NCBI RefSeq assembly: GCF_964355755.1
Contig: NC_092672.1
Location: forward strand, 620,001 to 684,000
Direction of reading: 5' to 3'
Length of the DNA stretch: 64,000 nt
Source: Antedon mediterranea
Lineage: Eukaryota; Animalia; Echinodermata
The stretch's first letter is position 1, and the number at the start of each line of letters is the position of its first letter. This document shows, one piece after another, positions 1-64,000 of the stretch. The notes beneath the pieces are model-generated. The model did no database searches. It was given only the letters and a program-made list of their open reading frames with translations, and was not told where the DNA came from. The translations under genes were made by a program, and so were the position numbers.

Positions 1-3000
1 AGTACCTACATTTTATGTACCCTAGATTTTACATACGAATAAAGGTAGTTCTTGGAAATTTAATACCTATGTAAAGTTGTTTCTTGTTTGTTTTTCTTAA
101 AAGTGTGTGTTTTAGGCATAGCTTTAAAGTAAACAATACATTACTGCAGCTACAATCAATCAATCAATTCACTTTTATTTCCGAAAAAAGTTCATATCAT
201 ACAGCACTTCTACACACCAACATAAAAACAGCAAATCTACACCACCCCTGAATGTGTTGAGGAGTGCAACTTGTAGCACATCTACACCACCCCTGAATGT
301 GTTGAGGAGTGCAATTTGTAGCACACCTACAATTTCAAAAAGACAGGCCTGTAAAATTTAATGTAAAAATTCCTTACCCTTCTTTTTGGTCGGCTGACCA
401 ATAATGGTTGCTCAAGATCAGTGATCTTCCGCTCATACACTTGAGCGTAGTAGTCCACATAGGATATCTCACTGCCATCAAACTTCTTAAACTTACTCAT
501 AGGGTTCAATGACCAGTTGATGTCATCAACACGGTAAGTCTTATTGTTGTACCTAAATTAGAAAAAAGGCCATTAGTTGACAGCTTATATTGTTACAAAT
601 TGTTACAAATTGCACTTCTATATATCTATATATATTATTTTATTTCATATGCATGCAACAGCGAGCACAAACTCGCTAATTACAGGATGGATATACTATT
701 TTATAATGTATTGTGCTTATAAACTAAGTCTCATTTGAGGCTTAGGATTGAGTTGAAAGGGATTGGAAGGCAAGCACATTAAACACCAAGTACAGCTCCA
801 CTAAAAAAATTATATAGGTTTTTTTTTTTGGTTTTGTGAAATAATACAGGTATGATTTGTATTTGTATTTTAAATGATGTTTTATTTGTATTTTACCAAA
901 TTTTATATTTTTACCTTTGAACAAACACAAATAATTTCTAACATATTTTAATGTGTTTAACCATGAATAAATGAATACTGAACAAAAAGTTGAGCATAAG
1001 AGGATGTTGGCCTCTGGTTATCACTACAATGACCTGTCAATCTATTTTTACTTACTTAGTTAGTACAATTTGTCCAACAAGCTTCTTTGTGGCCTGTTCT
1101 TTGAAGGATGACCGGTTTGCATGGAATAGATCATAAAGTTCATCAAGGATTGTACTCAGACACAGCACTTTGTGTGACACCTCCGCTTCAAGCATGATAT
1201 GTGTTTCTCGTTGCGAGATTGATGTTATGAAACCGGGCCAAATTTCAAGTCTTCAAAAAAAAAAGTTTATAGTTAACTTTAAATTAGTTTTAATTTAAGG
1301 GAAAAACTAGTTCTTAGTTCTCAAAATTTTAAAAATATATTTGTAAATAATCTGTACTGATTTAATGTTGACTTACTTGTGCTGCCTGACCTCAATTTTA
1401 TTGTCTGGATTAAAATAATGGCGGCCAATTTGCTGCATGTTGAGCGAACCCATCACTCTGAATAAAACAAAATACATTTAAAGTAAATATGTAAAAGCAT
1501 TAGTAAACCATCAAATAGGAGATATAGACATAGATTAGTTGTATATGTCGTAATTTTAAATTATACGAAAACGTTTTTCCTTGGCAAATTTCAAATAATC
1601 TTTGGATAATAGTATAATAAATAGAATCCTTACTTTCTGAATATGACATTGTACATGTGAAGACACACACCAGAGAAAGGTGGCAGCTCATTGGTCAGTT
1701 TAATCGTAATCTGGATGTTCTCACCTCGTTTTGTCTGCGTAGTAAATACAGTCTCCTGAAAAAAAAAAATTCTTAGCATTACGAGTGCATCAATGAATTG
1801 ACAGAACTGTCAGAATAATATTTTACTACAAAGTATCTACATGTGCCCATATATGGACATGATGATGGCACATTTTTCTTGTCAAACTAGTTTGATAGTG
1901 TAGACAGAGTTCTAGACCACTTGCTAATGAACGTTCACTCATTTAAAGTTAAAGAATCACAAACGTATGGAAATGCATATTGAAGAATTCTATGCTGGAT
2001 GACTCCTATACTAAATATTTAAGTACTATGGTAATAACGACAAAATATAAAATCAATACGTACGGTTCGTTCAAGTTTTATAGGTAGGAATAAAACCATA
2101 CCATCAAATGCATTGGTGGCTCCAATAATTTCTTTCTGTTGTTTTACGAGAGCAATTCGCAATCGTTTACTATCCACAGGTGGGTTGAAGTCCACGTGGT
2201 ACTGGTACAGTGCCCACTGCCCTTTCGTCTTCAGTCTAAAGTTGTTGGACACCAGTTGACATACTGATCCAGTTTTACCTGAAAAAAAATGTCTTTTTAG
2301 AAGAACCTAATTTTTTTTGGGTCACATCGGTATCAATATGTTGTTTTCAGGAATTTTTTTTTTATCCCGTTTTTGGTCAAAGTAAAAAAGTATTATGCGA
2401 CATTAAAATGGCATATTCAACAACATTTTTAAAATTTAGTTTTTTTAGAGGGACAATATTTCTTTAACAAGGTTTAAGTCAGTTAAGATGTATTTAGTTC
2501 GAGTTGACGGTGTATTTGCAAAAATTTAGCTGATTTTAAAATTCTTACCTTGCTTATCCTTGACATGTTCTGGTCTCGTTTGAAACACATTATGGTCACG
2601 TGACCTCCGACCTCTATCTAAACCACCAGCCCCTTGCGGGCCAACTTGTAGCCGCTGCATCTGCTGTACAGGTGGCTGGGCAGCTTCAGGTTTGGCCGGT
2701 GGTCTTGCCAATTGCGCTAGTACAGGTAAAATGAAAAAGGTAAAATATTACTACACCATAAACACACAATAGATAACTCAATGAAAAATTTTAATAGATA
2801 TTCTAACCAATCATTAGTATTTTTTTAATTAATTTTGATTTATATATATTTATTTTGTTGTTACATTTATTTGTTAATTGCAATATGTAATTTCTAGATT
2901 ATTTATTTTAGATTATAAAAGGATCCCAACGCAAATAAGCTAATAAACTTTTTGGGCTATCCTGGAAAATCTTTATAAATGTATTTATTTGTAATGTCAG

Positions 3001-3344
3001 TCATTTATGTTATCAATTTGTATGTATTTTTTATGATTTTCCTAGTAACTTCAAATTAAAATCAAGAGAATTTTGGAAAATGAAGGTCATCTTGGACAGA
3101 TGGCATTATAATAATATTACATTCAATAAAATACCTAGGAAATATTAAAGGTATCTAGCCTACCTGCTACCATAGGTTGAGTGGCGGCTCCACGTGTACG
3201 TCCTCGTCCAGGGGCTACTTGTGGGTCCATCTGAGGAGTAGCAGCAGCACTTCTGGAAGCTTCACCAGGGGTAGGTGCTGGGGTACTTGCAGTCGCTTTA
3301 CCCCGACCCCTAGCACGCCCTCTTGCACGACCTCCTGTTGACAT
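1..3344 (-). CDS. piwi: PIWI-clade Argonaute (piwi-like protein), 5' part; gene continues past the window start
   Basis: GT-AG coding exons at about 3164-3344, 2549-2716, 2064-2278, 1634-1755, 1377-1457, 1056-1250 and 378-552. They translate to [15 protein letters not shown] (RG/RA arginine-methylation N-terminus), [19 protein letters not shown] (N domain), [11 protein letters not shown] and [14 protein letters not shown]...[11 protein letters not shown] (PAZ domain). Confidence 0.95.
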
Positions 3345-4464
3345 TGTTTCGTATTTTTTATATTATTTTCCCCCAAAAAATGCCAACTGCAAAGAAAAAA
3401 AAGTAATTTTACCACAAGGTATTCCTGTAACTATCACAGTGGAGTGACTGATATGATCATATGGCTTACTTACTTTATATGCTTGAAAATGTTAGAGATA
3501 TTGTACTGCTAATGGTATATTACTATTGTATACATACCCAAGTGTGAGAGCCCCACCCATGACCTAATCACACCTTAGTCATAGATTACCTGTGCTGTGC
3601 TAACATCTGTATGTCATTTAGTAAGAGTATATGCATGGGAAAATAAGTTAAAACATAACATAAGTTCGGACATAAACTAAATCTATATTGATGAGTAAGA
3701 TTTAAGTAAAATCAACAAGTTATTTAAGTATTACTTAAATAATGTTTTGACTTAAGTTCATTACTGTATTTTATTAACTATATATGTGATGAAAAAAAAT
3801 AAATAAACAAGGTCAAAATATGTAATTTCCTTGGTATTATCATTAGTATAGGCTGGTCCAAGGTCAAAATATGTAATTTCCTTGGTATTATCATTAGTAT
3901 AGGCTGGTCCAAGAATCTATACTTTTAAAGTATACTAATAGTAAAAGAACAGGAAAACAAAAGCTAAATCATTTAGAGATCAAATTTTCAAAGAGTATTA
4001 ACATATTTAAAAAATAACATTCATGTTTTGTTGTCTTTACTACAGCAATAATAACTAAAGAAACTCTCTATAAATGATTGCAAATTATGCTTAGCACATA
4101 TTCATATACAAATATTTTCATTGATACTGATAGCTTTTAGCTATAACAATTCTTTATTTAACAGCCAATGATGTCAGTATAAAGCTCCAGTCCCACGATC
4201 AGGTTTTTTCTTTTTTCTTCCGTCTTCCAAAGGGACACTGTATTGATTGATGGAAAGTGCCTGTTTCCAGTCACCTTTAGGGTCAAATCTATTATTTTAA
4301 CTGCTCCCTTGTGTATAAAAGAGAGAAAATAGTGACTTATAAGTTTTACTGCATGTCCCATTATTAACAAAACTGACACCATTTTTTTACACCAATAGCC
4401 AATCAGATGGGCAGGAATTTGGCTTGGTAGGGATCAACATCTGAATATTGTAGCAGAGAGATAT

Positions 4465-6221
4465 CTACGCTCGCGCTAACCGCTTGCCAATGGCGACTGG
4501 AGTCTCCATTTGGCGAAAATAATTATTGCCTCGTTCGCCAAATTGGCGAAAATACATTTCCAAGCCTAGGCCTAGCCTGGTCGGCGTGACTTCTTATGGG
4601 AGCGAGAATTCGCCACACTTCGGTACTTTCTGACTCGGGTACACTTTTTACCACCACAGCATTTTATGTGACGACGTCACGATCGCCGTGTTCATTTTTT
4701 TAGTTCTGTTTAAACATGCGCAGAGCGTGCCTCGATGACGTTTTAATGACAAACAGTTAATGTGATTGGTTCGTGGACGACCGCCGTCGACGTGATGATG
4801 AGCGAATAAAAGGGGAAGTCCCTATTCTTCGACGTAGAAAATGAACTTCGAGAAGAAAATGTAAACAGAAACATGTGGACGAATACTTCCGTAAACGAGG
4901 CTGTTCTGTTATTTAAAAAGAAGAATTTTAAATTTAACAAAGTAATTACCTCAATAGTATAATGTTAACATGTTTAATTTATTTCCCTTTCGATTATTCT
5001 ATTCTAACCGAAAGTTGCGCTTTAAATTGAATAGCTAAGAAACAGCGTATACTGCAACGGCAACCATGGCCAAAGCGCGTTTAGGCCGCCTACATAGAAT
5101 GGGTTACGGCCGCTGCATAGCAAATTCAAAGCTTCTTAAATTTCTGCGGTACATTTCTTGTTTTATATAATAGATTGATAAATATTCAAATTAAATAATT
5201 TAATAAATCGGTAAAATTGACGTTTTGAAGCAAATATTCCATGATGAGAGGCGACATTTTTCGACATGCCTCGTGTGCGACGAAGACTAGTTCAGAAAAT
5301 GGAACAGTCCACTGCGGGGGTTATCCAATCATTAATTAACGCGCTAATACGATGCATACCATGCACATTGCCTGGGCGACGGTAATTTAGTAATAAGCGG
5401 AGAACTGAATCCCCCGTAAGGAAAATGGTAAACACTGATATTTATGGTAGGGATTATTTTTTTCAGGGGTTGGTCTTGTTGGCTCGCACGAGGTCCACGC
5501 AAAGTCAAATAAAACGATGTGTTTTATCAAACAGAAATATAAATTAGCTTCAATTCAATACTAAATTAGCCAGATTTTGATAATGAGAAAGACTCAAAAA
5601 TTCAATTTTTATCGTTAAAATTGACATTTGAGGCGGATGTACATAATAATAATAACCGATTTACATATCAAAATAAAGAGTATTTAAAGCCTGATAACAT
5701 GCAACAAAAATTACTCCACCACCTATTATGGACCTCGTGCGATCGGGGTGCGAAAATGGGTAGGTGTTTTCCAAAGTTATTTTTAGCGCGCGGATTTCGG
5801 CTCGCCGGCTTTTGTACCTCATTTTTAACTCGCGTTTTCTATTAAAATATTTAATAAACATAGATTATAAATATATAAAAATAATCCCTTAAACAAGATC
5901 TTTCCAGGCATATAATTTTTATTCTCATGGGTACATAAGAAATAGTATATTTTTAACTTCAAAGACACGTCACTTTTTGAAATTTCACGAACGTGTTAAA
6001 ATCCCGGTAACGAAAATCAGGTTCATTGGGATACTTAATAATAATATAAATGTAAAAAAAATAAAATTTTTTAAAAAATACCTGCATTATTTATTTAATA
6101 AACATTTTTTCGAATTTTTATGGTTTTTTAAATGTGGCTAAAGGATTTTCAATTTGGCTAATGTTTTTCAAAACCTTTCGCCATTTTGGCGAACGAAAAT
6201 TTGACCTTAGCGCGAGCGTAG
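4465..6221. mobile_element. Non-autonomous TIR DNA transposon, 1.76 kb
   Basis: Perfect 15-bp TIR CTACGCTCGCGCTAA (4465-4479) / TTAGCGCGAGCGTAG (6207-6221). Subterminal inverted TCGTTCGCCAAATTGGCGAA (4531-4550 vs 6177-6196, 1 mismatch). 5-bp direct repeat GATAT on both flanks. No credible ORF. Confidence 0.85.
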
Positions 6222-6357
6222 GATATAATATAGTTCACTATATATCTTCTGGTTATAGTTGAATGGAATACAAAGATTATAAAGTGTTATTAAAAGTCAT
6301 AATCAATCAAATATATTATATATTTATATATAATTATAGATAAACAGGTTGTTTATT

Positions 6358-8013
6358 CAGACCTCCCAACTCTCCCGAAAATCGCGGGACTCTCCCGATT
6401 TTTTTGGTTCTCTCCCGCTCTCCCGCGAAACCCAAATTTCCCCCCGATTTTTTTCATTTTTGGATAAAAATTTCCCGATTTTAAATAAGGAACATATACA
6501 ATATGGCCAAGCCAAGTAATCACATTTTTAACGTTGGATTTTGTTAAATTGACAGGGCGTTGTGAAGTTGGTTGTTTAGTTAAAAGCAAAACAAAAGCCA
6601 CACGCAAATACCATTGTTCGTAAAAAGATAAATAAAACAAAGCATACTCGAATAAAACAAAGAGTACTACTTCCCTTTTTTGTTGACTAATTAAATACGC
6701 CTAGGTGGGTCGCCTAAACAACATGGCATGGTGGTAGGTGTGGGCTGGCAGATAGAATTGCATTCAGCAAGCTTTTTGTGAATAAACGACCAATCAAATC
6801 AATCCCTTGAAAAACCACTTATTGACCACGTATAATTAAAAAAAAAGATGCATTTTTTAATTACTTATCAACTGATCGCCATTCAACTAGTTAAAATAAT
6901 ATTACAATTTCAAATAAATAATTTACGATGTCAGCTCGGCCGCCGAAGAAAAAAATTAAGTATGCAGCAAAGTTCAAACCAGAGTTCACAGAAGATTATC
7001 CATGCATTATTTCGGTCAGAGCAAAGATTATATAGCGCCGCTACGCGGCGCTATATAATCTTTGGTCAGAGGTGAACCTAGTTCAGCCAAAGATTGTATA
7101 GCGTAGCGTAGCTATACAATCTTTGGTTCAGCTAGATGGACGCTGTGCAATTTGACATTCAATATAAGCCAAAAATTCTTTGATATAAGTCATGGCGGTA
7201 GAAATGTTTCGGCAAGTTTATTTTATTTTTCATATGTTATGTGCTTTTTTAATGTATAATTAAATAAACTACAAAAGGCCAGAAAATGTTAGACGCAAGG
7301 CTGCAACCATTGAAGCTAGGCTAGTAGTGTTCACTCGACTAGCCTTTGTAGGCCTAGCCCTCAACAGTGCCAGTAGGTTACTAAACGGCGTCGTTCAGTC
7401 ACTCCAGGCCTAGGGATTGGTGAACCTTAGATAGGCTAGGCCTGTAGTTGGCCTGTCGATTCGGCTACTAGGCCTGGTGGTGGTCATACGTACGTCTAGG
7501 TACAAAACTGTATGTTATCTAGGCCTATCTATGTTTTTAAAAATATAATATTTAGCCTAAAAAAAAAATATTTAGCCTAGATCTGTAATTAGTTATTGAA
7601 ATTGATATTTTTTACAGACAAAGAAGCATGAAAAAGCTGCAAGAGTTGTGAACCAATGCCAGACTTTGTTGTTCAATATAAACAGAGATCCAATAGCAGA
7701 AAAGGTTATAAACGCGGAGGTGCTTTATACATCGTATATTGTAGAACACAATCTTCCATTCGCCATTACGCAGCACGCAAACCACCTTTTTCCAGCTATG
7801 TTCCCGGACTCAAATGCACTAAATGTGTTATGTTAATAATGTACATAAGATGAAAGATGAAAATAAAATATTGTATTGCAGCATTTTGAAAAAACAGACA
7901 ATTTATTTTTGTATATCTTTGTTGTGTAACGCGCGTCGCATAACGCGTCGTAATAATATATTTTTTACCGAAAAAATCTCCCTATTTTTTGTCAATCCAT
8001 GTTGGGAGGTCTG
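6358..8013 (+). mobile_element. Internally deleted hAT-superfamily DNA transposon with a transposase 5' remnant
   Basis: 13-bp TIR CAGACCTCCCAAC / GTTGGGAGGTCTG. Remnant peptides MSARPPKKKIKY..TLCNLTFNISHGGRN (6928-7205) and KKHEKAA..VINAEVLYTSYIVEHNLPF..HLFPAMFPDS (7618-7812) resemble hAT transposase N-termini. The catalytic region is absent. Confidence 0.85.
7022..7182. mobile_element. Three ultra-short palindromic insertions (7022-7064, 7088-7125, 7170-7182) with 7-8 bp TSDs
   Basis: GTCAGAG|CAAAGATT..AATCTTTG|GTCAGAG; GTTCAGC|CAAAGATT..AATCTTTG|GTTCAGC; ATATAAGC|CAAAAATTCTTTG|ATATAAGT. Confidence 0.85.
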
Positions 8014-9099
8014 CTTATTTATTATTATTAATCCCATTTGGTCTACTAGTGACCTACATGGGGTACTGTACAGTACAGCCACAGGACAATTAACATTCTT
8101 GGTTTGGTGACCATTGAATACACTTGCTTTTAGCACAGTTCAGATAAAATCAGAATGGCAAAATTAAAATTCTCTACAGAACTAATTGATTATTATCGGG
8201 AAGAAGAAGTGTTATGGAATATTCTGATGCCAGAATATAAGGATAGAGATAAACGAAAAGCGGCGTTAAATAAGAATAAGTGTTGCCTAGAAAAAAGAAA
8301 TATATAAGAAAGATACATTTATATGCTTTTAGTTTCTGAATATACCTACAGTATACAAAGATTGTCCCTAAATTGCAAGCTTATCGACATTCTATTCAAA
8401 AAGTAGGTCATTAGTGACCAAGTAAAGAAATAACTGTGGGATCACAACACTCTTCTCCTGACATCATATCAATCAATACAAGTCCCTTTGGAAGAATGAA
8501 GAACCAACTTCCAACTTCATTGATTGCATTTTTTCAACTCCACAACAAATTCCAGATACAGGTTAAAGGTCATTAAACCCTAACCCTTTTCTGGTGTTGT
8601 CTTTTGAATTTGATGTACTGTTTATCGTCTTTTTTATAATGTATTTTATGTATGAACCAAATAAATTCAATCAATCAATTAATCAACCCATTATCACTGA
8701 AAGGTGTAAAGAACAAGATTGCTGGTAATCCAATTACAGCCTGACCTCTACAAAATGCTCTGTAGATGAAGCTTGGCCTGGCAAACAGGCAGGACAGGAA
8801 ACAAACACACACACTGCACTATAATAATTAAGTTATCAAATATTAATGTTTAAGTGTTATAACATATAGACAACAAAGACAATTAGCAATAGCAGTGAAA
8901 TCTTCAAAACAACCAATCCTATCTGTTCCTTTCTTCAATTTATAAGACCAAAACAACACAGTAATAAAATCATAAACTATTAATCATCATTCAGTATTCA
9001 GCAACTTCTTTGTAAAACAAATAAAAAATACAACTCCCTATGCTGGTTTAGCTAGCAAGCATTACAATTGGCTCCAACCAGTAATAAAAATGGTGTATT

Positions 9100-9157
9100 T
9101 ATTTGCGCCTTGAGCACTCTTGAGTGGTACGTGCGCTATATAAATCCATATTATTAT
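9100..9157 (+). mobile_element. L2/CR1-type LINE 3' tail fragment
   Basis: GCGCCTTGAGCACTCT.GAGTGGTA.GTGCGCTATA...TATTAT matches the 3' end of the LINE at about 61262-61330 in opposite orientation. Confidence 0.7.
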
Positions 9158-9650
9158 GAAATAAACTAAAATAAACATTGTATTAAGTAGTACTGCAGTA
9201 GGCTGTGCCTAGCTATTAACAATATTAAACAAGAGCATTGATAAAGTAAATATTATATTTTTTATTGAATTTCTACACTGGGAGAACAAGTTGTAAATTA
9301 AAGCAATTATATAACTACTTGAATAAATAAGTACTGTTACTGTTTATACTTGTTGTCAATTTTTAGTCCGTTTAAATATATTATATCTATCTTTTAATCA
9401 GATTTGCTGACAACCAACATTTCTTTGTATTTTTCGGAGACAAATAAAGTTTCATGTACAAGTAGCTTTGCTTTGAATGTGGTAATTGGCAAACTATTTG
9501 GCCAAATCTGATGTATTGTGTTTTATACTTTTGTTATAAGAAAGAACACATACTTCACTCTACCTATTTCACAGTAACAATAAGACATGTGGATGAAAAC
9601 TTTTGACACAATGCATTCATTCTTTGTACAGCAATAATAGGATTATTTTA

Positions 9651-10065
9651 AAGGTCACCAATTCCCTACGTTTTTTAGATCTGATTTAAGGTCACACACT
9701 ACATTAATGTAAACAAAAAAACTATATGGTCCTATTGATTGAGATCGTCTTTAAATGGTTAAAAATGTGAAAAATAAGGCGATTCTAATAATCCCAACAT
9801 GCATTGCGTGCGGATTGATAATAGTTTTTCTTCTGTAATTTACCAACTTTTCGATCGAGAGGCCAAAACAAATAGAAGACTCCTAACTTTTCAGCGAAAA
9901 TACTGGGTTTCCCCAAATGTGTATCAACAGCGTCTGTCAAAAACAGAAAGATAATTAATGCAGCAACTATACAACGTCAGACTAGTACTATAGTTTAATG
10001 TTTTTAAAGTAATATATATGCATTATTTTTACAAAACGTCACACATATAAGATTTTTCATGGTAT
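9651..10065. mobile_element. Truncated Kolobok-like non-autonomous element, inverted copy of 18704-19305
   Basis: Starts TTAA|AGG..TTCCCTACGTTTTTTAGATCT and aligns by eye with the reverse complement of about 18780-19305, including AGACTCCTAACTTTTCAGCGAAAATAC. Confidence 0.75.
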
Positions 10066-10978
10066 TGATTCTTTGGATCCAGACGATTCGGCCCACTTTT
10101 GGGCCGAAACATCCCACTTTGTGGGCCAAAACGTCTCACTTCAGACCAAATTCATATTCATTTTTTTTTAGTATTTATCTATTATTAAGTTTTTAAAGGT
10201 TTTTAACAATCTGTATTTTATTGATATTGAAAATGTTGATATAATATATATAATAAATTACTAAAAAAACGTAATTTTATATTCAATTTATTACTTAAAC
10301 CTTGTTTATTTCGTGCATGCTTATAAAATGCATCAAAGCCGATAAATTTAAGTGATTTTTTTTTGGGGGGGGGAGAGGGGGGGAGGCGGGTCGCCGACCA
10401 CCACTCATGACATGCTGGTGATATCCCTGGAAGAGGATGCTGTGATGTTTGAGGGACAAATGAGCACAGTAATCTCTAAGCCTCGAAGATTCAAGGTAAA
10501 ATTGTACGGAATGGGTCTTTATTTTTAATTTTAATACTTTTTCAAGATTAGAAAGGCAATATGAAGAATAAGTCAATATGATTATGAAGAATTTATTATT
10601 TATTTAGTTATTTACAAATATTTAATGTAATGGTATCCTAATCTTAGCAGTACCTGACCAATTCATTCTGTATGTTTGACATTTTGTTGGTCTAAATCAA
10701 TAAATGAAAATGAATAAGTTTACCGCCGCAAGCCGACGACCATGGTAATGGTGGCTGGCCAGTACAGTCACACCAGCCAAACATGCAGCTGCTACTGGAA
10801 AGGTACAGCTGATGGATACACGCTGTCGCTAGCTGTTACCATCATAACAACCGACCCAAGCATGCCATATTATGGACAGAAAATCTTTGTTTATACGAAG
10901 AATTACTCTGAAATAGACAATTGAAACAACGTTCATAATTATTATATTGTAAATAAGTCAAATTAAAAAGAAATATAC

Positions 10979-11080
10979 CTCGTTTTTGGCCCTATATGTT
11001 CACTATTATCAGCTCTTGGTCTCGCCCACCAAACGCGCCAATGCACAATAAAAATGGCGAAAGACGAACACCACGCGGTT
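10979..11080 (-). promoter_or_regulatory. Candidate non-coding first exon / TSS region of piwi
   Basis: CpG-richer patch with a YY1-like CGCCATTTT motif and a minus-strand donor AACGAG|GTATAT at about 10978. The piwi ATG exon has an acceptor at 3387, so an upstream exon is expected. Confidence 0.4.
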
Positions 11081-12390
11081 GTTTGGTGAAAACAGAGGGA
11101 GACATCATAATAATGAGAGGAGAGGTGGTGGTGGATCATCCATAATATATATCCTTATATTTTAGCAGTCGCGCCAGCACGTGGTGTGTGTAAATAGACG
11201 GCGAGACCTGTATCTCCTCGTCTCGTCGTCGCAACCTAAAAAGTATAGGTTTTTTTCAAATATTAAAATTATATTTATTACTGGTATTGTAATTGTATCA
11301 AGAGGTTCCCACTTATGTTTGGGCCATTGGACCATGGTTTCCTAGTCTTGAGCTACCGGTATTTTTTTTTTTATTGAAGGCTGCAGGAGACAAAAATAGC
11401 TATGTGGCCTGTCTACAGGTAAAATTCAACATGGATCACAGATAACAGATTAATAAAAATCAATTAAATAAGATAAAAATTAAACCAATAAAACAATCAT
11501 GTATGGCCAACTATTATGTGATACTGTAATTTTGTTAAGTTGTCTAATAGGCACTAGCCTAAACTATTTCAATCAAACAGTAAGTGTAAGAGTGTAGGCC
11601 TACACGACGGTGTCCCATTGGAGTTTTTGTATTATAAAACGGCCAGTTTCGAATTATGTTGCCTCGACATCCAATAAATTAATTATATTGTCCCCCGCAA
11701 AACAAGACAATTAAGATTAGGCCTAAAATACTTCAAACTTTGAATACGCAATAATGGTTTGATTATAAAAAGACAAAATAAACGGTTACATTTAATCAAG
11801 AACCTATTGTCTGACACTCAGACAATTTGACTATTGTTTTGCTTTTTACAATTTTTTCCTGTAGATAAAATAATTTGTTTTCGATCCATTTTGGTTTCAT
11901 TATTTCAGGAGACAATATCTTTATTTATTTTCCAAGCATGCAGGCCTACTGAGAGTGTTAGTAGGCATATGTGAGTGGTTATTTTTAAAAGAATTTCTAT
12001 AAAAATTAAAATGTGCCCTTATACTCTGCTGTAAATACTTTTCGGCCGTGTTCGGCCGTGTTCGAGCATTTGTGATCAGGATCCCACAAGAATCTCTCCC
12101 TGATTTTGACCGGACAACGCATGGCATGGCATACCAAACTCTAACGAATAAAATTAATTACAATTGAGGGCGCTAAACATAAAATTGCAGGTGGCGAAAG
12201 CCAAAAAAAAGATCTAACGTGTGCTCTCCCTCCCTCTCAGCGCTAAGGCCCTGCTGCAGCCTTTTGGGGTGGTTTTCACCAAATCACCAGATGCATTAAT
12301 GTTCACTGCCTCTTGATGTGGTGGAAAGGGAAACGTATAATTCTGTGAACCCCAAACACATTAGCTCGCATAGCTTTAACTCTATTCCAC

Positions 12391-12463
12391 CGACCAGCGT
12401 GGGAATCGAACCAACGACATTCGTGTTACTAACACGACGCTCAGTCGACTGAGCTAACTGGTC
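12391..12463 (-). pseudogene. tRNA-derived sequence (tRNA-Ile-like body, anticodon AGT); pseudogene or SINE head
   Basis: Cloverleaf with acceptor GACCAGT/GCTGGTC, anticodon stem TCGTG/CACGA around TT-AGT-AA and T-loop TTCGATT. The D-loop lacks the invariant GG and the T-stem has one mismatch. Confidence 0.7.
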
Positions 12464-12559
12464 ATCTTGCTTTTAACTGGGTTAATATGTCTATTTATGA
12501 CGTAATGATGAATTACGTAATATACGTATAATAATAAATAGACTAATATTATTATATTA

Positions 12560-12591
<32 letters not shown>

Positions 12592-14107
12592 TATTTTTGG
12601 AGAGACACACCTTACCGGTGACAGCGTTTGTTTAATGCTTTTGTCTTTCCTCGGCCTCGTGTCTTGTTTTTCATATATATATATATATTTTTATGTTTTT
12701 TTTGTAATTATTATTTTATGTTTATTGCCGAAATGAATAAAATAAATAAAAATAAAATAATCCGCTGCCTAGTCATGGAATTTGTGGCGTAACGGGTAAT
12801 GCTTAATTTTGAGTTCTCTCAGCCCTGGGTTCGAACCTCTACAGATTTTTTTTTATTGGAAAATGAATAATAAGCCTGTTGTTTTTCTTTTATTTTGAAA
12901 GAGAGATATTTAGATAGTTGAAATGTAATTTTGTAAAATCAGAAACAAAGTTGGATGGCATTCATTTTTCCATTAAATAGACTACCATAAAACCTCGAAA
13001 AAAGAAGCCGATTTTTTAGTACTCTTTGGTGGGCTTCTTTTCAACTTCTTTTCTTGAATTTCTAATAAAGATTAACAAATAAAAATGTAACAGTGTAGCA
13101 TGTTGACCGCGAATGACTAACAATACCATCTACCCCATTACACCTGAACACAAACTCATTTGCATAACAACGCACGGCATACCAAACTGTTTAAAATAGA
13201 GCTGAAAGGTACGGGTCACCGGAAATGACACCAGCTATATTTTGGAACAAAATATATGAGTCTTCTGTACCCCTACCATGCTTGAGGCTGAACAAAGACA
13301 ATTTTGAAAAATATAGAGCTGATGGGTTCCCGCTCGAAATGGCACTTTCCATGATTTGAAATTATATGAAACAAATAATTATATAAGACACATGGGCATC
13401 TTTATAATGTTCATGTGATCTCATCAGTCCTCCATTAACCAGCCCCATATTTAAAAATGCAGACAAACTGTCTGTTTAAATATTTATTCTGGGACGATCC
13501 GGCCATATACGCCAACTACCATAAACTTTTATTCATAACATATAATAGTACAACCGGACCGGGAGTACAACACAATATCTTGATATTTCCCTGCACAAAC
13601 TCATTTGCATGACGAAATCGTTTATGATGGGACAAAAATGTGGCATCTTGAATTGCCGGATTGGGAATTTCTTGTAATTTTGTCTGGCAACCTTTTCAAA
13701 ATGGCGACGAAGCCTCGCACGACAAGAAAGAGCGAGCTATATTTCCTATACCATCCTGGCTAGTTGAGAATTCTCAACTATTTTATGTTTTTTTCTACCT
13801 TTCTGGAAAATGATATAATCCAAATTGTATTAATACTACCAGTAGTAAACATTTAGAAACACTTGCATACATTCACTAATTTTAGTTGTTTGTAGTTTAA
13901 GACAATCTTCGTGACATTTAAATGAAAACAATACGATAAAAACTATTGTGTCTGTATTTTACAAGACTATGACTTCCGTATAACGTGCATTGTGGGTACT
14001 TCAATTTTTATAGAAAAGCTAGGGAATCCTAATTTAGTAGGCAGCATATGGGGGCGGGGCAACCAAACTTGCTTATCAAATCAAAGCACAGTAAAGCAAA
14101 GGATAAA

Positions 14108-17100
14108 ATTAATGTACGATCCAGTTTACCACTGTTCTCAACTATAGTCATTTTAGTATACTTGAGCACAGTGATAAAGAATAGGATAAACTTAACAATA
14201 TACAACAAATAGCATTAATGTACGATCCAGTTTAACACTGTTCTCAACTATAGTCATTTTGGTATACTTGAGCACAGTGATAAAGAATAGGATAAACTTA
14301 ACAATATACAACAAAAAACATTAATGTACGATGTAGTTTAACACTGTTCTCAACTATAGTCATTTTGGTATACTTGAGAACAGTGATAAAGAATAGGATA
14401 AACTTAACAATATACAACAAATAACATTAATGTACGATCCCGTTTAACACTGTTCTCAACTATAGTCATTTTGGTATACTTGAGCACAGTGATAAAGAAT
14501 AGGATAAACTTAACAATATACAACAAATAACATTAATGTATGATCCCGTTTAACACTGTTCTCAACTATAGTCATTTTGGTATACTTGAGCACAGTGATA
14601 AAGAATAGGATAAACTTAATAATATACAACAAATAACATTAATGTACGATCCAGTTTAACACTGTTCTCAACTATAGTCATTTTGGTATACTTGAGCACA
14701 GTGATAAAGAATAGGATAAACTTAACAATATACAACAAATAACATTAATGTACGATCCAGTTTAACACTGTTCTCAACTATAGTCATTTTGGTATACTTG
14801 AGAACAGTGATAAAGAATAGGATAAACTTAACAATATACAACAAATAACATTAATGTATGATCCCGTTTAACACTGTTCTCAACTATAGTCATTTTGGTA
14901 TACTTGAGCACAGTGATAAAGAATAGGATAAACTTAACAATATACAACAAATAACATTAATGTACGATGCCGTTTAACACTGTTCTCAACTATAGTCATT
15001 TTGGTATACTTAAGCTACAGTGATAAAGAATAGGATAAACTTAACAATATACAACAAAAAACATTAATGTACGATCCAGTTTAACACTGTTCTCAACTAT
15101 AGTCATTTTGGTATACTTGAGAACAGTGATAAAGAATAGGATAAACTTAACAATATACAACAAATAACATTAATGTATGATCCCGTTTAACACTGTTCTC
15201 AACTATAGTCATTTTGGTATACTTGAGAACAGTGATAAAGAATAGGATAAACTTAACAATATACAACAAATAACATTAATGTACGATCCCGTTTAACACT
15301 GTTCTCAACTATAGTCATTTTGGTATACTTAAGCTACAGTGATAAAGAATAGGATAAACTTAATAATATACAACAAATAACATTAATGTACGATCCCGTT
15401 TAACACTGTTCTCAACTATAGTCATTTTGGTATACTTGAGCACATTGATAAAGAATAGGATAAACTTAATAATATACAACAAATAGCATTAATGTACGAT
15501 CCCGTTTAACACTGTTCTCAACTATAGTCATTTTGGTATACTTGAGCACAGTGATAAAGAATAGGATAAACTTAACAATATACAACAAATAACATTAATG
15601 TACGATCCAGTTTAACACTGTTCTCAACTATAGTCATTTTGGCATACTTGAGCACAGTGATAAAGAATAGGATAAACTTAATAATATACAACAAATAGCA
15701 TTAATGTACGATCCCGTTTAATACTGTTCTCAACTATAGTCATTTTGGTATACTTGAACACAGTGATAAAGAATAGGATAAACTTAATAATATACAACAA
15801 ATAACATTAATGTACGATCCAGTTTAACACTGTTCTCAACTATAGTCATTTTGGTATACTTAAGCTACAGTGATAAAGAATAGGATAAACTTAATAATAT
15901 ACAACAAAAAACATTAATGTACGATCCCGTTTAACACTGTTCTCAACTATAGTCATTTTGGTATACTTGAGCACAGTGATAAAGAATAGGATAAACTTAA
16001 CAATAAACAACAAATAACATTAATGTACGATCCAGTTTAACCCTGTTCTAAATTATAGTCATTTTGGTATACTTGAGCACAGTGATAAAGAATAGGATAA
16101 ACTTAACAATATACAACAAATAACATTAATGTACGATCCAGTTTAACACTGTTCTCAACTATAGTCATTTTGGCATACTTGAGCACAGTGATAAAGAATA
16201 GGATAAACTTAATAATATACAACAAATAGCATTAATGTACGATCCCGTTTAACACTGTTCTCAACTATAGTCATTTTGGTATACTTGAACACAGTGATAA
16301 AGAATAGGATAAACTTAATAATATACAACAAATAACATTAATGTACGATCCAGTTTAACACTGTTCTCAACTATAGTCATTTTGGTATACTTAAGCTACA
16401 GTGATAAAGAATAGGATAAACTTAATAATATACAACAAAAAACATTAATGTACGATCCCGTTTAACACTGTTCTCAACTATAGTCATTTTGGTATACTTG
16501 AGCACAGTGATAAAGAATAGGATAAACTTAACAATAAACAACAAATAACATTAATGTACGATCCAGTTTAACCCTGTTCTAAATTATAGTCATTTTGGTA
16601 TATTTGAGCACAGTGATAAAGAATAGGATAAACTTCGAATAAACAGAAAATAACATTAATGTACGATGCCGTTTAATACTGTTTTAAACTACAGTCATTT
16701 GAGTATAATATTAATCACAGATAAAGAATAAGATCAACTTTAATACTATTTATTAAATTAAAAAAACTAATTCTATATTAACACATATTATTTAAATATA
16801 CTTTCACTGCTGATTTCTAGTATAAACAGGCCATAGGCCTATACATGGCTGCAGTCGCGTCCTCAAATTTGAGTTGGTGTTTACCGACCGACCGACATAG
16901 TGAGCTGTAGAGTCGCGTTTGCACGCTACTAAAAAGTTCACAAAAACCGTAAGACGGGCACAGGGGAGTTTGTTCGAAACTCCAACCCCTCCCCTGGCTA
17001 TGCGTTTAGATTTTTCATGCCTCTTTTACAAACCAAGATTATTAGAATACTATTAGGAGGATCAAACACAATTCTTGTTGCCAGATTTCATTGACATTAC

Positions 17101-17612
17101 AGGTATGAAGTATATCATATCATTAATGTACGATCCAGTTTAACACTGTTCTCAACTATAGTCATTTTGGTATACTTGAGCACAGTGATAAAGAATAGGA
17201 TAAACTTAATAATATACAACAAAAAACATTAATGTACGATCCAGTTTAACACTGTTCTCAACTATAGTCATTTTGGTATACTTGAGCACAGTGATAAAGA
17301 ATAGGATAAACTTAACAATATACAACAAAAAACATTAATGTACGATCCCGTTTACCACTGTTCTCGACTATAATCATTTTGGTATACTTGAGCACAGTGA
17401 TAAAGAATAGCATAAACTTAATAATATACAACAAATAACATTAATGTACGATCCAGTTTACCACTGTTCTAAACTAAAGTCATTTTGGTATACTTGAGAA
17501 CAGTGATAAAGAATAGGATAAACTTAACAATATACAACACAAAACATTAATGTACGATCCAGTTTAACACTGTTCTCAACTATAGTCATTTTGGTATACT
17601 TGAGCACAGTGA
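14108..17612. repeat. 106-bp satellite in two blocks (14108-16740, about 25 copies; 17121-17612, about 4.5 copies)
   Basis: Unit CATTAATGTACGATCCAGTTTAACACTGTTCTCAAC...; unit starts at 14213, 14319 and 14425. Confidence 0.97.
16823..16935 (-). mobile_element. Very short Helentron-associated (HINE/DINE-1-like) element
   Basis: Minus strand TTTTTAGTAGCGTGCAAACGCGACTCTA..(GTCG)n..ACGCGACT plus a terminal GCCAT..ATGGC hairpin; same termini as 19334-19957. Confidence 0.65.
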
Positions 17613-18289
17613 AACGAAAGCTTAATTATTGTCTGATATCGGGAATTGTATTAATACCTAGACCTATTCTGCAAGTATTTAACAAAATAATGTAAAATAA
17701 ATCTTAAATTAGATTGTAAATAAAATAGAGTAGGCCTAGGCCTAGCTAGGGCCTAGGCCTACTACTACACTAGGCCTAGGCCTACTAGAGGCCTACTAGC
17801 CTAGGCCTAAAAGGCTAAGCTAGGCTATATAGGCCTAGGCCTACTACTAGGCTCTAGCCGCGCCTACTAGATAGCTAGTATATACTGTAGTAGTAGGCCC
17901 TAGCTAGAGCTCTACCTAGCTAGGCCGGCCTAGCTAGGGCCTGCCCCCTGCTGGCTGCTAGAGCCTAGCCTGCTATCCCATCTACCCAGATTTAATTCAA
18001 AAATCTATTTATTATTATACCTGCTGTCTGTAGTCTAGTAGGCCTTATCTTAGACTTAGAGTAGTAATAGCCTGCCTAGTATTAATTGTATTATTTTTGA
18101 TGTATTTTTTTTCTGTTTTTTTTAATTTTTTTTTATTTAACCATAATTAATGAGGGTGATCCATCCAGCTGTTGCTGATCATTAGGGACCCTCAGAGGTT
18201 CACAAGACAAACATATACACTAGATGCTCTACATAAACAAAGTCTTAATACAGTATTACAAGTCTTTGGGAGTGGAGTAATTTGGTCCT

Positions 18290-18382
18290 TAGAAAAAATC
18301 CTGACATGTAACGGGAGTGGACTTGAACCCAGGACCCTTGGAGTGGTAGACAAGCATCATAACCACCAAGCCACAACTCCAC
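18290..18382 (-). mobile_element. tRNA-derived SINE-like fragment
   Basis: A-box TGGCTTGGTGG and B-box GGTTCAAGTCC at tRNA spacing, followed by a T-run; no intact cloverleaf. A similar decayed copy is at about 12784-12852 (+). Confidence 0.55.
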
Positions 18383-18422
18383 TGTTGTTGAACTAAATAA
18401 ACACACTTTTTGATTGCAGAAA

Positions 18423-21400
18423 ATGTCGAAAAGAAAAGCTGTGGAGGGTGAAGAGCCCGAGTTGGGGTCATTTTCAGACCATTCTAAACGGAAGGTTAGG
18501 TTTAATGAAAAGGAAGAAAGCAGTAAAGATGAGAAAACAAGTCGCTTCAATACTAAACACTCACTAGATAGTGATGAAGAAGATAATACAGCTGACCCTT
18601 CAACTTATAACATTGAGGAAGGGGATCTTGTAGAAGGTGTGTATGTTTAATGTATGAGTAGTAGTTTCTTATTCACGAAAAATACATTAAATTAAACATT
18701 TAAAGACCCCTTCCCTGCAATTTTGGACGTTTTTTGGAAAATAATACATATATATCATTTTAAAAACATTAAACCATGTCATTCCTTGTCTTAAATGTAC
18801 GTTTTATGGTAAATTATGATAAAAAGTTAGAAACAATGCACTACCTAAGTAGCTCGCGGCGATCGACCTCTAGCTAGGCTTAGTTTTGTAGGCCTAGCTG
18901 GTAAACATCGGTAACGTATGAACATCGTACGCTACCTATATACCTAGCCTGACGTTGTATAGTTGCTGCATTAATTGTCTTTCTATTTTTGCCAGACTCC
19001 GTTGATACAAATTGGGGAAAACCCGGTATTTTCGCTGAAAAGTTAGGAGTCTTCCATTTGTTTTGGCCTCACGATCGATCGAAAAGTGAGCGAATTACAG
19101 GTGAAAAACAAAAATATCAATCCGCGCGCAATGCATTTTGGGATTTATAGCGGGCCGCTATAATTATTAGAATCGACTTATTTTTCACATTTTTAACCGT
19201 TTAAAGACAAAAAAAGTTATCGCAATAGGATCATATAGTATTATTTTTACATTAAATATAGTTTGTGATCTTAAATTAGATCTAAAAAACGTAGGGAATG
19301 GGGCTTTAACAACTTTAATTACTCTTGAAACTCTTTTTAGTCGCGTGGACGCGACTCTATAGTTCACTAGGTCGCGGTATCACTATGCGTTTTATCGCTT
19401 TCTGACCTTATCTCGATATCAGTTTAATCTAGCTAAGTCAATTTTTCACAGTATATTCCTTATGGCCAGGAATCAATGTGGTTATGTTTTCACGGTGCGC
19501 AATAAACAATTACGCGGTCTACGCACGATTTAACGAAATCACGTTTGTAATCATATCTTCACAACCATGAATCACAATTAAATAAAATTTGGTACTCATA
19601 AATTTCAGGGCATAAATCATCATATGGCAATACAATTACGTGCGTAACGCATGCGTACGCGCGCTTAAAATTTTCAAAATTTGTTTTCGATGAAATAAGA
19701 CTACGTTTCAGGCAATTTTAAGCGTTTACAAAATTTCCATGAGTGCGCAGATTTTTGCGCGCGCACTGCGCGTTAAATGTTGTTGCGTACTCTTTTTGCC
19801 CGATTTCTGTTTTCTTGACTTAAAAAAATATAAATGTTTTTAAACATTTCAACATTTTTAAACATGTTCAGTAATTTCGGTCAGTTGGTAGGTTAGTCGG
19901 TCGGTCGGTAAACACTAATGAGCACGCGACTGGAGCCATCTATATGGCCTTGTTTTTTCAAAACGTTAACGCACAACTAAAAAAGTTTATCACAATAAAA
20001 TAAAATTGGTTAAACATCTATAAATATACAACTATATACTGTATTACAAAACAACTTTGAAAAATACAATTACAATTACAATGTTACATTATTTTAGTTA
20101 TATTTTTCTAGTAGCATGCGGCCTGTACATTTTTAGGTACAGTAATTGATTCCATTCAATAACTCCTTAATAGGAAATACCATACTTTTTCTATAGTAAG
20201 TTGTTTCAGTGAATAAGTGTTTCTTTTTTGACAGGTTGTGAGGACAGAACATTGGAGAGTGAAGGAGGAATGAAACTAACTCCTTTCAACCTGAAAGAGG
20301 AAATGCAGGACGGATACTTTGACAAAGAAGGAAATTATTTTGAGAAGAAAGATGATGAAATCAAGGACAGCTGGATGGATGAAATAGATTGGGTGAAGGT
20401 AAAAGTGAAAGAAAGTTTGAGAAAAGATGAGAAGGACGAATCCAGTATGGTAGGGGATGAACCTGTAAATGAGCTTAATATTCTCAATAACATTTTGCCT
20501 TTTCTTAAACCGGGTGAAACGATTTCAAAAGCAGTTCGTCGGTTAGGAGGAGGAAAACAGACAAAAAACAGACCATGGGAAAAAAAGAAAAACAGTGGTA
20601 AGGCAGCAGCAGCCAATGAGAATGTAAATAAGGATGACATGTTAAAACTGACTGAGCATGTTGATGAACTTGTCGCCAATGGCAACTATGAAGTGTATCA
20701 ATACACTTATGAAAAAATTACACATTTACTTGAAGAACAGAAACGCAAAGAAGTGAAGAAAAAAGCAGATGCATTTGACATGTTCTCCGACAATGTTGAT
20801 GAAGAAAAATTGAACACAAATAATCAAGATGGTAATCATTATTTTATTTTTGTTGTTAAAGATGACCAAAATTATTTATGTATGCGAAAAACAACAAAAT
20901 AAAAATTTGAATATTTTATATTCAATTTTATATTTACATTATGTCTACTATATCAATTCTATAAATAGTTTTAAGCAACAATTGTGATGTACAGTATTTT
21001 TTAATCCTTTTATGTCTCAGACTTATCTTTTGTGTTTTTTCTATATGAATGTTTTTTATGGATGTTTTTATATGATTTTAATGAGGAGCAGAGTCTTAAA
21101 TTTTATATTAATTATGTCTATAATATATTGATATTATAACTTTTGTGTCTTTTGTGTTTTTTCTATGTTAATATTTTTTATGGATGTTTTTAATGAGGAG
21201 CTGAGTCTTACATTTTATATTAATTTTGTCTATGTCTATGATATATCATTTTTATCATATAATAAAGTAATAATATGTAAACATCTTTTATTAAATTTCT
21301 AGATTCAAACGAAAAGAAAAATCAATTGAGTGTGGATGAAGTTTACTGGGAGTACCGATGGGAAGACAAAGAGGGCGCTGCGATCCACGGACCATTCACT

Positions 21401-21523
21401 AGTACCCAAATGCAAGAATGGGTCGATAAAGACTATTTTCCCGACGGTGTTTTAGTTAGAAAGGTTAACTCTGGAGCTAATTTCTACACATCTAAGAGAA
21501 TAGACTTTGACTTGTATACATAG
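18423..21523 (+). CDS. CD2BP2: CD2 antigen cytoplasmic tail-binding protein 2 (U5-52K / Snu40 / Lin1)
   Basis: Exons 18423-18636, 20235-20831 and 21303-21523. Motifs [26 protein letters not shown] and LKPGETI..AVRRLG, plus a C-terminal GYF domain [31 protein letters not shown]. Confidence 0.96.
18704..19305. mobile_element. Kolobok-like non-autonomous DNA transposon in CD2BP2 intron
   Basis: TTAA on both flanks, AG...CT termini, imperfect TIR AGACCCCTTCCCTGC / GTAGGGAATGGGGCT; second copy at 9651. Confidence 0.75.
19334..19957 (+). mobile_element. Helentron-associated (HINE/DINE-1-like) element
   Basis: 5' TTTTTAGTCGCGTGGACGCGACT, GGTC microsatellite, 3' sub-terminal inverted repeat CACGCGACT, stem-loop GCCAT..ATGGC, and T-run flanks. 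Confidence 0.75.
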
Positions 21524-21946
21524 TTTTTATGATTGAGTGTGTGGGAACAGCAGCAACATATACCAAGGAATTATGATAAACTTAATTTGACAGGTCATTG
21601 AATAGCACTTAAAGCTTGGTTCACACTAGGACTCAAAGCTAAATAGTGTAGCAGCACAAAGCTTGGTTCCCACTAGTAATTTGATTATTTTCTAATATGC
21701 AGTATTTTTTTGTAGAAACATTTTGAAAAAAATAAAAGAATCAACACATTGTATGAGATGTGCAGTAAAAATATAGGTATTATTGCTAAACACAATTTTA
21801 AAATGAAACAATAAAACCTTGTGGAATGATACAAATATTTTTATTTATAATACTGTACAGTAATATACACAATTTTACAAAACAGAAAGACCATACTATA
21901 GCATGGTTAATGTGCAGAGCAATGCATGTTTCAATACATCCAATGT

Positions 21947-24900
21947 TCATTCATTTTCTTTCACCACTGTGCTCTTTTTCTTTCGACTTTTTTTCACCCG
22001 TCCTTCTTTCTCTGCTGCATTCACTGCAGACAGTTTGTCACTCACTTCTTTTATGTGGTTGGCCTGAAATAAGAAATAGAAAACTATTACAATATTACAG
22101 ATTCACTACAAACTACAGTAATGTATAATAAAATATTCAAATAAACAATTTGATAAATTAAGTTATTTTCCATTTTCGCTAATTATTTGTCATATAACAA
22201 TTTACAAATACTGATAAGGTATTATTTAGCTAATCCAAGCTTATCAACTACATGTACGTACTTGACATGATTTCTTTAATAAAAAAAAGTAGAGAAAAAC
22301 AGTAAGCAGGATAACAAAAATAAGTTACATATGCTGTATAATAATACCTGTAGAAAGATATATGAGAGCTGTATTTGGTGAATCTTTTGTACTTACCAGG
22401 GCACCACTTCTCCTGGCCAGTAAGCGGACATCATCTGTATTTATCACAGATCTCTTACCATGCCTGAAAATAAGCCAAATAACACTAACAGTCAATCAAT
22501 CGAACACAAATAATAATCAAACACATTTATTATTTTGTGGCATAACGGAATAGAATGAGTTTAAATACACTTGTTTATGGAGAAGCATAACTTTATGGTG
22601 TCACTGACAACATTTTATGTCATGTTTATGGAGAAGCATAACTTTATGGTGTCACTGACAACATTTTATATCATGTTGGATGTAATATTGATTTATCTGT
22701 CATTTATCTGACCATTGAATGTAATCAGTCTTTAAGAAAAAATGTTTATTTATAATTTTCAGTATATCACCAGGTGATTTAGTTTGTGAATGGTATCAAC
22801 TGAAAGACTAGAAACCGGAGGCAAACAAACTCAGAATTAATGTAATCAGTACTACTATTAAACTTTGTGATTACCTTGCAAATAACTCCAAATCCACAGC
22901 AGCAATTTCTATTAGAAGATAACAAAGTTCAATATATTTAATCTCACTGAAAAAGACAGTCATTGATTCAATTAATTAATTGAATCTCTAACAATTAAGA
23001 GCTAGTTATAGGCCTAGTTATAATTCATTGTATACTTTTTAGTGGTGGTTGGAAGATGTTTGTGTTTCGATGGTTGGTAAAAACAAAAATAACAACTCTC
23101 TGGTAAAAGTCTACAATATTTTTTCATGACAAATAAACAAATTTCTCTCTCGAAAACTCTTCTTATGAGATGATGTAGTTGATCATGGTAGTGCTGTATA
23201 TCTTTGATGTAGTTGATCATGGTAGTGCTGTATGTCTTTGATGTAGTTGATCATGGTATTGCTGTATGTCTTTGATGTAGTTGATCATGGTATTGCTGTA
23301 TGTCTTTGATGTAGTTGATCATGGTATTGCTGTATGTCTTTGATGTAGTTGATCATGGTATTGCTGTATGTCTTTGATGTAGTTGATCATGGTATTGCTG
23401 TATGTCTTTGATGTAGTTGATCATGGTAGTGCTGTATGTCTTTGATGTAGTTGATCATGGTAGTGCTGTATGTCTTTGATGTAGTTGATCATGGTATTGC
23501 TGTATGTCTTTGATGTAGTTGATCATGGTATTGCTGTATGTCTTTGATGTAGTTGATCATGGTAGTGCTGTATATCTTTGATGTAGTTGATCATGGTATT
23601 GCTGTATGTCTTTGATGTAGTTGATCATGGTATTGCTGTATATCTTTGATGTAGTTGATCATGGTATTGCTGTATGTCTTTGATGTAGTTGATCATGGTA
23701 TTGCTGTATGTCTTTGATGTAGTTGATCATGGTATTGCTGTATGTCTTTGATGTAGTTGATCATGGTAGTGCTGTATATCTTTGATGTAGTTGATCATGG
23801 TATTGCTGTATGTCTTTGATGTAGTTGATCATGGTATTGCTGTATGTCTTTGATGTAGTTGATCATGGTATTGCTGTATGTCTTTGATGTAGTTGATCGT
23901 GGTAGTGCTGTATGTCTTTGATGTAGTTGATCATGGTAGTGCTGTATATCTTTGATGTAGTTGATCATGGTATTGCTGTATGTCTTTGATGTAGTTGATC
24001 GTGGTAGTGCTGTATGTCTTTGATGTAGTTGATCATGGTATTGCTGTATGTCTTTGATGTAGTTGATCATGGTAGTGCTGTATGTCTTTGATGTAGTTGA
24101 TCATGGTAGTGCTGTATATCTTTGATGTAGTTGATCATGGTATTGCTGTATGTCTTTGATGTAGTTGATCATGGTAGTGCTGTATGTCTTTGATGTAGTT
24201 GATCATGGTATTGCTGTATGTCTTTGATGTAGTTGATCATGGTATTGCTGTATATCTTTGATGTAGTTGATCATGGTAGTGCTGTATGTCTTTGATGTAG
24301 TTGATCATGGTAGTGCTGTATGTCTTTGATGTAGTTGATCATGGTATTGCTGTATGTCTTTGATGTAGTTGATCATGGTAGTGCTGTATGTCTTTGATGT
24401 AGTTGATCATGGTAGTGCTGTATATCTTTGATGTAGTTGATCATGGTATTGCTGTATGTCTTTGATGTAGTTGATCATGGTAGTGCTGTATGTCTTTGAT
24501 GTAGTTGATCATGGTAGTGCTGTATATCTTTGATGTAGTTGATCATGGTATTGCTGTATGTCTTTGATGTAGTTGATCATGGTAGTGCTGTATGTCTTTG
24601 ATGTAGTTGATCATGGTAGTGCTGTATATCTTTGATGTAGTTGATCATGGTATTGCTGTATGTCTTTGATGTAGTTGATCATGGTAGTGCTGTATGTCTT
24701 TGATGTAGTTGATCATGGTATTGCTGTATGTCTTTGATGTAGTTGATCATGGTATTGCTGTATGTCTTTGATGTAGTTGATCATGGTAGTGCTGTATGTC
24801 TTTGATGTAGTTGATCATGGTAGTGCTGTATGTCTTTGATGTAGTTGATCATGGTATTGCTGTATGTCTTTGATGTAGTTGATCATGGTATTGCTGTATG

Positions 24901-26488
24901 TCTTTGATGTAGTTGATCATGGTATTGCTGTATGTCTTTGATGTAGTTGATCATGGTAGTGCTGTATGTCTTTGATGTAGTTGATCATGGTAGTGCTGTA
25001 TGTCTTTGATGTAGTTGATCATGGTATTGCTGTATGTCTTTGATGTAGTTGATCATGGTATTGCTGTATGTCTTTGATGTAGTTGATCATGGTAGTGCTG
25101 TATGTCTTTGATGTAGTTGATCATGGTATTGCTGTATGTCTTTGATGTAGTTGATCATGGTATTGCTGTATGTCTTTGATGTAGTTGATCATGGTATTGC
25201 TGTATGTCTTTGATGTAGTTGATCATGGTATTGCTGTATGTCTTTGATGTAGTTGATCGTGGTAGTGCTGTATGTCTTTGATGTAGTTGATCATGGTATT
25301 GCTGTATGTCTTTGATGTAGTTGATCATGGTAGTGCTGTATGTCTTTGATGTAGTTGATCATGGTAGTGCTGTATGTCTTTGATGTAGTTGATCATGGTA
25401 TTGCTGTATGTCTTTGATGTAGTTGATCATGGTATTGCTGTATGTCTTTGATGTAGTTGATCATGGTATTGCTGTATGTCTTTGATGTAGTTGATCATGG
25501 TAGTGCTGTATGTCTTTGATGTAGTTGATCATGGTAGTGCTGTATGTCTTTGATGTAGTTGATCATGGTATTGCTGTATGTCTTTGATGTAGTTGATCAT
25601 GGTATTGCTGTATGTCTTTGATGTAGTTGATCATGGTAGTGCTGTATGTCTTTGATGTAGTTGATCATGGTATTGCTGTATGTCTTTGATGTAGTTGATC
25701 ATGGTATTGCTGTATGTCTTTGATGTAGTTGATCATGGTATTGCTGTATGTCTTTGATGTAGTTGATCATGGTATTGCTGTATGTCTTTGATGTAGTTGA
25801 TCGTGGTAGTGCTGTATGTCTTTGATGTAGTTGATCATGGTATTGCTGTATGTCTTTGATGTAGTTGATCATGGTATTGCTATGTCTTATGTAATGTAAG
25901 CAATTGTCTATTTATTACATTTGCTATTTATATAACATTTCTCAGCTTCTTACCACATTGACGGAAGGTTGCCTCGGCAAGTGCTGCAATAACTTGCTTC
26001 GAAAATGTAACTTCTATTTCGCGAGATGTCTCCTCGCAAATCTGTCCGACAGTAAAATGTACAGCTGCTTTCAAGCGCTAAATTAAAAAAAAAGGTTACA
26101 ACCAAAATTATTATCATGACATGTGAATGTGATGATGCATAATAACTTACCGTATATTATATAAGGATTAAATAGCTACTGCTTCTTCTGGCTTCAAATT
26201 GAATACAATCAAATCATCCTATATTTGAATGGAATAACCCACTAAGTCTAAGGCTAATCTGTCATATCTCTCATCTCACAACACAGTGTCAACTCCCACC
26301 AGCAGGCCAGACAGTTACTTACTAAATAGTACTGTACTACTCTAGCCTCCATTAACAGGCAGCTAGGCCTAGGTCTGGGCTCTGTTTATTATATATGGCC
26401 TATCTTTATTCTATTATATGAATACAATTTTTGGTAGCTAAATTACCTGAGTATGTGCTAGTTTTTCATATTCATCTTGGGATTCCAT
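21947..26488 (-). CDS. CENPS: Centromere protein S (APITD1/MHF1), histone-fold protein
   Basis: Exons 26447-26488, 25954-26077, 22875-22908, 22397-22463 and 21947-22063 give MESQDEYEKLAHTQRLKAAVHFTVGQICEE..FSKQVIAALAEATFRQCEIAAVDLELFARHGKRSVINTDDVRLLARRS. It is missing from the ORF track because all exons are short. Confidence 0.95.
23172..25885. repeat. 34-bp minisatellite, about 80 copies, in CENP-S intron 2
   Basis: Unit GATGTAGTTGATCATGGTA(T/G)TGCTGTAT(G/A)TCTTT. Confidence 0.98.
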
Positions 26489-26499
26489 ATTAATATAGT

Positions 26500-26901
26500 T
26501 TGGTAGGAAGGAGGAGGACTATTATACAAACGACCCGAGTCGAGAGAAAACAATTTTGTTAACAATAACAATTCAACTTTCGCGCAATTATTAATTTGAG
26601 TAGCTTAGGAGGTACCTTTTTAATGAAATTAATAAGATACATTATGAATTGACTTGTAGTGTAGTACCAAAATAAATAATATTCTGTGAACTAATATTAA
26701 AATGTTTTTAAAACTAGTTTATCTACTTACCTAATTTATGGAATGTTATTTTACATAGCTAAATTTGTTTTCAGCAAGTTAAGTGGGTTAGGACACGGCC
26801 TAGACTATAGGTGGCGCTCAGTAGACAAAGTGTGCAAAAATCTAAAATTTCCGTAGGGCCTAGAGGGAGTGCAAAAGGAAAGTAAAACACGTGTTTACAA
26901 G
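26500..26901. promoter_or_regulatory. Probable bidirectional promoter for CENP-S and mitofusin, with a candidate mitofusin 5' UTR exon
   Basis: The genes are head-to-head. A plus-strand donor ACAAG|GTATTT at about 26902 is only about 400 bp from the CENP-S ATG. Confidence 0.5.
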
Positions 26902-27224
26902 GTATTTAAATTCTGTTTGTGAAATAGTTTTTCGACTAAAACATATAAACAAATATACATATGAATACTGGGCGAATACTGTAGTTTTACATGCCAGCTA
27001 GCCTGCTAAAATACGAATATAAGCTATAGGCCTAGGCCCTACTAGAGTACTAGCCTAGCTAGCTAGGCCTAGAGAGAGTAGTAGTACTAGTACTAGTAGT
27101 CTAGGCCTAGATTAGAGAGGCAGAATGAGAATAGTACAAGATGATGTAGTGTAGCGGGCGGTTATAGTCTAGACTGGAGAGAGGCAGAATGAGAATAGTA
27201 CAAGATGATGTAGTGTAGCGGGCG

Positions 27225-27680
27225 GTTATCAGACGATCGGAACCACGGACAATCGGGCCCACTTCAAGACGATCGGGCCCAAATCGTGAGACGATCAGGC
27301 ACATTAAGGGTGAAAGACGATTGGGCCCAACAAACAAGACGATCGGGCCCAAAACATTCTTGGAAATTTTTTTTAATTACGCGAATACAAACAACACAAT
27401 AATAACAATCAAAATCAATCACGTTTATTCATAAATCGAGAATATTGGTAAGAAATTCTTAAAACCAGTAGGCCTAGTCTTATGACTTAATTAGGGAAAA
27501 ATTATAATAAAATCAGAAAAAATCTAATTAACCTTTTTAATTAAAATCTGAATTATGCAAGAAAAGCACGACACTAGCACTAGGAAGGAATGAAAATGAT
27601 GAAATGTGGCACATTATTTTATATAACACAAAAGACTATCGGGCCCAACGCTAAGACGATCGGGACCAATAGCGACCCTG
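27225..27680. repeat. Unclassified DNA-transposon-like remnant with repeated AGACGATCGGGCCC motifs
   Basis: About 8 dispersed copies of the motif; a loosely similar motif cluster is at 10075-10150. Confidence 0.5.
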
Positions 27681-27924
27681 CATGCATGCAGTTCAGGCCT
27701 AGCATAGGCTATAGAGTGTAGAGACCTAGGCATCACACACAATATTTAATAAATATACTGTAACTGGCAATGTGCTGTAACACTGCAATATTACAACGAA
27801 GCAGTCACAATGTATAAAATAATGAATAACTTGACACCATCCTACTTAAGAAACAGATTCTATAAACGCAAACAAACATATACAATCAGGTAATACTAGA
27901 TCAAAAGATATTCGAAGTTTACAT

Positions 27925-28264
27925 TTATAAGGCAAACACTGAGTATAAAAAGAAAAATGTCTCGTATTCTGGCGCAAAGCTATGGAATAGTTTAAATGCT
28001 ATAAACTCAAATGCAATTACAGCTCCTAATATACATATATTTAAAAAAATTATAAATGACCAAAGATAAAATATACTTGAAAGTGAAACTCTATATTTTT
28101 CATGAAATCTTTTTTTTGTTTTTGTACTGTAGTGTAAATGATAACTTGTGTAATAGTATAAATAGTTTTGTAGTAAGTAACGGCCTTCTGAAAAACACCA
28201 ATATGGTGATTCAAGTGTTTGCATCCGTTTTTAAATAAAGTTGTTATTATTATTATTATTATTA
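27925..28264 (+). mobile_element. Decayed CR1/L2-like LINE 3' end
   Basis: SYSGAKLWNSL RT C-terminal motif at about 27961-27993, AATAAA and an (ATT)n tail. Confidence 0.6.
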
Positions 28265-28415
28265 CTGCATGCAATAGTCTAGAATAGAATGAACTTATTT
28301 ATTTACATTTATTTGATGATTTATATGTTTATTACTCACTGTCTATTATGTAGTAAATTAAGGTGGGCTCCTGCTTCATTAACATTATATATTGTTGATT
28401 GTTTGTTAAAGAGCA

Positions 28416-31400
28416 ATGTCAGGAAGGTTTACTCGTACTAATTCAATGGCCCAGCCAAGTTCATTACAAGTTGTGAAAGATTTTGAACGTGCCTCGTCTC
28501 CGCTCCGAGTCTTCGTTGATGCTAAGAAGAAAATAAATGGAATCTTTCATGGACTTTACACGCATATTGAAGACAGCAGGAAGTTTATGAAATCTGGTAA
28601 ATCAATTGTACTAACAGTAAAACACTAATAATACAATAACTTTTCCTGAACTCTTTGAAATCTAAATTGAATCAATGAAGTTTGTTCATTATCAATATAC
28701 AATAATGTTTAAAAAATGATTCAAAATGTATTTTGTTTTAGATGCAACTGGTGATGCTGACATCATCACTACAGAAGAAAAAGAGAAGATTGATGGCTTC
28801 TCTGATCAGGTGGATTGTATTGCGGAAATTCTTGCCAGGGATAACATGAAGGTGGCATTCTTTGGCAGGTAATATAATAAAATGCATGTGGTCTGTTTTG
28901 CATATTCCATAGTAATTCCAAAGTGTAACTCGTACATTTACAACATCAAACAAGTTTGATTTACTTATGTTAAGTTGCATCATGGACATATAAATTAGTG
29001 CTTACATTAAAGGTGTATTTTATGTAGATTAATAATTACTAATTATTGTTTATATTAGAACAAGTAATGGCAAAAGCACTGTTGTGAATGCAATGATGCG
29101 TGACAAGGTCCTGCCCACAGGTATCGGACATACAACGGACTGTTTCCTGAGTGTTGAGGCTAGTAATCTGGATGAGGCATACATTATCACACCTGATTCT
29201 GAAGAAAAGAAAAGCATCCAGGTAAGGGTGAAGACACATATCTGTGGTTTGGTTTGGTTTATTAGAATTATCTGTAATACATTAGGTAAGTTAAAGCCGC
29301 CCACTCACCTAACACACTTCAAAGATGGCCCTGGTGTGTGCTATTTAGGGCCTACATAATTTGGTAAATACACACCAAGGTACAAACAGCACACCTAGAT
29401 CACATGTAAAAGATGAAATTGTCTATTTTAAGAATAAATTGAAGCTAGCCAAAGATTATTTTTAATTGATTTTTACCATTTTTAGTCTGTGAATCAGATT
29501 GCCCATGCTCTTTCAAGTGAAAACCTGAATGACCAGAGTTCTATGGTTCGAGTGTTTTGGCCAAAAACAAGATGCCATCTGTTACAGAATGATGTTGTAC
29601 TCATGGATAGGTAACACTGCAAACATTTTTATTGCTAATCTTTAATTTTAAGCGAATTCAAAGTTGGTTGCTTGGAATTTACAAATACAAGAGCTTTTAA
29701 TACCAGTATTAGGTTCTTTAAATATATGGGAGATAGAATTCCTAAAATTACTGTAACCTGGGAGGAAGTGGAAGAGCATTATTGCTGTATTGGAGATTTG
29801 AGAACTTATTATATGTCTTGAGTTCATATGAAATGTCTGCAGGCAGAAATGAATGTATAAATGCTTTATACTCTCACATGACAGCCCTGGTGTTGATGTA
29901 ACTACAGGCCTTGATGAATGGATTGATAAGTACTGCATGGATGCTGATGTGTTCGTCTTGGTTTCTAATGCAGAATCTACTCTTATGAGGACGGTGAGTA
30001 AGCATTCCATTTATCTTTCTAGTTCATAACGATCATTAGGGAAATTATCTCATGCAACATTATGCAAAGTGCATTAAATATGTGCTTTTGCATTATTGAG
30101 AGGAAGAATTTCCAAAAGAGATGTCTTCAATTTCCTTTCCCTATTACCGTTTGATATTTTAAAGAAAATGTCACTCACTTCCACAATTATCATTAGACTA
30201 GCAACACAGAAACCTATGGACCTCAAACCTTTCTATTTGGAAATGTTTACAAAGGGAAGTTGCCATGTTTTATAGTTTTTTATCATAAATATTACACAGA
30301 TTTATTAAAGACACCTTTTGCTTTACAGGAGAAAGGATTTTTCCACAAAGTCAGTGAAAAGTTATCAAAACCAAACATATTTATTTTGAATAATCGTTGG
30401 GATGCGGCAGCATCAGAACCAGAGTTTATGGATGCTGTGAGTAAACATAAATAGTTCACTTATTGTTGTATAATAATAATACATAAAAATGTCTATAGCA
30501 TCGTTATCTTTCTCTCTTATGGCGCTATGTGGATTAACAACTCATAAAACATTAGCAATTAGTGATGTGTCTCTGACCCCACTTATTTTCAGTCATATGT
30601 TCTTGAAACACACAATGATTGAAAGAATTTGCCTCCATTATCTCTGTTTTGTTAATTTTGAATACAAATTAAATAAAAAATCAAATAACTTTTTTAGGTG
30701 AAACAACAACATCTTGAACGTGCTGTTGACTTTCTTGTAAATGAATTGAAAGTAGTAACAGCTCAGCAAGCAGAAGATCGGATCTTCTTTGTGTCGGCAA
30801 AAGAAGTGTTGCAGGCCAGGATACAAAAGCAACAGGGTATGCCAGAGTCAGGTATTTGCATGCTAGCTTGCTGGCTGTTCTGTTTTACTTTTGCAATATT
30901 TTAATTTAATATAATTTATAAATTAAAGTTTGCATTTTAATTTAAAGAATGAAATTTTAAATTACAATGTGTGCCTTTTTTTGTAACTTAATGTATTATT
31001 TTAATTCAATAGAAATTTTTCTCAATTTAAATGTCTTTTTTAAATTCCCAATATTTCCCAATTTCAATATGTTAGAGTGGATTGTTTTTTTTGTACAATA
31101 ATTTAATGTGATAAGCTTTAATTTTTAAATGTAATTATTTTTTGACAATATTAGTGCATATTGTGTGCCTTTTCTAATATGGTCTAGCCTAAGTTTTCAG
31201 AGAGTGACCTTTTTAATGCATTTGTATGCTTTTAAGCCAAGTGCTTTAGTTTCATTAGAATAAATGTATTGTATATGTATATTAAAGCTCAGGTACAGGC
31301 ATGATTTTTAAATATAATATCTGGTTAATTGTACATAAATCAAATATTTGTAACAGAAATCAAGACGAAAAAACATAAATTCCCCCTAATATGGTCAAAT

Positions 31401-34400
31401 ACAAAATTTGGCAAAATTCTGCCAAAAAAAACCAGGAAGACTTTTTTTCAGTAGTTAGGTAGTTAACATAATGTAATAACATGTCTGGTGACTCCCTAGA
31501 AGGTGAAAAAAGATGGTAGATATACGGTGGATAATTTTTGCTATAGCATGAAAATAAAAATCTGAAGTTGAATAAAAATACCAGAAATGTAAAATTCAAG
31601 TTATATTACCTATATTTAGTCATCTGATAACATTTTTTACCACACCGTTTATTTTTCATAGCTTTTTAAAATGCCTCTCTAATAAAAAAATTTGTGTACA
31701 AAAGAATAGAGATTTTAGTGTGTAATTTGAACTGTCCCCCCACTGATAAGAAAGTGCTAATTTTCAACAAGCTCGTGTAACACAAATAAAATCCCAAAAA
31801 TTATGAAACTTAGGGGAAACTATTGATCGATAATTATTGAAATGTATGACCAATAGAAATGTTGTACCCGCACCTGGCCTTTAAGGGATTTAGATTGATA
31901 ACACACCAACACAGACTGTGTTACTTCTTGACACAAAAAATACAACCTTTCCTCCTGCAATTTATTATCATTTTGTGTTTTTTCAAGGTGGTGCGTTAGC
32001 AGAAGGTTTTCAAGCTAGACTGTTTGAATTTGAAAATTTTGAACGAAAATTTGAGGTAATTTTCTTTATTGAGTCAGAGAAAACAGTTTTAGTGAATACA
32101 TAATAATCTACGGTAAATGTTGTCCGTTAGATTGAGATAAGACACAATGGGTATACTTGTTTGATATTTATTATATTGTTTCAAGAGGTTCCCACTTCTG
32201 TGCTAGGCCATTCGCCAATGGTTTCCTCTCGAGCTATTTGCCCAATCATTAAATCAATTGGAGAAGCATACGAGAAGTCTGAGGCATTACTGTACATACA
32301 CATGTATTTTCTGCTCTACATTACAAAAATTTAACATCTTGTACTGTTTTTTAAAAAGGAATGCATATCTAAGTCTGCAGTAATCACTAAGTTTGAGCAG
32401 CATGGCAGACAAGGTCAGCAGATAACACAAGAGATACAGGCTCTGATGGAATCTGTTTATGAAAGAGCTGCAAGAAAGAGGTACACTTTAATCATAGTTG
32501 AAACTGTTAGTACAGCAATATACATTGAAAGTTTAGTTTAATATATGAATTCACTTATGGTTGCTGTTTATGCCACAACTGCAAGAAAAGGGTACAGTTT
32601 AATGGTAGTTCAAGTTTTGGCCGTTAAATTGATCCTGTGTTTGTTAGTACAGCAATATGCATTGCAAGTACTGTTTCTGAGCAGCGTGGTCATGACGTTA
32701 TCGGTTGTTGATGTTGACGCTGTACGCCTCTCAATGGTTGTAGATTGATGACGTCGGGACCAGGCTGCTCGTTTGATTGATTGATAATAAATAAATAAAA
32801 TAAATAATAACATTTATAAAGCGCAAGAGACAAAGGTTTCAAAGCGCTGTGTTTTCCAAGATCTGTGCAAGTAGTAGCGTGTGATTATGCTTCTCTGAAG
32901 AGATGAGTTTTTAGTTTAGTTTTAAATGTGATAACAGATTTTGATGAGCGTATTTCGAGGGGTAGAGTGTTCCAGAGTTTTGGGGCTGCGACAGCGAAAG
33001 CACGATCACCGTAAAACCGAGTTCTGGAACGGGGTCCAGGTTTTAGAAGAAGTCTGCTGGATGAACGAAGCGAAGCTCTTTCATTTACATAATGTTGGTA
33101 TTTACATTTTAGAGCATCATGTATTGAGAAAAGAAAAGAGAAAGGTGATTTGCTTGACCACATCACCAAACAACTCACCATTCTAACGACAGAATGTAAG
33201 GATAAGATTAAAGATATCTCTGAACAAGCAGAATATAAGGTGAGATCAGTTTTTTTTTAAAGTCTTTTTATTACTTTTGTTTTTTCTATGTAAGTGAATA
33301 CCTTTATTAAAAATATGGAATAACCTATTCAAAGTCTGATTTAATTCATCCTTAACAAACTATACTACTACAATAGGCTCTGTAACTTTTGCATAACTGC
33401 TGTTCTCAATAACAGAATGATTTAATTAATCTATGTTTTTAAGGGACAATGCATCTTAACATACTATACTATACTACTGTAGGCTTTTGCATAACTGCAG
33501 TTCTCATCTTTTAGTAATCCCCATAAAAAGTACATACTGTAAGATAATAATTGTTATATTTAACAGATATCAAGTGCTATGACTGAGGAAATTCGGCGTC
33601 TACACATTCTAGTTGATCAATTTGATCGACCATTTCACCCAGATCCACTTGTTATCAAGGTTTACAAAGAGGTATGTAACATCAATATTATTTACATCAT
33701 ATTCTTGTAGTATTTGTTTATATGTGCAGTATTTATATGTACAGTATTTATATGTACAGTATTTATATGTACAGTATTTATATGTACAGTATTTATATGT
33801 ACAGTATTTATATGTACAGTATTTATATGTACAGTATTTATATGTACAGTATTTATATGTACAGTATTTATATGTACAGTATTTATATGTACAGTATTTA
33901 TATGTACAGTATTTATATGTACAGTATTTATATGTACAGTATTTATATGTACAGTATTTATATGTACAGTATTTATATGTACAGTATTTATATGTACAGT
34001 ATTTATATGTACAGTATTTATATGTACAGTATTTATATGTACAGTATTGATATGTACAGTATTGATATGTACAGTATTTATATGTACAGTATTTATATGT
34101 ACAGTATTTATATGTACAGTATTTATATGTACAGTATTTATATGTACAGTATTTATATGTACAGTATTTATATGTACAGTATTTATATGTACAGTATTTA
34201 TATGTACAGTATTTATATGTACAGTATTTATATGTACAGTATTTATATGTACAGTATTTATATGTACAGTATTTATATGTACAGTATTTATATGTACAGT
34301 ATTTATATGTACAGTATTTATATGTACAGTATTTATATGTACAGTATTTATATGTACAGTATTTATATGTACAGTATTTATATGTACAGTATTTATATGT

Positions 34401-36623
34401 ACAGTATTTATATGTACAGTATTGATATGTACAGTATTGATATGTACAGTATTGATATGTACAGTATTGATATGTACAGTATTGATATGTACAGTATTTA
34501 TATGTACAGTATTTATATGTACAGTATTTATATGTACAGTATTTATATGTACAGTATTTATATGTACAGTATTTATATGTACAGTATTTATATGTACAGT
34601 ATTTATATGTACAGTATTGATATGTACAGTATTTATATGTACAGTATTTATATGTACAGTATTTATATGTACAGTATTTATATGTACAGTATTTATATGT
34701 ACAGTATTTATATGTACAGTATTTATATGTACAGTATTTATATGTACAGTATTTATATGTACAGTATTTATATGTACAGTATTTATATGTACAGTATTTA
34801 TATGTACAGTATTTATATGTGCAGTATTTATATGTGCAGTATTTATATGTGCAGTATTTATATGTGCAGTATTGATATGTGCAGTATTGATATGTGCAGT
34901 ATTGATATGTGCAGTATTGATATGTGCAGTATTGATATGTGCAGTATTTATATGTACAGTATTTATATGTACAGTATTTATATGTACAGTATTTATATGT
35001 ACAGTATTTATATGTACAGTATTTATATGTACAGTATTTATATGTACAGTATTTATATGTACAGTATTTATATGTACAGTATTTATATGTACAGTATTTA
35101 TATGTACAGTATTTATATGTACAGTATTTATATGTACAGTATTTATATGTACAGTATTTTATTTCCTTTTTATATCATATTTCTATGTATCTTTTATACT
35201 CAATACCTTTAATTTCCACAAATAACGTATACTGTCATGTTATTGAAAACACATAATATAATACTACATACATGTCTGAACAACACCCCTGGATGACTTG
35301 TTTTGACATATTCTTGTCTGGCTGACTGCCCTGGATGGTGTTTACCAGTGTATAGTTGGGACACAGACAGTGGCTTGTTACTAATAATAGTCTAGTATAA
35401 TAATTGTTAAACACTCTCACTTTGACTCTCACTCAGGAGAGACTGCAGAAAAAGAACCAGGAGATAGACAATAAATACCAGATCACTTATGATTGTCTAA
35501 TGTTATTATTAATACTAATAGTCTGCAGAGTACAATAACATCTAATCATAACAATACGCAAAACCAAATTATATCCTATATAATAATAAATGCAATATAT
35601 AAAATGAACACGTCAAATTGTTTTACAGGAGTTGCAGAAGTTTCTAGAAGAAGGCTTGGGAAGAAATCTTGATGCTCGGTGTTCATCGACAGTCTTACAA
35701 TCACTTGAACAAACTCAAACACAGATGACAGGTACTGCTTTCACTCATAACCATTTCCTGACCACACTTCACTTTCATGAATACAGTAATTATAACTGAT
35801 AAAGTAATACTTAGTACGGACAACAAGAGAGTAGCAGAAAATAATGTACAGAGCCTGAAAATACAAGGCAAATTAAAGATACTTGGTGGGTTATTTTTAG
35901 TATTATTTTTTATTATTTTTTGTTTTTCACACATTTTTTCTTTTTAGAACACATGTCCGCTCTTCTTCCGGAAGAACGTCAAAGTCAGATGAGCAGTCTC
36001 ATATTCCGTCGTGATTTTGATTTGAGTTACCGACTCGACTGCCGCCATCTCTGTGCAGACTTCAAAGAGAATATACAATTCCAATTCTCCTTGGGCCTAA
36101 CTGCTATGATGAATAAGTTCCTAGGTCCTAAGGGTACTAGAGTAGCCTTAACGGGCTTTACATCCATGGTAAGTACACATCATAATAATAATATAATAAC
36201 ATTGTTTATCATAACACAATAAGATACTTTTATGAATGGTTGTATGTATATAATAATGACTGAATTAATTGTTTTTCCCTTTTATTTATTATCCCTTTTT
36301 ATGAATGTTTTAAACTAATTTTATGAAAATATAGTGGTATTAGCCTTTGGATTACTTTCATTCATTCATTCATTCATTCATTCATTTATTTACACAAAGC
36401 AAAATTCAAAATATGTTGACAAAATATGAATCAAATTAATAGTAATGCCTTGTGTCTGGAGAAACTCAAATAAGCTCAGAGAGCTTTAAGACTGGTTCCA
36501 CCAGGAAAAAAGGTGTTATAATAAAATAATAATAATATATAATAGACAGAGACAAACAGGGAAACAGACGGTACATACACAACGCAAGAGACCAAAAAAA
36601 ATAAATAAATAAAAAAAAAATAA

Positions 36624-36662
<39 letters not shown>

Positions 36663-38826
36663 AAAAAATAAATAAATAAATAAATAAATACCTTCTGTAT
36701 TTTTATGACAATAAGCAAATAATAAACACAAAGTATTATGCTTATTAATTATTGAGTCATCGTAATATTATTTTGACTTCTGTTTCCAGATGCCAAGACA
36801 CTTGCCACCCCCTGGACCAGCTACTGGTACCAATCAGAGCTCACCTGACGAGGATGTTGCCGTTGCTATGGTTTCTGGATTAGCTTCACTTTATTCACGT
36901 ACTTCTGTTGGTTTGATATTTATAGGAGGAATTGTAAGTCGTCTCTTTCAATTTCTTACACTAATTTATCTAATGCCCTCTTTCTGTCGGAGATTTTGAA
37001 GTCAAACTTTTGATAATTGAATCAATCCCAAAAGATGATTGTAGCATAACAACCAAAACATTGAGACATTCTCAATACTTTATTTCCTTTTAGAAACACA
37101 TGGTGTACCACAAAACTGACATATTTTATTTATTTCTTTTATTTCTTTATTCTTTATACTTGGAAGTCTGTTAGTAGTAAACTACAGTTCTCCCACAGTT
37201 CCCAGTATGTGTGAGTGACAGTGGCTGTGTGTACTAGTACTTACCTTGTGTTTATTCTCTGCAAACTTTTAAAGAATATTGAATCAGAATACAAATTCTC
37301 CATATATTCACACTATCTGGATTTCTGGATTGTCCAATTGATTTAAATTATGAATAGTAAATTAAATAGATCTTTAGGAATTGCCCTTTTTAGCATTGGG
37401 TTCAAGCTGTCTGTCGCTTACTATATTATTTACTGTGTAATAGACCTTTCTAGAATGTCTTTATCTCTGTTGAGCTTAATACACTAATTAAGTATTAAGT
37501 CTCTTTCCTTGTCAGATTTGGAAATCAGTTGGCTGGCGTATCTTAGCAGTAGCTGGAGGGATGTATGGAGGCATCTATATGTATGAAAGGCTGACATGGA
37601 CAAATAAAGCCAAAGAACGTACATTTAAGAGACAGTTTGTGGATTACTCAGCAGAGAAGCTTCAGCTGGTAGTCAACTTCACTAGTGCAAACTGTAGTCA
37701 TCAAATTCAACAGTAAGGACACAATAGTAATCTCATATACATTTTTCCAAATACAACCTTTATACAAAACAGTCGGGAGACTTTATAAAGCCATGGCTAA
37801 ACCATAGAGGGCACTAAAATTTGTTAAAATGCATCCAAACATAGATGCTACTAAAGCTCTATCTACACTATCAAACTTTATGTGAAAAGAAAGTGTGATG
37901 TACCCAAATATGGTAGTGATATGTTTAAATATGGTAGTGATATGACATCATCATATCCATATATGGGCACATCACATTTTGTTCATCCGGTATCTTTGTT
38001 TTGAGCTGCCTATGTTGCCTTTAGTTAAATTATTATTATTGGGACATTGAGCTTTTTAATTACCCAGTTAAATTTCAGTTCATTTTTAATCCTTTTATTT
38101 CACAATTGTGTTGCTAGGGAGTTGTCGACAACATTTGCCAGATTGTGCCAGGAAGTAGATACCGCAAAAGAAGCATTAAATAAAGAAATTGTTGTTCTTG
38201 ATGCTGAAAAAAATAAGCTAGAAAAACTAATGAATGATTCAAAATTACTTCGGTAAGTAAAAGAGGATCTAACTGTTTTATGTGCATAGGGCCCTGGGTG
38301 GGACTACTTATGAACATACTTCCTGGGTGGGACTACTTATGAACATACTTCCTGGGTGGGACTACTTATGAACATACTTTAGTAAATGTGAACTAGTAGC
38401 CCAAGGATAATAACATTGAGGATTTAGTTAATGCACTCTTGTCGACCCTGAGAAACTCTTTCTAGAGGACTTAAGAGACTACAACTGCTAGGTACAAGGT
38501 ACTTATTGGAGAACTCAGGGAGGGACAACTTAGCCCTCTATCGATAATAATAATATAATAATATAACAATTTATATAGCCCACATATCCACTAAAAGTGC
38601 TCATGATAGATAAACATGAATTTATTCCTGCTTTTTGGTCTTTCAATTATTATTTTTATAAAAACAACTTACTGATTTAGAATTCTTCTGTTTTCAACAA
38701 ATTACTTCTTTCCATCTATCAGTTTATATTAACTTGTTATGTTTTTTTTTTTCAAGAAATCGTGCCAATTGGCTGGAAAGTGAATTGATGCGGTTCATTC
38801 GTCAATACCTTGGCAACGAAGACTAA
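28416..38826 (+). CDS. MFN: Mitofusin (MFN1/2, Marf ortholog), dynamin-like GTPase
   Basis: 17 exons: 28416-28596, 28742-28868, 29059-29221, 29486-29610, 29885-29993, 30329-30436, 30698-30851, 31988-32055, 32359-32480, 33113-33239, 33567-33671, 35629-35731, 35948-36168, 36790-36933, 37516-37712, 38118-38252 and 38757-38826. Motifs [45 protein letters not shown] and [14 protein letters not shown]. Confidence 0.97.
31286..31880. mobile_element. Kolobok-like non-autonomous element in mitofusin intron 7
   Basis: TTAA flanks, AG..CT termini, imperfect TIR AGCTCAGGTACAGG / CCCGCACCTGGCCT. Confidence 0.6.
32785..33078 (-). mobile_element. L2/CR1-clade LINE 3' fragment
   Basis: Peptide [32 protein letters not shown] followed by a GCGCTTTG..GCGCTTTATAAAT end and a (TTAT)n tail. 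Confidence 0.85.
33712..35158. repeat. 15-bp minisatellite, about 96 copies, in mitofusin intron 11
   Basis: Unit TATGTACAGTATTTA with clustered variant blocks. Confidence 0.98.
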
Positions 38827-39268
38827 CCTAACTAAGTGGTCTGGATTTGAAACAGAGTCTGCAAAGAGTCTATGCTCATGGATAGCTTTATTTGTAGGTA
38901 TCTTTGTATACTAAAAAAATGTATAAATATGGAATTTTAAATACAATTTTATTTTATGGTATTATTGACTTATTGGCTCAACTTTACACACACTTTAATA
39001 TTTAAATTTCTAATTTATAATGTGTTGATTGCTTTGAAAAATTAACTCTCTGTATGTTCTGTTATATTTAATGAATTTACATCATTATTTTGAAGAAAAA
39101 AAACCTGATTTTGTTTAAAATTATATCTGAGACAACAGTAAATAGATTTTTGTTGCAAATTAGAATTTAAATTTATATTTCATAAAATAGGTGAAGCTGA
39201 AGTAAAAATCTGAATTCTATAAGTAGTATAGTATTGATATGCATTTCAAATAAAATAATTTTGAATCT

Positions 39269-39368
39269 GTAGAACCAGGGAAGAACGACACTCTTCCTTG
39301 GTACAACCAGGGAGTTGCTTATTTTACAACTCCCTGGTACAACCATGGAGTAATCTCCATGGTACAAC
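39269..39368. mobile_element. Array of three ultra-short palindromes separated by a 7-bp direct repeat
   Basis: GTAGAAC|CAGGGAAGA..TCTTCCTTG|GTACAAC|CAGGGAGTTG..CAACTCCCTG|GTACAAC|CATGGAG..CTCCATG|GTACAAC. Confidence 0.85.
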
Positions 39369-39430
39369 TAACTATAGGTTTTACATAATAATAATATTAT
39401 GTATATACATTGTTCCTTGGATACATATCC

Positions 39431-39910
39431 TGTACCACAAACCTGACTTTACTATCATTTATATACTAGATAAGTTAATCCTCAAATATTAATACAATAT
39501 TATATGAATGTACCACAAACCTGACTTTACTATCATTTATATACTAGATAAGTTAATCCTCAAATATTAATACAATATTATATGAATGTACCACAAACCT
39601 GACTTTACTATCATTTATATACTAGATAAGTTAATCCTCAAATATTAATACAATATTATATGAATGTACCACAAACCTGACTTTACTATCATTTATATAC
39701 TAGATAAGCTAATCCTCAAATATTAATACAATATTATATGAAATTGAATGTACCACAAACCTGACTTTACTATCATTTATATACTAGATAAGCTAATCCT
39801 CAAATATTAATGCAATATTATATGAAATTGAATGTACCACAAACCTGACTTTACTATCATTTATATACTAGATAAGCTAATCCTCAAATATTAATGCAAT
39901 ATTATATGAA
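39431..39910. repeat. 78-83 bp tandem repeat, 6 copies, downstream of the mitofusin stop
   Basis: Unit starts TGTACCACAAACCTGAC at 39431, 39509 and 39587. Confidence 0.95.
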
Positions 39911-42206
39911 TTTCAAGAATAATTTAATCAATTTTTTGAAGAGCAAATGTATTTGAAGTTTATTTTTCATTACCAGCTTTATTCTAAAATGAGTGAATAT
40001 GCTAATTGCTAAGGTACTTTACTTAATTTTAAAGTTTGTATCTAATTGCAAAGGTGTTAAATAAGAAATACTTTGATTTTGATGAGTGTAGTAATTGAAT
40101 TACATTTTATTATTATTATTTTTGTTTATTATTATTTTTTAAGTGCAATATTAGCGTTGACACATTTTTAACTCAAGTCATTTCTTGTCTGTAAATTTCT
40201 GAAAGGTTTGTTTTTTTATGAGGTGAAGATAGTATTTGTGTTTGAACCTAAAACATGTCTAAAGTAACTGTATGCATTCTAAACCTGACTTTAAATCGAA
40301 AAATTACAAAGAATTGAAGTAGCTTGTTTACAATCTAGATATGAACTTACAGTTTAAAAAACAAATTATTCTAAAAGAAATTAATTTGAAATGGTATTAT
40401 AATCTACACTTGGACAATTATTTCTGTATGTTTACTAAAAATATGAAAATACCTGTACATGCCTAAAATTAAAAGCCTAATAGACAAGGCATTAACAAAG
40501 AATTTGTGTTATATATGTTGTTAGTATTCCAGTCCAGCTTTTGTCTGTAATCTTCGGTTCAAGTATTTTACGTATGAAACGCCAAGTGTGCCAAATTATT
40601 CATTAGTCAACGCTGACGATTCGTGAGAATAATGTTGCTTCATAGAAAACTGGCTTTAGACAGGATTCGAACCCAGGACCAACGCTACAGAATCATCTTA
40701 ATCATTTTTCTAAAAGAAAAAAAAAGGAATTAGCCAAAAAAAGGTGATTTTCTATACTGAAACGATGCGAGTATTATTAAAATGTAACAAAACGCGTATG
40801 TCTTCTGAAAATGCTTATTTTGTATCAATTTGGTAAAATGATATGACAGTATTTAACTGTTTAATGATCGTAGTTTGTTTGTATAGTGTTAAACGATTCC
40901 CACAACCGTAATCTCTTTATTATTTTTATTATGAAGTGTAAAACAAATGTTATTAGCTTGCTTAGTCCTTGTTCACACGGCCGTGATATCTGTGAGAAAA
41001 ACATGACAAGTTACCTTCTGCCCTTAATATGTAACCTTGGACCTCGCACGTCGTTGCCCAGCAACCAATCAGGCGCTCGCTCAACCAGAATGCCTGTATC
41101 GTTGATCAAATTAATACATTTATTTTCAAATTTCATATGCAAACGTAGACAACAATGAATAGCATTCCCAGCAGACGACCTGCCTAACAGGCGATGCACC
41201 CAGGCGGAATGAAAGGCAACAATAATGGCGTCAGGCGCTCTCACAACCATAGGCCCACAATACATTGATGAAAAGCGCGCTTGAAAAATTTAACTCGCGT
41301 TTTAGTTGGTGATAATACGGTTTACAAGACCAAGGACGAACTTTATACGTCTATATTGACGTGGACACACCTACTCATAAGTGCGCGTACGCGTAGTATA
41401 ATACGCTACAGTAATATAGGAATTACCTATCCTATATTATCTGGCCTACTCGTGTTTTCTTCAGCTATTTAAAAAAAATAAAAGCATACTTAATTTCTGA
41501 TGTAGGCCTATTATTTTTTTTAATTTAAATCACAATATGTCATATCTACTGTATGAGCGAAATAAATTGTTACTCATTGCCAGTTTTCCCAGTTTGCCTT
41601 TTATTTACTATAAAAAACATATATTTACTTTTTGAAATAAGTAGGGCTACAAATTCATAGTTAATGTTGAAACAGTAGAATTAATATTACCATAGATAAA
41701 CATTCACGATATATACGAACGTAGAAGGAGGAATCAAGAACCGCTAGAATTCCAAAACTCTGTAACTGGCATTCAAACTCGATTTTCAATTTATGTAGGC
41801 CTAAAATCGATTTAACTTCGTGAAACACTGAAATACTCGATAAATCAACACATTAATTGGCACCTATAGCAAACCTCTCACTATTTTTCTAAACAAACGT
41901 GGCCAATTTGATATAGTCTGGCTTGGGATGGCCCAGCTGCGTGTATCGCCTACTGTAGTGTCAGCTGTAATAGTACTTTATCCAAAATCCAGCAATTGAA
42001 CCAGAAAATGTTCCTTTTGTTTTCAGCACTTCCACACCCGTGCAACCTGTTGAAGCGTGTAAAAGGACTGTCTAGAAAATCAATCATAAGTTCTATCACA
42101 CGATTAGCAAACTATAATATTTTAAAACACCAATAAAACAAACATTAAAATCTGGTTGAAGCAACTACATACTTTTATCTCCTTTCGCATAATAGAAGTA
42201 TTATAA

Positions 42207-42373
42207 AGATTGGTTCCCAGGAGGAGGACGCGCGCACAGCTGACGACGCAACGTAGACGCACTCGAGTATATTGAACAATGACAAACGACAGTTCCAATC
42301 AATCGATTGTGATTGGTCAAATTACTTGCGTTGCGCTTACGTCCTTGCGCTGCGTGCTAGTGGGAACCAAGCT
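42207..42373. mobile_element. Harbinger/Tourist-like MITE
   Basis: Termini AGATTGGTTCCCA / TGGGAACCAAGCT; related fragments at 21612-21680, 43290-43437 and 44240-44310. Confidence 0.6.
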
Positions 42374-44068
42374 TTATTTTTTTTGAAATGTTAACTTACC
42401 TGTTTTTATTTGGATTTATTAATTCATTGTAAGTTTTAAGCTTGAACTTATATGTAGACTTTCCCATATCAAAATTTCTCGGTTATGAATTCATTCAAAC
42501 TTATTTTGCTGACAAGAAGTTTAATTATTATTCTAATCTAACATGTATCGACTTTTTCGGTGATGATGCTTAGTAGGGTTCTTAAGTTACGATTTGACGG
42601 CTTTGGTCTCTTTAAGTCTTTGAGGTTGACTGATCAGCCTCCTTTGTATGTACAGAGAACCAGACATATCCGTAGCGGTATACACTTACCACATCGTTAC
42701 TTACTGGCTTATGTTTGACTTAACTTTGTTCTCAGTAAGTCAACTTAACCATAGAACTGTATCGAGAAAGTAAATTACTGTAGTAATAGTTAATAGAGTA
42801 AAGTGAAACATATAAGGACTTTTCAATTTTCGACGACCTAGTTAAGTTACGTCATGAGAACATATTGTGCACACGGGGAACATTAGGATGCGCTTTCTCA
42901 CTCAATTCTTTTAAGCTCTCTGTCTACACTACCAAGCTAGTGTGATTAAAAATGGCAGTGATATGCCCAAATATGGTAGTGATATGACATAATCATGCCC
43001 ATATATGGGCACATCACATTTTTGTCAAATAAAGTTTGATTGTGTAGACAAGGCTTAACACAGTTTTAAGTACTCTTAACGGTATTATAGACAGATTCAT
43101 TGATACGCGCGCGTAGCCTACTTAATTAACAGCCATTATGAAGCCTTAATGATCTTCTTTATCTAGTAGAATAACACAAGAATTAATTCATTTAATTTGA
43201 AATTACCACAATTTAGATGCATTAAAGAAGATCATATCGTCAATTATAATATCGCCTTACTTAGCATTATCACGGGATCTATTTGCATTCACTACGGTAG
43301 CGACTAGGACGTAATGCAACGTAAGTGATTTGACCACCCACAAGCGATGGATTATTTATTGTGGCTTTTCATTGGTCAACTCGTCTGCGTTTCGTGTACG
43401 TCCATTTGCTGCGTCTCTAGCAGAGGAACGACGCTTTACCGTTCATCCTGAAACTTAAAAAATGTTATTATTTTCCTCGCACAATGTGAAGGCAAAAAGA
43501 GGCAGATGTCGAGCGGTGAAACAATCATAATGCCTTCTGATGCCTCTTCCACCTGATTTCATCATTCGCTATCTTCTGCCTGGATGCATGTCTTTTAATA
43601 ATTTTAGAAATTTCTTAACGAACAGAATCGATGATAAGATGAAGGTTGAATTGAAAAACGCTATTTCGAGTGAATATGAATTTACATAACATTATTTAAG
43701 TCATTATTAATACATCAATTTGTCCGCTTGTTAATACATACATTTTGTTGGCTTGTTAATACAGTACCAGTATGACCCATACGTTGAAACAGCTTATTTC
43801 GAACTGGGTCCTATTAACCATCAATTACAGTTGACAAAAATACATTGAAAAATTTACGATATATTTAGACGTATGGGCCTACCAACTATGTATTTTTGTG
43901 CCTGAAAATTGAATAAAATAAAATAAAATTAACTTCTTTAGGCTTATGTAAATTAAGACATTTCTCAACCATTGAACCATCTAAGAGTGAATACTGTGTG
44001 AAGCCATATTGTTTCTAATGTATATCCTGGTCCATCTAATGGCAATCTAGTATCAACTTAGGTGTAAA

Positions 44069-44150
44069 CTGCTTTCTCAAACTGAACGAAAGTCCCACCG
44101 ATCTGCAGTTAAGACGATTGGCGAGGCTTTCATTCCATCAGAAAATGCAG
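44069..44150 (-). ncRNA. mir-278: microRNA mir-278 precursor
   Basis: The 3p arm UCGGUGGGACUUUCGUUCAGUU (44101-44080) carries the miR-278 family sequence UCGGUGGGACUUUCGU. The 5p arm UGGAAUGAAAGCCUCGCCAAUC (44137-44116) pairs with it. Basal stem CUGC/GCAG; CNNC motif 16 nt downstream of the 3p end. Confidence 0.92.
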
Positions 44151-47100
44151 AAAGCTGAACAGTACAGGAAAAACGGACTCTGTCTTCTATTCAGTGACTC
44201 CTAAAAGAGTAGATAGTTGAGTGTTCCATTTCGGTTACTTTACTTTTAATTGTCGCTTGTGATTGGTCAAACTATTTGCGTTTTGCGTGCGTCCTTTGCA
44301 CAACAGTTTAGTAACAGAGTGTATTATGATTCTACAAGACAGAGCTGGGAGTATTGGCCTATTGAAGTAATTGATACAGTTGAACATCACGTTGATGATT
44401 GAAAAGAAGTATAATAAGTTATGATAATCGGAGTAATAATTATATTACTTCTTACACTTCCCAATTGCATGCTTAATTTAACAAGTCGCATTTGACCCTA
44501 CGTTGACCCTGTATCTTCTGAACCCATGGAATAAGTGAATTCCCTTTGGGTTCCGTTTGGTTATTGATTACCATGAATATGAATCATTTCTAAAATAAAT
44601 AAATTATAGTTATGAGATTCTTAAATCTATTCTGTTGAAATTTGAAAATACTAATTAATAAAAATCCTACAATTCTTTTCTCCTCTTTTAATTTTATAGG
44701 CCGTCACAGCTAGCTATATAAGCTAATATGCCTAACTACACCGTGGTGGCCTGCAGGATCCAGTTCAATAGGCAAATTTATTTGATATATTATTTCATCT
44801 ACCTTTTTTTGTATCACAAAAAAAAGGAGAAAGTCTGCGCGAGTCGGTCAGATTCGAAAACTAGGTAGTCTCCTGGGCTATTGACTTTTATCCAATCAGA
44901 TCACGGGATTGAGAAAAAAAATCTGACGATCTTTTTACTGCAGATTTTACACAAGACGTTCAAAGTTCAGCATACAAAGAAAGCCAAAACAGTAAGTAAT
45001 TAGCTATTTTAAAAAGTTTGAATACTAAAATATATTATTATTTATTAAGATATATAAATTACATGACATCTAGGCTCCTAGCCTACCGTACATTTATTGT
45101 ATTATATCCTAGGCTAAGCCTCGTGTCCGCTTAAACTTTCGGCAGGCATACTTAGCCACCTTAGGCACGATTATCTTAGCTTAGCCTCGGGCTTAACCTA
45201 GCCTAGGCCACCTTAAGCGTACAACAGGACTGGTAATTTAGTGCCAAAATTTAGGAATCAATTGCAATTGGAGAAATGAATGTGTCGAATATGTGCCAAT
45301 TGATACAAATATTATGTAATTCCAAGGAAATTAATTGCCTTTATTTTGGTTATAAATCTGGAAAATTGGTGATAAAATGGTGGTTTTCGCTCTCCAGCGT
45401 CTGGGGTGGGGACACGCTCTCTGCTTCCTGTGTCTTGAAATAATTTCTATCGCCTGCAGTCTGTGTACTGTTTAATTTGGTTTAGGGAGTTTTCAACGTC
45501 AAGGGTTTATGCAAGCAACCCAACATTAGACTCTAGACCTACTAAAATAATACAATACTAGTAGAACATACTAATAGAAAGATTTTATGATAAAGGCCCA
45601 CCTTATTTTTTTAAACCAAATTGATGGTTTTCTGTACAAATGAAACAATTAATTACATTCCGTTTGATTCCTAATATCAATATTTTGATAACCTCTTTAC
45701 AATGTATTCAAAGCAATTACATATAAATAAATACAATATCTATCTAATACAATAATATAATATATATTATATAAATGTACACCGTACATAACCTACCTGA
45801 AAATACGATATAAGATAGAAAGGGTGTTGGCCTCGTCTACTACATACGCTTTTTGTAATCATAATTATTATCGTCTATTCATACGTATGTACTCTCCTCC
45901 TCGTGCTGTTCAATACATTACCGAGGTTAGATCGATCGAATTTATTACGGTACGATTGATACCATCTCATACCACAATTAAACAATTCTTTCCTGACTTT
46001 AGGTCAAGATTTCAAAATATCAAATGAGAACTCGTTGGCATGGCTATACGCAATTTGATATCAGAATATATAATTATCCAGCATGAAATGATGTTATAAA
46101 TTATAATCCATCACAATGCTGACGCGCACGTGCAATGTTATCAGCGTTTGAACACGTGCAAATTCTACGCGTTGGTGGTGGTGTGGTGAAATTAAAATTT
46201 CACTCTTTCCTGATATAACTAATATTTAATTAATGCTAATTACTATTGACCGTCTACCGTACATTATTAAAAAGAATGATTGTTTAGAACATCATAACAA
46301 CATTTCATGTAAGATAACCTATTTCTTTGTAATGATATAGCCTAATAATTATACTTACCGTTAGAAGTCTCCATCTTGTCTATGTTTTCTTCAGTCGGCG
46401 TTTTCGGCACACATGATATCGAAAGCAAAATGTATGTATACCATCCTTGAAGTTACATTTCTTCTTTGTCCTAACTCTTGTTTGGTGACCATGTCATCTG
46501 TTACTGGCGCTCCAGCAGGGTAAGTGGTACTGAATCATCCGCAATTCTCTTTTATACCAGCAGCAACATTAGCGGTTTTTATTTTCTCATACCAACAGTC
46601 ACTGCCTTTATACACATGTGTGAGTTGCCAATCGGCTTTTGTTCGCTAATTTCTTCAGCAATATTATCGAGTTTTTCACTTGGACGAGTGTTAAAAATGA
46701 ATCAAACGTGATGCAATTGTCATTGGGTCGGCTAACCATTACGTCATTACCATTCAACAGTAGGACATGCTTTAGTTTTTATGCAGTCAAGTTGTTTCCA
46801 GATCGTTGGGCAGTACAGCTGGAGTAGTAAGTCGTTGTAGAATTCTAGTGAGAAAGATCAGATCTCCGGCTTCTACATCCACAACATTTATTTACTGTTT
46901 TATATGTCGTATCTTCATCATAGAGTCTTCAATGTCATCAAAAGGATCAAAGAATCATGCTGCACCACATTGTTAAGCATCGACAATTGTGCTTATTTTT
47001 TCTATGCACAACTTTCTAAATCGAATAGTACAGTATGCCTAACAGTTATAGTAGCTAGACCACCGGAAAGAATAAGCTGCATAATCCTAATCTTAGTTTC

Positions 47101-49200
47101 TTACAATTAAGTACCGTACTTCTATGTACTAAGTTACAATGCGTTATGAATGATATCCTAAATATTATAATAATATATTGAAACAATTATGCAATTTACT
47201 TCCATCTAGTTTATTGCCTTGACCTTATTACCACACGTATGAGTGCATCACAGACCGAGAAACGTATTCTGAATACCGTTTGTAATATTATTAGTTTTTT
47301 AGGCCTATAATAGAAATGTAAACAAATGAACTACGCAAAGGCCGCAATGTATGGATAGGAAGCCATATACAATAATATAAAACTCAAAAAGTGAGGCAAC
47401 TCAATGCGCTCTTGCTAAAGTTCCAATTAACATATAAATCATAGGCATAATTTGGCTGGTCAATTCAATTCAAATTCTTTATTCATCCCGCGTGGGCCAA
47501 TTTCAAAACGAGATGGCTGTGAGAGTTGGTTTCACTTTTTTATATTAGGTCTACGTTATCAACTTTAATGTTAAAATGTGACAATTTCTATTTTTTTTAT
47601 CTTTGTTTGATCACATGGCGTTAGTTATTTTTTTTAGGGTGAGAAGAAATTGTAAAAAAAAACGCCTCATTAATATTAGTGGATTCTCTCAGCCAGTGAA
47701 GTTTCAACTTGCAACAATTTCGATTCAAATTTTGTGAATTTATTTTACGGGGAAGTTGTAGGAAGGCATGATCTCTAACTCTCTTTTTGTTATTCGAAAA
47801 GGCTATAAATAAAGTTGATTTAACTTATAAATGTTTCTTTCTTTGTGATTGTACTCAAATCAAATTTCTTTCAATCCTATTCATTTCTTTCTTGTTTATT
47901 TAAAACATTTGATTTCTCAATTGCCAAAACAAACACTTTTGACATCTGCCCCGAAACCCATCAAACGCCTATGTTCAACGGACCCTCTCACAGCCATCTC
48001 GTTTTGTCTCCTTCTGCTTGGTTTCATCATTTTGTATTTCGTTTACTTTTAGAAATCATGACGCACTGATTCGTGTAATTTGATACGCTATATAGACAAC
48101 CAAAACAACTGAAATCATAACAATCTAGCTTTCTATTGAAATTATTAAAACTGAATCGACTGTTTTGGTAGCGACGACGCATTACTTTGCGAGGTAGACA
48201 CGTGCAGTTGACACCTGTGGAGTGAGGTTGTAGAGCCACGGGACGACGAGCCGAGTTAGGTTGTTATTGATGAATACGATTTGTTCACACGTGTCTGTTA
48301 TGACACCTGGAAACACTAGTAGATTGTTAAGGATGACCGTAGCCAACAGAGGGACGAGACGCAAAGGTTTTCCCACCATTAACAGATGGTGCTTGTCGAC
48401 AGAGATTATATAGAAAACAGATTTATTGTAATCAGCATACAATAATGCGCGTTAAAAAGTTTATAATAATTTTACGCGCGCGTCAACTTTGGGAGTTTAT
48501 GCGTAACGTCACACGAACGAAGTGCGAAGTTACTTAGCGCATATTATCGATTTGTTTAAAATGATTATTGTTTAAAAATCGAAAATGACATAAAATCAGG
48601 ACAGACAGTTTCTTCTCATTGCAGAATTGCTTTTAATACATCCCTCAAATTTACATATAAATCATAATTTGATAAGCACCAAATCTAAATGCTTTATTTA
48701 GTTAAAATAAAAAATAATTAAGAAACATTATTTCTAACTTTTTTATTACCGCACAGTAATTAAGCATCATTCTATAAGATACCAATGATAATGAATGAAA
48801 AATACACGGACAATGATTATTCTCTTTGAAAGAACCGACCTGTAATCGTCAGTAGGCCTACGAGATACACATTTTTTATACCGTACCACTGGAATGTAAT
48901 AATAATATTTCAATAAAATAGTCAATTTAGAAATATATTTAAAAGTAAATTTTACTAAAAGAAAAATTGAAACAAAACACTAAATAATACTTCATAATAT
49001 ATACTATTTATATATTCATTAAAATACCATAGAATTAATCATTTCAATGGAAATATTCCGACATTTAACTTACTTAATTTAGTAAGCAGATGTAATGGTT
49101 TTAATTTAGTAAACATAATAATCTTGTTATGGCTGCTGAAACACGGCCTATAAGTACAATGTTTATAAAATGTGTTCTTTCAGAAGCTTAAGGAGTCTTT

Positions 49201-63443
<14,243 letters not shown>

Positions 63444-63643
63444 CTATAAAGATGAAAATTGTTGAAAATTTAGCTGTAAATATGAAGAGATTAGGAACTT
63501 TTTACACCTACTGAGATTATCCTAAGCTTCATAGAGTCAAAGTGAAATAAATAAAATTGCATTTTAAGAAATACTTTGAACAAGGTACAATTTGTCAACC
63601 TTCATTTGGCTATTCTATTTTTATAATTAAGATGAAACTTTAA

Positions 63644-64000
63644 AGATGTATTGTCCCTTGAAACACAAAAAAATGAAGGTCAAAATATACTAAATTTTAA
63701 TTGGCCATATCAAAGTAATATTAAAGTTATTCACTTTAAGTCGAAAATTCGAGCCAAAAACAACAATTTTACGTAATTAACAGCTAAATTAATTTGATTA
63801 CATTTCGTCTGAATATAGTCGTGAGCGAAAGTAAACAAAGATTTCAAACCATGAGTATACATTATGCATGCTAAATTAGGATTGTTTACAACTCATCACA
63901 GTTGAGAAGGTGTTTTCACACAGATCGCGAGGAAGTTTATGATTATGCATACAGAGTAGCCAAATAAGCGCATTGTATTATAAAATATGTTTTGATCGAA
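63644..64000. mobile_element. Left end of a probable Kolobok-like element
   Basis: TTAA|AGATGTATTGTCCC; the complementary end motif GGGACAAT..TCTT(T)AA is seen at about 2450-2467 and 33443-33459. Confidence 0.5.

Follow-up and report, generated by a model that had tools for sequence, protein, structure and literature searches.

The DNA analysed here is a 64,000-nt stretch of the Antedon mediterranea genome (the window). It contains an internally deleted hAT-like DNA transposon, the first transposase exon of which is interrupted by three short inserts, and a second, separate cluster of palindromes (Table 1).

Table 1. Coordinates of the host element, its inserts and the second palindrome cluster, counted from the first nucleotide of the window.
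Feature	Position	Strand	Description
Host: internally deleted hAT-like DNA transposon, 1656 bp	6358..8013	+	Terminal repeats, homologues, copies with other flanks
Host flanking duplication, 6 bp	6352-6357 and 8014-8019		One mismatch
Host terminal inverted repeats, 13 bp	6358-6370 and 8001-8013		
Host transposase exon 1	6928..7211	+	N-terminal zinc-finger-like region, broken by three inserts
Insert 1, left target copy, 7 bp	7015..7021	.	Single copy in empty-site contigs
Insert 1	7022-7064	.	43 bp; perfect 20-bp arms; exact 7-bp duplication GTCAGAG
Internal hairpin of insert 1, 17 nt	7035..7051	.	7-bp stem, 3-nt loop; positions 14-30 of the parent end
Insert 1, right target copy, 7 bp	7065..7071	.	
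Insert 2	7088-7125	.	38 bp; 15-bp perfect arms; sister end sequence
Insert 2, target copies GTTCAGC, exact 7 bp	7081-7087 and 7126-7132 (whole feature 7081..7132)		
Insert 3	7170-7182 (with duplication 7162..7190)	.	13 bp; 4-bp arms; 8-bp duplication, one mismatch
Host gene intron	7212..7617	+	GC donor here, GT in other copies
Host transposase exon 2 fragment	7618..7836	+	Truncated
Second cluster	39269..39368	.	CA..TG palindromes at 39276-39300, 39308-39336 and 39344-39361, of 25, 29 and 18 bp

The hAT-like host and its three inserts

The best BLASTP match of the host sequence to six homologues improves from E 0.004 for the sequence as it stands to 1e-10 with the inserts removed, and to 3e-29 when exon 2 is added. 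Eight of 17 candidates are homologues of the exon 2 fragment, and CxxC and HGG motifs are common to these; where the window has TGG, empty copies of the host have TGC, which yields the first Cys of CxxC. Host homologues (E 1e-7 to 3e-4) carry the labels PF14291 and PF27073, one is named ZMYM6-like protein, and one has a weak DUF659 match below the cut-off, all of which we take to be labels linked to hAT. Pfam searches of the host fragments in the window returned nothing useful. Families of hAT elements with 6-bp duplications are designated hAT6 (PMC12730594), and with hAT6 the host shares the 6-bp duplication (with one mismatch), short terminal repeats and a fragment resembling hAT-type transposases. 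The one host copy examined, a candidate hAT6 member, differs in that its catalytic part is deleted.

Deletion of all three inserts, each together with one repeat copy, produces a stop-free frame from position 6928, as the initial annotation had reported. Insert 1 with its duplication (50 nt) is the sole frame-shifter of the three. Insert 2 preserves the frame and introduces a stop codon; insert 3 preserves it and introduces none, so the frame argument alone does not demonstrate insert 3. The restored frame does not amount to a working transposase gene, since this host copy is dead for further reasons, namely its truncation, a 15-nt deletion near 7206 relative to exon 1 of other copies, and its GC splice donor.

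We scanned the window for CA..TG sequences of 10-60 bp with arms of at least 7 bp and an exact 7- or 8-bp duplication, with 100 shuffles as control. This strict scan gave four matches against a shuffle mean of 0.04 (maximum 1). Inserts 1 and 2, with folding z-scores of -8.84 and -9.02, are among the four; they are genuine and far above chance. Insert 3 was caught by a loose scan, the nine matches of which, against a shuffle mean of 6.13, are at chance level, and its folding z-score is 0.00, so that its status as a hairpin is unsupported. It can alternatively be read as a 14-bp insert at 7169-7182 with an exact 7-bp duplication. The locus had originally been described as three flanked hairpins, with a comparison against shuffled sequence as a test: coordinates and sequences proved right for all three, but both the hairpin and the excess over shuffled sequence apply to inserts 1 and 2 and not to insert 3. 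As a general explanation, chance palindromes, local duplications or an assembly artefact are barely credible. Insert 3 by itself does not exceed chance as a hairpin, but for inserts 1 and 2 such an origin is already refuted, the same ends recur at 69 metagenome sites among the matches listed (see below), and the filled form occurs in contigs of two samples, with empty forms in paralogues.

Empty sites, local clustering and a longer parent

The stretch or a part of it is present in 10 public runs, and the contigs of four were compared. A contig of run X1 (depth 135) with a different left flank joins position 7021 to 7140 and has a single copy of the target of insert 1 and of insert 2; a contig of run X3 (depth 21.1) shows the same join, again with single copies of both targets. 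Against an expectation of 23 letters, the joints comprise 27 and 31, a surplus of 4 and 8 letters without an assigned place. At insert 3, both contigs have a 21-letter gap, on which the reality of this insert rests. The filled form is present in the same runs at depths of 45.3 (X1) and 7.64 (X3). Other host copies thus lack the three inserts, which are therefore true insertions, made after this copy had reached its locus. Insertion with empty sites had been claimed from the window sequence, with the proviso that hairpins in all copies would speak against it; the empty copies in X1 and X3 bear the claim out. Insert 3 is accordingly a true insertion, yet without a significant hairpin, and is likely an older or more trimmed scar. 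A spliced intron or a ciliate-type eliminated sequence was ruled out, because the empty sites belong to further genomic copies, whose flanks differ. As a separate observation, an X3 contig spans the host without its intron; the filled copy with the GC donor keeps it. None of the runs is listed as RNA and X3 is only guessed to be so, and the intron-free contig is therefore not taken to show expression.

The absence of all three inserts from other host copies would make the hotspot one of the locus. That one host copy has three scars while the others have none suggests that place rather than sequence makes this hotspot. The cluster lies 90-260 bp downstream of the host start codon, and P elements insert preferentially at promoters and at sites close by (PMC7776569). 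The four strict matches form two pairs within 100 bp, in agreement with the local hotspot proposed at the outset; random placement gives this arrangement in 3 of 200,000 trials, a comparison chosen after the fact. In the second cluster, three palindromes of other end families are stacked on four copies of the target GTACAAC (the first with one mismatch), an arrangement that resembles successive rounds of insertion and excision at a single site. A comparable stack was noted at 1463-1545 of metagenome locus L015, where two adjacent scars, 29 and 37 bp long and from different end families, have one target in common. In the flanks of the metagenome loci, extra scars are rare (only 2 in 114 kb).

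Contigs of X1, X3, X10 and X6, from three organisms, match positions 7022-7051 and then continue into mutually similar sequence that is not in the window. Insert 1 thus has, as its first 30 nt, the end of a longer element, of which only 30 nt past the shared end are visible. Collapsed remnants of larger elements had been among the suggestions of the initial annotation, and this longer element supports them; end joining had not been named there. The summed depth in X1 amounts to some 8,200-8,750 over 7023-7050 and to 1,058 over 7055-7062, which, as depth is not copy number, we take only as a sign that parent ends are several times commoner than the closed form. A whole parent with these ends was not found in the 64-kb window, and the run contigs showed none for insert 2; an origin from both tips is shown for insert 1 and not for inserts 2 and 3.

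The parent end contains the internal hairpin of insert 1. If both ends share the 30 nt, the hairpin recurs at the two parent ends as a 14/17 direct repeat, and a join made through it comes to 13 + 17 + 13 = 43 bp exactly, in either loop orientation. The exact 43-mer has a contig depth of 140 in X1 and a two-change 43-mer one of 329, compared with 45-57 for single-locus contigs; pieces across the same 43-mer junction also occur in organism B. Other loci in X1 contain length variants, in which pieces of insert 1 are separated by 3 or 5 gap letters (among the matches listed, 16 of 45) and those of insert 2 by 4 or 5. Insert 2 also occurs in a form that is 5 letters shorter, with depths of 287.5 in X1 and 670.4 in X6. 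Templated filler between 17-nt tails, considered as a source of the 9 central nt of insert 1, was ruled out, as the parent has the same letters.

Related inserts in metagenome contigs

We searched metagenome contigs for the two 11-letter tips at a spacing of 4-30 nt, and hence for inserts of up to 52 bp, and obtained at least 120 loci. Among the 120 matches listed, target duplications were exact over 7 bp in 57, had one mismatch in 15, and measured 8 bp and 6 bp in one locus each; 46 had none. The 73 loci with a 7- or 8-bp duplication represent 69 sites among these matches, whereas 12 shifts of all 120 listed loci yielded three duplication matches. The other 47 did not enter later counts; they appear to be partly decayed members and partly chance matches. 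The flanks of the retained sites are mostly non-coding: long ORFs cover a median of 0 in the 46 longer loci, as opposed to 0.35 in 25 excluded loci among the matches listed. Pfam matched two of eight flank ORFs, to laminin and C2H2 zinc-finger families, which suggests animal DNA. A 25-letter end pattern was absent from the metagenome contigs, 20-letter patterns from viral contigs and a 24-letter pattern from prokaryote genomes. No unclosed parent end with a duplication occurred in 196 kb of metagenome loci, and no parent in the 120 loci listed. Locus L034 contains, at 1501-1805, nested CAAAGATTGTA/CAGAGATTGTA ends in both orientations with no 7-bp duplication, possibly the end of a foldback-like element.

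The inserts at the 69 listed sites fall into 22 length classes of 28-52 bp, and 56 are longer than 34 bp; at the 68 listed sites with 7-bp duplications there are 63 different sequences. In 81 of 110 target readings among the matches listed, position 2 is T and position 6 is A. We analysed two insert families, of 36 and 19 listed sites, with 14 other sites left out. A hairpin with a 3-nt loop recurs in both families around positions 14-28; in the 55 listed inserts the loop is kept on at least one arm in 30 and on both arms in seven, and 12 contain filler letters. The commonest length is 41 bp (10 of the 69 listed sites), which corresponds to the hairpin-collapse product of those families.

This diversity bears on the proposal that the inserts are micro-elements made of terminal inverted repeats only and mobilised by a P-like transposase. 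Their perfect arms and duplications would suit such elements, as would the 43-mers that are deeper than single loci in X1 and recur with the same junction in organism B. However, a MITE family is homogeneous in size (PMC3698922), unlike the many lengths and the nearly all different junctions found among the matches listed, and in X1 the depth of the parent end far exceeds that of the closed form. Fly P elements moreover need internal transposase sites beyond their 31-bp repeat (PMC7776569), and 43 bp would probably be cramped for two cuts. Such micro-elements, put forward by the initial annotation, are therefore disfavoured, and we regard them as very unlikely.

A second alternative dispenses with transposase: the element would fold back at replication and the polymerase slip between the hairpin copies, leaving a fixed palindrome between both target copies. 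Deletion between the 14/17 hairpin repeats gives exactly the 43 bp of insert 1, and the matching metagenome product is the commonest one. A precedent is nearly precise excision of Tn10 (its copy-choice model is cited second-hand in PMC12524634), in which a short inverted repeat inside each end likewise becomes a direct repeat and a fixed palindrome is left between the target copies. Excision of Tn10 is, however, bacterial and host-mediated with one fixed product, whereas many lengths with fillers occur here: 59 of the 69 listed sites have lengths other than 41 bp. The loops on both arms and the filler letters among the listed inserts are better suited to end joining, and collapse of this kind appears unlikely as the general origin.

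Probable excision scars and the length of their arms

We consider it quite probable that the three inserts are donor-site scars of longer cut-and-paste elements, themselves probably of the P superfamily. Longer elements would have inserted with 7-bp duplications and later been cut out, and the cell would have joined the tips left on the chromosome. The transposase would cut one strand inside the terminal repeat and thereby leave single-stranded tails, which could pair where they match over a few bases, in this case at the GC-rich arms of the hairpin, or be joined bluntly or with filler. If the same match is reused, the same 43-mer may arise again at other loci. The tails may measure about 25-30 nt and not 17 nt, although this step is less sure.

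Several features of such scars are present, namely both target copies, an empty site, two tips (insert 1), and mixed lengths and junction types. The P-like ends that had been proposed from CA..TG termini and 7-8-bp duplications are supported, and the palindromic target is a further P-like feature. CAAAG-type ends are typical of P elements. Pfam revealed no P/THAP9-type transposase among 18 of the 31 long ORFs of the window, a set from which tandem-array ORFs were mostly left out; P membership is thus an inference from the anatomy of the inserts. Against the scar reading it can be held that identical 43-mers at several loci, as judged by X1 depth, would equally be given by a mobile mini-element, that neither a transposase nor a whole parent was found, the parent being visible only 30 nt beyond the shared end, and that insert 3 is weak.

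Excision scars of P elements are already known, from flies. They consist of a duplication, up to 17 nt, a junction, up to 17 nt and a duplication (PMC2895639 Table 1; PMC5466332), their junctions contain short matches, are blunt or carry filler, and favoured products recur (PMC2895639, PMC5466332). Compared with these fly junctions, our inserts are alike in retaining both target copies, both tips and CA..TG ends, in joining by match, bluntly or with filler, in their mixed lengths and in recurrent identical products. It is this resemblance of duplications, tips, lengths and junctions to end joining at fly P sites that leads to the scar reading. The inserts differ in having a 7-bp and not an 8-bp duplication, in parent-derived arms longer than those of fly scars, in a GC-rich hairpin in the end that sets the commonest product, and in residing in natural animal DNA. 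What this locus adds are empty paralogues, a parent end that can be seen, the hairpin geometry and arms above 17 nt. Our literature search, which covered titles and the beginnings of abstracts, with Dfam, Repbase and most subscription papers outside its scope, returned nothing on these termini or on natural P-type scars. A further parallel within the P superfamily is offered by Galileo/1360, which also has 7-bp, rarely 8-bp, duplications and a palindromic target in which positions 2 and 6 are T and A (PMC4168063). The 7-bp Galileo target is GTANTAC (PMC4168063); ours is less strict at positions 1 and 7, and the likeness is drawn for duplication and target.

The P transposase of the fly makes its cut in one strand 17 nt inward from either end (PMC7776569). 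With 17-nt tails, insert 1 would need 9 filler letters, and from 23 nt it needs none, so its arm is at least 23 nt long, above the Drosophila limit of 17 nt per end, and the fly mechanism does not fit unchanged. In a test that allowed up to 2 filler letters and one mismatch, 17-nt tails fit 11 of 36 and 6 of 19 related inserts in the two families (17 of 55), as opposed to 32 of 36 and 18 of 19 (50 of 55) for 26-nt tails, all among the matches listed; the test is partly circular, because the reference arms come from two inserts and end at 27-28 nt, and longer tails always fit more.

Arms longer than those of fly scars may reflect a deeper cut. We tentatively propose, as a possibility somewhat short of even, that in a P-like lineage with CAAAGATT ends, present in several animals, the non-transferred strand is cut about 25-30 nt inside each end, just past the 3-nt-loop hairpin, into which the released single-stranded tail would then fold. 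Three causes of the long arms remain: the deeper cut itself, gap repair from the sister chromatid that is aborted after a short stretch, and transposase-free slippage. Where gap repair (SDSA) is aborted and end joining follows at a P donor site, an arm can likewise be lengthened by copying of the element from the sister chromatid (PMC8951532). The assay of that study scored synthesis over long stretches of a 14-kb gap, whereas the arms here crowd at 20-28 nt, sometimes on both sides, in a scan reaching 52 bp. This crowding and the loop on both arms favour the deeper cut.

As scars, the inserts would mark past insertion sites of vanished elements, and could explain palindromes of 13-52 bp that might pass for RNA hairpins or for mobile elements of minimal size. 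Should the deeper cut be true, the 17-nt stagger of the fly enzyme would not be fixed across the P superfamily, the conserved tail hairpin would be a testable part of the transpososome, and natural scar lengths could reveal the cut position without an assay.

Some other features of the window were recorded. A lone P-like end, CAGAGATTATATAG, lies at 48400-48420 and leads into a GC-richer stretch; within 8 kb there is no partner end that has a duplication. The sequence TAGGCCTA has a raw count of 25 in the window, with eight occurrences in 17700-17850 and two in the host intron. Pfam matches to Dynamin_N at 29036-29356 (+ strand, E 3e-9) and to a Gryzun-like domain at 49360-49677 (- strand, E 1e-5) are exon-sized and belong to genes of the host genome. 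Young long tandem arrays occupy 14103-17612, 23171-25888, 33717-35159, 52675-53386 and 57092-58356, with periods of 106, 34, 15, 27 and 21, and the 106-bp unit contains a 54-nt imperfect palindrome.

Follow-up and report, generated by a model that had tools for sequence, protein, structure and literature searches.

Three different hairpins stacked at one 7-bp target in the mitofusin 3' UTR of Antedon mediterranea, read as likely scars of excised P-type transposons

The window (the whole stretch of 64,000 nucleotides of Antedon mediterranea DNA analyzed here) has a GC content of 33% and contains intron-rich genes that encode Piwi, GYF, mitofusin and TRAPPC11-type proteins. By Pfam, exons of the Piwi gene (PAZ, Piwi_N) lie at 330-2306 on the minus strand, exons of the GYF-domain gene at 21281-21520 on the plus strand, and exons of the TRAPPC11-type gene (Gryzun-like, Foie-gras) at 49360-59484 on the minus strand. 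Pfam family PF04799 (Fzo_mitofusin) matches two exons preceding the last mitofusin exon (37492-37713 and 38029-38253), and the stop codon of this gene is at 38824-38826.

We identified an array at 39269-39368, 443 nt downstream of the mitofusin stop codon, in which four copies of a 7-nt repeat separate three different hairpins of 25, 29 and 18 nt (H1, H2 and H3, Table 1). An earlier sequence-only reading had described four repeats and three CA...TG palindromes about 450 bp past the stop, and its coordinates and lengths are correct. It had also suggested that the hairpins might sit in the 3' UTR. A 2901-nt contig from X5, a second sample of the same species from another study, spans 38756-39430 with one other letter and contains all three hairpins; at its loose end it carries the last bases of the preceding exon (38222-38251). 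Because this contig is spliced, the array does lie in the mitofusin 3' UTR. X5 is taken as RNA only from its spliced contig, and none of the runs that contain the locus is recorded as RNA.

Table 1. Features of the hairpin array, the transcribed region around it and the second hairpin cluster, in window coordinates
Feature	Position	Strand	Remarks
hairpin E1	7015..7071 (hairpin 7022-7064, 43 nt)	.	exact 7-nt repeats; 17-nt arm + 9-nt filler + 17-nt arm
hairpin E2	7081..7132 (hairpin 7088-7125, 38 nt)	.	E1 family; 16-nt arm + 7-nt filler + 15-nt arm
hairpin remnant E3	7162..7190 (hairpin 7170-7182, 13 nt)	.	E1-like ends; 8-nt repeats, one mismatch; weakest of six
last mitofusin exon and 3' UTR with array	38757..39430	+	extent as covered by the spliced X5 contig
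target copy 1	39269..39275	.	GTAGAAC; GTACAAC in organism B, C at 39272 in every B contig
hairpin H1, 25 nt	39276..39300	.	arm imperfect in window
target copy 2, GTACAAC	39301..39307	.	sequence
hairpin H2, 29 nt	39308..39336	.	perfect 10-nt arms, 9-nt centre
target copy 3, GTACAAC	39337..39343	.	sequence
hairpin H3, 18 nt	39344..39361	.	perfect 7-nt arms
target copy 4, GTACAAC	39362..39368	.	sequence

Each of the three array hairpins starts with CA and ends with TG, and the three have six or seven of their first ten nucleotides in common. The H1 arm of the window contains a G-T at the third pair (8 of 9 pairs). H2 occurs only once in the window, and searches of the window with the arms returned no further convincing element end. 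A repeat of the form GTnnnAC is self-symmetric, so that the array arms may also be read as 2 nt longer with a 3-nt spacer. However, the 7-nt reading is fixed by two hairpins elsewhere in the window (7022 and 7088) that carry non-symmetric 7-nt repeats.

The array is real and far above chance. It folds with a z-score of -9.0 as DNA and -9.5 as RNA, and none of 200 shuffled sequences folded as well. A strict scan for arms of at least 7 nt between exact 7-nt repeats returned four hairpins in the window (7022, 7088, 39308 and 39344) and zero in each of 12 shuffles; H1 does not pass this filter on account of its third pair. With looser settings the window contains two hairpin-repeat-hairpin junctions, compared with one in a single shuffle out of 40 and two in none.

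The hairpins at 7022 and 7088 (E1 and E2) belong, together with the remnant E3, to one family located within 170 nt, inside a short frame on the plus strand at 6928-7260. The sequence-only reading had noted that the array shares its architecture with the elements at 7022-7182. E1 and E2 lie between exact 7-nt repeats, and E3 between 8-nt repeats with one mismatch. The first 16 nt of E1 and E2 are alike at 15 positions, beyond which the two diverge. Their centres are mutually unrelated and copied from the arms, and the E2 filler repeats the last 5 nt of the E2 arm. Arms that are shared up to a point, followed by filler copied from those arms, is the pattern of templated end joining. Removal of E1 and E2, each with one repeat, leaves a frame that is open over 79 codons from 6928, whereas the sequence in the window stops after 35, which fits insertion of E1 and E2 into a coding remnant. 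Two short pieces of this frame gave no Pfam match; we presume a resemblance to the N-terminal zinc finger of hAT-type transposases. Separately, short AGGCCT/CTAG-rich inverted repeats are clustered at 7340-7500 and 17799-17919, with a 42-nt palindrome between 6-nt repeats at 17799, and are probably the ends of another repeat family.

The locus is present in nine runs, five from the species of the window (organism A) and four from a relative (organism B). We compared contigs of six of these, X3 and X5 for organism A and the four B runs, with X1, X2 and X4 set aside. X3, possibly the source of the window, gives no independent view of the locus. One B haplotype in X6 and X8 carries a joint 39298>39335 that skips 36 nt, equal to H2 and one repeat. 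With a shorter reference, 8/8 B contigs exit the window sequence at 39315 and continue into H3, followed by the last repeat and the flank; these contigs represent two haplotypes in each of four runs, and the haplotypes agree at 0.9. Both B haplotypes thus consist of H1 followed by H3, with neither H2 nor one of the repeats, and the allele carries three perfect GTACAAC copies. The four B runs come from one study, have the same two haplotypes, and may represent one individual. In organism B a G at 39285 provides a tenth pair for the H1 arm. Both this arm and the first repeat have decayed in the species of the window.

The perfect arms of H2 and its many close copies point to a gain of H2 in organism A, in a comparison without an outgroup; in the same comparison H2 could instead have been lost in B between repeats. 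H1 is likely the oldest scar and H2 the newest, and H1 and H3 would have preceded H2. The array had been proposed as a record of insertion history, and checking haplotypes and related species for alleles with zero, one or two hairpins had been recommended. History does appear to be kept, but not in linear order, since organism B lacks the middle unit. The two-hairpin allele was found in B, while zero- or one-hairpin alleles were seen in none of the organism A and B contigs at the locus. None of these contigs carries a long element at the array site either.

The comparison also bears on the idea that selection maintains the array as a structured part of the mitofusin 3' UTR. The array is part of the spliced contig of a second sample and would form three stable stems as RNA, but H2 is absent in B, and H1 and the first repeat are the decayed parts in the window's own species. 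We give this idea almost no credence; the array is probably tolerated in the 3' UTR.

Several other differences were observed around the array. At 38791, in the last exon, both organism A runs compared read A and the window and organism B read C, a synonymous difference. Very deep contigs from X3, X5, X6 and X8 at 38571-38603, in the last mitofusin intron, mark the end of a high-copy repeat. In the organism B 3' UTR, a 45-nt tandem duplication at 38845-38889 is found in X8 and absent from X6. A 78-nt tandem repeat with six copies (39431-39911) begins 63 nt past the array, and the end of a B contig match at 39418 indicates that it may be specific to organism A. One B haplotype diverges a few bases past the last repeat (39373-39430), where about 6 of 30 letters distinguish the two B haplotypes; this is possibly a further insertion or deletion beside the array.

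Copies of H2 and H3 occur at other loci. Eight of 38 X3 contigs are listed among the matches; two are the locus itself and six carry H2 with other flanks, and a seventh such contig appears in the gap table. H2 is 29 nt and ungapped in three of the six (two to four other letters), and one X5 contig among the matches listed contains an H2 copy with a single other letter over 33. All five length changes of H2 among those listed fall in the 9-nt centre (1, 1, 1 and 5 nt left out, 2 put in). The relatives of H2 among the matches listed are 24, 28, 29 and 31 nt long. Those of H3 (X3 and X5, again among the matches listed) have 2, 6 or 7 extra letters and lengths of 18, 20, 24 and 25 nt; since the aligner prefers copies of similar length and flanks, neither a target consensus nor a length limit is measured fairly by these matches. 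Two of the longer-centred H3 relatives sit between exact or near-exact GTACAAC repeats. Close copies of both H2 and H3 are also found at other loci in organism B, which has no H2 at the array. For H1, dispersed copies and extra depth were seen neither in X3, X5, X6 and X8 nor among the B contigs, so that, in these contigs, the copies with other flanks suggested as a check for each hairpin were seen for H2 and H3 only.

In several dispersed contigs the repeat is preceded by TG or followed by CA; these are possible stacks elsewhere. One X5 contig (227 nt, depth 4) matches 39321-39353, comprising the end of H2, a repeat and the start of H3, with three other letters. It is perhaps a second stack elsewhere, and such cases are uncounted because the longest matches are listed first.

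Two further proposals concern the origin of the array. The first, that the array is the inside of a larger repeat, is rejected, as both array flanks are at single-copy depth in X3. Neither of the observations that would have spoken against the sequence-only reading was made: H2 and H3 recur with other flanks, and the 100 nt lie outside any larger repeat. The second is local origin without a transposon, by tandem duplication of a unit of hairpin and repeat with template switching to rebuild the arms. The 6-7 nt common to the starts of H1, H2 and H3 and the many tandem repeats of the region would agree with such a process. However, it does not account for close copies of H2 and H3 at other loci, including those in organism B with no H2 here, or for the like build with different 7-nt repeats at 7022 and 7088, and the array arms do not repeat the flanks in inverted form. 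We consider local origin highly improbable.

Serial insertion at one target is supported by the two-hairpin B allele and by the occurrence of H2 and H3 elsewhere with other flanks. We favor, as the probable explanation, that the stack arose at one target in separate events, and that each hairpin is the end-joined scar of an excised P/Galileo-type transposon. The proposal that each insertion re-duplicated the target is consistent with a B allele that is shorter by exactly 36 nt. What was inserted, however, was probably not the hairpin: each step of the array would comprise the insertion and excision of what was probably a full P-type transposon.

The binding sites of P transposase are internal, and the enzyme cleaves one strand within the element, 17 nt from each end (PMC7776569). 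After excision, the donor retains both target copies and 17-nt tails. The donor junctions of Drosophila P in Table 1 of PMC2895639 have the form target, arm (up to 17 nt), filler, arm (up to 17 nt), target, measure 5-44 nt, and often contain filler copied from nearby sequence. According to PMC4168063, Galileo, a member of the P superfamily, makes a 7-bp duplication (rarely 8) with the consensus GTANTAC and has a strong target preference. In the scenario we propose, an element inserted at GTACAAC and duplicated 7 bp; the duplication itself is seen in the two-hairpin allele, and its direction would be that of a gain. A P-type transposase would then have excised the element via a long staggered cut, like the 17-nt one of Drosophila P, leaving the element tips on both donor ends. 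End joining would have fused the trimmed tips with short templated filler, giving the order of target, arm, filler, arm and target that is observed. Finally, the TG and CA tips of the scar beside each target may restore a preferred extended target, as predicted for P (PMC2577343), so that related families could hit the site again.

The window hairpins are compatible with this scenario in several respects. CA...TG termini are found in six of six, and the flanking repeats are 7 nt in five of six. GTACAAC matches five of the six fixed letters of the Galileo consensus; the E1 and E2 targets share only the opening GT with the GT...AC type, and the E3 target does not fit. The compositions of E1 (17+9+17) and E2 (16+7+15) fit a 17-nt staggered cut, and E1-E3 would represent a second cluster of P-type hits, at neighbouring targets. 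Neither a parent element nor a transposase was found in the window by arm searches and by Pfam in a set of 119 frames, of which four were mitofusin pieces and 115 were stop-to-stop frames of at least 62 aa that lie outside both the mitofusin gene and six tandem arrays. Metagenome contigs gave 0 matches to the target joined to the H2 arm. Two metagenome matches to the two H2 arms (L001 and L002) were rejected as chance, neither being located between direct repeats.

If the hairpins were themselves mobile, they would be minimal non-autonomous elements of 18-29 nt that make a 7-bp duplication and prefer sites between existing hairpins. Dispersed copies with other flanks and duplications of their own, as seen for H2 and H3 and with several of 29 nt among the matches listed, would be expected of such elements, as would the listed copy with a single letter changed over 33 nt, and no long parent was found in the window or the metagenome contigs. 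That search covered only the window and those contigs. Subtracting 34 nt, for two 17-nt cuts, from the lengths of H1, H2 and H3 gives -9, -5 and -16. Provided that the enzyme acts as P transposase does, no duplex would be left after both cuts, there is no room for internal transposase sites, and the three hairpins would make poor mobile units. In addition, among the matches listed the centres vary in length while the arms stay constant, and the centres of E1 and E2 are unrelated and arm-copied. By our own count from Table 1 of PMC2895639, 14 of 66 Drosophila isolates have an identical P junction; recurring centres therefore do not require mobility. We regard mobile hairpins as unlikely. An extended form, in which a P-type transposase integrates such hairpins preferentially between two earlier ones and thereby builds self-extending arrays genome-wide that record the succession of families, appears to us distinctly unlikely.

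Scars of the same appearance could be produced in other ways. The hairpins may be remnants of internal deletion of P-type elements, caused by deletion at subterminal microhomologies or by gap repair that was interrupted, or they may be scars left by a different superfamily that has CA...TG ends and makes a 7-bp duplication, in either case not end-joined 17-nt overhangs. Identical anatomy would be expected from internal deletion, and in wild-type flies most P excision products are attributed in PMC2895639 to incomplete synthesis followed by end joining. The putative membership in the P superfamily is itself assigned only from the ends and the target, which leaves room for another superfamily. 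However, remnants of internal deletion should spread up to kilobases, whereas all six window hairpins measure 13-43 nt, and E1 and E2, the one family with two comparable copies, stop sharing sequence at 16 nt. Taken together, we judge these alternatives very unlikely.

Under the preferred reading of repeated insertion and excision at one site, it must be asked why this site was hit three times. There are 140 GTnnnAC sites in the 52,658 unmasked bases of the window. That three of six events fall on a single one of them indicates a hotspot. Dimers of P elements are produced by two insertions at a site near the consensus and have one shared target copy (10.1101/158386). The terminal bases of the P element have further been shown to restore the extended target, with the prediction that any insertion improves it (PMC2577343). 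Of the targets in the B allele, just the inner one has tips on either side, TG to its left and CAT to its right, and this is where H2 sits in organism A. The position of H2 fits the predicted improvement, in one case, and scars may feed back on targeting.

The closest parallels to the array are found among P elements. The P{wa} junctions of D. melanogaster described in PMC2895639 likewise have both targets around a short CA...TG palindrome composed of unevenly trimmed tips and filler. These junctions have an 8-bp target and come from one laboratory insertion with a known parent in Rad51 mutants, while the array has a 7-bp target, is natural and inherited, stacks three families, and has no parent found. 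Tandem P dimers also combine several insertions per site with one target copy between them (10.1101/158386), but they consist of whole elements of one family; the array contains what we read as scars only, with three tip sequences and a two-unit stage in a relative. Galileo, with long inverted repeats and a transposase segment (PMC4168063), is likened to the array here by its 7-bp duplication and its target consensus.

The array resembles CRISPR in its repeat-unit-repeat geometry, which arises from duplication at each integration. It differs in its 7-nt repeat, in having palindromes as the spacers, in a variable unit in the middle of the array, and in its location in an animal 3' UTR. CRISPR loci have repeats of 20-50 nt and Cas genes nearby. 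No Cas family was identified by Pfam among the 119 frames, in which the matches were to the Piwi, GYF, mitofusin and TRAPPC11-type proteins. Because it is the middle unit that B lacks, growth was also not polar as it is in CRISPR, and the likeness is one of geometry only, as the sequence-only reading had held. Two other sources of terminal inverted sequence were rejected. Retroviral-type ends run TG...CA, the reverse of the CA...TG orientation in the array, and footprints from hAT/Transib-type hairpin opening copy the flank, which the array arms do not.

We found no description of natural stacked scars, or of mobile palindromes this small, in the open-access literature searched by literal word match, a scope that leaves subscription journals and Repbase outside; the supplements of 10.1101/158386 could list tandems of mixed families. 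Each ingredient is known from Drosophila, and what appears to be new is a natural stack of three families with an intermediate allele. Inserts of 13-43 nt are too short for repeat annotation, and they add hairpins to UTRs. If the hairpins were self-mobile, they would constitute a new size class of mobile element, far below the MITE. If instead they are scars, as we favor, the array is a natural and inherited case that joins P-type excision scars, repeated insertion, and a target predicted to be kept hot by element tips. Such stacks would then allow target restoration to be tested from genomes only, by comparing how often scars and naive targets are hit again and whether the inner target is preferred. 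They could also be used to order the activity of vanished transposon families, and could reveal the depth at which P-type enzymes cut outside insects.
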